The notes beneath the pieces were generated by a model. That model was not told the DNA's origin. It worked only from the letters and a program-made list of their open reading frames with translations, and did not search any database. Shown here in pieces: positions 1-64,000 of a DNA stretch of 64,000 bases; the stretch's first letter is position 1; each line of letters starts with the position of its first letter. Source of the DNA: Planctomycetota bacterium (GTDB lineage: Bacteria; Planctomycetota; MHYJ01; WSZJ01); NCBI GenBank assembly GCA_038060895.1, contig JBBTCT010000015.1:64001-128000 (forward strand). The letters run 5' to 3'. The translations under genes and the position numbers were made by a program.

Positions 1-1
1 G

Positions 2-1195
<1,194 letters not shown>

Positions 1196-1214
1196 GGGTC
1201 CGGTGAAACAGGTT

Positions 1215-1253
1215 CGCGGGCCGGGGGAGCGATTCCCCGGCCCGCGTTGTTTT
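1215..1253 (+). terminator. Rho-independent terminator after fusA
   Basis: CGCGGGCCGGGG...CCCCGGCCCGCG stem followed by TTGTTTT. Confidence 0.8.
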
Positions 1254-1356
1254 GCGGGGCGACGACTTTCTTCCAAAGGACTCATCGCGCCCCTACCTCA
1301 TTCCCCACAGGCGCCTGCGTGTTAACATCCGGCCCTCTACCTCGGAGATTCCGACC

Positions 1357-2091
1357 ATGGCCGTTCCCGCCCAGCCACGCGCCCCGATGCTCGACGCCGT
1401 CGGGATCCTGAAGGAAGCCTGGGAACTCTTCACCCGCCAGTGGCAGGCCTGGCTGCTCATCGGGCTCTGTTTCATGCTGATGGCCTTGTGCCTTGCCGTG
1501 ACCTGCATCGGGATCATCCTCATGGGCGCGCTGCACGCCGGCCTGTACGTCGCCGCGTTCAAGCAGCTGCGCGGGCAGACCCCGGAGGTGCGGGACCTGT
1601 TCGAAGGCTTCCAGTGGTTCGGCCCCACGACGCTCCTCATGATCATTTCCGGGTTCTGCGTCTTCCTGGGCATGCTCTGCTGCATCATCCCCGGGCTCGT
1701 CCTTGCCGTCTGGTGGTACTTCGCCCTGCCGCTCTGCGTTTCGCACGGCCTCGGCGCGACGGACGCGATGGCGATGTCCAAGGCGAAAGTGAAGGAGGGA
1801 TTCTGGGACGTCGTAGTCCTGATCCTGATCATCATCGCGGTGAATTTCGTCGCGGGCATGGTTCCCTTCGGCCAGATCCTGGTCGGCCTTCCGATCCAGA
1901 CGCTCATGATCGCCATTGCTCACCGCGACCTGTTCGGCCTCGAGGGGGCTCTTCCCCCGGTCGGTCGCGGGCCGGCGCCTTCAGTCCAGGGCGTGATGCC
2001 GGCGCAGGGAGCGGTCGCGTGTCCGAAGTGCAATGCGCCGAACGTGCCGGGGCACAAGTTCTGCACGGCTTGTGGTGGGCTCATTGCGTAG
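1357..2091 (+). CDS. Integral membrane protein with C-terminal zinc ribbon
   Basis: GGAG RBS before ATG 1357, several hydrophobic helices, and C-terminal CPKC...FCTACG. Confidence 0.8.
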   Translation: MAVPAQPRAPMLDAVGILKEAWELFTRQWQAWLLIGLCFMLMALCLAVTCIGIILMGALHAGLYVAAFKQLRGQTPEVRDLFEGFQWFGPTTLLMIISGFCVFLGMLCCIIPGLVLAVWWYFALPLCVSHGLGATDAMAMSKAKVKEGFWDVVVLILIIIAVNFVAGMVPFGQILVGLPIQTLMIAIAHRDLFGLEGALPPVGRGPAPSVQGVMPAQGAVACPKCNAPNVPGHKFCTACGGLIA

Positions 2092-2235
2092 GAAAACGAC
2101 AACAACGAAACGAAAAACGAAAAAGTAAAAACGAAAGACGAAAAGAACGGCCAGGCCGCTCTTGAACATGGCCTGGCCGCTCCTTTCGTTTTTCGTTTTT
2201 ACTTTTTCGTTTTTCGTTTCGTTGTTGTCGTTCTC
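2092..2235. repeat. Long inverted repeat built from AAAACGA-like units
   Basis: 66-nt arms at 2092-2157 and 2170-2235, a 12-nt loop and 4 mismatches. Confidence 0.95.
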
Positions 2236-2274
2236 GTTGCGACGCCCCTCCCGCCGGACTAGACTCATCCGCAC

Positions 2275-2817
2275 ATGCGCCTCTCCATGGAAATCTTCGG
2301 CATCCCCCAGGACCACGTCGACCCCCTCAAGAAGGCCGTCGACGAAGCCTACGCCAAGTTCCTCTACAAGGACGGCAGCGCCAAGGCCAAGACCGTCATC
2401 AAGAAACACGAGGGCACCTGCCCTTTCACGGGCAACCGCTGGATCCACGTCCTCATCGACGGCCTCGAAGCCCTCGAACTCAAGGACGTCTCCCGCTTCC
2501 AGGAATCCGTCTACCGCGCCCACCCCCTTCGTACCGATCCCGTCGTCGCCGACAACATGTACCTCAAGCTCGAACAGGCGGCCGCCGCGGAAGCCGAAGC
2601 GGAGGCGGCGGAAGAGGGCGAGGAAGAACTGGCCTGCTGGGTCTGCTCGCGGGTCGACGGCGAAGAATGCTACGACTACGATTCGAGCGAGGCGTATACG
2701 ATCGAGGTCCGTTTCCACGAGGATGCCAAGGTCCCGCTGTGCAGCGTCTGCCTGCAGCTCTTCCTCTATCACGACGAGTGGGAGGACGAGGATGCGGAAG
2801 AAGGAGAGAGCGAATGA
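2275..2817 (+). CDS. Hypothetical protein with Cys clusters (possible Zn binding) and acidic tail
   Basis: Typical codon usage; CWVC, C and CSVC motifs; stop overlaps the next ATG (ATGA). Confidence 0.75.
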   Translation: MRLSMEIFGIPQDHVDPLKKAVDEAYAKFLYKDGSAKAKTVIKKHEGTCPFTGNRWIHVLIDGLEALELKDVSRFQESVYRAHPLRTDPVVADNMYLKLEQAAAAEAEAEAAEEGEEELACWVCSRVDGEECYDYDSSEAYTIEVRFHEDAKVPLCSVCLQLFLYHDEWEDEDAEEGESE

Positions 2818-3659
2818 AGCGCGCGTGGTGGATCGTTCCGGCGGCGGTTCTGTTGCTGGTTGGGTGCGACATGCGCTCGCCGGCGCAGAAGAAGAAGGAA
2901 GCCGAGGAAGAGGCGAGGCGCAAAGCCGCGGCGAACGCGGGTCCGGTCGTGCGGCCGGAACCACCTGAGGAACCGCACGTGCTGGTCAAGGCGGCGTCCG
3001 GAGGGGCGGAAACGGTGCAGCGGGCGTCGGTGGCCCTGGTCAAGGTCGGCCGCGACGGCGTGATCGAGTGCTCGCGCCTGACGTTCGAGATGGGACAGTT
3101 GCGCAAGACGGAAAAGGGCGGCGCTTCCTCGAGCAGCGGGTGCTGCACCGCGACGGATCCGCCCGAGGTGCGCGCGATGGGCGGGATCTTCGACCAGCTG
3201 CGCGGTTCCGCGTACACGGCCGCTTCGCCGCCGTGCGAGGAGCCCGTCATCCTGGACGGGGACTACAAGGCGAGCTGGCTCCATGCGCGCAAGGTGCTGG
3301 AGACAATGGCCCGCGCGAACATGACGCGGCTATTTTTCGCCACGAGCACGAAGCCGGAGAGCCTGCAGGGGATTCCTGCGAAGCTTCCCGCGAACTGGAA
3401 CGCAGCCGAAGCGATCCCGGCGAAGGCGAAGCGGGTGGACGTGGCCGCGAAAGGGAAGGACCTGCAGATCTCGATCGACGGCGCCGTCTACAAGGACGTT
3501 GCGTCTGCCGTCAGTGCGCTTCAGAAGGCCGGCGTGACGGAGATCGGGATTCATCCTGCGGACTCGAAGACGCCGCTGTGGGCGGTTGTGAAGGGGGTGG
3601 AGATTTCCAATTCGATTGCGCCGGCGGGGCCGGTCCGGTTCGTGATGGTGGACCGCTGA
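2814..3659 (+). CDS. Lipoprotein with ExbD/TolR-like periplasmic domains
   Basis: Signal MKRAWWIVPAAVLLLVGC; VILDGDYKASW and IGIHPADSKTPLWAVVK resemble ExbD periplasmic domains. Confidence 0.6.
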   Translation: MKRAWWIVPAAVLLLVGCDMRSPAQKKKEAEEEARRKAAANAGPVVRPEPPEEPHVLVKAASGGAETVQRASVALVKVGRDGVIECSRLTFEMGQLRKTEKGGASSSSGCCTATDPPEVRAMGGIFDQLRGSAYTAASPPCEEPVILDGDYKASWLHARKVLETMARANMTRLFFATSTKPESLQGIPAKLPANWNAAEAIPAKAKRVDVAAKGKDLQISIDGAVYKDVASAVSALQKAGVTEIGIHPADSKTPLWAVVKGVEISNSIAPAGPVRFVMVDR

Positions 3660-3669
3660 CGCTCCCTTA

Positions 3670-5850
<2,181 letters not shown>

Positions 5851-5853
5851 CCG

Positions 5854-7344
5854 TCAGCCTGGCTTGCGGGCGGCGACGCCGGCCATCAGCAGCTTGGCGA
5901 TTGCCCACTCGGTGGCGCGTTCGCTTGCGTCGCCCAGTCCCGGGTCCATGGGGCGCGTGCCTCCCAGGACGAGGCGCCGGCCTTCTCCTGCGGCCTGAAG
6001 CGCGATTTCGAGCCCGTCGACGCGGCCGAAAAACGTTCCTTCTTCGGCGCCGGGCAGAGGCACGAGGGGGACCTCGAATGCCCTGGAGACTCGCTCGGAC
6101 AGTTCTTCGACGGTCAGGGAGGGAGTGAGGATGAGTTCGCTGCGGAAGCGTTCGCCGACTCTCTCGACCGGGATGCCGTAGGGAGTCGGATTGGCAGTCG
6201 GGATCGCGCCGGGCTGTTCCATGCGCGGCACCGGGACGGGCGGATAGGACGGCAGGCGGCTCGACACGGGGGAGTCCTCGGCGGCGGCGGGCGCCTGGGA
6301 AGGCGTGCGGCGGGCTTGCGGCGGCGCCGGGGCAGGAGGAGCCGAAGCCGGCTTGCGGGCGGCCGGGCGGTCGGTTGCCGGCCGACGGACGGGCGGCGGC
6401 GCGGCGGGAGCGGGCGTCGCTTCACGAACCCGCAGCGCGGGGTCGGCGTAAACGGGCACGACAAACGTCGCGTTCCCCGCGGCTCCCGGGGCCCACGGGC
6501 CGACTTCGAGTTCCCAGAAGCGCGACGGTTTCCGGAAGCGAGTGGCAAGCGAAGGCGGGGCGGAGATTTCGAGGATGACCTCGACGACGCCACCGACGAT
6601 CTCGGCGTCCTCCGTCCAGCGCCACAATTCGCGCACGGTCACCTGGCCGCCCGCCCGGCCTGCGATCTCGAGGCAACGAAGCGTGGCGCGCATCCGCGGA
6701 CCGTAACCGAGCATCCGGGGTGTTGGGAGGTATCGAGCCTGGAGCGTTCCCCCGGTTGCGAACGGGTAGGTATGGAACTGGAGCCGGCCGCGGCCGCGCA
6801 GCTTGAGCACGACCATGCCGAAGAGGGCCAGCGCGAGTTCGACAGCCGCGGGCGCAAAGAGGAGCCCGGCGAAGAACCGGTTCGTGTGAAGGCCGGCCGT
6901 GTAGAGGATCCAGCCGGCCGGAACCATCGCAGCCAGCGCAATCGGAACCGCGACCAGCCGTTCCCTCACGCGCACGGCAATCCGGTCGCCCACCCCCTCC
7001 GGATCCCAGGGCCACTCCCACTTCCAGGGGCCCACCGGCCTGAAGTGCGCCCCGCGCCCGCGTGTCAGTCCCCGGAAGACTGCCGCGATTCCCTGCGCGA
7101 AGAAGACGGCGCCAAGAAACGCGAGAAAGGCCTGGGCTGCCTGAAGCTCAATTCCAAGAACGAGTTTTCCGGCCAGCAGCGCTTCTCCACGGAAGACCAG
7201 CGCGACGGCGGCGGCCAGGAAGATAGCGCCAGGCAGGAGGTGAACGACGCGCGAGCCCTCCGGTGCCGCTGGAGGCGCGCGATGATAGGTCGCGCCCTGG
7301 TCCGGTGATTCCTTCGCCGCTTGAACGGGCGAATCCTGGCCCAT
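5854..7344 (-). CDS. Hypothetical membrane protein with Pro/Ala-rich linker
   Basis: About 4 hydrophobic segments, a Pro-rich linker, and TAGAAT 6 nt before the ATG. Confidence 0.7.
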   Translation of the reverse strand: MGQDSPVQAAKESPDQGATYHRAPPAAPEGSRVVHLLPGAIFLAAAVALVFRGEALLAGKLVLGIELQAAQAFLAFLGAVFFAQGIAAVFRGLTRGRGAHFRPVGPWKWEWPWDPEGVGDRIAVRVRERLVAVPIALAAMVPAGWILYTAGLHTNRFFAGLLFAPAAVELALALFGMVVLKLRGRGRLQFHTYPFATGGTLQARYLPTPRMLGYGPRMRATLRCLEIAGRAGGQVTVRELWRWTEDAEIVGGVVEVILEISAPPSLATRFRKPSRFWELEVGPWAPGAAGNATFVVPVYADPALRVREATPAPAAPPPVRRPATDRPAARKPASAPPAPAPPQARRTPSQAPAAAEDSPVSSRLPSYPPVPVPRMEQPGAIPTANPTPYGIPVERVGERFRSELILTPSLTVEELSERVSRAFEVPLVPLPGAEEGTFFGRVDGLEIALQAAGEGRRLVLGGTRPMDPGLGDASERATEWAIAKLLMAGVAARKPG

Positions 7345-7430
7345 GCCGGCATTCTACGCTGGCGCGCGCGATCGCAGCGGGCCGATCTCGGCCTACTTGT
7401 GAGGCGGCAACGAATCTGTCTTGACAAGAG

Positions 7431-7460
7431 CGTGAATGATAATCATTCACAGCATGAATG
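7431..7460. repeat. Palindromic 30-bp repeat, copy 1 (just downstream of the DUF4143 ATPase stop)
   Basis: CGTGAATGATAATCATTCACAGCATGAATG; 27/30 identical to 8712-8741. Confidence 0.9.
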
Positions 7461-7464
7461 GATT

Positions 7465-8709
7465 TCACAGACCCAGCGCGGTCCCAAGCGGCACCGCCCA
7501 CACCCGTTCCGCGATGCGCTCCAGTTCCTTGCCGTTGTGAAGCAGCAGGCCGAACGGAGCGAGCGCACCGTACTCCGAGAGAAAGGTCTGCACGTGGCGG
7601 GCGTCGTGCAGGGACGGTTTCTGCGACGATTTGATCTCGATCGGAATCACCTTTCCGGACGTCTCAACGACGAAGTCCACTTCTTCACCCGTCGACGTCC
7701 GCCAGTAACACACCGCCGGACGCGGAGTGCACGTCTCTGACCACGCCAGCAGGTCAAGCAACACGAGGTTTTCCAGCAGGAATCCGCCCATCCCGCTTCC
7801 GCGCAACTCGAGCGGGGATTCCACGCCGGCGAGGTGCGCGGCCAGCCCGGTGTCGCACCAGAACAGCCGCGGCGTGCGGATGAGTCGCTTGGTGCGGTTG
7901 ATTGCGTACCCGGGAACCCTGTGGATCAGGCAGGTGGCCTCGAGCAGGTTGAGGTAGCGGTGGACTGTCGGCTGCGGCATTCCGGCGTCGCGGCTGAGGT
8001 CCGTCTGGTTGACCATGGCGCCGGTGCGAAGTGCCGCCATCCGCATGAGCCGGCGGAAGTCCGCAAGGTCGGCCACCGTGGAAATGTCGCGCAGGTCCCG
8101 CTCGAGATAGGTGCGGACGTAGCCGTCGAGCCAGAAGCGGCGGTGCGCGTCGCCGCGAACGAGGGCGGCGCCGGGGAAGCCTCCCCGGAAGAGCCGATTG
8201 GGAAGATCGTCCAGGTGACGCCCCGGTGACCTGAGGCGGCCAGGGTCGGTCAGCAGGCGATCCCACGGGCCCGTCGCTGCGTGCCCCGCAATTTCCGACA
8301 CGGTGAGCGGGTGCAGTTCGAAATAGGCCGCGCGGCCCGCAAGCGACTCGGAGACCGATTTCAGGAGCGCCAGGTTCGCCGAACCCGTGAGAAGGAACCG
8401 TCCGGGCCTGCGACTGCGGTCTACTTCGCGCTTTACCGCGACCAGCACGCCCGGCGAGCGCTGCACTTCGTCCACAACGACAGGCCAGCGTGCCTGGAGA
8501 AGAGCTGCCGGTTCGCGGCGGATGCGATCGAGAGTGTCGTAGTCGTCGAGAGTCAGGTATCGCATGCGGGGCCCAGGGAGCAGATGGTGCACGAGCGTGC
8601 TCTTGCCCGTCTGGCGCGCGCCCGTGACGATGACAACGGGCATGGTCCGCATGGCGGCGCGGACGGCAGGGGCAATGTGGCGGGGAAGGAGTTTTGTGCC
8701 GTTACTCAT
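7465..8709 (-). CDS. AAA_14 ATPase with DUF4143 domain
   Basis: GARQTGKS, VVVDEVQR, LLTGSA, GGFP, YVRTYLERDL, DTGL, ENLV and YWRTSTGEEVDFV...PIEIKS (PD-(D/E)xK-like C-terminus). Confidence 0.93.
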   Translation of the reverse strand: MSNGTKLLPRHIAPAVRAAMRTMPVVIVTGARQTGKSTLVHHLLPGPRMRYLTLDDYDTLDRIRREPAALLQARWPVVVDEVQRSPGVLVAVKREVDRSRRPGRFLLTGSANLALLKSVSESLAGRAAYFELHPLTVSEIAGHAATGPWDRLLTDPGRLRSPGRHLDDLPNRLFRGGFPGAALVRGDAHRRFWLDGYVRTYLERDLRDISTVADLADFRRLMRMAALRTGAMVNQTDLSRDAGMPQPTVHRYLNLLEATCLIHRVPGYAINRTKRLIRTPRLFWCDTGLAAHLAGVESPLELRGSGMGGFLLENLVLLDLLAWSETCTPRPAVCYWRTSTGEEVDFVVETSGKVIPIEIKSSQKPSLHDARHVQTFLSEYGALAPFGLLLHNGKELERIAERVWAVPLGTALGL

Positions 8710-8711
8710 GA

Positions 8712-8741
8712 CGTGAATGATAATCATTCATACGATGAATG
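8712..8741. repeat. Palindromic 30-bp repeat, copy 2 (just upstream of the DUF4143 ATPase start)
   Basis: CGTGAATGATAATCATTCATACGATGAATG. Confidence 0.9.
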
Positions 8742-8848
8742 AACAGACAAATCGCGGACTGACGTCGCGGCTGTCGGCAAGACGGCCTCCTGGTCGTTCG
8801 ATCGCTTCATTGCCTCCACTATCCGATTTCCGGATCATGCCCGCCCCC

Positions 8849-10846
8849 ATGAGCCTCTCCCTTTCTTCACTGAACGCCGCGCAACGCAAGGCGGCCGAGA
8901 CGCTGGAGGGACCGGTGCTCGTGCTCGCCGGAGCCGGGACGGGGAAGACGAAGGTGCTTACGACGCGGCTGGCGCTCCTCCTCTCGAAGGGCCACAAGCC
9001 CGCTTCGCTCCTTGCCGTGACTTTTACGAACAAGGCGGCGCGCGAGATGAGGGCGCGGGCGGTGAAGCTGGCGGGGCCGCCGGCGAAGGAAGTCTGGCTC
9101 TCGACGTTTCACTCGCTGTGTGCGCGGATTCTGCGGAAGGACATCGAGGTCCTCGGGTGGCGGAGGGACTTCGCCATCTACGACGACTCGGACCAGGAGT
9201 CGGTCGTACGTTCCGTCCTCAAGGAATTGCGCGTCCCCGGCGTGCAGGCGACGGCGGATGTCGTGAAGTGGCGGATCGGTGCGGCGAAGAACCGGGGGTG
9301 GGGCGCGGCGGAGATGGCGAAGGAGTCCGGGGACGACGTGGACATCGTCGCGGCGCGCGCGTTCGAAAAGTACCAGGCGGGGTTGAAGTCGCGCAACGCG
9401 CTGGACTTCGACGACCTGCTGTCGCTGACGGTACGGCTTTTCCGCGAACACCCGGGCGTCCTGGAAAAGTATCGCAAGCAGTTCCGCTACCTCATGGTCG
9501 ACGAGTATCAGGACACCAACGCGGTGCAGTACGAGATCGTGCAGTCGCTCGCCGGGAAGCACCGGAACCTCTTCGTCGTTGGCGACGACGACCAGTCGAT
9601 CTACGGGTGGCGCGGGGCGGATCACGCGCACATCCTCCACTTCGAGGCGGACTTCCCGGGGGCGACGGTCGTGCGGCTCGAGCAGAACTACCGTTCGACC
9701 GAGGCGATCCTCGAGGCGGCCAACGAGTTGATCCGGCACAACGCGGCGCGGCATCCCAAGACGCTCTTCTCGAAGCTTGGCGCCGGCGCCCCGGTGCGCA
9801 CGGTGCTGCTTTACGACGAACGTGCGGAAGCGCTCTGGGTCGCGGATCAAATAAAAACATCGGCGCGCCGCCGCTCCGCCTTCGCGGTCCTTTTCCGCAC
9901 AAACGCCGAGACCCGCCCCTTCGAGGAACAGCTGCGCCTCGCCCGCATCCCCTACAGCGTCGTCGGCGGCCAGCGCTTCTACGACCGCCGGGAAGTCCGC
10001 GACGTCCTCGCCTACCTCCGCGTCGCTTCCAACCCGCACGACGACGCCGCGCTCGCGCGCATCGCAAACGTCCCGCCGCGCGGCATCGGCGAAACTTCGA
10101 TGGAGAAGCTCGACACCTTTGCGGCGTCGAAAGGCCTCCCGCTCTTCGACGCGTTCCGCCGTGCCGACGAGGCCGGCCTTTCGCCGGGAACCGCCGAGTC
10201 CGCGAAACGGTTCGCGGCGAAGGTGGAGGCCTGGCGGGGAAAAATCGGAAAGGACGCGGCCCGTGGCGCGCGCGACATGGTCGAGGACCTGGATCTCTTC
10301 GGCGAGTTGCGCCGCGAGACGGAAAACACGGAATCCGCGGAAGCGCGCGTCAATTCGATCGAGAGCGTTCTCGACGACCTCTCGGCGCACGCGCGCGGCG
10401 GCGGCGACCTGCGCGGTTACCTTGAGAAGGTCGCGCTCATGGACAAGGAGGAGCCGGACGACGAACAGAAGGAGGCGGTCACGCTTCTGACCGCCCACGC
10501 GGCCAAAGGGCTGGAATTCCCCGTCGTTTTCGTCGTCGGGATGACCGACGGCATCTTCCCTCACCGGCGCTCGACGGCGGACGAGAAAGGACTCGAGGAG
10601 GAGCGGCGGTTGCTCTATGTCGCGATGACGCGTGCAAAAGAAGAGCTCGTCCTGACGCGTCCCGAGCACCGCACCAGCCGCGGAAAAACCGGGAAGTCGC
10701 TTGCGTCTCGCTTTCTCGTCGAACTCCCCGGCCATGTCCAGAGGGAAGCGCCCGGCAAGCGCGAACTCACCTCGGACGAGACGGCTGCACTGGACGCGAA
10801 GATCCAGGCGATCCTTGCGGGCGGCGAGAGGCCGCCCACTACTTGA
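8849..10846 (+). CDS. UvrD/PcrA/Rep SF1 DNA helicase
   Basis: LAGAGTGKT, TFTNKAA, VDEYQDTN, VGDDDQSIYGWRGA, EQNYRS, HAAKGLEF and EERRLLYVAMTRAK. Confidence 0.95.
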   Translation: MSLSLSSLNAAQRKAAETLEGPVLVLAGAGTGKTKVLTTRLALLLSKGHKPASLLAVTFTNKAAREMRARAVKLAGPPAKEVWLSTFHSLCARILRKDIEVLGWRRDFAIYDDSDQESVVRSVLKELRVPGVQATADVVKWRIGAAKNRGWGAAEMAKESGDDVDIVAARAFEKYQAGLKSRNALDFDDLLSLTVRLFREHPGVLEKYRKQFRYLMVDEYQDTNAVQYEIVQSLAGKHRNLFVVGDDDQSIYGWRGADHAHILHFEADFPGATVVRLEQNYRSTEAILEAANELIRHNAARHPKTLFSKLGAGAPVRTVLLYDERAEALWVADQIKTSARRRSAFAVLFRTNAETRPFEEQLRLARIPYSVVGGQRFYDRREVRDVLAYLRVASNPHDDAALARIANVPPRGIGETSMEKLDTFAASKGLPLFDAFRRADEAGLSPGTAESAKRFAAKVEAWRGKIGKDAARGARDMVEDLDLFGELRRETENTESAEARVNSIESVLDDLSAHARGGGDLRGYLEKVALMDKEEPDDEQKEAVTLLTAHAAKGLEFPVVFVVGMTDGIFPHRRSTADEKGLEEERRLLYVAMTRAKEELVLTRPEHRTSRGKTGKSLASRFLVELPGHVQREAPGKRELTSDETAALDAKIQAILAGGERPPTT

Positions 10847-10898
10847 TCGGCATTTCCGCGGTCAACCGGTAGAATCCGCGCCCTGCCAGAACTTGGGA

Positions 10899-12071
10899 AT
10901 GCGCGTCATGGCCAGGAATGCCAGCTCACTTCTGCTCGTCTTCGCGATCCGTCGCGGCCTTGTCAGCGCGGAAGCGGCGCTTCGCATCGCCGACGACTGC
11001 GATTCAGGTGGCGATTTGCGCCGCCTGCTGCTCGAGACAGGCCGGCTGGACGAACCGCAGCTCAAGGCCCTGGAAGCAGAGGCCGAAGCCTGGCGCGCGG
11101 TGCGCACGCAGAATCCCGTGGAACTCGAAGCCGCGAACCGGTCCGACGTCACGGTGCCGATGCTGCCCTCGGATCCGTCAGAGGCTCCACTTCCGGCGGT
11201 TCGGCCTGCTTTCCGCTACGTTCTCGGGGAGGAACTGGGAAGCGGCGGCGTGGGGCGGGTCGTCGAGGCGATAGACCAGGACTTTGGCCGGCGGGTGGCG
11301 CTCAAGATCCTGAAGCCCGGGGCGGGGCGCGCTGCGGTCGAGCGGTTGCAGACCGAGGCGCGGATCACGGGCCAGCTGGAGCACCCGAACATCGTGCCCG
11401 TGCATGAAATCGGGACGCTTCCGCGGACGAACGAAGTGTTCTTCTCGATGAAGCGCATAGTCGGGCGGGACATGCGGCAGGTGATCCGCGACGGTACCTG
11501 GAGGCCGCGCCGGCTGGTGGAGGCGTTTCGCGACGTGTGCCGGGCCATTGCGTACGCGCACGCGAAGGGGATCATCCACCGCGATCTCAAGCCGGCGAAC
11601 GTGATGCTGGGGGATTTCGGGGAAGTGCTGGTCGTGGACTGGGGTCTTGCCCGGGTGGTGGGGCCGCGCGTCCTGACCGGGGAACCCGGTGAACTCGTCG
11701 CCGAGCCTCGGCGCCTGGCGAAGACGCCCTCGGGGCTGGTGCGCGGGACGCCGAGTTACATGTCGCCCGAGCAGGCGGCGGGGAACACGGAACTGATCGA
11801 CGAGCGGAGCGACGTCTATGGCCTGGGCGCAACCCTCTACGAAATCCTGTCCGGCCGGGCGCCCTTCGAGAGTCCGGCGCTCGCTGAAACGATCAAGCTC
11901 GTCCTTGCGGGCAATCCGCCTCCACCGGCGAAATTCCGCAAGACCGCCCCGGAACTGGACCGTATCTGCCTGAAGGCGATGGCCCTGAAGCGGGAAGACC
12001 GGTACGGCTCGGTGGTGGAGATGGGCCAGGATCTCGAGGAGTTCCTGCAGGGACCGGCCGAGCTACTTTGA
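10899..12071 (+). CDS. Ser/Thr protein kinase
   Basis: GSGGVG, VALK, HRDLKPAN, DWGLA, GTPSYMSPEQ and SDVYGLG. The start codon is uncertain. Confidence 0.93.
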   Translation: MRVMARNASSLLLVFAIRRGLVSAEAALRIADDCDSGGDLRRLLLETGRLDEPQLKALEAEAEAWRAVRTQNPVELEAANRSDVTVPMLPSDPSEAPLPAVRPAFRYVLGEELGSGGVGRVVEAIDQDFGRRVALKILKPGAGRAAVERLQTEARITGQLEHPNIVPVHEIGTLPRTNEVFFSMKRIVGRDMRQVIRDGTWRPRRLVEAFRDVCRAIAYAHAKGIIHRDLKPANVMLGDFGEVLVVDWGLARVVGPRVLTGEPGELVAEPRRLAKTPSGLVRGTPSYMSPEQAAGNTELIDERSDVYGLGATLYEILSGRAPFESPALAETIKLVLAGNPPPPAKFRKTAPELDRICLKAMALKREDRYGSVVEMGQDLEEFLQGPAELL

Positions 12072-13520
12072 TTCGAACCACCAGCTCAACCGGAATTTAG
12101 CCGCGCGCGGCCAGTCGCTCCTGCCGCCGTCTTCTCCCTCGCGCGCCGCCAGCGCCGCATAGAGCGGCTTCGCCTCGTCTCTCTTCCCGGACTGCTCGAG
12201 CGCCCAGGCGTCGCGCATCGCCTTCTCGCGGTCCCGTTCGCGGGCGACCGGCGGGTAGTCGTCGGTGAACCTCGCGACGGTCTCGGCGTACTGTTTCTTC
12301 TGCGCCCACGGCCACTTCGCGTACGCCTCGAGGAGCGCCTTCTGGCGTCTGAGCTGGAACGGGCTCGGCACCGCCTCCGTTTTCGCGGCGTCCGCGAGCA
12401 GCTTGTCGAGGCGCGGCAGCTCCGCCTGGGCGAATTTCTGCAGCTCGGTGCGAAGGGCAAGGACGGCTTTCTTGTCGGCGAGCGTGACTTTGCGATCGAG
12501 CTCGATCTCGGCTATGCGCGCGACGGCGTCGGGCCAGCGGTCCTGCGCGAGAAGCGCCGTGACTTCCTTCACGTACTTGTCTTCGCTCTTCGAGAGCACG
12601 AGAGGCTCGGGCTGCGGTGCCGCGACCCCGCTGGCGGGCGGATAGGGGAGCGAGCCGGGACCGCCGAGGTCGTTGATGGCGTCGCGCGTGATCTGGAGGC
12701 AGCGGAAATTGACGTCATGCCCCATTTTCGGGATCTCGTGGTAGAGCACCGGCAGGCCCCAGTTCGCCAGCACGTTCGCGTAGTGACGGACTGCGGGAAG
12801 CACTTCGAAATTCCCCGCCTTCTCCGTCTCCAGCTCGCCGACGGTGCAGAACGTCGGGATCGGGGGCATCGTTTCCTTCTTTCCGGCGCCTCCGCTCGAG
12901 TAGAGGAAGAGGGCGCGGAACGGAAACGTCGCCGGGTCCTCTTTCCACCAGTCCACTGCCCACCCGCTCGACCACGCCGTTCCCCACGAAAAACCGCCGA
13001 CGAACACGCGATCCGGGTCCACCGGCTGCTCCCTCATCGTTTTCTCGAGCAGCCACCGGCATCCCTTGATGACGACATCCGGTTTCGCGAGCGTCGGCAG
13101 CCCCATCTTTCCCGTCCCGTCCGCCTGCAGCTCCTGGTACTGCACCCCGATCACGATCACCGGGTCGCGCTCGGTCGTGATCTGCGCCAGCACGCCGACG
13201 CGACCCTTGCCGCGATCGCCGTTCCCGTGAAACACGAACATCAGCGCGTACCGTTTCGACTTGTCGAGGTTCTTCGGAAGCGACAGGTACCCCGTCATCT
13301 TCTCGCACCCCGGTTCCTCGATGTTCAGCTCGGAGAAGTCCGAGGGCCCCTTTACGACCGGGTTCGCTTCGCCGCCGCCCAGCCGGGATTGGGGGAGGAA
13401 CTTTGCGGCGTCCGTCGCGGCGCGATCGCGAACGCGCGCGCCGGCTTCCGGCGCAGGATCCTCCGCGAAAGAGGCGAGGGCGGACAGAAGCGCTGCAAGG
13501 GCGGGGAACGGTGCACGCAT
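12063..13520 (-). CDS. Secreted alpha/beta-hydrolase-fold protein with helical C-terminus
   Basis: Signal peptide, FHGNG, RVFVGGFSWG nucleophile elbow, MGH; GGAGG RBS. Confidence 0.75.
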   Translation of the reverse strand: MRAPFPALAALLSALASFAEDPAPEAGARVRDRAATDAAKFLPQSRLGGGEANPVVKGPSDFSELNIEEPGCEKMTGYLSLPKNLDKSKRYALMFVFHGNGDRGKGRVGVLAQITTERDPVIVIGVQYQELQADGTGKMGLPTLAKPDVVIKGCRWLLEKTMREQPVDPDRVFVGGFSWGTAWSSGWAVDWWKEDPATFPFRALFLYSSGGAGKKETMPPIPTFCTVGELETEKAGNFEVLPAVRHYANVLANWGLPVLYHEIPKMGHDVNFRCLQITRDAINDLGGPGSLPYPPASGVAAPQPEPLVLSKSEDKYVKEVTALLAQDRWPDAVARIAEIELDRKVTLADKKAVLALRTELQKFAQAELPRLDKLLADAAKTEAVPSPFQLRRQKALLEAYAKWPWAQKKQYAETVARFTDDYPPVARERDREKAMRDAWALEQSGKRDEAKPLYAALAAREGEDGGRSDWPRAAKFRLSWWFESK

Positions 13521-13589
13521 GACAAGTCCTCCCGGGAAAGTCGTCGCAGTCTAGCGACTCGCGGGCGTTTCGGACGCGCATCAATGGAA

Positions 13590-13622
13590 CGGGCGCGGAC
13601 TCCCGGGGGGAGGCCCGCGCCC
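13590..13622 (-). terminator. GC-rich hairpin downstream of the 13633-14181 gene
   Basis: GGGCGCGG...CCGCGCCC inverted repeat with only a weak U-tract. Confidence 0.4.
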
Positions 13623-13632
13623 GAACGTGACC

Positions 13633-14181
13633 TTACTTCAGGTCGTCGATTCCTTCTTCTTCCGCATCCGTGGTTTCCTCCCCGCCGCAACCACGCTCGT
13701 CCACGCCGTCGTCCTTCCGCGGCTCCTCCTTGGCGCCTCCGTCGCGCCTGACTTCCGGCTTGCGGACGCTGCCGCCCTCCGGCTTCTTCACCGCGTCCTT
13801 GACGGTCTTCCGGGCTCTTTCCATCTCCTCCTGCATCCGCTTCTTCGCCTCTTCGACCTTCTTCAGGAAATCTCGCTTGAACGCCCCAGGATCGACCTTT
13901 CCACCGCCGGCCGCGGGCTTGCGACCCTCAACCTTCGCGCCGCCATCTTTCACTTCGACCTGCACGTCGGCGGAAGCCTCGGCCTTGGCTTCGGCCTTCG
14001 CTTCCGCACTGGCGTCCGCCTTCGCCTCGGCCTTCCCCTCGTCGTGCGCTTCCTTGTGGTCTTCCGCGTGGGCTACCTTGTGATCCTCCTTCTTGACCTC
14101 CTTGCGGACTACTTTGTCCTCGGCGCGGGCGACGGAAGCGGCGAGGAGTCCTGCGATGGCGAGAGCGATGGCGAAGCGCAT
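13633..14181 (-). CDS. Secreted low-complexity (K/E/A-rich) protein
   Basis: AGGAGG RBS, signal MRFAIALAIAGLLAASVARA and AEAKA repeats. Confidence 0.75.
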   Translation of the reverse strand: MRFAIALAIAGLLAASVARAEDKVVRKEVKKEDHKVAHAEDHKEAHDEGKAEAKADASAEAKAEAKAEASADVQVEVKDGGAKVEGRKPAAGGGKVDPGAFKRDFLKKVEEAKKRMQEEMERARKTVKDAVKKPEGGSVRKPEVRRDGGAKEEPRKDDGVDERGCGGEETTDAEEEGIDDLK

Positions 14182-14390
14182 GTCAATCCTCCTGGTTAGG
14201 TTTCGGGGCTTTTCTCGGAGCAAAGTTGGATACGACGGTCGAAGGGAAGGGCTCCCGGGAATCTGGATGGAATTCCGTGGAAATTGACAGTTCCGTAAGT
14301 TGTTTCTCCCCAATGAGTTAGGAAGTGACGCATCGGGCGACTGAAACCGATCCGGGCATTCTGCGGCTTCCGGCGTATACATTCCCGGTG

Positions 14391-15026
14391 ATGCCCGAAC
14401 TCATTCCCGGCGGCGAAACCGTCCCTCTTGACTGGGCGTCCGAGCCCGACGAGCTGCTCATGCTCCGGGTTCAGTCCGGGGACACGCGCGCGCTCGAACT
14501 GCTGATCCAGCGCTGGTCCCCACGCCTGGCCGGCCTGTTCTACAGGCTCACGGGCGATCCCCACGCGGGAGACGACCTCCTCCAGGAGACCTTCCTTCGC
14601 GTCTGGGCCTCACGCGACTCGTTCCGCCGCGACGCTCGCTTCTCGCCGTGGATTCACACCATCGCGCGCAACCTGGCCACCGACCGTGCGAAGAGCCGCA
14701 GCCGCAAACCGTTCCATCGCGCGCTGAACGTGACCGGAGCGCCCGGCAGCAACACGACGCTGCTCGGCAAGATTCCCGACCACGCGACGACGCCCTTCGC
14801 CGCGGCGTCGCGCCTCGAACTGCTGGCGAAACTCGATGAGGCTCTTCGCGCCGTCCCGGAGCCGTACCGTGAGGCCGTGGTCCTCTGCGACCTCCAGCAC
14901 CTCAGTTACGACGACGCGGCCCAGGTCATCGGCGTCCCCGCGAAGACCGTCAGCTCCCGCCTCGCACGCGGGCGCGAGCACCTGCGCAACGCGCTGAGCG
15001 CATTCAGGAGCGGCCCCCTCCCATGA
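14391..15026 (+). CDS. ECF RNA polymerase sigma factor
   Basis: Region 2 (DLLQETFLRVW...WIHTIARN) and region 4 (YREAVVLCDLQHLSYDDAAQVIGVPAKTVSSRLARGR). Confidence 0.93.
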   Translation: MPELIPGGETVPLDWASEPDELLMLRVQSGDTRALELLIQRWSPRLAGLFYRLTGDPHAGDDLLQETFLRVWASRDSFRRDARFSPWIHTIARNLATDRAKSRSRKPFHRALNVTGAPGSNTTLLGKIPDHATTPFAAASRLELLAKLDEALRAVPEPYREAVVLCDLQHLSYDDAAQVIGVPAKTVSSRLARGREHLRNALSAFRSGPLP

Positions 15027-15796
15027 ACTGCAACCAAGCCCGGGACGCCCTTTCGGCTCTTCTCGACAACGCGCTGACGTCCGATGAAGCGCGTGCCGCC
15101 GAGGAACATGCCGCCTCGTGCGCGGCCTGCCGGGCGCTGAGGAAGGAGCTTGCGGAGGTGCGGCAGCTGTTGCGCGGAATCGACGACGCCGACGAGCCGC
15201 CCGGGCTTGCGGCGAGCGTGGGTCGCGACGTGATGGCCAGCATTCTCGGCCGCCCTCCCGGCGCGAAACCGGCCGCTTCCCGCTCCGCCGACGGTGGTGC
15301 ACGCGCCATCGCGTGGACCGCGGCCGGCATTTCAGCGCTGGCACTGGCCGCCGCGGCGACGTGGGCGGTGTGGGAAAGTTCGAAGCGCGAAGAGAAGCGC
15401 GAGGAGCGCCCTGCGATTCCGGCCCCCGCGACCGGCGCTGCGCCCACCGATACACCGGTCAAGCCGGAGCCGGACCCCGTGCGCCCGGATCCTCCTCCTG
15501 TAAAGCCTGACCCGCCTCCTGTGAAGCCGCCGCGCCCCGCGCCGACGCATCACGGACACCTCGAGGTCCGGGCGACCGATGCCGCCACGCGCGACGCCGT
15601 CCGCGACCTGTTCCGCAGGTGGCACGGCACGTTTTCCGCCTCGGAACCCGACGTGAACGGCATGAGCGCGCTCCTGGTGGATTTCGAAGGGTCGGCCGGA
15701 GATGCAGCCGACGGCTTCGAAAAACTCCTCCGCGAATTTCAGCGCGAGCACGGGGCTTCGCTTCGCTATTGGAACTACTCGTCCGAGACGAGGTGA
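15023..15796 (+). CDS. Zinc-binding (ZAS/zf-HC2) transmembrane anti-sigma factor
   Basis: C...HAASCAAC motif, one TM helix and a Pro-rich linker; overlaps the sigma stop (ATGA). Confidence 0.88.
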   Translation: MNCNQARDALSALLDNALTSDEARAAEEHAASCAACRALRKELAEVRQLLRGIDDADEPPGLAASVGRDVMASILGRPPGAKPAASRSADGGARAIAWTAAGISALALAAAATWAVWESSKREEKREERPAIPAPATGAAPTDTPVKPEPDPVRPDPPPVKPDPPPVKPPRPAPTHHGHLEVRATDAATRDAVRDLFRRWHGTFSASEPDVNGMSALLVDFEGSAGDAADGFEKLLREFQREHGASLRYWNYSSETR

Positions 15797-15824
15797 AGCG
15801 GGCGTCCTCGCGTAGACTGCGCGG

Positions 15825-17255
15825 GTGCCCGAGAATCCAATCGGCCAGATCGCCGTCGAATCCGGACTCATCTCCGCCGAACAGCGCGACGCCGCGCTGA
15901 AAATCCAGGCCGACCTTCGCACGCAGGACCTGTACATGCGCGTCGGCGAAATTCTCGCGCGCCGGACCCTCCTCCAGCCCTCGCAGGTCCGCGAACTCCT
16001 CGAGAAACAGGGACTCGCCCTCGTCCGCTGCCGCTTCTGCGGGAAGCAGTACAACGCCCGCAACTGGTCGGCCGGCCGCGGCCGTTGCCCCTGCGGGGGC
16101 GACCTGGATCTCGCGCCGCCGGAAGCGCCGCTCTCGGTTTCCGGCAACGCCGCGATGGCGAAGGTTGACGACTCCGGGCCCGACAAGCCGCCGCCCGCCG
16201 TCGGATCGCTTCGCGGCCGCTACTTCGGCAAGTACCCGCTCCTCGAGGAACTCGGCCGCGGCGCCATGGGTCTCGTCTACAAGGCCCACGATCCCGCCCT
16301 CGGCCGCCCGATCGCCATCAAGGTTCTCATCGACGCCGGCACGCCCGACGAAAGCGCGAAACGCCGGCACCAGTTCCTGCAGGAAGCGCGCTCTGCCGCA
16401 AAGCTGCGCCACCCGTCGATCGTCGCCGTCCACGAGGTCGGCCAGTCCGAGGGCTCGGGCTACTTCACCATGGACTTCATCGACGGCGCTCCGCTGTCGG
16501 CCCTGATCAAGGAGGAACAGGATCACGGCCGGCCGCTCGCGTTCGAGAATTCCGAGAAACCGCTTCCCCACGTCATCGAATGGATGCACGACGTCGCCCT
16601 CGCGCTTCAGCACGCTCACCAGGCCGGCCTGCTGCACTGCGACGTGAAGCCGGGCAACATCCTGATCGACCGGCGCAACAAGGCGCTGCTCTCCGATTTT
16701 TCCGCCGCGCGCGGCGTTCGCTTCAACAAGGGCGATCCGAATTCGAAACGCGTCCTGGGAACGCTTCTCTACATGGCGCCCGAGCAGGCCAGGGGCGCAG
16801 CGAAGGAAGTCGGGATCGCCAGCGACCTCTGGGCGTGCGGGGCGGTTCTGTTCGTGTTGCTGACAGGGAAGCGGCCCTTCGGGGGCGAGACGGCGATCGA
16901 CATCCGGCGTTCGATCGTGACGAAGCCGGCGGCGGCGCCGCGTTCGCTCAACCCGCGGATCCCGAAGGATCTCGAGGGAATCGTGGTGAAGTGCCTGCAA
17001 AAGGATCCGAAGCTGCGCTACGAATCGGCGAAAGACCTTGCGGACGATCTGCAGCGGTACCTGGACGGGAAACCGGTCGCTGCCCCTGTGTTCAAGGAGG
17101 CGCCGTCCGGGCCGCCGGTGTGGAAAGACAGGAAGGTCTGGGTTGCGGTGGCGATCGGAGTGGTGTTGATTGCGGGGATGATCGGGTTTGGTTGGGTGAT
17201 GAAGAAAGCCGGAGGCAGGAAGGACAGGTATGAGGTTCCCGAGGAGCAGCGGTGA
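15825..17255 (+). CDS. Membrane-anchored Ser/Thr kinase with N-terminal Zn ribbon
   Basis: CRFC...CPC, GRGAMG, IAIK, HCDVKPGN, DFS (in place of DFG), YMAPEQ and a C-terminal TM. Confidence 0.9.
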   Translation: MPENPIGQIAVESGLISAEQRDAALKIQADLRTQDLYMRVGEILARRTLLQPSQVRELLEKQGLALVRCRFCGKQYNARNWSAGRGRCPCGGDLDLAPPEAPLSVSGNAAMAKVDDSGPDKPPPAVGSLRGRYFGKYPLLEELGRGAMGLVYKAHDPALGRPIAIKVLIDAGTPDESAKRRHQFLQEARSAAKLRHPSIVAVHEVGQSEGSGYFTMDFIDGAPLSALIKEEQDHGRPLAFENSEKPLPHVIEWMHDVALALQHAHQAGLLHCDVKPGNILIDRRNKALLSDFSAARGVRFNKGDPNSKRVLGTLLYMAPEQARGAAKEVGIASDLWACGAVLFVLLTGKRPFGGETAIDIRRSIVTKPAAAPRSLNPRIPKDLEGIVVKCLQKDPKLRYESAKDLADDLQRYLDGKPVAAPVFKEAPSGPPVWKDRKVWVAVAIGVVLIAGMIGFGWVMKKAGGRKDRYEVPEEQR

Positions 17256-17306
17256 GAAGCCCTTGCCGCTCCCTCCGCTCGCTACCATAATCCGCCCCCC
17301 CGACTC

Positions 17307-17771
17307 ATGCCCAACACCCTTCGCCCGGCGCAGGACGGAAAAGGCAAGCGCTTCGCCATCGCTGCCGCGCTCTTCAACGAGGAGATCGTCAAATCTCTCG
17401 TCGATGCCGCGGTGAAGACGCTGGAAGCGCGCGGCGTCGCGACGGACGACATCTGCATCGCGTGGGTTCCGGGTTCGTTCGAGCTGCCGCTGGCGGCGCA
17501 GAAATTCGCGAAGACGGGCCGGTACGCCGCCGTGATCTGCCTGGGAGTGCTCGTCAAGGGGCAGACGCGCCACGACGAAGTCGTCTGCGACGCCGCCGCG
17601 CGCGGCATCTCCGAGGTCTCACTCGATACCGGCGTCCCCTGCGCCTTCGGGGTCATCACGGCCCCTTCCCGCCAGCACGCCCTCGACCGCGCCGGCTCCG
17701 AGATCAATCGCGGCGCCGAGGCCGCTGAAGCCGCGCTCGAAATGGCCGACGTCCTCCCGAGGATCGAATGA
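17307..17771 (+). CDS. ribH: 6,7-dimethyl-8-ribityllumazine synthase
   Basis: VPGSFELP, AVICLG..KGQTRH and FGVIT. Confidence 0.96.
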   Translation: MPNTLRPAQDGKGKRFAIAAALFNEEIVKSLVDAAVKTLEARGVATDDICIAWVPGSFELPLAAQKFAKTGRYAAVICLGVLVKGQTRHDEVVCDAAARGISEVSLDTGVPCAFGVITAPSRQHALDRAGSEINRGAEAAEAALEMADVLPRIE

Positions 17772-18217
17772 GGCGTCGCACCCAGTCACGCCGCCTCGCA
17801 CTTCAGTGGCTGTACAAATCCGACCTCACGGGCGATTGGGAAGCGTCGGATCTGGAGACGTACCTGGGGCTGCGGGGGGATCCGGAAGAGGTGCGGAAGC
17901 TGGCGAGGGACATCGTCGAGGGTGTGGTCGCGAAGAAGGGAAAACTCGACGCCGAGATCACGCGCATCGCCGAGAACTGGGACATCAGCCGGATGGCCAC
18001 GATTGACCGCAACGTCATCCGCCTCGCGGCGTGGGAACTGATTTTCACGGACACTCCGGGGCCCGTGATCCTGAACGAGGCGGTCGAGCTGGCGAAGGCG
18101 TTCTCAACGGAGAATTCCGGCGCCTTCGTGAACGGGATCCTGGACCGCATCCGGCCGGAGAGAGAGAAGATCCGGGCCGAAATGGACGTAGACCTCAAAG
18201 ACAAGGAGAAGGAGTAG
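17768..18217 (+). CDS. nusB: Transcription antitermination factor NusB
   Basis: RRRTQSRRLALQWLY, IDRNVIRLA, NEAVELAK and FVNGILD. Confidence 0.96.
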   Translation: MRRRTQSRRLALQWLYKSDLTGDWEASDLETYLGLRGDPEEVRKLARDIVEGVVAKKGKLDAEITRIAENWDISRMATIDRNVIRLAAWELIFTDTPGPVILNEAVELAKAFSTENSGAFVNGILDRIRPEREKIRAEMDVDLKDKEKE

Positions 18218-18262
18218 GAGGAGAGCCTGTTCCTTTCTTCCTGCTGCTAAGATCGTTCTCGC

Positions 18263-19219
18263 ATGGGCCTCTTCGGCAAAGCGTTCGAAAAAATCAAGGC
18301 CGGCCTCGCGAAGACCAAGAAGGTCCTCACGACGCCGATCCAGGACCTGTTCGTCCTCACGCGGAAGCTCGACGAGGCTTTCATCGACGAGCTCGAGGAA
18401 ACGCTGATCACAGCGGACATCGGCGTGGCGACCGCGACGAAAATCATCGAAGACCTGAAGTTCAAGTACAAGCACAAGGAAATCATGGAAGTGCCGCAGG
18501 TGCATGCGTACCTGCAGGCCAGCCTGCTCAGGCAGCTTCAGTCGATTCCGAGGGCGGTCCGGTACGCGCCGTCGGGCCCGACCGTCATCCTGATTGCCGG
18601 CGTGAACGGGACGGGGAAGACCACTTCCGTCGCGAAACTTGCCCACTGGTTCCACGCCGAAGGCAAGAAAGTGATTCTCGGCGCGTGCGACACTTTCCGC
18701 GCGGCGGCGATCGAGCAGCTGACGATCTGGTCGGGTCGTCTCGGGGTGGAGATCGTGAAGCACCAGATGAACGCGGATCCTGCCGCGGTGGCGTTCGACG
18801 CTGTCGAAGCGGCGATCGCGCGGAAGGCGGACGTTCTGCTGATCGACACGGCGGGGCGGCTGCATACGAAACAGAATCTCATGACGGAGCTCGGGAAAAT
18901 CCGGCGCGTGATCCAGAAGAAGCTGCCGGAAGCGCCGCACGAGACCTGGCTCGTCCTGGACGCGACGACGGGCCAGAACGCCGTGAACCAGGCCAGGGCG
19001 TTCAACGAGACTCTTCAGGTGACCGGGCTCGTGCTGGCGAAGCTCGACGGCACGGCAAAGGGCGGCGTGGTGATCGCGATCGAGGAACAGCTCAAGCTAC
19101 CCGTGAAATTCGTCGGCGTCGGCGAGCAGATCGAGGACGTGGAGATCTTTGAACCGGAAGCCTTCGTGAAGGCGCTGCTGGACCTCGACAAAACAGAAGC
19201 GTCTGCGGCGGCGAAGTGA
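18263..19219 (+). CDS. ftsY: SRP receptor FtsY
   Basis: GVNGTGKTT, DTFRAAA, DTAGR, DATTGQN, KLDGTAKGG and GVGE. Confidence 0.97.
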   Translation: MGLFGKAFEKIKAGLAKTKKVLTTPIQDLFVLTRKLDEAFIDELEETLITADIGVATATKIIEDLKFKYKHKEIMEVPQVHAYLQASLLRQLQSIPRAVRYAPSGPTVILIAGVNGTGKTTSVAKLAHWFHAEGKKVILGACDTFRAAAIEQLTIWSGRLGVEIVKHQMNADPAAVAFDAVEAAIARKADVLLIDTAGRLHTKQNLMTELGKIRRVIQKKLPEAPHETWLVLDATTGQNAVNQARAFNETLQVTGLVLAKLDGTAKGGVVIAIEEQLKLPVKFVGVGEQIEDVEIFEPEAFVKALLDLDKTEASAAAK

Positions 19220-19273
19220 CGGAGCCGCGCGCCATGACCACAGCGGCCCTTCCCGGTGTATCTTAGAGCGCGA

Positions 19274-20614
19274 ATGAGTCCGATCTCCGCCCGCTTCCTG
19301 CCCTCGCTGCTGCTCTGCGCCGCCGCGGCGCTGGCGTCCGCGGAAACGCCGAAAGTCGAAATCGGCGGGTCGCACGACGACGAGACGTTTCGAAAAGAGG
19401 CGCGCGGGGCGCTGCGCCACGCGTTTCCGGTTTTTTGCGAACTGGGCGGCGTGAAGCTGGAAAAGGATGCGCCCTACGTGCTCAACGTGTACCGGCTGCG
19501 CGACGAATACCTTAAGGCCGACCGCGAGCTCAACGGCGGGCGCTTCGCGAACAACGGCGGATTCTTCTCGGTCGATACCGGCGAGGCGCACCTGCTCATG
19601 GCCCCGAGGGTGGACCCGGAGTTCACGGGGCGCGTCCCGCTTACCGAGCGCATGCGCACGCTCATCGTCCATGAGACCTCGCACATGTTCTGGCGGCGCC
19701 ACGTCCCCTGGTATCCCGGCGCGCCCCAGTGGGCGCTCGAGGGCATGGCGGAATACTGCGCGGAAAGGGAAATCGGGAAGGACGCCCTGTTCGGGATCTA
19801 CTTCTCGACGGGAATGCACGCCCTGCGCCGCGCGATCGCTTCCGGCCGGCTCGTGCCGCTCGAGGACGTCGTCGCGATGGACCTCTCGGCGCAACCGGAC
19901 GCGTTTCTTCGCGACCTTTACTACCGGGAGTCGTGGGCGCTGGTGAAGTGGCTGGTTGAGACGAAACCGGAGGCGTGGGCGGCGCTCGTGCGCGATTTCG
20001 AGGGAGTCTCGGACCGCGAAGAGGCCGCGGCCCGCGGCAGGACGTTTTTCGCAAAGAGGGTCGGCGCTCCGCGAGAGGTCCAGAAGGCGTGGACGGACTG
20101 GATTGACGGGCTTGCGATCGGGAACTGGGAGATGAAGTACGGGGATTGGCGGCTGGACGCCGGCGAGATGGAAGGCACCGCCTACCCGAATACCGGGTCC
20201 GCCATCCTCAACGAGCAGGATCTGAAAGGGAACGCAGCGGTTCAGGCGGAGGTCTGGATCCAGGATCTCGCCAACGGCCAGGCCGACATCGTGATCGGTG
20301 CGTGGGATGACCGCGCGCGCAACATGGTGAAAGTCGCGTTCATGAAGTCGGGGATGACCGCCCTGCTCGTGCTGAAGGAAGATCGATGGGAGCGCGCGGC
20401 TTTCTCGCAGAGCGCGCCGGTCGCCATCCCCGCAGAGACATGGAAAGCCGTCAGGGTCGAAATCGAGGGCCGCACCGTCCGGGCGCTCGTGGACGACAAG
20501 CCCGTGCTCGAGCACCAGATCGCCGACGAGGACGTCCGGCTCGACGGGCGATGGGGATTCGGGAATTACGACAGCTCCGTCCGGTTCCGCCGCTGGAAGG
20601 TCGAAATGAAATGA
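19274..20614 (+). CDS. Secreted gluzincin-like metallopeptidase domain (DUF1570/peptidase MA-like) plus beta-sandwich domain
   Basis: Signal peptide, HETSH followed by WALEGMAEY and YRESWALV; ConA/DUF1080-like C-terminal domain. Confidence 0.7.
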   Translation: MSPISARFLPSLLLCAAAALASAETPKVEIGGSHDDETFRKEARGALRHAFPVFCELGGVKLEKDAPYVLNVYRLRDEYLKADRELNGGRFANNGGFFSVDTGEAHLLMAPRVDPEFTGRVPLTERMRTLIVHETSHMFWRRHVPWYPGAPQWALEGMAEYCAEREIGKDALFGIYFSTGMHALRRAIASGRLVPLEDVVAMDLSAQPDAFLRDLYYRESWALVKWLVETKPEAWAALVRDFEGVSDREEAAARGRTFFAKRVGAPREVQKAWTDWIDGLAIGNWEMKYGDWRLDAGEMEGTAYPNTGSAILNEQDLKGNAAVQAEVWIQDLANGQADIVIGAWDDRARNMVKVAFMKSGMTALLVLKEDRWERAAFSQSAPVAIPAETWKAVRVEIEGRTVRALVDDKPVLEHQIADEDVRLDGRWGFGNYDSSVRFRRWKVEMK

Positions 20615-21324
20615 GCTCGACCGCCACGAAGGTCGTCGAGACGCTGCTGGCCGCATTCGGCCCGCAGAAGTGGTGGCCCGCTGAAACGCCCTTTGAAGTC
20701 TGCGTCGGAGCGATTCTTGCACAGAATACGAGCTGGAAAAACGTCGAGCTGGCGATCGGGAATTTGAAGCGGATTGCCGTGGCAGAGTCGGGAGCCAGTA
20801 GTCGGGAGTCGGGAGAGAACGGACTTACCGCAGAGTTGATTGTCAGCCTGGGCCTGGCCAGATTGGAAACGGTCATCAAGCCTGCCGGCACCTTCAGGGT
20901 GAAGGCGAAACGCCTCATGCGCTTCTGCAAGTGGCTGCACGAAGAACATGGCGGGTCCATCGAGGGGCTGTTCGATCGCGCCGCGGAGCCGCTGCGCGAC
21001 ATGTTGCTCGAGGTCCAGGGTATCGGGCCTGAAACGGCGGACGCGATCGCCCTCTACGCTGCCGGCAAGGAGACGTTCGTCGCCGACTCTTACACGCACC
21101 GGATTCTCGCCCGCCACGGATGGCTCGACTGGGAGTCGGGATACGACGACGTGCGCGGCTGGTGGATGGACGCTCTTCCGCGCGACGCCGCGCTCTATAA
21201 CGAGGCCCACGCGCTTCTCGTCAAGACCGCCAAGGAATACTGCAAGGCCAGGCCGAAGTGTGACGGGTGCCCGCTTCAGCAGATGCTTCCCGACGGCGGC
21301 CCGCGGGAGCGTGAGCGATGGTAA
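20611..21324 (+). CDS. HhH-GPD / endonuclease III-related protein
   Basis: WWPAETPFEVCVGAILAQNT, GIGPETADAI, VADSY and Fe-S-like C..PKCDGCPL. Confidence 0.92.
   Translation: MSSTATKVVETLLAAFGPQKWWPAETPFEVCVGAILAQNTSWKNVELAIGNLKRIAVAESGASSRESGENGLTAELIVSLGLARLETVIKPAGTFRVKAKRLMRFCKWLHEEHGGSIEGLFDRAAEPLRDMLLEVQGIGPETADAIALYAAGKETFVADSYTHRILARHGWLDWESGYDDVRGWWMDALPRDAALYNEAHALLVKTAKEYCKARPKCDGCPLQQMLPDGGPRERERW
20785..20812 (+). repeat. Heptamer tandem repeat inside CDS
   Basis: GAGTCGG GAGCCAG TAGTCGG GAGTCGG. Confidence 0.7.
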
Positions 21325-22232
21325 AGGGACGGGTCGTGCGGATTGTCGGGAACGAGTTCCACGTCGAGACCGAGACGGCGATGCTCCGGTGCAGCCTGAC
21401 GAACAAGGTGCGCCGCTCGAAGGATGGGGCGAACAAGCCGGCGGCGGTCGGCGACGAGGTCGAGGTCGAGCCGGGGGAGGCGGGCGAAGGGACTTTCCTG
21501 AAGACGCTTCCGAGAAAAACAAAACTCTGCCGGGCCAAGGGATCGCAGGGGCGGATTGAAGGCGTGCTGGTCGCAAATGCGGAGCAGGTGCTCGCGGTTT
21601 TTTCGGCGCGTTCGCCGGATCCGGATTTCCGCGCGGTCGACCGGGCGCTCGTCATGGGAGAGGCCGGCCGGATGAAATGTGCGATTGCGATCAACAAAAC
21701 GGACCTGGCGCCGCCGCCGCCCGAAGTCGCGGCGTACCGCGCGGCGGGGTATCCGGTGTTCGAGACCTCCGCGGTAGCGGGGAAGGGGCTCGACGAAGTG
21801 CGCGCGTGGATTGCCGGTACGACGACGGTGCTGATGGGCCCGAGCGGCGTCGGGAAATCCAGCCTGCTCAACGCGATCGATCCCGAATGGAAGCGGAAGA
21901 TCGGTGCGCTGTCCGAGAAGATCGAAGAAGGCCGGCACACGACGACGTGGGTCGAGATGCTGCCGCTTCCCGGCGGCGGCTGGATCGTGGACACGCCCGG
22001 GATCGAGTCGTTCGGATTGTGGGGGCTGGAATCGGCGGATCTCGCCGCGTATTACCCGGAGATGCGCCCGTTCGAGGGGAAGTGCAAGTACCGGGACTGC
22101 CGGCACGATTCGGAACCGGGGTGCGCGGTGAAGGCGGGGGTTGAGGCAGGCGCGATTTCGGTGAAGAGGTGGGAAGGGTACCTGGTGCTGCAGAGGGAGA
22201 TGGCGGCAGTGGAGAATGCGCCGAGAAGGTAA
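21318..22232 (+). CDS. rsgA: Ribosome small subunit-dependent GTPase A
   Basis: AVGD, NKTD, GPSGVGKSS, GRHTTT, DTPG and CKYRDCRHDSEPGC. Confidence 0.96.
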   Translation: MVKGRVVRIVGNEFHVETETAMLRCSLTNKVRRSKDGANKPAAVGDEVEVEPGEAGEGTFLKTLPRKTKLCRAKGSQGRIEGVLVANAEQVLAVFSARSPDPDFRAVDRALVMGEAGRMKCAIAINKTDLAPPPPEVAAYRAAGYPVFETSAVAGKGLDEVRAWIAGTTTVLMGPSGVGKSSLLNAIDPEWKRKIGALSEKIEEGRHTTTWVEMLPLPGGGWIVDTPGIESFGLWGLESADLAAYYPEMRPFEGKCKYRDCRHDSEPGCAVKAGVEAGAISVKRWEGYLVLQREMAAVENAPRR

Positions 22233-22262
22233 GTGGAAGGAAGAAATGGGGTGACGAAAGGA

Positions 22263-22400
22263 CTAATTTCTAATATCTAATATGTAATACATAATATCGA
22301 ATGCGCAGGGCGCGCGCACCGAGCGGTGAGTGAATTCCGGGACACTGCGCCCCATCAGGAAGTCGTTCATTAGAAATTGGATATTAGATATTCGATATTC
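22263..22400. repeat. AT-rich inverted heptamer arrays flanking a GC core
   Basis: (CTAATAT)n-like at 22263-22302 and (ATTAGAT)n-like at 22369-22400. Confidence 0.85.
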
Positions 22401-22551
22401 ATCATTAAGCCTTTCTTCCCGCTACTGCGTGCCTCTCCGTTCGTTTACAATTCTTATGAACCTTAGGCACCACAAGGTCCGATAACAAACACAGGGGGTC
22501 CGGCGAACGGCACAGCCGTCACGTGGCAAAGGGGAGAAGGAGAGGCTCATC

Positions 22552-23850
22552 ATGATCCGCATGGAACCCAACGTCGTCCTTCGCTTCTCGGCCCTGCTCG
22601 ACGAGTTCATCAAGATCCGCTCGTTCAGCGCCGCCGAAATCAGCGAACTCCTGCACTTTGCCCGCGTCCCGGACAAGAACGCCTACCGCGGACTCGTCGT
22701 CAACGCCTGCGTCATCGCGTATCCCGAACTCGCGGACGCCGCTTCACGCAGGATCCCCGCCGGCCGGCGGGCGATCGACGAGGAGTTTTACCGGCTGTGC
22801 GTCGAAGTGAATCCTGCGCTCGACATCACGCAGGTCGTTCTCCCCGCGGCGTCGGAGCCGAAGTCCCAGCTGCACCTGCTCAACGCGCCGCAGCCGGAGC
22901 CCGCGCAGGAGATGGCGAAAGTGGCGCGGCTCGAAGAGCGGCTTGCGGAGCGCGTCATCGGCCAGTCGGACGCGGTGCACGCGGTCGCGCAGGTCGTGCG
23001 TCGTGCGGCGGCCGGGCTGCGCGACACGTCGCGGCCGATGGGGACGTTCTTCTTCATCGGGCAGACGGGCGTGGGGAAGACCGAGCTCGCGAAGGCGCTC
23101 ACGGACACGGTATTCGACGACCGCTCGCGCATGGTCCGCATCGATTGCAGCGAATACGCCCTGCCGCACGAGTACGCCAAGCTGATCGGCGCGCCTCCCG
23201 GGTACATCGGCCACAACGAGGGCGGATTCCTCACCGAGGAGATGAAAAAGAAGGGCAAGGCCGTCGTGCTCTTCGACGAAATCGAAAAGGCCGACCAGAA
23301 AGTACACAACCTCCTGCTGCAGCTGTTCGACGAGGGCTTCATCACCGACTCCCACGGCGCGCGCATCTCGTTCGCCGACGCCATCGTCATCCTGACCTCG
23401 AACGTCGGCGTCGAGGAAGTCCGCGAGGCCCGCGAACGGATCGGCTTCGACCGCTCGAAGCGCGCTGGCCTCGACCGCGAGGCGCTGTTCGGCTGCACCG
23501 TGGACGCCCTGAAGAAAGAGTTCCGTCCCGAATTCCTCAATCGCATCGACGAGGTCGTGCTCTTCAATCCGCTCGGGCTTGACGACTGCGTGCGCATCGT
23601 CGAGAAGTTCCTCGGCGAGGTCGTCCACCACGCGACGCGCGCCGACCTGCGCCTCACCTGGACGTCGCCCGTGCCGAGGTTTCTCGCGGAAGCAGGCTTC
23701 AGCCCGGAGTACGGCGCTCGCGAACTGAGGCGGACCGTGACCGACCTCGTGGAAAACCCTCTGGCAGACGGGATCCTGGAAGGTGAGTTCCACCGCGGGG
23801 ACGAAGTGCAGATGGTGGTGAAGCGCGGAGGGATCGCCTTCAGAAATTGA
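22552..23850 (+). CDS. Single-NBD Clp-family AAA+ ATPase (ClpA/B NBD2-like)
   Basis: RVIGQ, GQTGVGKTELAK, IDCSEY, LIGAPPGYIG, LFDEIEKA, FRPEFLNRID and YGARELRR. Confidence 0.9.
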   Translation: MIRMEPNVVLRFSALLDEFIKIRSFSAAEISELLHFARVPDKNAYRGLVVNACVIAYPELADAASRRIPAGRRAIDEEFYRLCVEVNPALDITQVVLPAASEPKSQLHLLNAPQPEPAQEMAKVARLEERLAERVIGQSDAVHAVAQVVRRAAAGLRDTSRPMGTFFFIGQTGVGKTELAKALTDTVFDDRSRMVRIDCSEYALPHEYAKLIGAPPGYIGHNEGGFLTEEMKKKGKAVVLFDEIEKADQKVHNLLLQLFDEGFITDSHGARISFADAIVILTSNVGVEEVREARERIGFDRSKRAGLDREALFGCTVDALKKEFRPEFLNRIDEVVLFNPLGLDDCVRIVEKFLGEVVHHATRADLRLTWTSPVPRFLAEAGFSPEYGARELRRTVTDLVENPLADGILEGEFHRGDEVQMVVKRGGIAFRN

Positions 23851-23869
23851 CGGGGTTGTTAGGGGTTGG

Positions 23870-23914
23870 GAGTTCCGGAAGTTGAGTTCCGGGTTCCGCG
23901 TTCCGGGTTCCGCG
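23870..23914. repeat. Heptamer tandem repeat (GxGTTCC) between convergent genes
   Basis: GAGTTCC GGGTTCC GCGTTCC GGGTTCC. Confidence 0.7.
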
Positions 23915-23925
23915 TGGGGTTGGGG

Positions 23926-24426
23926 TCAGGTGTGGCGAGTCTTGCGCCGAACCGCGGTCGGGGGAGTGAGGCGCTTCGCCAGGAAGATCGCCCCTTCGAG
24001 CGGATTGTGGCAGTAGGGCGCCGTCTTCTTGAACCCCAGCGTTCGGTAGATGCCGAGAGCCGTTTCCAGTCTCGACACCGAATCCAGCTTCATCGTGCGG
24101 TACCCGAGCTTCCGTCCCCGCTCGACGATCGCCTCCGCCAGCGCGCGGCCGATTCCCAGGCCCCGGAAGCGCGGGCGCACGAACATCCTCTTCATTTCGC
24201 ACGCGCCGCGGCCGAGGCTTCGCAGTGCCACGCAACCGGCCGCGCTGTTGCCATGGCGGGCGAGGAGGAGCGCGCCGCCGGGAGGTCCGTAGCGGCCCGG
24301 AAGGCCGGCGAGCTCTTCCTCGAACGACTGGAAGCACAGGTCAACGCCCAGAAACGCCTGGTATTCGCGAAAGAGACGGCGAATGGTCGACAGGTCCGGG
24401 CCCCTGGTGACGTTGACGATTCCCAT
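23926..24426 (-). CDS. GNAT family acetyltransferase
   Basis: CEMKRMFVRPRFRGLGIGRAL and YRTLGF. Confidence 0.92.
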   Translation of the reverse strand: MGIVNVTRGPDLSTIRRLFREYQAFLGVDLCFQSFEEELAGLPGRYGPPGGALLLARHGNSAAGCVALRSLGRGACEMKRMFVRPRFRGLGIGRALAEAIVERGRKLGYRTMKLDSVSRLETALGIYRTLGFKKTAPYCHNPLEGAIFLAKRLTPPTAVRRKTRHT

Positions 24427-24512
24427 GTCGGGAGATTACCAACTTCGGCGGGATGGCCGGAAATCCCGCAATAATGCGGGGTCGGCGGAGTTTCCTTCTC
24501 AAAGGAGCCTTC

Positions 24513-25475
24513 ATGCGAAACACCTGTCTCTCCCTGGTCCTCCTCGCCGGAATTTCCTGCCCGGGACTTGCGGAAGAGGCCGGGACGCGCAGCGGCATCG
24601 CCTGGTACGGAACCTGGGAGCGCGGTCTCCGCGTCGCGAAATCCACGGGCCGCCCGATCCTGCTCATCTCCGCCGCGCCGCAGTGCCACGGCATCTCGGG
24701 GCTGTGGTGACCCGGAAAGCAGAAGATGGACGGGAGTTTCCTGTCCATGCCGGCAGTGATCGAAGCCTCGAAGGAGTTCGTCTGCATCCGGCTCGCGACG
24801 TACGAAAGCAAGGAAGAAGCGGAAGTCATCAAGTCGTACTTCATCGGCGCTTCAGGCGAGCTTGAAAACACCGTCTTTGCCCTGCTGGCGCCCGACGGAA
24901 CGAAGATCGGTCGCGCCGCCCGTTCTCCCTCGGCGGTGTACGCCGACGCCGCGCAACTGGCGGACGCCATGAATCAGGTTGCGGCGAAATACGAAGCGCG
25001 CAAGGACGGCAAGTGGGAGCTGCCGGTGATGAAGAACCTGCGGCTCGCAATCGACGTCGCGGCCTGCGACGGGCTCGCCGTCGTCGTGACCCTGGCGGCG
25101 GACAAGCAGGGCGCGGCCGCGCTGGAAGCGACGCTCGCTCCCGTGGCATGGAAAGAGCCGGTTGCGGGGAAATTCATTTACGCGACGGTCACGGAGCCGA
25201 AGGAGCTGGATGTCCTGAAGGGCGTGACGAAAAAGAGCGGCTTCCTCGTGATCGCGCCCGACACCTACGGGCTGGCAGGGAAGGTGCTGCTGGAGATCGA
25301 CCCGAAGTCAGCGCCGAAGGACCTTGAAGTGAGCCTTCAAAAGGGCGCATCGCTTCACAAACCCGTGGAAAAGGACCCCGCCGCGCACATCCGGGAAGGG
25401 CGTCGCCTGGGAATCGACTGGAAAACCGAGATTCCTGACACCGATCCTGGCCCGGGAGGAAAGGGCCCTCGCTGA
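24513..25475 (+). CDS. Secreted thioredoxin-like protein, probable selenoprotein (UGA at 24708-24710)
   Basis: AAGGAG RBS and signal peptide. ORFs 24513-24710 and 24726-25475 are in one frame separated by a single TGA, reading AKSTGRPILLISAAPQCHGISGLW*PGKQKMDGSFLS..KEFVCIRL. Confidence 0.8.
24726..24748 (+). promoter_or_regulatory. Candidate bacterial SECIS hairpin
   Basis: ATGGACGGGA-GTT-TCCTGTCCAT: a 10-bp stem with a G-U apical loop about 25 nt after the UGA. Confidence 0.7.
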
Positions 25476-25622
25476 GAATTCCGGGAAGTGCAGGGTTGCT
25501 CGAATTCGTACACCCCGCGGGCGAGGCTGCACGCCGTCGCCGTCCTTTGTTCCGCTGAATCAGCTCCCCCATGCGGCACGGAAAATGAGGTAGGAACCCC
25601 ATCGATACAAGCGGGGGGAGCC

Positions 25623-25727
25623 ATGGAACTGCTGTTCACGTTCGTTCTCGAGCTGGTGCTCCGGTTCTTCTGGAACCGGGTCCTGGGGCTTCCGCTCCCG
25701 GAGTGGTTTCTGAATCGGAGGCGCTGA
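25623..25727 (+). CDS. Small hydrophobic peptide (34 aa)
   Basis: GGGGAG RBS; MELLFTFVLELVLRFFWNRVLGLPLPEWFLNRRR. Confidence 0.5.
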   Translation: MELLFTFVLELVLRFFWNRVLGLPLPEWFLNRRR

Positions 25728-25739
25728 GAGGAGGCAATC

Positions 25740-25928
25740 ATGTGGTGCGTCCTGCTCTGCATCCTGTTCGATTGCATCTTCTGGCTTTGCGTTGCCGGCG
25801 ACCACTCGGCAGTAGCCCGGCGACCATCGAAGGGTGAAATCTCGCCGATCTGGATTTTCGTAAGCCTGGCGGCGTGTGGGCTGTTGTTGCTTCTCTATCT
25901 CAAACCGGGCAGTAGCCTGCGGCGTTGA
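25740..25928 (+). CDS. Small two-TM membrane protein (62 aa)
   Basis: Strong GAGGAGG RBS and two hydrophobic segments. Confidence 0.55.
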   Translation: MWCVLLCILFDCIFWLCVAGDHSAVARRPSKGEISPIWIFVSLAACGLLLLLYLKPGSSLRR

Positions 25929-25971
25929 AGCGCGCTGGCTTGTCCGTTCATCGAGGGCTAGGATTGCTTTT

Positions 25972-27030
25972 GTGAAGCGCTCCCTTGTTTCGATCGGCGT
26001 GATTTGCGCCGCGCTGTTGACTTCCTGCACCACCATCAAAGCCCACCTGATGGCCCGCGCTGCGACCAATGGGCTGTATTCGATCGCGAGCTACGAGGCC
26101 CAGGTCACGGAGCGCGGCCTGCTGCGGCGCGAGCCTGGGGTGCCGGTCGTCAAGACGGTCATCTACGAGCGTCCGTGGAAAGTGCGGGCCGAGGTCGTGG
26201 CACCCGCTGAACACGCCGGAGAGCTCTTCGTGTTCGACGGCGAAACGATGTCGATCTGGTGGCCCCAGTCCCGGATCGGGTTGCGGATCCGGGGGCTGGA
26301 GATTCCAGGCCGGCGCGAAGTCGCCGGCGTGATGCTCGAGAGTTTCACCTGGGTCCTTGGCCACTACGATCTGGACGACGAGGGACCGGGCCATCGCGCG
26401 GGGCGCGACGTCGAGCATTGGCGGTGCGATCCGATTGCCGAAGCGCCGCTCATCAAGCCGTACGACGCGTGGCTGGACGTCGAGAATCTGATGCCGCTTC
26501 AGGTCTCGATCAAGAACGCGCAGGGTGGCGAGTGGTACGGCATGGAGTTCGACTCGATTGACCTGGGCGCCGTGATTCCGCCGGGCGCGTTCCGGTTTGA
26601 GTTCCCCGAAGACGCGATGGTTTTCGACTGCGACCTGGGCAGTCCGGGCGTGACGATCGCCGAGGCGCAGGAGCTCGTGACGTTCCCGATCCTGCAGCCT
26701 GCGGAGTTGCCTGAAGGGCATTCGGTGCACAAGGTCATCCTGGGGGGAGACCTGGAAGCGGCGCCGATCGTGGCGCTGCTGATGCCCAAGGGCGCGCGCT
26801 GGCTGTCCCTGAGCGAAATGCTGAACCGGGGGCCGGCCAACCTTCCGGCGGTCGGAATACCTGTTCCGATCGGCGACGGGGAAGGGGTCCTGAATTTCGC
26901 GTTCGGCTTTACTATTCTCAGCTGGCCTGTGGAAAACACTTCCCTGACGCTGATCGGCAACCTGCCGTATCCCGAGATGATCGCAATCGCCGCTTCGGTC
27001 CCTCCCGTATCATCCGGACCTGCGAAGTGA
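25972..27030 (+). CDS. LolA/MucB-RseB-like lipoprotein with DUF4367-like C-terminus
   Basis: Lipobox ALLTSC, RPWKVRAE..VFDGETMSIW, GAFRFEFPEDA and FPILQPAELPEG. Confidence 0.75.
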   Translation: MKRSLVSIGVICAALLTSCTTIKAHLMARAATNGLYSIASYEAQVTERGLLRREPGVPVVKTVIYERPWKVRAEVVAPAEHAGELFVFDGETMSIWWPQSRIGLRIRGLEIPGRREVAGVMLESFTWVLGHYDLDDEGPGHRAGRDVEHWRCDPIAEAPLIKPYDAWLDVENLMPLQVSIKNAQGGEWYGMEFDSIDLGAVIPPGAFRFEFPEDAMVFDCDLGSPGVTIAEAQELVTFPILQPAELPEGHSVHKVILGGDLEAAPIVALLMPKGARWLSLSEMLNRGPANLPAVGIPVPIGDGEGVLNFAFGFTILSWPVENTSLTLIGNLPYPEMIAIAASVPPVSSGPAK

Positions 27031-27061
27031 ATCGCGAACTTCTGGACATCGGAGTCGTCGC

Positions 27062-28999
27062 ATGAGCCCGTCGCTGCAGGCAGCCCCTTTCGGTTCGTGG
27101 ACTTCCCCGATCACAACGGCCCTGATCACAGGTGAGACCATCGGGCTCGGCCAGCCTTCCTTTCATGCCGGCGAGATCTTCTGGACCGAGTCTCGCCCGA
27201 ACGAAGGCGGCCGCACTGCCCTGGTTCGCCGCGCTGGAGACCTGACGCCTCTTCCATTCAACGTCAGGACGCGCGTGAACGAATACGGCGGCGGCGCTTA
27301 CCTCGCCGGATCCGATGCCGTCTGGTTCTCGAACGACGTCGACAAACGCGTCTACTCGATCGACCGCGGTCAGACCCCGAGGCCCCTCACGCCCGCCGGA
27401 AAAATGCGCTTCGCCGATTTCGAGTTCGACGCACTCCGCGGGCGGCTGATCTGCGTCCGCGAAGACCACAACGTCACCGGAACGCAGGCCGAAACGACGC
27501 TTGCCGCGATTTCGCTCGACCGGGAATCCGAGGGAACCGTTCTTGTCCGTGGGAGCGACTTCTACTCATCTCCCAGGCTCAGCCCGGACGGGTCGCAGCT
27601 CGCGTGGCTTTCCTGGAATCATCCGAACATGCCGTGGGACGGGACCGAACTCCGTGTAGCGCAAATCCGCCCGGACGGTTCCCTCGGCGAAGCGCGTCTC
27701 GTCGCCGGCGGCGCCGAGGAATCGATCTTCCAGCCGGAGTGGTCCCCCGACGGCGTCCTGCACTTCGTGTCCGATCGCACGGGCTTCTGGAACATCTGCC
27801 GCGAGCGAAATGGCCGCGTGGAGCCGCTGACCGAACGCAAAGCCGAATTCGGGCGCCCGCAGTGGAACTTCGGCACTTCGACCTATGGATTCGATTCCGC
27901 GAAACGCATCGTGTGCCTCTTCTGCGAAGGCGGAGCCTGGCACCTGGCCCTCCTGGAGACGGAGACCGGGCGCCTCGATGAAGTCTCGGTTCCTTACACG
28001 GAAATGAGAGCGCTTCGAACCTCGCCCGGCCGCGCCCTGTTCCTCGCGGGTTCTCCGACCGAACCGGAAGCGCTGGTTCTGCTCGACCTGGCATCGCGGA
28101 AGACCGAGGTGATCCGCCGCTCGAGCGCGGCGGTGGTTGACCCCGCTTATCTGTCGCCCGCGGTGCCGATCGAATTCCCGACCGCGCGCGGCCTGTCGGC
28201 GCACGCCCTCTACTACGCGCCCCGAAACCGAGATTTCGCCGCGCCGGCAGGACAGCTGCCGCCGCTTCTCGTCGCCTGCCACGGTGGGCCGACGAGCGCC
28301 GCCACCAGCGAACTCGATCTCGAGACGCAGTTCTGGACCAGCCGCGGTTGCGCCGTCGTGGACGTGAACTACGGCGGGAGCACCGGCTACGGCCGCGCCT
28401 ACCGCGAGCGCCTGAACGGACAGTGGGGGATCGTGGACTTGGAGGACTGCGAAGCGGCGGCGCGCCATCTCGTTAAGCGCGGGCTTGCCGACCCGAAGCG
28501 CATCGCGATTCGCGGCGGAAGCGCCGGCGGCTACACGACGCTGCGCGCGCTGACGCGAAGCCGCGTCTTCAGCGCGGGAGCGAGCTACTACGGCATCGGG
28601 GACCTGGAAGTGCTCGCGGACGACTTTGGGCACAAGTTCGAGTGGAAGTACAGCGTGCGGCTCGTAGGTCCGTGGCCCGAGGCTCGCGAACTCTATCGCG
28701 ATCGCTCACCGGTGTGGGAGGCGGACCGGATCACAGCGCCCGTGATTTTCCTGCAGGGACTCGACGACGTCGTCTGCCCTCCGCGCCAGACGGAGATGAT
28801 GGTCGATGCTCTTCGGAAGCGTGGCGCGCCGTTCGCCTACCTCGCATTCGAGAGGGAGGGGCACGGCTTCCGCCGCGCGGAGACGATCGCGCGCGCCCTG
28901 GAGGCCGAGCTTTCGTTTTACTCCCGCGTGTTCGGGTTCGAGCCCGCGGGGGGCGCCGCGCCGATCCCTTTTGAGGGCAGCCTGCCGCGTCCCGAATGA
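27062..28999 (+). CDS. S9 family (prolyl oligopeptidase-like) peptidase
   Basis: APFGSWTSPIT, HGGPT, NYGGSTGYGR, GGSAGG, QGLDD and EGHGFRR. Confidence 0.95.
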   Translation: MSPSLQAAPFGSWTSPITTALITGETIGLGQPSFHAGEIFWTESRPNEGGRTALVRRAGDLTPLPFNVRTRVNEYGGGAYLAGSDAVWFSNDVDKRVYSIDRGQTPRPLTPAGKMRFADFEFDALRGRLICVREDHNVTGTQAETTLAAISLDRESEGTVLVRGSDFYSSPRLSPDGSQLAWLSWNHPNMPWDGTELRVAQIRPDGSLGEARLVAGGAEESIFQPEWSPDGVLHFVSDRTGFWNICRERNGRVEPLTERKAEFGRPQWNFGTSTYGFDSAKRIVCLFCEGGAWHLALLETETGRLDEVSVPYTEMRALRTSPGRALFLAGSPTEPEALVLLDLASRKTEVIRRSSAAVVDPAYLSPAVPIEFPTARGLSAHALYYAPRNRDFAAPAGQLPPLLVACHGGPTSAATSELDLETQFWTSRGCAVVDVNYGGSTGYGRAYRERLNGQWGIVDLEDCEAAARHLVKRGLADPKRIAIRGGSAGGYTTLRALTRSRVFSAGASYYGIGDLEVLADDFGHKFEWKYSVRLVGPWPEARELYRDRSPVWEADRITAPVIFLQGLDDVVCPPRQTEMMVDALRKRGAPFAYLAFEREGHGFRRAETIARALEAELSFYSRVFGFEPAGGAAPIPFEGSLPRPE

Positions 29000-29041
29000 C
29001 GTTGACCTGCGGCCGGACCGCATGGTGTCGTTTTGGAACTC

Positions 29042-29317
29042 ATGCGACTCTTCGGCCCCAAACGCATCTCCTGCCCCGGCGGCCAGTGGACGACGGTCCT
29101 GAAGACGTCTTTCGCGCAGATGCCGAAATCGTGGTCCGTGCACTTCGAAGGAGAGCCACGGGGGGAGTTCGAGGAAAAGAAGTCGGCGTGGATTTTCCCG
29201 GGGACTCCGAAGCGGGGGCCGCTCTCGCCGGAAATGACCTTCTACCGCGGATACTGGAATACGTTCTTCATCGTCCGTGTGTGCCCGGCAGCGGATATCG
29301 TGGCCGTCGTCGATTGA
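29042..29317 (+). CDS. Small hypothetical protein
   Basis: Fills the gap between co-directional genes and has typical codon usage. Confidence 0.55.
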   Translation: MRLFGPKRISCPGGQWTTVLKTSFAQMPKSWSVHFEGEPRGEFEEKKSAWIFPGTPKRGPLSPEMTFYRGYWNTFFIVRVCPAADIVAVVD

Positions 29318-29330
29318 AGGGAGGCACGGC

Positions 29331-30611
29331 ATGAAGATCGCGTGGTCGCTCGTCGCCGTTCTCGCCGTTGCCGTGCAGGCAGGCCCGCAGCCGCCGGAAA
29401 TCGACTACGTCGACGAGCAGGATGACGCCAAGGCGGCGCTGATGCTCGAAAAGCTCCTGAAGAAGCCGCTGACGGCGAAAGACGCCGCGCGCATCGCCGA
29501 CACGATCGCAAAGAAACGCCTCTATGCGACGGGGCTCAAGGACACGCAGACGCTGAAGTTCGAATGCCCCGACGGGGTGTCCCGCGAGTTCACGTACTAC
29601 CTCCCGAAGAAGTACGCCCCGAACAAGGCCGTGCCCGTCGTCGTGTGGCTGCACGGCGCCATCAGCCAGCCCCCGCCGGGAGGAGGGCACCACGAGTCGA
29701 AAACGTTCGGCGCGGCCGTCGAGGAACTCGGCCCGATCATGGTGGGCCCCTCGACCCACAGCAAAGTCGAGTGGGGCGAACCCGCGAACCGCGCGCTTTT
29801 GCGCCACGCGGTCGAGTACGTGAAGCGCAACTTCCGCGTCGACGACGACCGCGTCTACCTCGCCGGGGATTCCGATGGCGGCCGCGGCACGTACGCCATC
29901 CTCGAGACGCTCGCGGGGACGTTCGCCTGCGCGATCCCCGTCATCGGATCGCCCGGCGGCGTCACGCGCTTCAATAACTTGCGCAATCTCTCCCTCCTCG
30001 CCATCAACGGCGAGAAAGACGGACTGTTTACCATCGCCGAAGTCCGCAAGGACGTCGAAGGCATGAAGGCCTCCGGCATCGACATCACGTTCGTCGAGAT
30101 GGCGGGGAAGGGGCACGACCCGAGCCTCTTCATCCAGAAGGGCGACGCCGTGCGCAAGTTCATCCTCGCGCATACGCGAGATCCCTTCCCGAAGACCGTG
30201 CACTGGTGCGTGGACAAGACGGAGGGGGAAACCGCGCTGAAGTTCCCGGCGAACACGTTCCGGTGGATCCGGATCGAGGAGGCGGGGGAGGCAAAGAGCC
30301 AGCATGCGTTCGAGGATGCGTCGAAGGGGCTGCTGCGGGCCGACCTGCCGCGGATCGAGGCGGTGCGGGACGGGAACAAGATCGTCGTGCGCACGAGCGG
30401 GGTCACGAAGTACACGGTGCTGCTCGCGCCGGGGATGGTCGATTTCGCGAAGCCGGTCGTGATCGAGACGAACGGGAAGCCGTCGTTCGAGGGAACGGTC
30501 GTTGCTGACGCGCGGACGGTGCTTGAAGAAGCGCGGCAGTTTCGAGATGGGAAGCTCGTTTTCCAGGCGCGCGTCACGGTTGAAGTCGACGCTTTGCCCC
30601 GGGACAAGTAG
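29331..30611 (+). CDS. Secreted alpha/beta hydrolase (PHB depolymerase/peptidase-like)
   Basis: GGGAGG RBS, signal peptide, WLHG, RVYLAGDSDGG, NGEKD and GKGH. Confidence 0.85.
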   Translation: MKIAWSLVAVLAVAVQAGPQPPEIDYVDEQDDAKAALMLEKLLKKPLTAKDAARIADTIAKKRLYATGLKDTQTLKFECPDGVSREFTYYLPKKYAPNKAVPVVVWLHGAISQPPPGGGHHESKTFGAAVEELGPIMVGPSTHSKVEWGEPANRALLRHAVEYVKRNFRVDDDRVYLAGDSDGGRGTYAILETLAGTFACAIPVIGSPGGVTRFNNLRNLSLLAINGEKDGLFTIAEVRKDVEGMKASGIDITFVEMAGKGHDPSLFIQKGDAVRKFILAHTRDPFPKTVHWCVDKTEGETALKFPANTFRWIRIEEAGEAKSQHAFEDASKGLLRADLPRIEAVRDGNKIVVRTSGVTKYTVLLAPGMVDFAKPVVIETNGKPSFEGTVVADARTVLEEARQFRDGKLVFQARVTVEVDALPRDK

Positions 30612-31939
30612 TGCGCCGCTTCTTCAATCTCCCGAACGTAATCCTGCTGTCACTGGCGCTTGGGGTCCTGTTCGGGTGGATCGCCGGAAGCGCCGGGCTC
30701 CTCAAGGCGGGATTTCTTCTGGAGCTTCTTAAGCTCGGCGGCGACTTGTTCAAGAGCCTGATCTTCATGGTCATCGTGCCGCTGGTTTTCGTTTCGCTCA
30801 TCTGCGGGATGATGTCGATCGGCGACCTGCGAAAGCTCGGACGGGTGGCGGGCCGCACGCTGGTTCTCTACTTCATCACGGCTGCGCTCGCGTGCATCGT
30901 CGCGATCTTTCTGGTCAATGCGATCAAGCCCGGGCATGCGATCGCGAAGGAGACCCGCGACCGCATCGCGAAGGAGCACGAGGCGAAGCAGAAAGAGATC
31001 GTCGGCAAGATCAAGACCACAGAACACACGCCCTGGACATTCATCCGGGGGATCGTTCCGAACAACGTCTTCTCCGTGATGACCAGCAACTCGCAGATGC
31101 TCCCGGTGATCTTCTTCGCGCTTCTCTTCGGCCTGTGTGCGGCCATGATCGATTCGAAGCGCCGCGAGCACCTGGCGTACACGTTCGAGTCGCTGAGCCT
31201 CGTGATGGTGCGCATGATCCAGGCCGTGATGTTCACGGCGCCCGTGGGCGTTTTCTGCCTGATTGCCGTCGCGACGGCCTCGATCGGCATCGAGGTCGTG
31301 AAGGCCATGGCGCTTTACTGCGTCGTCGTGGTGCTCGCGCTGTCCATCCAGTTCTTCGTCGTGTACGGCGGGGTCATCCGGCTGCTGACGCGGCTTCGCT
31401 TCACCGACTTCGTCCGCGCCTGCCGCCCCGCGCTCGTCACCGCGTTCTCGACGTCCTCCAGCGCCGCTTCGCTCCCGGTCAACATGGAGTGCGTGAACAA
31501 GCGGCTCAACGTCTCGACGAGCGTGACGAGCTTCGTCCTGCCGATCGGGACGACGGTGAACATGGACGGCACGGCGATCATGCAGACGGTCGCGACGGTC
31601 TTCATCGCGCAGCTTTACGCAATTGATCTGACCGTCACGCAGCAGATCGGTGTCATTCTGACCGCGATGCTCGCAGCCGTCGGCACCGCCCCCGTTCCCG
31701 CCGCCGGCATCGCGATGCTCGTCATCATTCTCGAGCCTCTCGGCATCCCTCTGACGGGCATCGCCCTCATCTGGGCCGTCGACCGCCCTCTCGACATGTT
31801 GCGCACAGTCGTCAACGTCGTCGGGGACGGAGTCGCGGCGGCGGCGGTGGGGACGATGGAGGGGGAGGATGTGAAGTACGTGCCTGAAGAGGCCGCAGTC
31901 GGTTTTCAACTTCCTACCGGAGATTCCCAATACCCGTAG
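30611..31939 (+). CDS. Dicarboxylate/amino acid:cation symporter (GltP/DAACS)
   Basis: TAFSTSSSAASLP, LPIGTTVNMDGTA and DRPLDMLRTVVNVVGD. Confidence 0.95.
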   Translation: MRRFFNLPNVILLSLALGVLFGWIAGSAGLLKAGFLLELLKLGGDLFKSLIFMVIVPLVFVSLICGMMSIGDLRKLGRVAGRTLVLYFITAALACIVAIFLVNAIKPGHAIAKETRDRIAKEHEAKQKEIVGKIKTTEHTPWTFIRGIVPNNVFSVMTSNSQMLPVIFFALLFGLCAAMIDSKRREHLAYTFESLSLVMVRMIQAVMFTAPVGVFCLIAVATASIGIEVVKAMALYCVVVVLALSIQFFVVYGGVIRLLTRLRFTDFVRACRPALVTAFSTSSSAASLPVNMECVNKRLNVSTSVTSFVLPIGTTVNMDGTAIMQTVATVFIAQLYAIDLTVTQQIGVILTAMLAAVGTAPVPAAGIAMLVIILEPLGIPLTGIALIWAVDRPLDMLRTVVNVVGDGVAAAAVGTMEGEDVKYVPEEAAVGFQLPTGDSQYP

Positions 31940-32126
31940 CTGGAGAGGCCAATCGCCATGCGAAAACAAGCGGGCGTGTCAGGTCGGCACACAGGTCTAT
32001 GTCGTAGGTCGGGGCAGGAATGCTCCAGGCATTCATGGCCAGCCCGCCGATAAAGGCGTGGTTGATGCGGTTCGAGGACAACACCTCGGCCAGGCGACGA
32101 GCCTGGGAGAGGATGTCATCCTTCAT
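31914..32126 (-). pseudogene. Truncated nucleotidyltransferase-family protein (toxin-like)
   Basis: HAFIGGLAMNAW...TYDIDL is an N-terminal NTase motif; the ORF ends at 70 aa inside the convergent symporter gene. Confidence 0.6.
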
Positions 32127-32346
32127 GGCCGGCCCTGCGCGCTTCCTCGGCAGCCGCGAGCCCGCGGAGGAGAGCCTGCTTCGAAGCCTGACGAATGCGG
32201 TCTTCCGCAGTCAGGCGGCGGGCGCGCTCCTCCGGCGCAAGAACACTCAGCGCTCTCTCCGCCACATCCATGAGGGAGCGCATCTCAGCGAAGCGCTCCT
32301 TCGGCGACATCGCGCGGTACTGCGCCAGCATCGTGGAACTCATCAC
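32116..32346 (-). CDS. Small helical protein, putative antitoxin partner
   Basis: YRAMSPKERFAEMRSL; overlaps the NTase start; TAGAAT 8 nt upstream of GTG. Confidence 0.55.
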   Translation of the reverse strand: MMSSTMLAQYRAMSPKERFAEMRSLMDVAERALSVLAPEERARRLTAEDRIRQASKQALLRGLAAAEEARRAGHEG

Positions 32347-32412
32347 GCGCTGAAATTCTATCACGAACCGATGGCTTGCGGACGGCAGGGACCTGACCGC
32401 GGCGCCCCCTCC

Positions 32413-33522
32413 CTACTTCTTGAGATCCAGGCCGAACGTGTTGAGCGTGATCCGCTCGGGCTTCGCCGGCGTTCCCTTCGTCACCTCGTAGGCGATCGAC
32501 CGGGTGATGCCGTCCTCGTAGGTCATGTGAAGCGTCCAGGCGCGGATCGCATACGTTCCCCGGCCCTTTTGCGGATTCTCGCTGTTGAGACTCGACAGCA
32601 GCGCGAGGACCCCCTGCTCCTCGAACGTGCCGTCGGCGCGCAGGACAAGACGGTTGGGGTAGAAATTGTCCGGCCGGTCGAACGTCCCCTCCGGGCGCGT
32701 TCCGTCGACGGACGCCATCGGGAAGAACTCCCCGTGCGTCGACGGTTCGACGAGCTTCCCGTCGCCCTTCTCCAGCGTCATCGTGCTCCCCGGTTCCCAC
32801 GTGATCACCAGGCCCTTCTCCGTCTCCTCCACCTTCCCCAGGTAGTCCAGCTTCGCCAGCGGGTCGACGCTGTAGTCGAGCGTGTCGAGCCCGCGATCGG
32901 GCCACCCGTTGGCGGCGAGGCCGTTGTCGAAGAGCACGATGTGATCGATCCCGGACTTCCAGACGTACCCCTTGGACAGCGCGTCGTAGCGGTTGCGCAT
33001 CACGACGCCCGACCACGCGCTCTTTACCTTCGGCGCCGCCGCTCGCTTTCCCTCGTACGAGGCGTCCGCGAGGGACTTGTCCACGTCGGCGGCGTAGCGC
33101 TCGAAGAGTTTTTTCGTTTCTGCGACGAAGAGGACGCCCTGGATTTTCCTGCCGGCGCGGAGGGCGTAGATGCGCGTCCAGGACTTGCCGGCTGCGGACT
33201 TGATGCGACCGGTTCGGAGGACCCAATCGCCAAGCGCCGCAGTGTCGCCGCCGGAGATGAGCTCGCCGCCCTTGAGCATCCCGTCCCATTTCACTCCCAG
33301 CCAGTCGAGCGGCCTCGCGTCGACTTCCTCGGGCGGCAGGACCATCAAGGCGACCTTGCTGGCCGCGTCCGCCTCGTGCGGGATGAAAATAGCGGTCTTG
33401 CTCGCCGGGTCGTCCTGGCGGTCCCACTTCGCGGGGCGCGTGATCTTCAGCGCTCCGGCGGTCTCGGGATCGGCGGCGGCGACGGAAGCGAGGAGCGCGA
33501 TGAGCGCGGCGGCGAATCGCAT
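32413..33522 (-). CDS. Secreted hypothetical protein
   Basis: Signal MRFAAALIALLASVAAA, typical codon usage and TACGAT 6 nt before ATG. Confidence 0.8.
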   Translation of the reverse strand: MRFAAALIALLASVAAADPETAGALKITRPAKWDRQDDPASKTAIFIPHEADAASKVALMVLPPEEVDARPLDWLGVKWDGMLKGGELISGGDTAALGDWVLRTGRIKSAAGKSWTRIYALRAGRKIQGVLFVAETKKLFERYAADVDKSLADASYEGKRAAAPKVKSAWSGVVMRNRYDALSKGYVWKSGIDHIVLFDNGLAANGWPDRGLDTLDYSVDPLAKLDYLGKVEETEKGLVITWEPGSTMTLEKGDGKLVEPSTHGEFFPMASVDGTRPEGTFDRPDNFYPNRLVLRADGTFEEQGVLALLSSLNSENPQKGRGTYAIRAWTLHMTYEDGITRSIAYEVTKGTPAKPERITLNTFGLDLKK

Positions 33523-33618
33523 CGGCGCATCGTACCACCGGGGGAAAGAGCAAAGAAAGCCGGCAACCCCTCGGAATCTCGAAACGTCCTCGGCGCCGCG
33601 TGGGTCGAAGTCGGGCCG

Positions 33619-34431
33619 TTACTTAGTCTCGGCGACGACCTCCAGCACAAACGGCATGGGGCTCCGGAAGATCGCATCCACGTCCTTCCCCAACTCGAGC
33701 GGACAGGTGACGACGGCCCGTTCCAGACGCTTCTTCCCCTCGCACGTCGTGACCCTGAAATCGGTTACCAGGGCCACTCCGTCGTACACGAAGGCGGTAT
33801 CCCACCACGACATCAGCTTGGGCGCTTTCGGGTCGGGGTTGGTGAGGTCATAGAATCTCTTTGAAGTGGCCGGAGGGAGAATCCAGGTGCAGCACTCCTT
33901 CCCGTCGACCTTGCTGACCCCGGCCGTTCCGAAATCGGAGAAGGGGATGGCCGGCTGCTCCTCGAGCATTCGCGTCGCGCCGATGCGGCCGGCTCCTTCG
34001 CCCGTCGCCGACTCCGTGAAATCGGGGTTCGTGCAGTGAAACCACTTCAGGCCCTTCGGCGCCTTGTCTCTCGACGGTTCGAGCCAGGGACCGGGACCGA
34101 CTCCATCGCGGATCTCGTCGGGTGTGCGGTCGCGGCCCATGCGAAGCGAGGCCTCCTTCCCGGCGACGCGGGAGAGCCGCGCGACAATCTCGAGGCTGGC
34201 AGCGGGAAGTTTCGCGCTCGAAATGAGCTCCAGGACGGGCGTCTCCTCCCCATCAAGGACCTTGCCGGTAAGACCCTTGAGACCGCGCGCCTTGCCGCGC
34301 TTGAGCAGCGCCACCGAACAGGCCTGAAGATCCTCCTTCGTGGCGGACTTCGGGCCCTGAAAACGGATCGTTTCCTGGGCACTTGCGGAAATGGAAACAA
34401 CCAGCAGGAACAGGCCGACTTTCCGGATCAT
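33619..34431 (-). CDS. Secreted hypothetical protein, weak resemblance to SecD periplasmic domain
   Basis: Signal MIRKVGLFLLVVSISASAQ and EDLQACSVALLKR..GL. The SecD resemblance is tentative. Confidence 0.6.
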   Translation of the reverse strand: MIRKVGLFLLVVSISASAQETIRFQGPKSATKEDLQACSVALLKRGKARGLKGLTGKVLDGEETPVLELISSAKLPAASLEIVARLSRVAGKEASLRMGRDRTPDEIRDGVGPGPWLEPSRDKAPKGLKWFHCTNPDFTESATGEGAGRIGATRMLEEQPAIPFSDFGTAGVSKVDGKECCTWILPPATSKRFYDLTNPDPKAPKLMSWWDTAFVYDGVALVTDFRVTTCEGKKRLERAVVTCPLELGKDVDAIFRSPMPFVLEVVAETK

Positions 34432-34590
34432 GGCTCTTCTCCGCGTGAGGTCACTTTCCAGTTTAACTGCAGCTAGAAGGAGGAGGAATTTCGAAATCCT
34501 GCCGCCCATGCGTCAAAGGGGAAGGCGCGTGGACGGACTCGCGCTTGCAGGAGAGCCGATGCCGGGACTAGGATTCCTGGTCGGATTTCC

Positions 34591-36426
34591 ATGCAATCAC
34601 TCATTCACTTGATTCGACCGAGAGGCTGCCCGAGTCCCCTTCTCTGGGTCGCCATCCTGTCGATCTTGCCGGGCCTCGCGAACGCCCAGAGCCGCGGCGC
34701 TTCCCTGATTCCCGAAGACCGCCGCATGGACTGGAAGCCCGGCGTGCCGGGCGGGATCCCGGTGTACCCCGTATTCGCGAACGTCAAGGCGGCGCCGTAC
34801 AGCGCGAAGGGCGACGGCGCGGCCGACGACACTGCGGCGATCCAGAAGGCGCTGGACGACTGCCCGGAGGGGAAGGCGGTCTACCTGCCAGCGGGGACGT
34901 ACCGGCTCACCGCGACGCTCACGATCACGAAGGGAATCGTGCTGCGCGGCGAAGGGCCGGAGAAGACGCGGCTCATCAACGAGGCGACGGCGAGGCACGC
35001 GATAGCTGCGAGCAATTACGACAACGAGACGGTGACCAAGATCGTGAAGGGCTCTGCCCGGGGCTCGACATCCATCACCGTGGACGACGCGTCGCGCCTG
35101 CGAGCCGGGGATCTGCTGCTGATCGACCAGCTCAACGATCCTGACATCGTGAGCATCGAGGGCGAGGGCGGTACGTGCCGGTGGGCGGGGAGAGAGAACG
35201 GGAAGCGCGCGATGGGGCAGCTAGTCGAGCTCGTGAAGAAAGACGGCAACACGCTGACCCTGAGCCGACCGCTCGCGATCACCTTCAGTGAGTCGCTCGA
35301 GCCGCAGGCGCTGCGGACCTCGGACAAGGTCATTCGCCGTGCGGGGATCGAGGACCTGTATGTCGAGACGACGAAGCGGCGCACCGACGAGAGCAATACG
35401 ATCCGCTTCTGGAACGCGATGTACTGCTGGGTGAAGAACGTCGAGTCGAGCCGCTGCTGGTTCGACGGGCACGTCACGCTCAAGAAGTCGCTCGGCTGCG
35501 AGATCCGGGACAGCTACTTCCATCACGCGTACGCGTACGGCTCGGGGCACGGGTATGGCGTGCTCATCACGGCCCAGAGCACCGACACGCTCGTCGAGAA
35601 CAACACCTGTTATTACCTCAATACCGGTCCGCAGGCGGCATGCAGCGGCCCCGGCAACGTCATCGCCTACAACTTCCAGTACCAGACCTGGGGTCGCGAC
35701 TTCCCGGATACCGACTGGGCCCATATGGGCCTGAGCCAGCACGCCGCGCATCCCTTCCTCAATCTCTGGGAAGGCAACGTCGTCGGCACCGTCGGCTTCG
35801 ATTTCTACTGGGGCTCGTCCAGCCACAACACGCTTTTCCGCAACGCCGTCGACATGAAAAACCTGCGGATCGACGGCCGGCCGATGTCGCGCAACCTGTG
35901 CGGATTCCGCTTCGACAAGTTCAGCCGCTTCAACAATGCGATCGGCAACGTCCTGGGTTACGAGGGGATGAAGGGCGAATACGAGGCGGATGAAAGTTCT
36001 CCGCTGACCGTCCCGACGGTCTGGGTGCTGGGCATTCCAGACGACCCGAAGGTCGCCGCGACTCTTCTCCGCCACGGCAACTTTGACTGGGTCACGAAGC
36101 AGACGCAGTGGGACCCGAAGATCAAAGACCACAAACTGCCGGAGTCCCTCTACCTGCCCGCGAAGCCAGCGTGGTTCGGCAAGCTGCCGTGGCCGCCGAT
36201 CGGGCCGGACGCGAAGCCGATGTCCGGGACTATCCCGGCGCGAGAGCGCTGGCTCAGGATTCCCGCGGCGGAGCGGGAAGCGCAGGATCTTCTCTACCTC
36301 GGGGAGTTTCACCTGGCGGCGGGGAAGAGGGACGAGGCGCAAGCGGCCTTCAAGGAAGTGGTCGAGAAGTTCCCGGCGACGTCCTCCGCGCCGGCCGCCA
36401 GGACGCAGCTGGAAAAGCTGAAGTAG
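34591..36426 (+). CDS. Secreted right-handed beta-helix (pectate lyase 3/GH28-related) protein with C-terminal TPR-like segment
   Basis: YSAKGDGAADDTAAIQKAL, VYLPAGTY, IVLRGEG and Asn-ladder repeats; C-terminal AQAAFKEVVEKFP. Confidence 0.85.
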   Translation: MQSLIHLIRPRGCPSPLLWVAILSILPGLANAQSRGASLIPEDRRMDWKPGVPGGIPVYPVFANVKAAPYSAKGDGAADDTAAIQKALDDCPEGKAVYLPAGTYRLTATLTITKGIVLRGEGPEKTRLINEATARHAIAASNYDNETVTKIVKGSARGSTSITVDDASRLRAGDLLLIDQLNDPDIVSIEGEGGTCRWAGRENGKRAMGQLVELVKKDGNTLTLSRPLAITFSESLEPQALRTSDKVIRRAGIEDLYVETTKRRTDESNTIRFWNAMYCWVKNVESSRCWFDGHVTLKKSLGCEIRDSYFHHAYAYGSGHGYGVLITAQSTDTLVENNTCYYLNTGPQAACSGPGNVIAYNFQYQTWGRDFPDTDWAHMGLSQHAAHPFLNLWEGNVVGTVGFDFYWGSSSHNTLFRNAVDMKNLRIDGRPMSRNLCGFRFDKFSRFNNAIGNVLGYEGMKGEYEADESSPLTVPTVWVLGIPDDPKVAATLLRHGNFDWVTKQTQWDPKIKDHKLPESLYLPAKPAWFGKLPWPPIGPDAKPMSGTIPARERWLRIPAAEREAQDLLYLGEFHLAAGKRDEAQAAFKEVVEKFPATSSAPAARTQLEKLK

Positions 36427-36503
36427 CTGCGAGCTTGAAGGCCCTCGGTGCGTGGGGCTAGCATCGCGGAGGTGAAGCCCAACCCGCGCGCCTCGACGTC
36501 CGC

Positions 36504-39500
36504 ATGAACTCCCTCAGGCTCCGGCTGCTGGCCCTCGCGGTCGCTCTTCAGCGCGGCCTGATCGGCGCCGACGAAGCGGCGGAAGAAGTGCAGGCGCTCG
36601 ACGCGGGCGGTTCTTCCGTTCCTCAGATTCCCGAACGTCTCTCGGTACGACTGGGCGCCGGGACACTTCAGGAGTTGGAACGCGAGCTCCAGGCGACGGG
36701 CAAGGACGAGGGGGCGGCGTTCCGCATCGTCGCCGATAGCCTGCCGGCCTCGTCGGCGTGGCGCCGGCTGTGGGACGGCCCTGCGGCGGCCATGGAGGCA
36801 ACGCTGAGGGCGCTGTCGCGGTCGACGCCTCCACCGGGGACGCGGTCGGTTCTGCCGAAGGAGCGCTACCAGGTCCGGAAGGAACTTGCGCGCGGCGGCA
36901 TGGGGCGCGTGCTGGTGGCCATGGACAACCTCATGGGCCGCGAGGTGGCGATCAAGGAGATGCTGTCGCCCGACAACCGCGGGGTGCCGACGCGTCCCGC
37001 GACGCCGGGGAAATCTTCGGGGGCGGACTTTGAGCGCTTCCTGAGGGAAGCGAAAGTCACGGGGCAGCTCGAGCATCCGAACATCGTGCCGGTCTACGAA
37101 ATCGGGCAGAACCCTGACGGGACGGTCTTCTACGCGATGAAATATGTGCGTGGCCAGACATTCGCGGAAAGGCTGTGGCAGATCGGCCGCGACCCCGCGC
37201 TCAGGACCGCTGAGGACCGGATGAACGCGCGGATGTCGCTTCTCGACGCGTTCGTGCAGGTCTGCCACGCGGTGGCGTACGCGCATTCGCGCGGCGTGAT
37301 CAACCGGGACCTGAAGCCGGCGAACCTGATCCTGGGAGACTTCGGCGAGACGCTGGTGCTCGACTGGGGCCTCGCTCGCGTGGCGGGGCAGGAAGACAAG
37401 GCGGGGAGGGAGCTTCTCGACGCGACGGCGATGATGAGCGCGGGGCGCGCGGAGACGGAGGTCGCGGGAGGCTCGTCGAAGCTCACCGTGGACGGCGCGG
37501 TCTTCGGCACGCCGTCGTACATGCCGCCGGAGCAGGCGCGCGGCCGGATCGACGAGGTCGATGAGAAGAGCGACGTGTACGCGCTTGGCGGAATCCTCTA
37601 CGAGATCCTGACAGCGCATGCGCCGTACGAGGGCCCGAACGTCGGCGCCATCCTGCAATCGGTTCTCACGGTCGATCCGGTCCCCGTCCGCACGCACGAG
37701 CCGGAAGCGCCGAAGGAGCTGGCGGCGCTGGCGGCGAAGGCGATGGCGCGCGATCGGGCGCTGCGGTTGTCAAGCGCGAAGGCGCTGGCGGAAGAAGTGA
37801 AGGCGTTCCGGGACGGACGGGCGCTGGAGTCGTACCAGTACTCCCTCGGTGAGCAGTTCTCCCGCTTCCTTCGCAAGCATCGCGCGCTGGCCTCGGCGAT
37901 CGCAGCCGCCTTCGTGATTCTCGTCGCCGGCGTGTTCGTGTCGCTGTACTACGCGAAGCAGGCGGGAATCGAGTCGAGGCTGGCCCGCGCGGCAGAGCGC
38001 GATGCGAATGCGGCGCGCGACAAGGCGTCGCAGAAGGCGGAAGACGAGCGGCGTGCGCGCGAGGCGACGCAGAAGGCGCTGACCCGAGCGCAGGGGGAGC
38101 GGCTGGCCGCGCTCGCGAAGCCGCTCGCAAGCGAGTTCCCGGCCGCGGCGCTTCTCCTTTCCATGAGGGCCGCCGACACGGCTCCGGGACTGACGTCGAA
38201 CAATGCGCTCTACGAGTCGCTCCTCCATCTTTCGGAAGCGCGGCATTTCTTCTGGCACGACTGGGGCGGCCGCGACGCGGCGTGGAGCCCTGACAACCGG
38301 AGGCTGGCTACCTGCGGGAATGACTATCTGGTGCGGCTCTGGGATCTGTCGACCGGGACTGAGATTGCCCACTCGGATGCCCACGACGGCCCGGTCGCGG
38401 GCGTCGCGTTCAGCCCCGATGGCCGGCGTCTGCTCAGCTGGTCGGGAGACGGGACGGCCCGGTTGTGGGACGGCGAGACGCTTCGCCCCGTGGTCACGCT
38501 CGAGGGGCATACGCGCGGGATTGGCGGCGCGAAGTACTCCGCCGACGGCGCCGTCGTGCTCACCTGGTCCGGCGACGGGACGGCGCGCCTCTGGAGCCTG
38601 TCGTCCGGCACGAGCCTGGCTTTCCAGTGCGGAGCGAAAGAGCTTGAGGCCGACTTGTCCCCGGACGCCGGCCGCATCGTCGCGGCCGACGGAACCGGTC
38701 CGGCCCTCCTTTGGAACACGGCGGATCCTTCAACTCCGCGAGTCCTGGGAACCGACGGCCCTTCAGCCACCCTCGCGCGCTTCTCGCCCGACGGAAATTC
38801 CGTCGCGACATCGGGACCGGACGGCCAACTGCGGATCTGGGACGCCGCCACGGGCGCGGCGAAGAGCAGCTGGGCCATCCCCAACGCCGGGGGGGCACGC
38901 ACGCACATTTCCTGGCGGCCGGATGGGAAGCGGATCGTCTCGTGCGGCCGCGACGCCTTGATCGTGTTCCAGGATGCCGACGCCGGTGCGAACGCGGTGA
39001 CGCACAAGGGACCGTACCAGATGAGCTGGGGCGTGAGCCCCGACTGGACCCGCTTCGCCGCCAGCACCGAGCGGCACCAGGTCGAGGTCCACGCCGTCGC
39101 CGACGGCCGAAGGCTCGACGTCCTCGGGGCGCACGAGTACGGGATCAACGAAGTCCGCTTCAGCCCCGACGGAAAGCGCGTCGCGACGATTTCAGGCGAC
39201 CGGACCGCGATCGTGTGGGACGTGCGGCCGGGCCGCGAGACGCCGCTTCTCGATGCCTGCGCCGGCGGCCGGCTCCTGAGCCCGTGCCCCGATGGACGGA
39301 CGGGGCTCTTTCGGCTCGACCGCGAGGGCCACGTGGGCGTGCGGGACCTCGAGTCGGGGGAGACGCTGACGCGCTGGGAAGACACGCTGGACCAGCAGTG
39401 GATCAACGTCGAAGTGGATCCCCAGGGGAAGTTCGCGGCGATCGTGCGTTCGAAGGCCGGAATGGTGGAGCTGCGCGAGTTGCGCACGGGCCGGGTCGTC

Positions 39501-40562
39501 CGGCGGGTGGAGGTGGAGCCGGGCGCGCGGAATCATGCGACCTTCAATGTCTCCGGCACCTGTCTGTCCTGCATTGGAAACAACAGCCAGATCGTCGTCC
39601 TGCAGCTGCCGGGAGGCGAAACCATCGGGAACTTCCAGCACCCGAAGGGCGCGCACACCGTCGATACCTCTCCCGACGGGAAGACAACGTATACGACCCT
39701 GCCTCCCGCTGCCGTGATCATCGCGTGGGAAACGGCGACCGGGAAGGAGCTCGGCCGCTTCACGGGACACACCGGATGGACCCTCTCGGCCCGCGCCCTC
39801 CCCGACGGCCGCCACATCGTCTCGACCGCGGCCGACGCTTCGGTCCGCGTCTGGGACACGACGAAGCGCGCGCCGATCGCGATGGCGAATTGGCCGCGGA
39901 TCGAGGACATCACGGCCATTCCCAGTCCCGACGGCAACTGGATCGCGGTCTTCGTGGAGGCCGGGGAGGTCCGGCTGTTGAAGACCGAAGGGCTGCAGCA
40001 GCATCTCGTGTTGCCGTTTGTGACCTCGCCGAAGCGCCTCGGGTTCACAACCGACTCGACGCTCTGGCTCGCTCCGTACGCCGACGGAACGGTCCGCCGC
40101 ATTCCGCTCGACCTGCTCGCGGCGGCGAAGCGTGCGGTCCCGCGCGAGCTGCACCCCTCGGAACTGGCCCGCTACGAGGTCGGCGACGACGCGGAGCGGC
40201 TGGCGTACCAGGCTGGCTTTCTCAAGGCGCACCCCTCCGCCCTGTCCTCCCTGATGACCGCGATCCCTCTTGCCAGGGCGGGCAAGTTCGACGACGCCCT
40301 CGCGCATGCACGCCTCTCGAGCTCCATTCTCCCGCGCCACCCCGACATCCACATATTTGTCGCGGGCATCTTCGCGCAGGCAGCGGAGGGCGCCCCGGCC
40401 GGGAGCCCTCAGCGCCGCGAACGGGTCGACGAAGCGCTGGCGGAGTCTCGCCGGGCGCTCGAGCACGGAAAGTCGGTGAACGACATGCGAAACGAAATCG
40501 AGGAGCCGTCCGTGAAGGACGATCCCAGGTTTGAGGCGATGTTGAAGGAGTTCGCGAAGTAG
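36504..40562 (+). CDS. Ser/Thr kinase with TM helix, WD40 repeats and C-terminal TPR-like region
   Basis: ARGGMG, VAIK, NRDLKPAN, DWGLA, GTPSYMPPEQ and many FSPDG..D.T.RLWD repeats. Confidence 0.95.
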   Translation: MNSLRLRLLALAVALQRGLIGADEAAEEVQALDAGGSSVPQIPERLSVRLGAGTLQELERELQATGKDEGAAFRIVADSLPASSAWRRLWDGPAAAMEATLRALSRSTPPPGTRSVLPKERYQVRKELARGGMGRVLVAMDNLMGREVAIKEMLSPDNRGVPTRPATPGKSSGADFERFLREAKVTGQLEHPNIVPVYEIGQNPDGTVFYAMKYVRGQTFAERLWQIGRDPALRTAEDRMNARMSLLDAFVQVCHAVAYAHSRGVINRDLKPANLILGDFGETLVLDWGLARVAGQEDKAGRELLDATAMMSAGRAETEVAGGSSKLTVDGAVFGTPSYMPPEQARGRIDEVDEKSDVYALGGILYEILTAHAPYEGPNVGAILQSVLTVDPVPVRTHEPEAPKELAALAAKAMARDRALRLSSAKALAEEVKAFRDGRALESYQYSLGEQFSRFLRKHRALASAIAAAFVILVAGVFVSLYYAKQAGIESRLARAAERDANAARDKASQKAEDERRAREATQKALTRAQGERLAALAKPLASEFPAAALLLSMRAADTAPGLTSNNALYESLLHLSEARHFFWHDWGGRDAAWSPDNRRLATCGNDYLVRLWDLSTGTEIAHSDAHDGPVAGVAFSPDGRRLLSWSGDGTARLWDGETLRPVVTLEGHTRGIGGAKYSADGAVVLTWSGDGTARLWSLSSGTSLAFQCGAKELEADLSPDAGRIVAADGTGPALLWNTADPSTPRVLGTDGPSATLARFSPDGNSVATSGPDGQLRIWDAATGAAKSSWAIPNAGGARTHISWRPDGKRIVSCGRDALIVFQDADAGANAVTHKGPYQMSWGVSPDWTRFAASTERHQVEVHAVADGRRLDVLGAHEYGINEVRFSPDGKRVATISGDRTAIVWDVRPGRETPLLDACAGGRLLSPCPDGRTGLFRLDREGHVGVRDLESGETLTRWEDTLDQQWINVEVDPQGKFAAIVRSKAGMVELRELRTGRVVRRVEVEPGARNHATFNVSGTCLSCIGNNSQIVVLQLPGGETIGNFQHPKGAHTVDTSPDGKTTYTTLPPAAVIIAWETATGKELGRFTGHTGWTLSARALPDGRHIVSTAADASVRVWDTTKRAPIAMANWPRIEDITAIPSPDGNWIAVFVEAGEVRLLKTEGLQQHLVLPFVTSPKRLGFTTDSTLWLAPYADGTVRRIPLDLLAAAKRAVPRELHPSELARYEVGDDAERLAYQAGFLKAHPSALSSLMTAIPLARAGKFDDALAHARLSSSILPRHPDIHIFVAGIFAQAAEGAPAGSPQRRERVDEALAESRRALEHGKSVNDMRNEIEEPSVKDDPRFEAMLKEFAK

Positions 40563-40636
40563 TCAAGGGCGCGAAAGTTCCCGGGCACTCCTGGCCGATA
40601 GCCCTGTCGGACCTGAACCCCACACAGGAGCTTCCC

Positions 40637-40852
40637 ATGAACGGTCTCTTCGTCCTCTTTTCGGCCTTCACGAGCCTCGCGACGGGCGTGACCCACTCCA
40701 TGGACGGATTGGCGGGCGCCGCTTCGAACGACCGCGTCCATTCCCTCGTCCGCTCCCTGCCTGCCCCGGGCCATGCGGTGGCCTGCCGCCGCCCTTCCGG
40801 CCGCCGGACGCATCACCACGGCTCGGCGCGGCACCACAGCCGCACGCACTGA
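40637..40852 (+). CDS. Small protein with hydrophobic N-terminus and His/Arg-rich tail
   Basis: CAGGAG RBS 6 nt before ATG; fills the intergenic gap. Confidence 0.45.
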   Translation: MNGLFVLFSAFTSLATGVTHSMDGLAGAASNDRVHSLVRSLPAPGHAVACRRPSGRRTHHHGSARHHSRTH

Positions 40853-40868
40853 CGGAGCGTCAGACGTC

Positions 40869-43391
40869 TTACCGCCACTCGTGCTTCGGGTACTTCCGCT
40901 GAAGCTCTCTCTTGATGCGCGGGTAGTGTTCGCTCCAGAATCTCCCGATGTCCTGCGTTACCTGCACCGGCCGGTTGCTCGGGGCGAGGACGTGGACGGC
41001 GGGCACGACGCGGCCCATCGCGATCGGAGGGATGCGAGTGACGCCGAAGAGCTCCTGGATGCGGAGCGAGATGTGGGGCGCCGCGTCTGCGGCGTAGACG
41101 AGTTTCGGCTTCTTGCCGTTCGAGAGCTCCAGGCGTTCGGGGGCGTGCTTCTCGACCTGCGATTGCAGCGCGGGCCCGACGAGCGCGCGGATTTCGCGAA
41201 GCACTGGGCGGTCGCGGAGGTCTTTCCAGTTCGTCGCGCCTTTGCAGAGCCGTTCCGTGGCCGCGCGACGCTCGGGTTCGCCAGGCGTGACAAGGCCGAG
41301 CTCCGGGCACGTCTTCGCGAGGAATGCGACGCGCAGCAGCCACTGATCGACCGCCGCGTCCCATTCGCGGAACTGCAGCCGGCCTGCGAGGACTTCCTCG
41401 GCGAAGCGCTTCGCGGCCTCCTCCGTGGGGGGCTCGGCGGACCGCTTTGAGATCGCCAGGTCGCGGAAGCGCGTGACTTCCTCGGCTGTCACGCGCTTCG
41501 CTTCCGCGTCGAACCCCACGATGACCTTCCGCGTGAGGTCGAACGGAAAGAGCTCTTCCAGCCACGCCGGCTCGATCGCGGTCACGAGGCCGAGGAGGGT
41601 CTTGTCCTCGCGGCCGCGGCCCTCGACTTCGCGGATCTCGCCTGCGACGAGGAGTGAAGCGCGGCGGACGGCGCTTTCGCGGGCGAGGAGGCCGCGGCGG
41701 CCGTGGACGACTTCGCAGCGGAGAGTGGCGGTGTCGAAGCGGCGGGCGACGCGGTCGGGGAAGCCGGCGAGGACGCAGCGGCGCAAGGCTTCCTCGGGGA
41801 CCTTGCGGTCGTCCACGTCGAGGCCCTCGCGCTTTGCGATCCGCAGGAACTGTTCGAGGGCGGGGCCGACCTGGCGGGCGGCCTGGGCGTGGATCCCGGC
41901 GCGGTGGCAGGCGTCGAAGCGGAAGGCGTTATCGGCGGCGAATTCCCAGGCGCGGATGAGGATCCAGAGATCGGAGGTGTCGCGGTCGCCGAGGACGTCT
42001 TTGCGAAACTCGACGGACATGGAGTCGGCGGAGCGGACGAGAAGGTCGCGCCCCTGCATGATGGCGGCGACGAGCGAAGCGAGGCGGACGCAATGCAGGT
42101 CGTTCGCGGCGAGAAGCATGCGCGCCCAGCGCGGGTGGACGGGGAAGGCGAGGAGGCGGCGGCCGAGGGGCGTGATTTCGAGGGATTCGTCGAGCGCGCC
42201 CAGGTCGCCGAGCAGATTTTCGGCGTGGACCAGCGCCTTCTCCGGCGGCGCGTCCAGCCACCGGAACTTCCGCAGGTCGCCGACGCCGCCGGCCTTCAGC
42301 GCGAGCGCCGCTTCCGCCAGCTCGAGCCTCTTGACCTCCGGCTCTTCTCGCGCGGGCCGCTTCGTGTGTTCGGCCTCGCTCCACAACCGCACGCACGTCC
42401 CGGGCGCGGTGCGGCCGGCGCGTCCGGCGCGCTGGTCGGCGCTGGCGCGGGAGATGGGCTCGATGAAGAGCGTATTGAGGCCGCGGCGGGGGTCGTGGCG
42501 CGGGAGGCGGGCGAGGCCGGAGTCGACGACGAGGCGGATGCCGTCGATGGTGAGCGAGGTTTCGGCGACGTTGGTGGCGACGACGACCTTGCGGCGGTCG
42601 GCGCGGGCGACGGCGGCGTCCTGGTCGCGCGGAGGGAGTTCGCCATGAAGCGGAAGGAGGGAGGCGTCACGGGTTTCGGGGCGGGTCTTGAGGGCCTCGA
42701 TCGTCCGTGAGATGTCCCAGGCGCCGGGCATGAAGACGAGGGCGTCGCCGTCGTTGCCGGCGCGGATCCAGGCGGCGACGGCGTCGGCAGCGGCGTCGTG
42801 CACGGCCGCTTCGGCCACGGCCACATACTCGACGCGCACCGGGAACATCCGTCCCTCGGTTGAGACGGTCGCGCACGGTTTCAGATACGCGTCCAGGGCG
42901 GCTCCGTCGAGCGTCGCGGACATCACGACGATCAGCAGGTCCGGCCGGCCCTTCTCCTGCAGGTCGAGCGCGCGCGCGAGCGCGACGTCTCCTTCGAGGT
43001 GCCGCTCGTGGAACTCGTCGAACACGAGGGCGGTGACCCCCGCGAGCTTCGCGTCGCCCACCATCTGCCGCAGCAGGATGCCTTCCGTCACATACCGGAT
43101 CCGCGTCGCGGGCCCGCTGGCGTTCTCCAGTCGCACCTGGTACCCGACCTCGCGGCCGAGCGGACAGCCCTCCTCCTCCGCGACCCGCGCCGCCAGCATC
43201 CGCGCCGCGATCCGCCGCGGCTGCAGGACCACGGCCTGCCCCTTCCCGAGCAGGCCGCTTCGCAACAGCATGCGCGGCACCTGCGTGGACTTTCCCGATC
43301 CCGTCGGCGCGGAGACCACGACGCGCCGCGTCTCGCGCAGGCGGGCGATCAGGTCGGATTCGATGGCCAGAATGGGGAGCGGCGGAGTCAC
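40869..43391 (-). CDS. hrpB: ATP-dependent DEAH RNA helicase HrpB
   Basis: APTGSGKST, DEFHER, MSAT, ATNVAETSLTIDG, QRAGRAGR and the HrpB C-terminus LAPSNRPVQVTQD..FW..YPKHEW. Confidence 0.93.
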   Translation of the reverse strand: MTPPLPILAIESDLIARLRETRRVVVSAPTGSGKSTQVPRMLLRSGLLGKGQAVVLQPRRIAARMLAARVAEEEGCPLGREVGYQVRLENASGPATRIRYVTEGILLRQMVGDAKLAGVTALVFDEFHERHLEGDVALARALDLQEKGRPDLLIVVMSATLDGAALDAYLKPCATVSTEGRMFPVRVEYVAVAEAAVHDAAADAVAAWIRAGNDGDALVFMPGAWDISRTIEALKTRPETRDASLLPLHGELPPRDQDAAVARADRRKVVVATNVAETSLTIDGIRLVVDSGLARLPRHDPRRGLNTLFIEPISRASADQRAGRAGRTAPGTCVRLWSEAEHTKRPAREEPEVKRLELAEAALALKAGGVGDLRKFRWLDAPPEKALVHAENLLGDLGALDESLEITPLGRRLLAFPVHPRWARMLLAANDLHCVRLASLVAAIMQGRDLLVRSADSMSVEFRKDVLGDRDTSDLWILIRAWEFAADNAFRFDACHRAGIHAQAARQVGPALEQFLRIAKREGLDVDDRKVPEEALRRCVLAGFPDRVARRFDTATLRCEVVHGRRGLLARESAVRRASLLVAGEIREVEGRGREDKTLLGLVTAIEPAWLEELFPFDLTRKVIVGFDAEAKRVTAEEVTRFRDLAISKRSAEPPTEEAAKRFAEEVLAGRLQFREWDAAVDQWLLRVAFLAKTCPELGLVTPGEPERRAATERLCKGATNWKDLRDRPVLREIRALVGPALQSQVEKHAPERLELSNGKKPKLVYAADAAPHISLRIQELFGVTRIPPIAMGRVVPAVHVLAPSNRPVQVTQDIGRFWSEHYPRIKRELQRKYPKHEWR

Positions 43392-43453
43392 GGCGCACCT
43401 TCGTAATCGTTGCGGCCTGCGGTGTCCACCATCACCCGGTATCATCACCGCCC

Positions 43454-46400
43454 ATGGCTCCCGACCGCCTCCTCCACTACATTCGCTATTGGCGCGGGCC
43501 CGAGGCCGCTTCCCTCGACGAGTACCTCGAGAAGGCGGGACAGGATGCCTGGAACAAGCTCTGTGACACGGCGCGTTCGCAGCCGGCGATGATCGACGAC
43601 GAAGTGGTGGCGTGGCTGATCGCAAACGCCCACCGCGCGCCCGGCTCGGTCGTCGCGTCGTTCCTCCAGGTTGCCCGGCAGGACCACCATCGCCGGGCGG
43701 CGTTGAGCGAGGCCGCGCGCGAGGTCATCGCGCGCAACGAGGGAAAGGGGCTCGGCGCCGCCGGGTACCACCTGCACGAGTGCCATTACGTGCTCGACAA
43801 CGAGTGGATTTCCGTCGCCCGTGCCTGGTTCGACGCGGACCCGGAGGGGGCGTGGGGGATCGTCGAAGCGGCGGCGATGTACGAGCCGGAGTTTCTTCTG
43901 CCCGTGCACGTGGACTGGTTTGAGGCGAAGCGCGCCGCGATGCCGGCCGATTACTTCGTGACCATGCTCAGCCTGGCGGGGCACAGGCCGGCGGAAGCGC
44001 CGGGGCTTGTTGAGCGGGCTCTCCGGCATTTCGACGAGCATCCGGTTGCGGCGGTTGAGGGAGCCTGTCGAGCCGCGAGGGACGATGCGGCGCTGCTTGT
44101 GCCCGCGCTGATCGACGCCGTGCTGCGGAACATTTCAGGAAACACCGGGAAGGGATGGGAGTTCTTCGACGGGGCGGCACGGGCGAAGCCGGTGGCGTTC
44201 GACGAAGCGCTTCTCGACCGGCTGGATGCCGCGGCAAGTACGGACGCCGGGACGCTGTTCTCCGTACTGCGAAGCCTGATGCGCGCCGACGCCGACCGGG
44301 TTCCACGCCTCATGGACCGTTACGTGGCCCTTCTCCGCCGCCACCCCGAGAAGGGAATTGACGCGGTGCGTTACGCGTTCCAGCAGGAGGAAATCCGGCT
44401 GATCCGGCCCGACCTGGTCAGGGCCGTGTGCGACGGATTTGCATCCAACGCCCGCGCCGCCTTCGAACTCCTCCACAGGTGCCTGCTCGACAGGCCGGAG
44501 CTGATCGGGAAACCTGAAGTGGACGTTGCCATCCAGAACATCACGCACGACACGACGGCCGATTTCTATTTCTTCCGCGAACTGCTCAAACTGCGGCCGG
44601 AATTCACCCCGGAGGGGACGCTGGCGCTCTTTGAAGTCATCGCGGCCACCCCGGCGCGGCATGGCCATGCCCGGGCCGAGGAAATCGCCGAGGTGATGGC
44701 GATTTCGGAGGCAGCGCACATCCGGACCGGCCTCGAAAACGCTCTTCGCGAACCCCCGCGCGTCGGGAAGCGGCGCGCTCGCGCGCTGATGGCCATCATG
44801 TTCCGGCAGAAATTGCGGGCACGCCGGCACGTCCTGCTCGAGGCGCTCCGGTATGCGGGAGGCGTCGTGCTCTGGCGCAAGATTCCGCCCGCGGCGCCCG
44901 GCGGAAAAGAGGAGTCCGAGAAGTTCTCCCCCGTCTGGGACTTCGTCATGTCGATCATCGACCACAGCGGCGACGACGCGATCTCGACCGCGGCCGCGGA
45001 GCGCTTCCTCGAAGGCGCGTTTCAGTTGAGCTATCTCTGCCGCACCGGCGCCGAGCACGACCAGTTCCTCCGCAAGCTCGATACCGCCTACCCCCCGGCT
45101 CATGCCTTTCCGGCGGTGGCGGGGTTCCTCGACGCCGACCCCGAAATCTCGGCCCTGTTCTCGCTGGTGATCGAGCTCGGAAGCCGCTTCCACACCCAGC
45201 CGCGGATCGCTCCGCTCGACCAATTCGCGAGCCGGCTCCAGAACGCCGAAATCGAGTTGCGCGCGATCGAGGACATGCTCGACCAGGCCGAGGCCGGCCG
45301 CCGCGAAAAACTTGTCGAGCGACAGAAGACGCTGAACAAGCAGGTTGCGATCTGGATCAACCCGGCGTACGCACGGGCGTTCTCGGACCCCGAGGCGGAG
45401 AAACGACTCCCGGAGCCTGCCCAGGCTCTGCTTCGCCGCGAAAAGAAAGATCTCGTCAAGCACCTGCGCGATTCGCTCCGCGCCGAGGCGATCCGCATCG
45501 CCGTCGCTTCGGTCGATAAGACCCGCCTCGAGCTCTACCAGAACCGGCTCCGCGAAGTCCTGGGGCACGACGTGGACATCGCATCGGTCGAGCCACGGAT
45601 CCTCCCGTCGTTCCTCTGGTTCCAGGCGATCGGCGCGATGCCGAGGAACACGAAGTACCTGAAGCGGCTGATCGAGGACCGGATTGCGGGAAGGGGGCAC
45701 GACTGGCTGCGGACGGAGCCGGCGGTGGTGGAGTGGGCGGGGAAGGTGCTGAAGGGGCAACCCGGGGCGGTTATCGATCGCTGGCGCGCGGAATTCACGC
45801 GGGAGTACCAGTACCGGCCGAAGGACGCGCTGGCGGAAAAGAAGCGGAGGATCAAGGCTGACCTGTCGCAGGCACGGCAGATCCTCGAGAAGGCGGGGGC
45901 GAAGGGGATCGCATCCGAGAGTTACGACGATCTGGCGGCGAAGCTGGCGGAGTTGAAGGCGCCCGCGCCGAAGATCAAGGAGAAGGAGGGGGAAAAAGGG
46001 CAGGAGGAGGAACTGGCCGCAGATCCTGCGCTGCTCCAGGAGGTCGAGATGAACCTCGAGCGAGCGCGCCTCGCAGACCAGACGCCGGATTCCGATTTCG
46101 AAGGGCGCCTCACGCTCAGCGTGGAGACCGACCCATTCGAGATTCTCTTCATGGGCGAATACGGATTCGCTTCCTGCCTCGCCCTTCGCGGCTCGAACGC
46201 GTGGAGCGCCGTCTCCAACGCCGTGGACATCGACAAGGTCATCATCTGGGCGAAAGAGCCCGGGGGAAACGTCGTCGGCCGCCGGTTGCTCGCTTTGACT
46301 CCCGACGGAATCCTGACGTTTCGCACCTACACCAACCGGCACGGGCTTGCGCTGGACCGCGCCTTCGCGGAGTTCGTCGAGGAGTACGCGAAACACTGCG

Positions 46401-46474
46401 GCGTCGGGTTGGCGCGTGACGGGCACCCGGGACCGCTTCTCAGCGACCGGTGGTACGACGACGGCGCGGTTTGA
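43454..46474 (+). CDS. Large hypothetical protein: helical-repeat N-terminus, conserved-looking C-terminal domain
   Basis: 1006-aa ORF with typical codon usage; C-terminus DPFEILFMG...SCL..GSNAWSA..N..D. Confidence 0.8.
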   Translation: MAPDRLLHYIRYWRGPEAASLDEYLEKAGQDAWNKLCDTARSQPAMIDDEVVAWLIANAHRAPGSVVASFLQVARQDHHRRAALSEAAREVIARNEGKGLGAAGYHLHECHYVLDNEWISVARAWFDADPEGAWGIVEAAAMYEPEFLLPVHVDWFEAKRAAMPADYFVTMLSLAGHRPAEAPGLVERALRHFDEHPVAAVEGACRAARDDAALLVPALIDAVLRNISGNTGKGWEFFDGAARAKPVAFDEALLDRLDAAASTDAGTLFSVLRSLMRADADRVPRLMDRYVALLRRHPEKGIDAVRYAFQQEEIRLIRPDLVRAVCDGFASNARAAFELLHRCLLDRPELIGKPEVDVAIQNITHDTTADFYFFRELLKLRPEFTPEGTLALFEVIAATPARHGHARAEEIAEVMAISEAAHIRTGLENALREPPRVGKRRARALMAIMFRQKLRARRHVLLEALRYAGGVVLWRKIPPAAPGGKEESEKFSPVWDFVMSIIDHSGDDAISTAAAERFLEGAFQLSYLCRTGAEHDQFLRKLDTAYPPAHAFPAVAGFLDADPEISALFSLVIELGSRFHTQPRIAPLDQFASRLQNAEIELRAIEDMLDQAEAGRREKLVERQKTLNKQVAIWINPAYARAFSDPEAEKRLPEPAQALLRREKKDLVKHLRDSLRAEAIRIAVASVDKTRLELYQNRLREVLGHDVDIASVEPRILPSFLWFQAIGAMPRNTKYLKRLIEDRIAGRGHDWLRTEPAVVEWAGKVLKGQPGAVIDRWRAEFTREYQYRPKDALAEKKRRIKADLSQARQILEKAGAKGIASESYDDLAAKLAELKAPAPKIKEKEGEKGQEEELAADPALLQEVEMNLERARLADQTPDSDFEGRLTLSVETDPFEILFMGEYGFASCLALRGSNAWSAVSNAVDIDKVIIWAKEPGGNVVGRRLLALTPDGILTFRTYTNRHGLALDRAFAEFVEEYAKHCGVGLARDGHPGPLLSDRWYDDGAV

Positions 46475-46507
46475 TCGCTTCCCGTACCTGCCCCGCCGCG
46501 CTACAAC

Positions 46508-47970
46508 GTGGAGATGCGCCGCACAAAGATCCTCGCCACGCTGGGCCCTGCCTCCGCGAAATCCGGCGTCATCGAGGCCCTGCTCGACGCCGGGCTCGAC
46601 GCCGTCCGGCTGAACTTCTCGCATGGAACGCATGACTCGCACGCCGCCGCGTACCGCCTGGTTCGGGAAGCAGCGAAGAAGGCGGGGCGCGCGGTGGCGA
46701 TCCTGCAGGACCTGCAGGGGCCAAAGATCCGCGTCGGGAACATCGCGAATCCCGGGATGGAAGTGCCGACAGGGTCCCGTCTGACGATCACCACGCGGAC
46801 CTGCGACGGCGCGAACGGTCTCGTCTCGACGGAATACAAGGACCTGCCGAAGGACGTGAAGAAGGGCGACCGGATCCTGCTCGACGACGGGAACTTCGAG
46901 CTGAAGGTGCTCGAAGTGAAGTCGCAGGAGGTTGTCTGCTACGTCGTCGAAGGCGGACTGCTGAAATCACACAAGGGGATCAACGTCCCCGGCGCCGCGC
47001 TTTCGGCCGGCGCCCTCACCGAAAAGGACCGCGAGGACGCACTCTTCGGCCTCGCCCTCGGCGTGGACTTCATCGCGCTGTCGTTCGTCCGCCACGCTTC
47101 GGACATCGAGGAACTCCGCGCGCTGATGAAGAAGGCAGGGAAGTCGGCGCCGATCATCGCGAAGATCGAGAAGCCGCAGGCGGTGGATGCGCTCGACGAG
47201 ATCATCGCAGTTGCGGACGGCGTGATGGTGGCGCGAGGCGACCTGGGAGTCGAAGTGAGCCTGGAGATGATCCCGGTGTTCCAGAAGCGGATCATCGAGC
47301 GTGCGAACCGCGCGGGAAAGCTCGTCATCACGGCGACCCAGATGCTCGAGAGCATGACGGAGAACCCGCTTCCGACTCGCGCCGAGGTGACCGACGTCGC
47401 CAACGCCATCCTCGACGGCACGGACGCGGTGATGCTGAGCGGCGAGACGGCGGTGGGTAAGTACCCGGTTGAGACCGTGAAGCGGATGGCGGCGATTGCG
47501 GAAGCCACGGAGGACAATCTGTTCGATTTCTCGCACGGCGTGCACCCGGTGAGCAAGGCGGAGAAGGGCGACTTTACACCCGCGGTCGTCCGTCTCGCGG
47601 GCCACGCGGCACGCGAGTGCGACCCGGCGGCCATGGTGGTCTTCACCCGGAGCGGCCGCAGCGCGCGTCTGCTGTCGGACGAGCGGCCGAAGGCGCCGAT
47701 CGTGGCGTTCACGACGGGCGAGGACACGTACAACAGGCTGTCGCTCTATTGGGGCGTCCGCTCGCGGCATGTCGGGGAAATGGCGTCGACCGAAGCGGTC
47801 CTTGCACTCGGCGAGCGCCGCCTGATCGAAGAGCGGCTGGCCGCGGTCGGCGACACGGTGGTCTTCCTCCTCGGCACGAACACGGCCCCGGGCGCGACGA
47901 ACTCCGTCAAGATCGCGCGCGTGGGCGACGTCGAGCGCGAGACCGTGGTCCAACGGAAAGGCCGCCCGAA

Positions 47971-47974
<4 letters not shown>
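46508..47974 (+). CDS. pyk: Pyruvate kinase
   Basis: RRTKILATLGPAS, RLNFSHG, DLQGPKIR, IIAKIEK, MVARGDLG and VMLSGETA. Confidence 0.97.
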
Positions 47975-50641
<2,667 letters not shown>

Positions 50642-50645
50642 GACC

Positions 50646-51074
50646 ATGACGGACGACGCGATTCGCTGCCGCACGGCGGATGCCGCGGACGCGGAATTCT
50701 GCCTCGGGCAGGATTCCGCGGTGACCCAGGCGTACGTCACCCGCAAAATTGAGGCGGGGGAGTGCTACGTCGCCGAATCGGGCGGTGCGCCGGCCGGATA
50801 CCTGCGGATCGAGATGATGTGGGGGCTCGTCCCACACATCGGCATAGTGCAGGTGGCCGACGGGGTGCGCGTGAAGGGGGTCGGCCGCGCGCTGGTGGAG
50901 CACGTCAGGGGGCTGATGCGAGCGAAGGGCGAGCGGTTCCTTTTCAGCTCGGCAGGAGCCGCCGACGAGGGCACTCGCGTGTGGCACGAGAAAATCGGAT
51001 TCGAGGCGTGTGGCGAGATCCGCGGAGTGCTGGAGGGCGAAGAGCTCGAGATTTTCTACCGCCTGAAGACCTGA
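50646..51074 (+). CDS. GNAT family acetyltransferase
   Basis: VRVKGVGRALV and WHEKIGF. Confidence 0.85.
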   Translation: MTDDAIRCRTADAADAEFCLGQDSAVTQAYVTRKIEAGECYVAESGGAPAGYLRIEMMWGLVPHIGIVQVADGVRVKGVGRALVEHVRGLMRAKGERFLFSSAGAADEGTRVWHEKIGFEACGEIRGVLEGEELEIFYRLKT

Positions 51075-51106
51075 CCCCGCCCGCGGCAGATCCGCCGCGG
51101 GCGGGG
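51075..51106. terminator. Hairpin between convergent genes
   Basis: CCCCGCCCGCGGC-AGATCC-GCCGCGGGCGGGG, a 13-bp perfect stem. Confidence 0.7.
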
Positions 51107-51113
51107 CCGGCAC

Positions 51114-51668
51114 TTACTTTTTCCGCGTGTTGGTGTACTCCGCCGCCAGGAACTGCTTGCCGTCTTCGCCCGGGAACCAGAATTCCATCGTGTACTCGTC
51201 GTCGTCCGTGAAGCGGAAGACGGCTTTCGCTTTCATCTCCTGGCCGTCGGGGAGCTCTTCGGCGCCTTCGAGCGTGAGGACCTTGCCTTCCTTGTCGAAC
51301 TGGCCCTCGGTGACCACGAACCCGCCCGTTTCGGCGATGAAGAAGATAAAGAAGTATTTCTTCAGGTACAGGTTGTAGCCGAAGGTCGCCATCGACTCGG
51401 ACTTCTTGCCGCCTATCTCCGTGGAGCCGACCGACTGGAGGTAGACGCCCGACAGCACGAACTTGTTCTCGATCGTGCCCTTTCCCTTCATGGGCTCCGC
51501 CCCCGCCATCATCGAGTATTTCGCGGTCACCTCCCACGTGCCCTCCAGCTTCTTCAGCTTCGCGTGGGCGTCGGCGGGCTTCAACGGAACACCCGGCTCT
51601 TCGGATTCCCCGCGAAGCGTCATGACGATGCCGAGGACAACGGCCAGCAGCGGAAGTCTCCTGCGCAT
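51114..51668 (-). CDS. DUF1579-like secreted beta-barrel protein
   Basis: AGGAG RBS, signal peptide, HAKLKKLEGTW, FGYN..KKY and YTMEFW. Confidence 0.8.
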   Translation of the reverse strand: MRRRLPLLAVVLGIVMTLRGESEEPGVPLKPADAHAKLKKLEGTWEVTAKYSMMAGAEPMKGKGTIENKFVLSGVYLQSVGSTEIGGKKSESMATFGYNLYLKKYFFIFFIAETGGFVVTEGQFDKEGKVLTLEGAEELPDGQEMKAKAVFRFTDDDEYTMEFWFPGEDGKQFLAAEYTNTRKK

Positions 51669-51701
51669 ATCGTGTCTCCTTGGAAGCAATTGCCGGCCGG
51701 T

Positions 51702-53720
51702 TCAGCGGCCGAGCGTGAGGTTTGCGATGCGTTCGCCACGGACGATCTCGAGCCGGATTCCCTCGGCCCGTCCTGCAGCCCAGCGTTCGACCAGGTCGGC
51801 GGCCTCGAACTCATCCATCACGACCTCGGGCGAGCCTTCGCCCGAGCGGCGGGAGCGCCAGATCACGTCTCCTGGCAGTAGGCCGGCCTTTGCCGCGGGG
51901 CCTTCGGGGGTGACGCTGACGACGAGGATGCCCTTCTCGAGCATCAGTCGCTCCCGCTCGATGGGACCGATTGCGGCAAGGTCGAGGCCCAATGCGACGC
52001 CCCATTCGCGCCGCGCGGCGACTTCCACCGGGTCGAGCGAAGGCGCACGGCGCCGATTGCCCGGGTACGCATGGAGTTCCTCATGCAGCCGGCGGAACTC
52101 GATGTCCTTCAACGCGCACGCCGCGGCGATTTCCATGGAACCCTGCATGCCCTGCTCGCCATCGCCCCATGACCGCACGGCCCATGTCTCGAGCCAGAGA
52201 GCTTCCTGCCCCCAGGACTCGACGACGCGGGACCGAAGCGCTTCCCCCGAATCCGCCTCCATCAGGGCGTCGTGGAGGTCCCATGCGTCTGGCGCCGGCG
52301 GGACGATGCCGGCGAGCCCGGCGGCGCGGAGGCGGGCCGAGATGAACCCGGCAAGGTCGTTTTCCATCATCGCAGCGCGCCGCGGAGCCTTCTCGGCCGC
52401 GCGCGCCGCCCGCGCGCGGCCCAGCGCCTCGGCCGCCGCTTCGGCCAGTTTCACAATCTGTGCGCGGCGGCCGGGGCCTGGCGGAAGCGTATCCCACGCC
52501 TTGTCGAACTCGCGGCGGATGCCGAGGAGGTCGCGCCAGGCGGACCACCATGGGGCGGGAAGGGATTCGATCTCGAGGATTTCGAGCAGTTCGGCTTCGC
52601 GCACGCCGTCGCCGGGCCGCAGCCGGGCGCGGACACGGAGGCGCGTGGCAGGAACGGCGGCCACGGCATCGCCTTTGAGGAATGCGCGAAGATCGAGGGA
52701 GTCGGATGCGGCGAGGCCGGCCAGCCGCAGATCGTCGGCGAATTTCCAGCCGCCGGCCCGGCCGATCTCGGGGAAGTCAGGCATCGCGCTGGAATAGACG
52801 CGCTGCGCTCCGCCGAGCGCCCCCGCATCCGGCTCGGCGAGAGTCAGTCCCCCGTGGGCGCGCATCAGGAATCCGTCCGCAGTGCGCACCGGGCCGGACT
52901 TCTCCCTCGGGTTCGCGGGTGCGACGGCGCCGCCGCCGCCCGGCGCGGGGCCTTCATTCGAATTGGAGGTGCCGCCGGCCGCGGTGCGCGCATTGGAATC
53001 CTCGACGACACCGGGATTGTCTCGCCCCTTCCACGCCATCCACGCCGCGATCAGGACGAGCAAAGCCGTGGCCGCAGCCAGCGCCGCCGGCTTTCTGCGC
53101 GATTCCGCGTGCCCGGTGGGTCCCGGATGCGTACGCCTCGCCCGAATCCCGTCGCGCACCCGTCCCTCGAGCCCCGGCGGGATGTCCACGGCCCCACACG
53201 CCGACAGCTCCGTCTCGAGCGCGGCGAGCAGCGCCACGGTCGCCGCGCCCGCCAGGACCGACCGGAGGTGCCGAAGCGCCGTGCTGATCCGGCTGGAAAC
53301 CGTTCCTTCCGGGATCTCGAGCGCCGCGGCGCACTCCGGAAGCGTCATCCCCTGGAAGTAGTGCAGGTCCACGGCCGACCGCTGGTCTTCCGGAAGGGCC
53401 ATGACCTTTTCGCGCAACTCTCCGCGGAACGCCGCCTCCGCAGGGTCCGCCCCCTCTTGCGACGTCATCGCGGCCTCTCTTTCCTGGCGGCGTTTTTCGC
53501 CCCGGCGCGCATTCAGCGCGCGGTTCCTGGCGGCGCGAGCCAGCACGGCACGGACGCTGAGGGCCCCGTCGAGGGCGGAAGGATTCTCCAGGACGTAAAC
53601 GAACACGTCCTGGGCGACGTCCTCGGCGGAGGCCGAATCCCGCAGCACGCCGAGCGCGACGCGGTAGACCAGCGCGTGGTGGTCGCGGACGAGGGAATCG
53701 AGCGGGGTCATGGCCGTCAT
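51702..53720 (-). CDS. ECF sigma factor fused to a TM helix and extracytoplasmic region with PDZ domain
   Basis: AEDVAQDVF, LHYFQGMTLPECAAALEIPEGTVSSRIS, a TM helix and GILVVSVTPEGPAAKAGLLPGDVI. Confidence 0.88.
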   Translation of the reverse strand: MTAMTPLDSLVRDHHALVYRVALGVLRDSASAEDVAQDVFVYVLENPSALDGALSVRAVLARAARNRALNARRGEKRRQEREAAMTSQEGADPAEAAFRGELREKVMALPEDQRSAVDLHYFQGMTLPECAAALEIPEGTVSSRISTALRHLRSVLAGAATVALLAALETELSACGAVDIPPGLEGRVRDGIRARRTHPGPTGHAESRRKPAALAAATALLVLIAAWMAWKGRDNPGVVEDSNARTAAGGTSNSNEGPAPGGGGAVAPANPREKSGPVRTADGFLMRAHGGLTLAEPDAGALGGAQRVYSSAMPDFPEIGRAGGWKFADDLRLAGLAASDSLDLRAFLKGDAVAAVPATRLRVRARLRPGDGVREAELLEILEIESLPAPWWSAWRDLLGIRREFDKAWDTLPPGPGRRAQIVKLAEAAAEALGRARAARAAEKAPRRAAMMENDLAGFISARLRAAGLAGIVPPAPDAWDLHDALMEADSGEALRSRVVESWGQEALWLETWAVRSWGDGEQGMQGSMEIAAACALKDIEFRRLHEELHAYPGNRRRAPSLDPVEVAARREWGVALGLDLAAIGPIERERLMLEKGILVVSVTPEGPAAKAGLLPGDVIWRSRRSGEGSPEVVMDEFEAADLVERWAAGRAEGIRLEIVRGERIANLTLGR

Positions 53721-53787
53721 GATGGTAAGACACCACGGACGGCCGGACCCCTCGACAAAATCCGGAATTGTTCCCTCGACTCCCGGC

Positions 53788-56196
53788 TTACGACTTTGCC
53801 GCCGCCGTTTGCGGGCCGTCCGCCGGGATCAGGACACCCTCTCGCTGCGACTCGAGCAGGAGGTCGTCCAGCGAGCGCTTCACGGCCCCGGATCGCTTGA
53901 GCAACTCGCCCAGGACGTTCGCAAGGAAGCGGACGCCGAGGATGCTGGCGTGCTTCACCATCTCGCGGACCTCGGGAGAGAGGCGGTCGATGCGGGCGGT
54001 GACGAGGGAGTTGAGCGAGCCGGGCAGGCGCGCCGTGTCGGAGCTCTTGAGCTTCATCCGGCGGATGACTCGCGTGTGGGTGGCGCCCGAACTCTTCACA
54101 ATGGTCGCTTCCCGGGCGCCCGCAGGGACGAGTTCGCCGGTGTCGTGGACGTGGAGGAGGAGCTGTTCGGTGTAGAAGGGGTTGCCGCGCGCCTTGGCGG
54201 TGATCATGCGGAGCGCTTCGGCGTCGAGTTCAACTCCCATGCCGAGGAGGGCCCGGGCCATCGCGGCGGTGAATTCTTCGCCGGCGATCGGCTGGAGTTC
54301 GATGTCGACGAGCTTGGCCTCGCGGGCGAGTTTCAGTTCCGGCTTGGTGCCGTCGTCGGCGAAGCGGGACGTGGAGACGATGGCGAGGGGGAGGCCGGCG
54401 ATGTTGCGCGTCATGGCCAGGAGCCACTCTGCCGACGATGCGTCGAGCCAGTGGGAGTCCTCCACCTCGATGACGACGGGCGCGACGGCGGCCAGCGCGC
54501 GGACGAGTTCCTTGACCGCGATGATCCGGTTTTCGTGCCGGAGCTTGGGGTCGTCCAGCTTTTCGAACGGCGACCCTTCCCAGTGGCATTCGACCATGTC
54601 GGCCGCGAAGCTCAGCGTGCGCTTCAGCTCGCCGCGCGTGTACTCGGGAACTTTCGGGTTGTCGGTGTATTCCGCGTAGCGCTTCTCGATCGCCTTCTTC
54701 TTCGGGCCCTGGGGCATCCCGTCGGTGACGGCAAAAAAGTTGCGCAGCCAGGTGCCGACGGAATTCCAGCCGGACTTGTGCACGCCGTCGCAGGGCATGT
54801 GGATCCAGTGGAGGCGCTTGCCGGTTTCCTCGAGCCTGGCGCGGAAGGCGGCGGTCAGGCGTGTCTTGCCGAGGCCGGGCTCGCCCAGCAACCGGACGAC
54901 GCCGACGAACTCCGGCGTCGCCGCGAAAATCGGCGCGGCAAAATCGACGAGTTGGCCCAGTTCCTTGTCGCGCCCCAGCATCGGGTACTTGTAGGTGAAT
55001 CCCAGCGCCGAGCCCCGCTTGCTCCCGGGCTCAAACGCCTCTTCCTTCTTCGCTTTTCCCTTCATCTTGAACTTGCCCTTGGACTTCATTTCCCATCCCG
55101 ACTCCGCCGCCTGCTTGACGCGGCCGCTCGCCAGCGTGGCGCCGGTTCCGGCGCTCGCCATGAGACGCGCGCTCGTGTTCACGGCGTCTCCGAGGCACGA
55201 CCACTCGTTGCGACGCGTGCCGCCCACAGGACCCGTGTAGCACAGCCCGGCGTCGAGCCCGATCCGGGCTTTGACGCCTTTGAGCTTCGGAAGAGACGTC
55301 GCGCGGAAGGCCTGGGCGAAAGCGACCGCGTTGCTCTCCGCGTGTTCCGCCGCTTTCGGGGCGCCAAAGAACGCCAGCGCCGAGAACGCCTTGTCACCGA
55401 ACATGATCCGGTTGAGAACGCCTCCCTGACTTCCAATCCCGGTGACCAGCTCCCGGAAGACTCCCTGGATCTGCTCGTGCGTCTTGACCCCCTCGAACTG
55501 CATGAAGGTGCTGGCCACGTGCCGCAACTCCGCCCGGTCGCCCGCTTCGACAATCTCGGAAGGGAAAAACAGCTCCAGCGCGCTCTTCGTCGGCGCCGGC
55601 AACTTGACGGTGGGCGCGTCCGATGCCACTTTGGACGCTCCCTTCAGGACCTTCGTGACCGCCGGGCCCAAACGGACCTGCCCCTTGCGCGCCCCGTGCT
55701 CCGCCTCCGAGGCGCCGTTGATCGCGTCGCCGCGGAAATACCAGGTCCGCGCCTTGCCGTCGGCCGACTGCGGGATGCCCCACTCGATTTTCCCGCGCTC
55801 AAGCCCGCACTTCACGGCAAACCGGATGTTCTTGCTCCCGAGCTTGGCGGTGCCGCGCTTCTTCACGAATTCCATGATTTCGCCCGCGGCATCGCGCGCG
55901 CGCGCGGCGACGGCTACGCCGTCCTTGCCGCTTTCGGCAAAGACTGCCATGAACGCGTCCCCGGCGAAGGCAGCGATAAACCCGCCTCTCTTGTGGACGG
56001 CGTCCACCATCGGGTCGAAGAGCCGCGTGAGTTCCCGCGAGATGACTTCTGCGCCGGAGTCGCCCAGCTTGAAGGCCCGCTCCGTCAGGGGAGTGAAACC
56101 GCTGATATCGACGAACAACGCCGTTCCCGCCAGCGTTCCGCTCTTCTTCCCGGCCTTGTCCTGCTCCTCTACGAAACCCGGAATGTAGTTCTGCAT
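53788..56196 (-). CDS. Tandem class III adenylate/guanylate cyclase plus STAND AAA ATPase, lacking the C-terminal TPR region
   Basis: FVDISGFT, AGDA, GDK, GDAVNTSARLM, GEPGLGKT, EVEDSHWLD, GNPFY and TARIDRL; GGAGAGG RBS. Confidence 0.92.
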   Translation of the reverse strand: MQNYIPGFVEEQDKAGKKSGTLAGTALFVDISGFTPLTERAFKLGDSGAEVISRELTRLFDPMVDAVHKRGGFIAAFAGDAFMAVFAESGKDGVAVAARARDAAGEIMEFVKKRGTAKLGSKNIRFAVKCGLERGKIEWGIPQSADGKARTWYFRGDAINGASEAEHGARKGQVRLGPAVTKVLKGASKVASDAPTVKLPAPTKSALELFFPSEIVEAGDRAELRHVASTFMQFEGVKTHEQIQGVFRELVTGIGSQGGVLNRIMFGDKAFSALAFFGAPKAAEHAESNAVAFAQAFRATSLPKLKGVKARIGLDAGLCYTGPVGGTRRNEWSCLGDAVNTSARLMASAGTGATLASGRVKQAAESGWEMKSKGKFKMKGKAKKEEAFEPGSKRGSALGFTYKYPMLGRDKELGQLVDFAAPIFAATPEFVGVVRLLGEPGLGKTRLTAAFRARLEETGKRLHWIHMPCDGVHKSGWNSVGTWLRNFFAVTDGMPQGPKKKAIEKRYAEYTDNPKVPEYTRGELKRTLSFAADMVECHWEGSPFEKLDDPKLRHENRIIAVKELVRALAAVAPVVIEVEDSHWLDASSAEWLLAMTRNIAGLPLAIVSTSRFADDGTKPELKLAREAKLVDIELQPIAGEEFTAAMARALLGMGVELDAEALRMITAKARGNPFYTEQLLLHVHDTGELVPAGAREATIVKSSGATHTRVIRRMKLKSSDTARLPGSLNSLVTARIDRLSPEVREMVKHASILGVRFLANVLGELLKRSGAVKRSLDDLLLESQREGVLIPADGPQTAAAKS

Positions 56197-56363
56197 CGAT
56201 TTTCCTCTCCCTGCTCGCCAAGTCGGCGAGGCGTCCCACATTAGCAAAGTTCCGCCATTGTTCAATTGCGGGAGATACTGTTACTGCCCGCCCCGATCGG
56301 GGGCCGAACCGTTATCATTCGCGAAGTGCCGCGCGCTGGGCGGCGCAGGGGGAACGCGACGGA

Positions 56364-57746
56364 ATGAGCACGCAGGAGCCGAACTCCACGACCCTGGATC
56401 CGCCGTTGTCCCCGGGGCGCTACGTCGTCGTCCGTGAACTGGGTCGCGGCGGCATGGGCGTCGTCTACCAGGCCCGCGATACCCTTCAGGACCGCCACGT
56501 CGCACTCAAGGTGTTCCCCCTGGACCTCGATTCCGGCGGCGGCACCGAACTGTCCGCTTCGTCCGTCCAGCGCCTCATGCGCTTCAGGCGCGAAGCGACA
56601 TTCGCCGGCCTCGTCCATCCGAACATCATCCGGATCTACGATTTCGGGATCTGGAAGCACGACGGAAGGACCTCGTTTGCCATCGTCCAGGAGATGGTGC
56701 AGGGCATTGCGCTCAGCGATGTCCTGCTGGCAGAACGCGCCGCTGCCGGCTCCTTGCGAAGCGCTTCGCGTGCACGGCTGTTGCGGGATTTCATGCGCGC
56801 CTGCGAAGGGATGTCGTACGCCCACGAGGCGGGAGTCGTGCACCGGGACCTGAAGCCTGCAAACATCCTGCTGGTGCCGGATTACACCCGTGCCCGCGTG
56901 CTGGATTTCGGGCTCGCGAAATGGCTGGGGCGCGCCGACCCGGTTCCATCCGGCGTTTCGTCACAGGAGGACCCGTACCTCAGCATGGAAGGCGCGGTGA
57001 TGGGGACGCCGTTGTACATGGCTCCCGAACAGGCGGCGGGAGCGCTCGAGCGCATGGACGTTCGCGCCGACGTCTGGTCCCTGGGCGTCGTTCTCTACGA
57101 GATTCTCACGCACCAGCTCCCGTTTTCAGGTGACTCCACAGCCCAGGTCCTGTCGCGTGTCGTGAGCGAACCGGCGCCGGCGCCGAACGAGGTCCTCGGG
57201 CGGCTTCCCGAAACGAGCAGGTTCGCCGATCCGGTGCCGAAGGCTCTCGAGGAAATCGTCGGCCGGTGCCTGCGCAGCGCCCCCGCGGAACGCTACCCGT
57301 CGGCTCGCGCACTTCTCGAAGACCTCGAGCGCTACCTCGCCAGCCCCCGCGGCGCCCTCGATCTTCTGCCGCCCGCCGGCCGCCGCCGCTTTGCCGCCGG
57401 CGAATGCATCGCCCGCGAAGGCGAGCCCAGCAACACGATGTACGTCCTCGAGCATGGCCGCGGCACCGTCATCATCGAGAAGGCCGGCTGGTCGCAGAAA
57501 TGCACCGAGGGATTTTTCGGGGAAGCGGCGCTTCTCCGCACCGGCCAGCCGCGCACCGCGACGCTCCGCGCGGGTGACCAGGGCTGCGAGCTGATCGAGG
57601 TCGCGGACGAAGCGACCCTGCTCCGGCTTCTGCACGAATCTCCGCTGATCGGCGTCCAGGCGATCCGCGAGCTGCACTCGCGGCGGGTGCTGGCGGAGGA
57701 GTACTACGTCCGCAGGATCGAGGAGCTCGGGCGCGGAAAAGTCTAG
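56364..57746 (+). CDS. Ser/Thr kinase with C-terminal cyclic-nucleotide-binding domain
   Basis: GRGGMG, HRDLKPAN, DFGLA and YMAPEQ; cNMP domain IAREGE..MYVL..G..FGEAALL..PRTAT. Confidence 0.93.
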   Translation: MSTQEPNSTTLDPPLSPGRYVVVRELGRGGMGVVYQARDTLQDRHVALKVFPLDLDSGGGTELSASSVQRLMRFRREATFAGLVHPNIIRIYDFGIWKHDGRTSFAIVQEMVQGIALSDVLLAERAAAGSLRSASRARLLRDFMRACEGMSYAHEAGVVHRDLKPANILLVPDYTRARVLDFGLAKWLGRADPVPSGVSSQEDPYLSMEGAVMGTPLYMAPEQAAGALERMDVRADVWSLGVVLYEILTHQLPFSGDSTAQVLSRVVSEPAPAPNEVLGRLPETSRFADPVPKALEEIVGRCLRSAPAERYPSARALLEDLERYLASPRGALDLLPPAGRRRFAAGECIAREGEPSNTMYVLEHGRGTVIIEKAGWSQKCTEGFFGEAALLRTGQPRTATLRAGDQGCELIEVADEATLLRLLHESPLIGVQAIRELHSRRVLAEEYYVRRIEELGRGKV

Positions 57747-57758
57747 GTCTCTCCCCAT

Positions 57759-59189
57759 TCACTCCGTGGGTTGCGCAACCTCAAAAGGCGGCATGCCGGC
57801 CCGGACGCAGGCTTGCTTCATGTCCGCGAGCTTGATTTCGGCCTGCCGCGAGTCGCCGATCTCGAGAACCATCCGAAAGCCCTGAATCCAGCTTTCCCTC
57901 GCCGCTTCCACCCGGCCGCGGGTGAGCATGAGGAGCGCGTATTGGCACAGATGAAGGGACTCGAAGCGCCTGCTGCGGACTTCGCGATGAAGGGCCAGCG
58001 CGGCCTCGTAGAAACTCTCCGCTTCATCCAGTCTCCCGGTCTCCGCGTAGAGTGAAGCGAGATTTCCCATCACGATGGCCTCGGAGCGCCGGTTGCCGAC
58101 TTCCCGGTGAAGCGCCAGCGCGCGCCCGTACGTGCGCTCGGCGTCGGTCGCCCTGCCCGTCGCCTGGTAGAGGCTGGCCAGGTTTCCATACACGATTCCC
58201 TCGCCGATCATGTTGCCCACCTCGCGCTTGATTGCGATAGCGGCGTCGTAGGCGCGCTCGGCTTCGTCGAACCGCCCCAACTCCTGGTAGAGCCCGGCCA
58301 GGTTGCCCAGCCCGATGCCCTCGGCGCGCCGGTCGTGGAACTCGCGATTCAGCGCCATGGCCTCCTCGTATCCGCGTTCGGCCTGCTCGACGCGCCCGGT
58401 TTCACGGTGCAGTCCCGCCAGGTTTCCGATCTCCAGGCCTTCGGTCCTCCGGTTGCCGCACTGTCGATGAATGGCCAGCGCCTCCTCGTGCGTGCGCTCC
58501 GCCAGCTCGACTCTTCCCGTCTGCCGGTAGATGTTGGCCAGGCTCCCCAGCGTCATGCCCACCGCGCCCAGGTCGCCAAGTTTCCGGTGGATGGCGAGCG
58601 CCTGCTCGTGGAAGCGCTGGGCCTGTTCCACCCTTCCCGTTGCGTTGTTCAGGACTCCCAGGTACCCCAGGGCGGCGGCCTCGCCGCCCGGGCTTCCGGC
58701 CTCGCGGAAGACGTCCACCGCTTGCGCCAATAGCGGCTCTGCTCGGCCCATCCCGCCGGCCCGGAAGGCCGCGTGCCCGGCTCGCCGCAGCGACTCGCCC
58801 TTCTCCACCCCCGCGACAAGTTCTGAATGTTGCTGCCACAGCCGTTCGGAAGACTGATTCTGGAAGTGCCTCGTGGCGTACTCGGCCGCCCTTCCCAGGT
58901 AGTGTTTCCTGGCCTCGAGCATCGCCTTGCCGCGGGCGGCGGCGGCGTGAAGCGCCAGGCCGGCGTGCTCGGCCAATTCCTCCGCGAATGCGTCCACGGG
59001 GTGGGGAGGGACATCCACACTTCGCGAGGATTCCTGCGGAGGGATGTCCGGCCCCGGTCCGCCTGCCAGCTTCTCGATGACCGCAAACGCAATCGCATGC
59101 AGTCTCGCGCGGTCGCCCGGCAGCTGAAGCTGGTAAGCGGCGTCACGCAGCAGTGCGTGGCGGAACAGGTACGCCTTCTCGGCAGTCAC
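57759..59189 (-). CDS. TPR protein beginning with the STAND winged-helix motif YLFRHALLRDAAY
   Basis: N-terminal YLFRHALLRDAAY..RARLH and about seven 40-aa TPR-like repeats (EG..LGNLA.LY..GR..AE..Y..AL). Confidence 0.9.
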   Translation of the reverse strand: MTAEKAYLFRHALLRDAAYQLQLPGDRARLHAIAFAVIEKLAGGPGPDIPPQESSRSVDVPPHPVDAFAEELAEHAGLALHAAAARGKAMLEARKHYLGRAAEYATRHFQNQSSERLWQQHSELVAGVEKGESLRRAGHAAFRAGGMGRAEPLLAQAVDVFREAGSPGGEAAALGYLGVLNNATGRVEQAQRFHEQALAIHRKLGDLGAVGMTLGSLANIYRQTGRVELAERTHEEALAIHRQCGNRRTEGLEIGNLAGLHRETGRVEQAERGYEEAMALNREFHDRRAEGIGLGNLAGLYQELGRFDEAERAYDAAIAIKREVGNMIGEGIVYGNLASLYQATGRATDAERTYGRALALHREVGNRRSEAIVMGNLASLYAETGRLDEAESFYEAALALHREVRSRRFESLHLCQYALLMLTRGRVEAARESWIQGFRMVLEIGDSRQAEIKLADMKQACVRAGMPPFEVAQPTE

Positions 59190-59199
59190 GCGGGCAGTA

Positions 59200-60483
59200 T
59201 CAGGACGAAAGCAGGCCGGCGGGCTTGAATTCGTGGTTCGGCAGGACGCCGGCGAGCGCCTCGTTTCCCAGGTGTCCCTTCACGACTTCCGCCATGACAT
59301 CGCGGAAATCCGTGGTGTGCATGAGGTCGCGCTTGTCGTGGAGCTGGTCAGGCGCCAGGCCGGGCCAGTTTCCCAGGACGGGCTTGCGTCCCTCGCGCTT
59401 GAGCGACGGCCCCACCGCGAGCAGCACATTGCCCCATCCGTGGTCCGTGCCGCCGGTGCCGTTTTCTTCCGCGGTGCGGCCGAAGTCGGACATGGTGAGC
59501 ACGATGACGTCGTCGGCCTTCTGCCCGAGATCCGTGACGAAGGCCGCGAGCGCTTCCGCCAGTCCCTGCGCGAGATCTCCGTAGGGACCCTGCGCGGCGC
59601 CCTGGAACTGGTGCGTGTCCCATCCGCCGTAATCCACCTCGACGACTTCGAGGCCGACGTCGGCCTTGATCAGGCGCGCGGCCTGCATGAGCTGGCGCGC
59701 GATGTCGGTCTGCGGGTAGGGCATCTTCGGCTCGTATTTCTGCCCGACGATGCCGCGCAGCTTGTCGATTCCTTCGAGCGTCGCCTGGCCGGTGTCCGCG
59801 AGCAGGTCGCGCGCGTCCCCGGTTTTCTTTTTCGCGTCCTTCCGGTACGCGTGCTCGAGCGCCGCGCCGACCGTCGCGCGGTCCGTGCGGCCGTCGGGAA
59901 GACTCAGGTCGTCGATGCCGCGCACTGCGTAGGCGCAGCACTTGCCGTGCATGATGCGGGGAAGCGCTTCGCCGATCGCGACGGCGCGAATGGGGCCGTG
60001 GCCGGTGGAGGTGAGGAGGTGGCGGTTGACCCATCCGTCGGAGTTGATCGTGTTGCCGGTGACGCCGGTTTCCCAGACGTCCTGTTCCTCGAAGTGGCTC
60101 CGGGTGTTGCGGTCGTGGCCGACGGCGTGGATGGCGGCAGCGGTGCCGTCCTTGAAGAAGGGGAGGAGGGAGGCGAGGCGCGGATTCAGTCCGAAGAATC
60201 CGTCGAGATCGATGGCGCGGCCCTCGGCCTTTTCACGGGAGGGGGAGGGGATCTGGATGGACTTGCGCAGCTTCGCGTAGTTCGGGTCCTTCCACGGGAC
60301 GACCAGGTTGAGGCCGTCGACTCCGCCGCGCATGAAGACCAGGACGAGCGTCTTGCCTTTCCTGACGGGCCTTAGCGTGGCCGCGGCGGGTTGATCCTCG
60401 GCGAAGAGGTCAAAGGGAGTGACGCCGAGGTAAGCGCCGATGGCGCCGGAGAGTTTCAGGAAGTAACGGCGGGTTAAGTGCAC
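59200..60483 (-). CDS. DUF1501 family protein (Tat signal)
   Basis: TRRYFLK, FMRGGVDGLN, RSHF, GGWDTH, SDFGRT..NG.GGTDHG and DFRDV. Confidence 0.92.
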   Translation of the reverse strand: MHLTRRYFLKLSGAIGAYLGVTPFDLFAEDQPAAATLRPVRKGKTLVLVFMRGGVDGLNLVVPWKDPNYAKLRKSIQIPSPSREKAEGRAIDLDGFFGLNPRLASLLPFFKDGTAAAIHAVGHDRNTRSHFEEQDVWETGVTGNTINSDGWVNRHLLTSTGHGPIRAVAIGEALPRIMHGKCCAYAVRGIDDLSLPDGRTDRATVGAALEHAYRKDAKKKTGDARDLLADTGQATLEGIDKLRGIVGQKYEPKMPYPQTDIARQLMQAARLIKADVGLEVVEVDYGGWDTHQFQGAAQGPYGDLAQGLAEALAAFVTDLGQKADDVIVLTMSDFGRTAEENGTGGTDHGWGNVLLAVGPSLKREGRKPVLGNWPGLAPDQLHDKRDLMHTTDFRDVMAEVVKGHLGNEALAGVLPNHEFKPAGLLSS

Positions 60484-60517
60484 GGTGAGCTCCTTGGGAG
60501 GAGAAAAACGGCCAGGA

Positions 60518-60594
60518 CTAACTCCAAATCCCAACCCCAATACGCTCGATCAGGTGGCCGCTTTTTTGGGGTTGGGGTTGGAGTTGGGATTTAG
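60518..60594. repeat. Inverted hexamer arrays (CCCCAA-like / TTGGGG-like)
   Basis: CTAACTCCAAATCCCAACCCCAA ... TTGGGGTTGGGGTTGGAGTTGGGATTTAG. Confidence 0.8.
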
Positions 60595-60603
60595 CCTTAA
60601 CTT

Positions 60604-63600
60604 CTACTTCAACCCCACTTCAGGCAATTGCCCGACAAAACTCGCCGCTTCTTTCGCAAGCTCGTCGCGGTTTCCCTTGCACGCCTTCATCACGGACATC
60701 GCCGCTTCATTTGATTCTTCGCTGAGCACTTTCCCGGTCAACTTCACGGCCACCACGTCGATCAGCCACTGCTTCTGCTCTTCCGTCGTTTTTGTCTCCG
60801 CGTTCCAACGGAACGGATTCGGCACCGTCGTGGACAGGATCCACTCGTTTTCCCGTGCGAACTTCCAGCGCTGAAGCGTCGCGTTCGTGCTGGTCCACGC
60901 GGTGTCCTCCTCCTGGAACCCGTCCGGCGTCGGGCGGTCGTAGACGCCGGCGCCGCTCCGGGCGCAGAGGTCGATGACCTGCCAGGGGAGGCGGAAGTTG
61001 ACGCACCGCGAGAGGCGCGCGGCGTGGTCGAACGGCGGCGCGATGCGCTCTTTCAGGCCTTCCCTGAAAAAGGCCGGGTGCTTCGCGAGAGCGAGCAGCA
61101 CTTCCTTCATGTCGCCGTCCGTCTCGAGGTAGACCTTCGCAAGATCCGCCGTCACTTCTTCCGGAGGCGGCCAGCAGATGTAATGCGCCACGAGTTTCGA
61201 GCAGACGAACGTCGCCGTCGAAGGATGCCCGGCGAGCAGTTCGACGGCCATGCGTGCGCGGTCGAATCTCTCCGCGGGGCTGGCCTTGGGGAAAACCATC
61301 CCGATGAAGCGCTGGGGGCGCGCGTCGCAGAGCGCGGGATCGAACCGCCACTTCCAGTCGTCGGCGTACCCGGCTTTCTTGCCGTCGCCTTCGTTGGAGT
61401 ACATCCAGCCCGTGAGGATGTTGGCGAGCGCCGTGACGTCCTTCTGTTCGTATCCGCCATGGACGCCGACGGTGTGGAGCTCGCAGATTTCGCGCGCGTA
61501 GTTCTCGTTGAGGTTGCGCGCGAACGAGAACTGCTGGTCGAGGTACTGCATCATGCACGGGCTCGTCGCCGACGCGAACAGCAGGTCGCGGAACGGCGCG
61601 GCCCCGAGGCGCGTGAAGACGCGGCGTTCCTGCCATTCGGCGCGGCCGCCGGTCTTTCGGATCCAGGTTGAGAAGTGGTTGTCGGTCCAGCGGACGAAGC
61701 GGGTGCGGACCGGGTTGGGGGTGGCGACGGCGTGATAGGCGTCGCGCCCCATGACGTCGTACGCATCGTTGCGGCCGTCGAACACGATGCCCGCGGCGGC
61801 CAGGGCGGAAGCGTCGCCCGGGTCGTCGGGTCCGCGAGAAAGTCGATCGGCGAGGTACGCCTCTTCTCCCATCGTGAGGACGGAAGCCAGCTCTTCCGCA
61901 TCCGGGCCCCAGGCGAACCGGTTGAGGAGGTGGACGGCGCGCTCGTAGCGCGTGATCGTTTCCGGCGCCTTTTCAGGCACGACGAACGTGCGTTCCTTCG
62001 ATCTTCCTTCATGGCCCGAAGTGTCGTTCGCGATGACGACCAGCTTGTGTTCGCCGGGGGCAAGGCCGCGCGCGAGCAGCGGCATCGTGACGCGTCCGAA
62101 CTTTCCCAGCATCTCGCCGCGGATCCCGGTCCGCTTGCCGTCGATTTCGGTGTCCACCCACGCGACCCCGAAGTCGTCCACCGGCATGGCGACCACGGCG
62201 TCCTGCATCCAGACTTCCGCGCCCTCGGGCGGCCAGGCGATCTTCACGCGCGGACCGCGCCCGTCGGCCGCGGGCGGCGCGCCCACGAGAATCAAACCCT
62301 GCAGCATGAAGTTGCGGTCGCCCTTCCCCTCGTCGTACTTGTCGTTGATGAAGGAAATCGAGAGCGTCTTCTTTCCGTCGGGAAGCGCCAGGAGGCCGGT
62401 GAGGTGCGGGTTCCACCATCCTCCGACGTCGATGGAGTTGACCTTGATGTCCTTGCCCCCGGCGTGCAGCACGACGTCCACTTTCGGCGCGCCGTCATAG
62501 TGGTCGCCCTTGGCCTCGATCCAGAGGAGGAACGGGCCGCTCATTCGCTCGGGAAGCGTGAGCGTTGCCGTGCCGTTGGAGGCGAAGCGCGCGTTGAGTT
62601 TTTCTGGGCAATCGCCCTCGGTCGTCAGCGCCTTTCGCGTCTCGTTGTCCCATGCGCGGTCCCGGACGGGGAACCGCAGGAAGGCCATCGGCTTCCGCGC
62701 CGCCGCATCCTTCCACGGCGGGCGCCATGTCACGCGCTGGACTGGCGTGCGCACCGTCGTGCCGTCGTCGAGCATCGCCACGATCTGGAGCGTGTTCTCG
62801 CCTTCCTTCAAGTGCGCGGGGTCGAGCCACCACTTCGGCGTCGCAGAATGCTGCGAAGAAACGCCCGCGCCGTTCACCAGCAGCTCCACCTTCGGCCCCG
62901 CCGACTTTTCCATCCGGCGCCACCAAGTCACGCCGTTGATCTCGACCGTGCCGGGGATCTGTTTGCCGTCAATGTTGTCCGCGAACGCGACGCGCAACGA
63001 ACCCCACGCGTCCCGCCCCGGCGCCATCCCCGCCGGCTGCACCATCGGTCCGCCCGGGTCGCTTCCTTCGCCCGCGCCGCCCTTCGGCCGATCGACGCGC
63101 ACGATGTCCAGCCGGTCCAGGAAGAGGTTCCGGTCGGCCGGGACGCCTGCGGCGAAGAAGTCATTGAGGAAATACGGCGTCAGGACGCGCTCGCCTTTGT
63201 CGAGCCGCACCGGCACGCCCATCAGCACGCGATGCCAGTTCTCGTCGATCAGCCGCACGTTGGTCGCGGGCGGATCCTTGCCGTCGATGATCAGCCCGAC
63301 GGTTGGAAACGCGCCACCCGCGAATGACCCCTTCGCCAGCAGGGCGATCTGGTACCAGCCCGCCGATTCCACGGTGACGTGGAAACACGGGACTGGCTCC
63401 GCACCATACAGGTTCACGTACTCCTCACCGCTCGCCGTGGTGTCAGGGGCGATGTACAGCGGGTCCTTGTTGAAGCGGTCCGGGCGCTTCGATTCGCGCT
63501 GGTCTTCCGCTTCCATTTCGATCGCCTCTCCGTCCGGCGGCTTGAGGACGGTGACGACGATGGTCTCGCCCTCGGTTTCGGTCCCGTCGGACTGGTGGAG

Positions 63601-63999
63601 GATCGGTGTGATTTCGAGCGGGCCGGGGTCGAACCCGGAGACGTCCATGTCGTAGAGAATTCGCAGGGTCGGGCCCCACGCCGTCCCGCTGACGCGCCGG
63701 GGGATCCGCTGCCCGCCGGGATTGAGCCGCAGCGCGTGAGTCGCGCCCGGCCCGCCTGCTTCGGCATCGACTTCAACGCCGACCGCGAGCTTTCCCCACG
63801 CGATGGCGCCGTCGGCAGGGCCGACGACCTCGGGACGGGCGGCGGAAGGGACGCGCGCTTCGACGACCTTGACGGTGATCGAAGCGTCGCCGATGCGAAG
63901 AGGCGTTTCGCCGGCCTTCAGGCCTCGCACACGCAGGTACCCCATCGTGCGGCCCTTCAGCACGGCCGGCGCCGCGACCACTTCGAGCAGGGAAGGGTC
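60604..63999 (-). CDS. DUF1800 family protein with long N-terminal carbohydrate-binding/Ig-like extension (5'-truncated)
   Basis: HLLNRFAWG, WTDNHFS, MMQYLD, NENYAREICELHTVG, YEQKDV, HPSTATFV and PTPDGF; the frame is open to the window edge. Confidence 0.9.
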   Translation of the reverse strand, partial: DPSLLEVVAAPAVLKGRTMGYLRVRGLKAGETPLRIGDASITVKVVEARVPSAARPEVVGPADGAIAWGKLAVGVEVDAEAGGPGATHALRLNPGGQRIPRRVSGTAWGPTLRILYDMDVSGFDPGPLEITPILHQSDGTETEGETIVVTVLKPPDGEAIEMEAEDQRESKRPDRFNKDPLYIAPDTTASGEEYVNLYGAEPVPCFHVTVESAGWYQIALLAKGSFAGGAFPTVGLIIDGKDPPATNVRLIDENWHRVLMGVPVRLDKGERVLTPYFLNDFFAAGVPADRNLFLDRLDIVRVDRPKGGAGEGSDPGGPMVQPAGMAPGRDAWGSLRVAFADNIDGKQIPGTVEINGVTWWRRMEKSAGPKVELLVNGAGVSSQHSATPKWWLDPAHLKEGENTLQIVAMLDDGTTVRTPVQRVTWRPPWKDAAARKPMAFLRFPVRDRAWDNETRKALTTEGDCPEKLNARFASNGTATLTLPERMSGPFLLWIEAKGDHYDGAPKVDVVLHAGGKDIKVNSIDVGGWWNPHLTGLLALPDGKKTLSISFINDKYDEGKGDRNFMLQGLILVGAPPAADGRGPRVKIAWPPEGAEVWMQDAVVAMPVDDFGVAWVDTEIDGKRTGIRGEMLGKFGRVTMPLLARGLAPGEHKLVVIANDTSGHEGRSKERTFVVPEKAPETITRYERAVHLLNRFAWGPDAEELASVLTMGEEAYLADRLSRGPDDPGDASALAAAGIVFDGRNDAYDVMGRDAYHAVATPNPVRTRFVRWTDNHFSTWIRKTGGRAEWQERRVFTRLGAAPFRDLLFASATSPCMMQYLDQQFSFARNLNENYAREICELHTVGVHGGYEQKDVTALANILTGWMYSNEGDGKKAGYADDWKWRFDPALCDARPQRFIGMVFPKASPAERFDRARMAVELLAGHPSTATFVCSKLVAHYICWPPPEEVTADLAKVYLETDGDMKEVLLALAKHPAFFREGLKERIAPPFDHAARLSRCVNFRLPWQVIDLCARSGAGVYDRPTPDGFQEEDTAWTSTNATLQRWKFARENEWILSTTVPNPFRWNAETKTTEEQKQWLIDVVAVKLTGKVLSEESNEAAMSVMKACKGNRDELAKEAASFVGQLPEVGLK

Positions 64000-64000
64000 G

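Follow-up and report, generated by a model that had tools for sequence, protein, structure and literature searches.

We consider it probable, at roughly 0.6, that an ancestral protein resembling soluble adenylyl cyclase (sAC) was split in the wing loop of its winged-helix domain (WHD), giving a single-copy enzyme core and a multiplied set of sensors that dock on it in trans. The evidence comes from three neighbouring genes in the window, namely the whole 64,000-nt stretch of planctomycete DNA analysed here, and from their relatives in other genomes; it suggests one enzyme core and many exchangeable, fast-changing sensors with a common plug.

The gene P0001 (53788..56196, minus strand) encodes an 802-aa protein in which an sAC-type C1-C2 cyclase is followed by an immune-receptor-like STAND NOD cut in the WHD wing; the open frame spans 53788-56265 on the minus strand, and the ATG at 56196 gives the 802-aa product. 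P0002 (57759..59189, minus strand) has a GTG start and encodes a WH-TPR protein of 476 aa that consists of a plug, an arm-like helical region and TPRs. Between the two halves lies P0003 (56364..57746, plus strand), divergent from P0001 and convergent with P0002, which encodes a 460-aa Ser/Thr protein kinase that ends in a cNMP-binding domain. A Shine-Dalgarno-like GGAGAGG (56204..56210, minus strand) lies 7 nt ahead of the P0001 ATG, and a -10-like hexamer GATACT (59196..59201, minus strand) lies 6 nt ahead of the P0002 GTG, overlapping the DUF1501 stop codon. The first-pass annotation had described an opposite-strand cNMP-domain kinase between the halves and a separate initiation signal for each of them, and both were recovered here.

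The cyclase half and the position of the cut

Pfam assigned Guanylate_cyc to P0001 in two stretches (6.9e-17) and AAA_16 (5.3e-11; 43.7 bits against a cut-off of 32.6). The tandem class III cyclase domains occupy 55027..56139 (minus strand), and the translated protein carries FVDISGFT and FAGDA in C1, and FGDK and GDAVNTSAR, which includes NTSAR, in C2. The best solved relatives of both C1 and C2 are structures of human soluble adenylyl cyclase ADCY10: a phmmer match to 4oya/4clf covers residues 24-90 (C1) and 222-348 (C2) at E 3.1e-13, and the FVDISGFT and FAGDA strings are identical to those of sAC. Among 42 P0001 orthologues, D30, D80, N340 and R344 never vary and at least 90% keep K269; following the sAC literature, we take D30/D80 to be the metal-binding Asp pair, K269 the substrate Lys, and N340/R344 the transition-state residues. 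Judged by sequence, P0001 is an sAC-type C1-C2 class III cyclase, for which cAMP synthesis is predicted.

The STAND nucleotide-binding domain (54379..54978, minus strand) contains a Walker A motif, GEPGLGKT, and a Walker B motif, VVIEVED, both invariant in the 42 orthologues, and the helical-domain GxP motif GNPF (G671, N672, P673, F674) is likewise invariant. P0001 itself therefore shows two of the features by which STAND proteins are recognised, the P-loop NBD with Walker A/B and the GxP motif. Likeness to solved STAND folds was found on a fused relative rather than on P0001 alone: Foldseek matched the relative to 4clw (E 3.4e-18), to 6mfv_A (PH0952; E 6e-15 over 759 columns), which ranks first among the folds without a cyclase, and to Apaf-1 (3shf; E 1.1e-8). 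A complete WHD, with the wing hairpin and the conserved His in one chain, is not found in P0001, which keeps the N-terminal four-fifths of the domain (53821..54039, minus strand), with three helices followed by GVLIPA as the first strand of the wing. Alignment with fused paralogues and the model of a fused relative place the second wing strand and the next helix outside P0001. P0002 and its paralogues begin with these elements, which take up their first 20 residues, and only the two chains jointly, in a predicted complex, make up the full WHD.

The C-terminus of P0001 reads ...EGVLIPADGPQTAAAKS before the stop codon; in the 42 orthologues, E786, G787 and V788 are invariant, the first wing strand EGVLxPA is conserved right to the cut, and the tail past A792 is variable. 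The relatives of P0001 form 42 database clusters of 52-100% identity, all 773-808 aa long; the next relatives are far longer, with 1302 aa (39% identity) and 1400 aa (38%). On the fused relative P0171, residues 24-814 of P0001 align to residues 1-776 and residue 1 of P0002 aligns to residue 783; the halves also abut on P0172 and the G069 protein, and the junction in the closest fused relatives (38-41% identity) coincides exactly with the boundary between the two genes. In an AlphaFold2 model (pLDDT 91.3) of one fused relative, 1103 aa long, the cut falls in the loop between the two WHD wing strands (a low-confidence loop at 764-774, between strands 761-763 and 775-778). P0001 is the sole ORF in its genome that ends at this point of the WHD, and the cyclase half is a conserved single-copy fission product. 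Motifs, Pfam matches, coordinates and alignments thus bear out the earlier description of two class III cyclase domains and a STAND NTPase that stops mid winged helix, of a second gene that opens with the missing piece before its TPRs, and of halves that are continuous in intact proteins.

The plug-TPR family and its distribution

The N-terminus of P0002, YLFRHALLRDAAY, corresponds to the strand and helix missing from P0001 and is followed by the TPRs (TPR_12 at 3.9e-49, plus other Pfam matches). The plug, residues 1-31, (M)TAEKAYLFRHALLRDAAYQLQLPGDRARLH (59097..59189, minus strand), is the best-conserved part of the plug-TPR family, with an almost invariant segment of 25 residues. Fourteen positions are invariant in 43/43 family members, and Y7, F9, R10, A18, Y19, P24 and H31 are invariant across 91 database sequences. 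Because these residues are fixed while synonymous codons vary freely, with a dN/dS of 0.10 over the first 40 residues, the plug is under constraint at the protein level. It reads FRHA where the canonical latch reads HD, and one paralogue reads FRHD at that position; the plug His may therefore be the MHD His, an assignment that draws on position and on this paralogue rather than on a structural alignment at residue level. The plug motif reads AE.AYLFRH...AAY.LQ.P in P0171, P0172 and the G069 protein, and PGERExxFRH...AAYSLLP in the other paralogues; the genome encodes approximately 15-20 full-length cyclase-STAND-TPR paralogues.

Approximately 55 stand-alone plug-first paralogues, P0002 included, were counted in the genome against one wing-cut NOD, in line with the modular sensors that had been proposed from the sequence. 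Related genomes gave 13-78 plug-TPR matches (16-40 in a further count). The copies are both dispersed and tandem, share a conserved 5' block, and include truncated relics. Translation of nearly all copies begins 6-7 codons before the 25-residue segment. The start codon lies 6-9 codons ahead of the plug motif in 46/52 loci, and a TANNNT hexamer stands 6-8 nt ahead of the start in 23/49 members, as against 0-1 at each other offset; at exactly the offset of P0002 (6 nt) it was found in 18 further members. Since a -10 box lies exactly 6 nt before so many starts, the plug-TPR mRNAs are probably leaderless. The sensors diverge quickly: the median best identity between congeners is 45% for the sensor family and 83% for P0001.

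Of the congeners, 6/7 carried the truncated cyclase with the same end point, as did 17 genomes belonging to a second family (f66). Among 401 genomes of the phylum, 20 carried both the truncated cyclase and the plug-TPR family, one carried the TPR family only, and 379 had neither split component; G069 carries the fused gene. As only two lineages are involved, this co-occurrence amounts to approximately two independent observations. The dN/dS values were 0.12-0.24 for the cyclase half, 0.245 for P0002 against its G003 orthologue, and 0.16 for the kinase. Both halves are thus under purifying selection, and the split is neither unique nor decaying.

G000 and G002 alone have a WH-TPR gene beside the cyclase gene, the two copies being just 48% identical, and such a neighbour was found at 0/9 second-family loci. 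Because adjacency is not conserved, there is no operon evidence. The first-pass annotation had treated the two genes as the pair that reconstitutes one protein; the complementarity of the halves stands, but P0002 is one of approximately 55 such genes, is not a dedicated partner, and does not form a locus-level pair with P0001.

Predicted docking, proposed mechanism and alternative explanations

The interaction between the halves that had been anticipated from the sequence was also predicted by structure modelling. Three runs on the P0001-P0002 complex gave ipSAE values of 0.68, 0.68 and 0.70, the best of three controls gave 0.00, the partner pLDDT was 87, and at least 93% of contacts were common between runs. 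The ipSAE mark was reached by 116/157 solved complexes and 2/215 mismatched pairs; this calibration is to be read with the tool's warning that halves of split genes pass through likeness to intact solved STANDs, and with the fact that our run covered one paralogue and used our own alignments instead of the tool's calibrated ones. In the predicted interface, plug residues 4-22 contact P0001 residues 747-762 and 787-792, with further contacts at the P-loop (440-441) and at the GxP site (674), so that P0002 is predicted to bind P0001 through the plug. In the solved TPR-STAND PH0952, the tip of the wing and the N-terminal end of the next helix touch the NBD and its P-loop, and the main autoinhibitory element is the arm (PMC6468293). 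The bacterial AfsR keeps a His latch whose mutation results in autoactivation (bioRxiv 10.64898/2026.09.02.748808).

Taken together, we infer the following course of events. The ancestor would have had the order C1-C2 cyclase, STAND NOD, arm and TPR sensor, and its fission would have taken place in the wing-hairpin loop of the WHD. P0001 may have stayed single-copy with the effector, NBD, HD and most of the WHD, while the C-terminal product, which has the second wing strand, then the helix opened by the conserved His (a latch of the MHD type), and finally arm and TPR sensor, may have become its own transcription unit and then multiplied to dozens of diverging paralogues, P0002 among them. Any family member could dock on P0001, complete the wing beta-hairpin and supply in trans the elements that hold the STAND closed on ADP. 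A ligand on the sensor TPRs would then release the latch, followed by nucleotide exchange, oligomerisation and cAMP synthesis, and in this genus the neighbouring cNMP-binding kinase would be the likely reader of the signal.

In its fullest form, this mechanism would make the locus the core of a hub-and-spoke receptor repertoire, in which one sAC-like cyclase NOD takes any of dozens of rapidly diversifying TPR sensors, each of which completes the WHD wing with a beta-strand and brings an ADP latch (the His-helix) and an arm, so that autoinhibition and ligand specificity would be exchangeable in trans. We put this forward as a tentative proposal that could well be wrong; a point against it, and against the mechanism as a whole, is that approximately 55 sensors would compete for one hub, and a strong response to a single ligand is then hard to account for. 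If true, it would represent a combinatorial array, either resembling innate immunity or sensing the environment, with a single cAMP output, and a natural model for the control of soluble adenylyl cyclases by STAND modules.

The same observations can be read differently. The plug-TPR family may be independent of P0001 and act as TPR scaffolds or regulators, with an N-terminus that is left over to cap the arm and TPRs or that binds another common partner, P0001 being a sensor-less and differently regulated cyclase. This reading is unlikely, but it deserves real weight: adjacency to P0001 is not conserved; G006 (85% complete) has 36 plug-TPR members and no P0001 orthologue was found in it; sensor-less NODs exist in the genome (C20:50409-51965); and in intact STANDs the helix after the plug position also packs on the arm (PMC6468293). 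An unpaired wing strand, however, would hardly stay invariant in all the paralogues and database sequences compared. Moreover, the truncated cyclase occurs in 20/21 genomes with the family and 0/379 without it, and both the predicted complex, with its controls at 0.00, and the conservation of the first wing strand up to the cut argue for a partnership. It is improbable that the solos instead act on the fused cyclase-STAND-TPR paralogues, for example as competitors or decoys for the WHD strand of these proteins. Many such paralogues with a related motif are encoded in the genome and some solos lie beside fused genes (C22:298295/299725, C5:103633/109886), but a strand offered in trans should lose out to the one already present in cis, the fused paralogues are widespread in genomes without the solo family, and the plug is closest to P0171, P0172 and the G069 protein, P0001's own fused relatives, rather than to the motif of the other paralogues.

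The dispersed and tandem copies with their common 5' block, together with the truncated relics, would also suit silent or semi-silent cassettes that recombine into an expression locus and swap the sensor end of a STAND, like the orphan toxin cassettes of polymorphic toxin systems. We regard this as very improbable. The synonymous sites of the common block vary freely, and therefore no long DNA identity is available for recombination; most solos begin with a start codon of their own at a fixed offset, often with a -10 box; a stop codon ends P0001 in every orthologue, and no recent fusion was seen among them; and selection on P0002 is purifying. That the split is an assembly artefact, or a pair of decaying pseudogenes, is hardly credible. 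The source is a metagenome-assembled genome (47 contigs, 86.5% complete), but 20 genomes and 42 database clusters show the same truncation, and dN/dS is far under 1 in both halves. A 14,040-nt contig of a possible source run spans 53700-59300 without differences, and independent DNA contigs, from another study, cross 53733-53972 and 57331-57788 with zero differences. Misassembly, which the first-pass annotation had named as a refuting condition, is therefore contradicted for the P0001 stop and the kinase/P0002 junction; for the P0002 5' junction (59189/59200), no identical bridging contig was found among the independent ones. The split of an sAC-like ancestor remains our preferred reading.

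The neighbouring kinase and comparison with known systems

In P0003, Pfam identified Pkinase (7.7e-41) and cNMP_binding (1.3e-10), the latter carrying FGEAALL..PRTAT. The cNMP-kinase lies beside the cyclase gene in G000, G002, G004 and G007 (4/6 assessable genus genomes) and at 0/9 second-family loci. Since adjacency is confined in this way, reading of the cyclase signal by the kinase, which the first-pass annotation had proposed, would be local to the genus. RNA-library contigs without differences fall on all three genes, which is only a hint of expression, as contaminating DNA is a possible origin.

Many sensors feed one signalling core in NAIP-NLRC4 and in plant sensor-helper NLR networks, and domains of plant Rx complement one another in trans; separately expressed NLR fragments can work. 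In these systems the sensor and helper partners are each complete with their own NOD, or the split is laboratory-made; here, in contrast, the cut is natural and runs through one domain, and complementation would involve one beta-strand and a helix. ADCY10 is the best match in sequence and fold through its tandem C1-C2 class III cyclase, at an identity of only approximately 20%. In both ADCY10 and P0001 the cyclase pair continues into a STAND-type P-loop module, and a STAND domain is predicted in sACfl (PMC12802110). One chain holds the entire architecture in P0171, P0172 and the G069 protein, which are fused planctomycete relatives; unlike ADCY10 and bacterial cyclase-AAA_16-TPR proteins, the chain studied here is cut in the WHD wing, and arm and sensor form a separate multi-copy family.

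The order NBD, HD, WHD, arm and TPR is shared with TPR-sensor STANDs of the MalT, PH0952 and AfsR type, in which wing, His-helix and arm mediate autoinhibition, as described for PH0952/AfsR (PMC6468293; bioRxiv 10.64898/2026.09.02.748808). In that group, one polypeptide contains a single sensor and a DNA-binding or other effector, whereas the autoinhibitory and sensor parts would here act in trans, in approximately 55 variants. The fast-diverging sensor family also resembles Avs, antiviral STAND proteins whose TPR-like sensors bind phage proteins (PMC13581612), but the effector here is an sAC-type cyclase instead of a nuclease, protease or similar. PADLOC matched no Avs model and returned only generic PycC, TPR and kinase-domain matches, the cyclase domain giving weak matches to PycC, the cyclase of Pycsar (2.5e-17).

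Finally, the kinase, P0001 and P0002 cover positions 17-268, 382-814 and 829-1231 of TIGR03903 (TOMM kinase/cyclase fusion, 1267 positions). Membership was rejected for all three proteins, whose scores (111.9, 67.1 and 17.2 bits, respectively) are far below the cut-off of 705.75 bits. Because the three genes match successive parts of this model, a single-chain kinase-cyclase-NTPase-TPR relative does exist; the present locus differs from it in having three separate genes and a cNMP-binding domain on the kinase.

A cyclase-STAND protein divided in its winged helix

Three genes fill positions 53788–59189 of the window: the cyclase-STAND half, P0001 (53788–56196, minus strand; 802 aa with the ATG at 56196 as start), in which Guanylate_cyc matches in two stretches and an AAA_16 NTPase domain is also present; a Ser/Thr kinase that ends in a cNMP-binding domain, P0003 (56364–57746, plus strand); and the TPR half, P0002 (57759–59189, minus strand; 476 aa), which starts (M)TAEKAYLFRHALLRDAAYQLQLPGDRARLH and continues into TPR_12-type repeats. 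The first-pass annotation had described a cyclase-STAND protein separated from its TPR part, and the genes, the motifs and the position of the cut that it named were all confirmed. Read along the minus strand, the TPR gene comes before the cyclase gene, which agrees with the permuted order that it had reported, and the two initiation signals it had proposed, GGAGAGG before P0001 and GATACT, 6 nt ahead of the P0002 GTG, were recovered. The start of P0002 is located 10 nt past the stop codon of a DUF1501 gene, and the -10-like hexamer of P0002 overlaps with this stop codon.

The closest fused, single-chain relatives in the public protein collection were P0171 (1302 aa, 39% identity) and P0172 (1400 aa, 38%). 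Residues 24–814 of P0001, counted here from an upstream TTG, aligned with residues 1–776 of P0171, and residue 783 of P0171 aligned with residue 1 of P0002; at the cut position P0172 has SAEDAYLFRH, and ...RVILPEAMRGAAGAEAAYLFRHALMRDAAYHLHLP is found in a third fused relative, encoded in genome G069. The G069 protein (1103 aa) was modelled with AlphaFold2 from an 80-row alignment (mean pLDDT 91.3, pTM 0.77); in this model the winged helix is canonical, with helices at 713–725, 731–740 and 748–757 and strands at 728–730 and 761–763. The first wing strand is followed by a loop (764–774, with pLDDT <50 at 767–771), a strand (775–778, AYLF) and a helix (781–788), and a histidine is located at the start of this helix. 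Since the model puts loop 764–774 between strands 761–763 and 775–778, the cut is a clean fission, in which the wing hairpin is divided in its loop between P0001 and P0002. No Pfam WHD family matched over the junction of P0171 or P0172 at E <= 1.

The Foldseek search with the G069 model matched its N-terminal 460 columns to human soluble adenylyl cyclase (4clw, E 3.4e-18) and the remainder to the TPR-sensor STAND PH0952 (6mfv_A, E 6e-15, 759 columns) and to Apaf-1 (3shf, E 1.1e-8). The NOD (NBD-HD-WHD) match was found by this fold search and not by the PDB sequence search with P0171, which at E <= 0.001 returned TPR and cyclase entries only and no NOD structure. In the sequence search with the cyclase region of P0001, ADCY10 ranked first, and C1 and C2 were matched separately. 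Because of these ADCY10, 4clw and STAND fold matches, and because PMC12802110 places a predicted STAND module after C1–C2 in full-length soluble adenylyl cyclase, the architecture is that of the full-length enzyme.

The gene for the cyclase half is stable and present in single copy. In the genome of the window (G000), P0001 was the sole ORF stopping after the first four-fifths of the WHD, 9 residues past the profile match, and all other matches to that profile ran on for at least 44 residues. Orthologues were found in six of the seven congeneric genomes (72–86% identity), all of them with ...EGVL[IV].A close to the C-terminus and about 8 variable residues after it. The protein collection contained 42 clusters at 52–100% identity, every one 773–808 aa long, along with two further clusters marked partial; the next matches were fused proteins at 38–39% identity. 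In the 42-row alignment, the Walker A, Walker B and GxP motifs were invariant, as were the metal-binding and transition-state residues of the cyclase. The dN/dS values of P0001 against three congeners were 0.12, 0.16 and 0.24, with 0.13–0.29 over the WHD segment.

The search of G000 for a second wing-truncated NOD found none; of the two candidates considered, C20:50409–51965 was rejected for its complete WHD and C22:125213–127204 for its continuation into other domains. The former (plus strand, 519 aa) consists of a NOD and a complete WHD (ELLFRHDLLREAA) with neither arm nor TPR, and is a sensor-less STAND cut elsewhere than P0001.

An amplified and fast-diverging family of plug-TPR proteins

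The main new fact of this study is that the sensor half belongs to a large, fast-diverging and independently transcribed family, which co-occurs genome-wide with a single truncated core. The search of G000 with P0002 gave 143 matching stretches, dozens of which begin at query residue 1–3 and lie in open frames of 460–620 aa, at 40–53% identity; the fused cyclase-STAND-TPR paralogues reached only about 30% identity. By motif scan, 60 loci were found in this genome, with the motif near the start of a solo-size (stand-alone) frame in 55 and at residue 517–574 of 1059–1317-aa proteins in the other 5. ATG, GTG or TTG was present 6–9 codons upstream in 46 of the 52 loci with the family-specific motif, and exactly 6 codons upstream in 35 of these 46.

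The N-terminal residues 1–31 of this family, referred to here as the plug, comprise the second wing strand and the His-helix of the WHD. Across 43 full-length members, the segment from residue 7 to residue 31 has 14 invariant positions, whose codons nevertheless varied, with six different codons used for Arg10, and mean conservation was 0.85 and 0.79 over residues 1–40 and about 0.5 elsewhere. In the 91 database relatives, Y7, F9, R10, A18, Y19, P24 and H31 were invariant. Homogenisation of the plug at the DNA level was considered and rejected because synonymous codons vary; the constraint acts on the protein sequence of the plug and not on its DNA.

One P0002 orthologue was recognisable in the congener G003 (67.6% identity), at a different locus where the synteny check placed neither DUF1501 nor the kinase nearby, and dN/dS between the two was 0.245 for the whole gene and 0.10 for residues 1–40. 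The best G000–G003 identity within the family had a median of 45%, in a comparison where 20 of the 29 G003 loci gave a full-length protein and orthologues may be missed; P0001 is 83% identical between the same genomes. The closest paralogue within G000 had a median identity of 47% and a maximum of 53%. Repeat-unit entropy (92 units, with 13 of the 43 proteins giving none) showed a conserved scaffold with variable positions, an analysis too crude to back diversifying selection.

A TANNNT box ending 6–8 nt before the start was found in 23 of the 49 members with a start codon (6 nt in 18, 7 nt in 4 and 8 nt in 1), compared with 0–1 members at each other offset from 0 to 59, and the GATACT of P0002 sits at the same offset. 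Such spacing is that of a -10 box serving a leaderless transcript. Further members lie in tandem arrays in which the stop of the previous gene overlaps their own start codon. Another subset (C16:88141–89571, C6:40988, C22:348473, C34:36711 and C15:154357) is without the box and has a common upstream DNA element that translates as FDSLR (TTCGACTCGCT...), present as a tandem 24-nt repeat before the C16 copy. Four others (C5:111739, C5:117144, C24:138548 and C35:61720) have another leader in common, about 40 nt in length, in which CTCAAYACTCC is abundant and which ends ...CCG ATG; this suggests a second promoter or 5' UTR class in the family.

With the first 100 residues of P0002, 13–78 matches were obtained in each of the 8 genus genomes and none in 32 other genomes of the order or class, save 2 weak matches in G023. 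Among 401 phylum genomes searched at E <= 1e-80, the truncated cyclase-STAND was present in 20, namely G000, G002, G003 and 17 of a second family, f66, in frames of 791–919 aa apart from contig-edge fragments, and the fused form in G069. The plug region (E <= 1e-8) was found in these 20 genomes and in G006, and G069 gave a single match, which is the fused gene itself; in G006, a genome 85% complete, no P0001 orthologue was found. Five near-complete f66 genomes had 16, 23, 40, 20 and 37 plug matches and one truncated cyclase each. The co-occurrence is nearly perfect; it rests on two lineages and therefore amounts to about two independent observations.

In G000, two truncated plug fragments lie inverted and face to face at C2:15069–15590 (minus) and C2:15404–16921 (plus), one continuing into an unrelated ORF, and these appear to be relics of family turnover. 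In the database protein P0070 (798 aa), a relative in the plug region, TPRs occur together with an APH-type kinase domain (PF01636), and the plug may therefore be joined to different modules in other proteins. Many f66 matches cover plug residues 1–45 only, which hints at more diverse C-terminal parts in that family.

Predicted docking and a possible mechanism

The complex of P0001 residues 395–802 (42-row alignment) and P0002 residues 1–476 (91-row alignment) was predicted with ipSAE of 0.68, 0.68 and 0.70 in three runs and 0.00 for the best of three controls. In the calibration of the method, 116 of 157 solved complexes attained this mark, as did 2 of 215 mismatched pairs, and split-gene halves tend to pass it through their likeness to solved single-chain structures. 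Partner pLDDT was 87, and at least 93% of the contacts were common to the runs. The lowest-error contacts joined residues 7–19 and 30–34 of P0002 with residues 747–758 (WHD helix 3) and 789–791 (first wing strand) of P0001; further predicted contacts involved the P-loop (440–441), the segment after Walker B (586–587) and the GxP site (674), and the TPR loops 285–288, 323–327 and 362–365 of P0002 touched the NBD. The geometry is that of the closed, resting state of PH0952; as described in PMC6468293, the NBD and P-loop of that protein are touched by the wing tip and by the N-terminal end of the helix after it, and autoinhibition comes mainly from the arm. The prediction shows that the halves are compatible, not that they bind. 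The proposal that the two parts complement each other in trans has passed every computational test run; P0002 is not half of a local gene pair.

P0001 is without the second wing strand, His-helix, arm and sensor, the full set of elements by which a STAND is kept closed on ADP. By its position, the plug histidine would be an MHD-type latch, and the plug presumably resembles the plant CRMHDLLRD motif. The sensor-less paralogue at C20:50409–51965 has ELLFRHDLLREAA at the latch position. Bacterial AfsR retains F/Y-H-D, and its HD-to-GV mutant is autoactive, as given in bioRxiv 10.64898/2026.09.02.748808. We propose that a family member may plug into P0001 and close it, and that ligand binding by the sensor TPRs would release it. 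With about 55 sensors and one acceptor, a repertoire of specificities could converge on one cAMP output, for which the divergently transcribed cNMP-binding kinase P0003 would be the obvious candidate reader in this genus.

STAND/NLR-type switches have so far been understood as single chains, in which sensor, arm and winged-helix latch close the ATPase in cis. A natural, conserved cut in the wing, with the latch-arm-sensor half at 13–78 copies per genome, would show that autoinhibition and specificity can be supplied in trans and that one signalling core can serve a whole sensor repertoire. Such a pair would be an experimentally simple system for studying STAND activation, with two soluble proteins and a cyclase read-out, and would open a bacterial route to the STAND module of full-length soluble adenylyl cyclase, which still lacks an explanation; PMC12802110 reports that no regulator specific to this full-length form was found. 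It would also be a reason to re-annotate hundreds of database proteins: 224 clusters, among 1625 candidates, matched the family at E <= 1e-5, and public records, from metagenome-assembled Planctomycetota genomes, name them only 'tetratricopeptide repeat protein' or 'hypothetical protein'.

NCBIfam and PADLOC gave only sub-threshold or generic domain matches. The kinase, P0001 and P0002 matched successive segments (17–268, 382–814 and 829–1231) of TIGR03903, the TOMM kinase/cyclase fusion, all far under the cut-off. The open-access literature searched, including passages of PMC7159879, PMC13581612 and PMC6468293, yielded no account of a STAND that is split in the wing and has an amplified sensor family; in PMC13581612, 'split proteins' are mentioned in the methods only.

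Gene neighbourhood and expression

The local gene arrangement is not conserved. Only in G000 and G002 does a WH-TPR gene separate DUF1501 from the kinase, and these two copies are 48% identical, while the flanking genes are 84–92% identical. The kinase adjoins the cyclase gene without an adjacent WH-TPR gene in G004 and G007, and neither gene is beside it in G005 and G001; in G003 the cyclase gene is at a contig edge and its neighbourhood is not assessable. A P0003-type kinase thus adjoins the cyclase gene in four of the six assessable genus genomes. Within 6 kb on each side of nine f66 loci, neither an adjacent WH-TPR gene nor a cNMP-kinase orthologue was found, and two of these loci had a 36%-identical kinase aligned over the kinase domain only.

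Contigs without differences from two RNA libraries of one aquifer sample fell on all three genes: at 53775–54138, 55026–55302, 55783–55988 and 56151–56463 on P0001, at 56674–56911 and 57495–57797 on the kinase, and at 58436–58610 and 58739–58900 on P0002. Parts free of such contigs, for example 54261–55008 and 58936–59300, are uninformative either way. Expression of the three genes is only hinted at, because RNA libraries can contain DNA. Independent DNA contigs confirmed the stop region of P0001 and the kinase/P0002 junction.

The kinase P0003 has a single-chain, PKA/PKG-like arrangement with the kinase part first, and its phosphate-binding cassette is intact (FGEAALL..PRTAT). Directly downstream of P0001, a minus-strand gene (51702–53720) encodes a 672-aa protein that begins with an ECF sigma factor, represented by regions 2 and 4, and has a long extension and a weak C-terminal PDZ match, and this gene is syntenic in G002 at 65% identity. 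On the other side of the locus, at 59200–63999 (minus strand), the DUF1501 protein comes after a DUF1800 protein in which two stretches are CBM60-like, the usual planctomycete pair.
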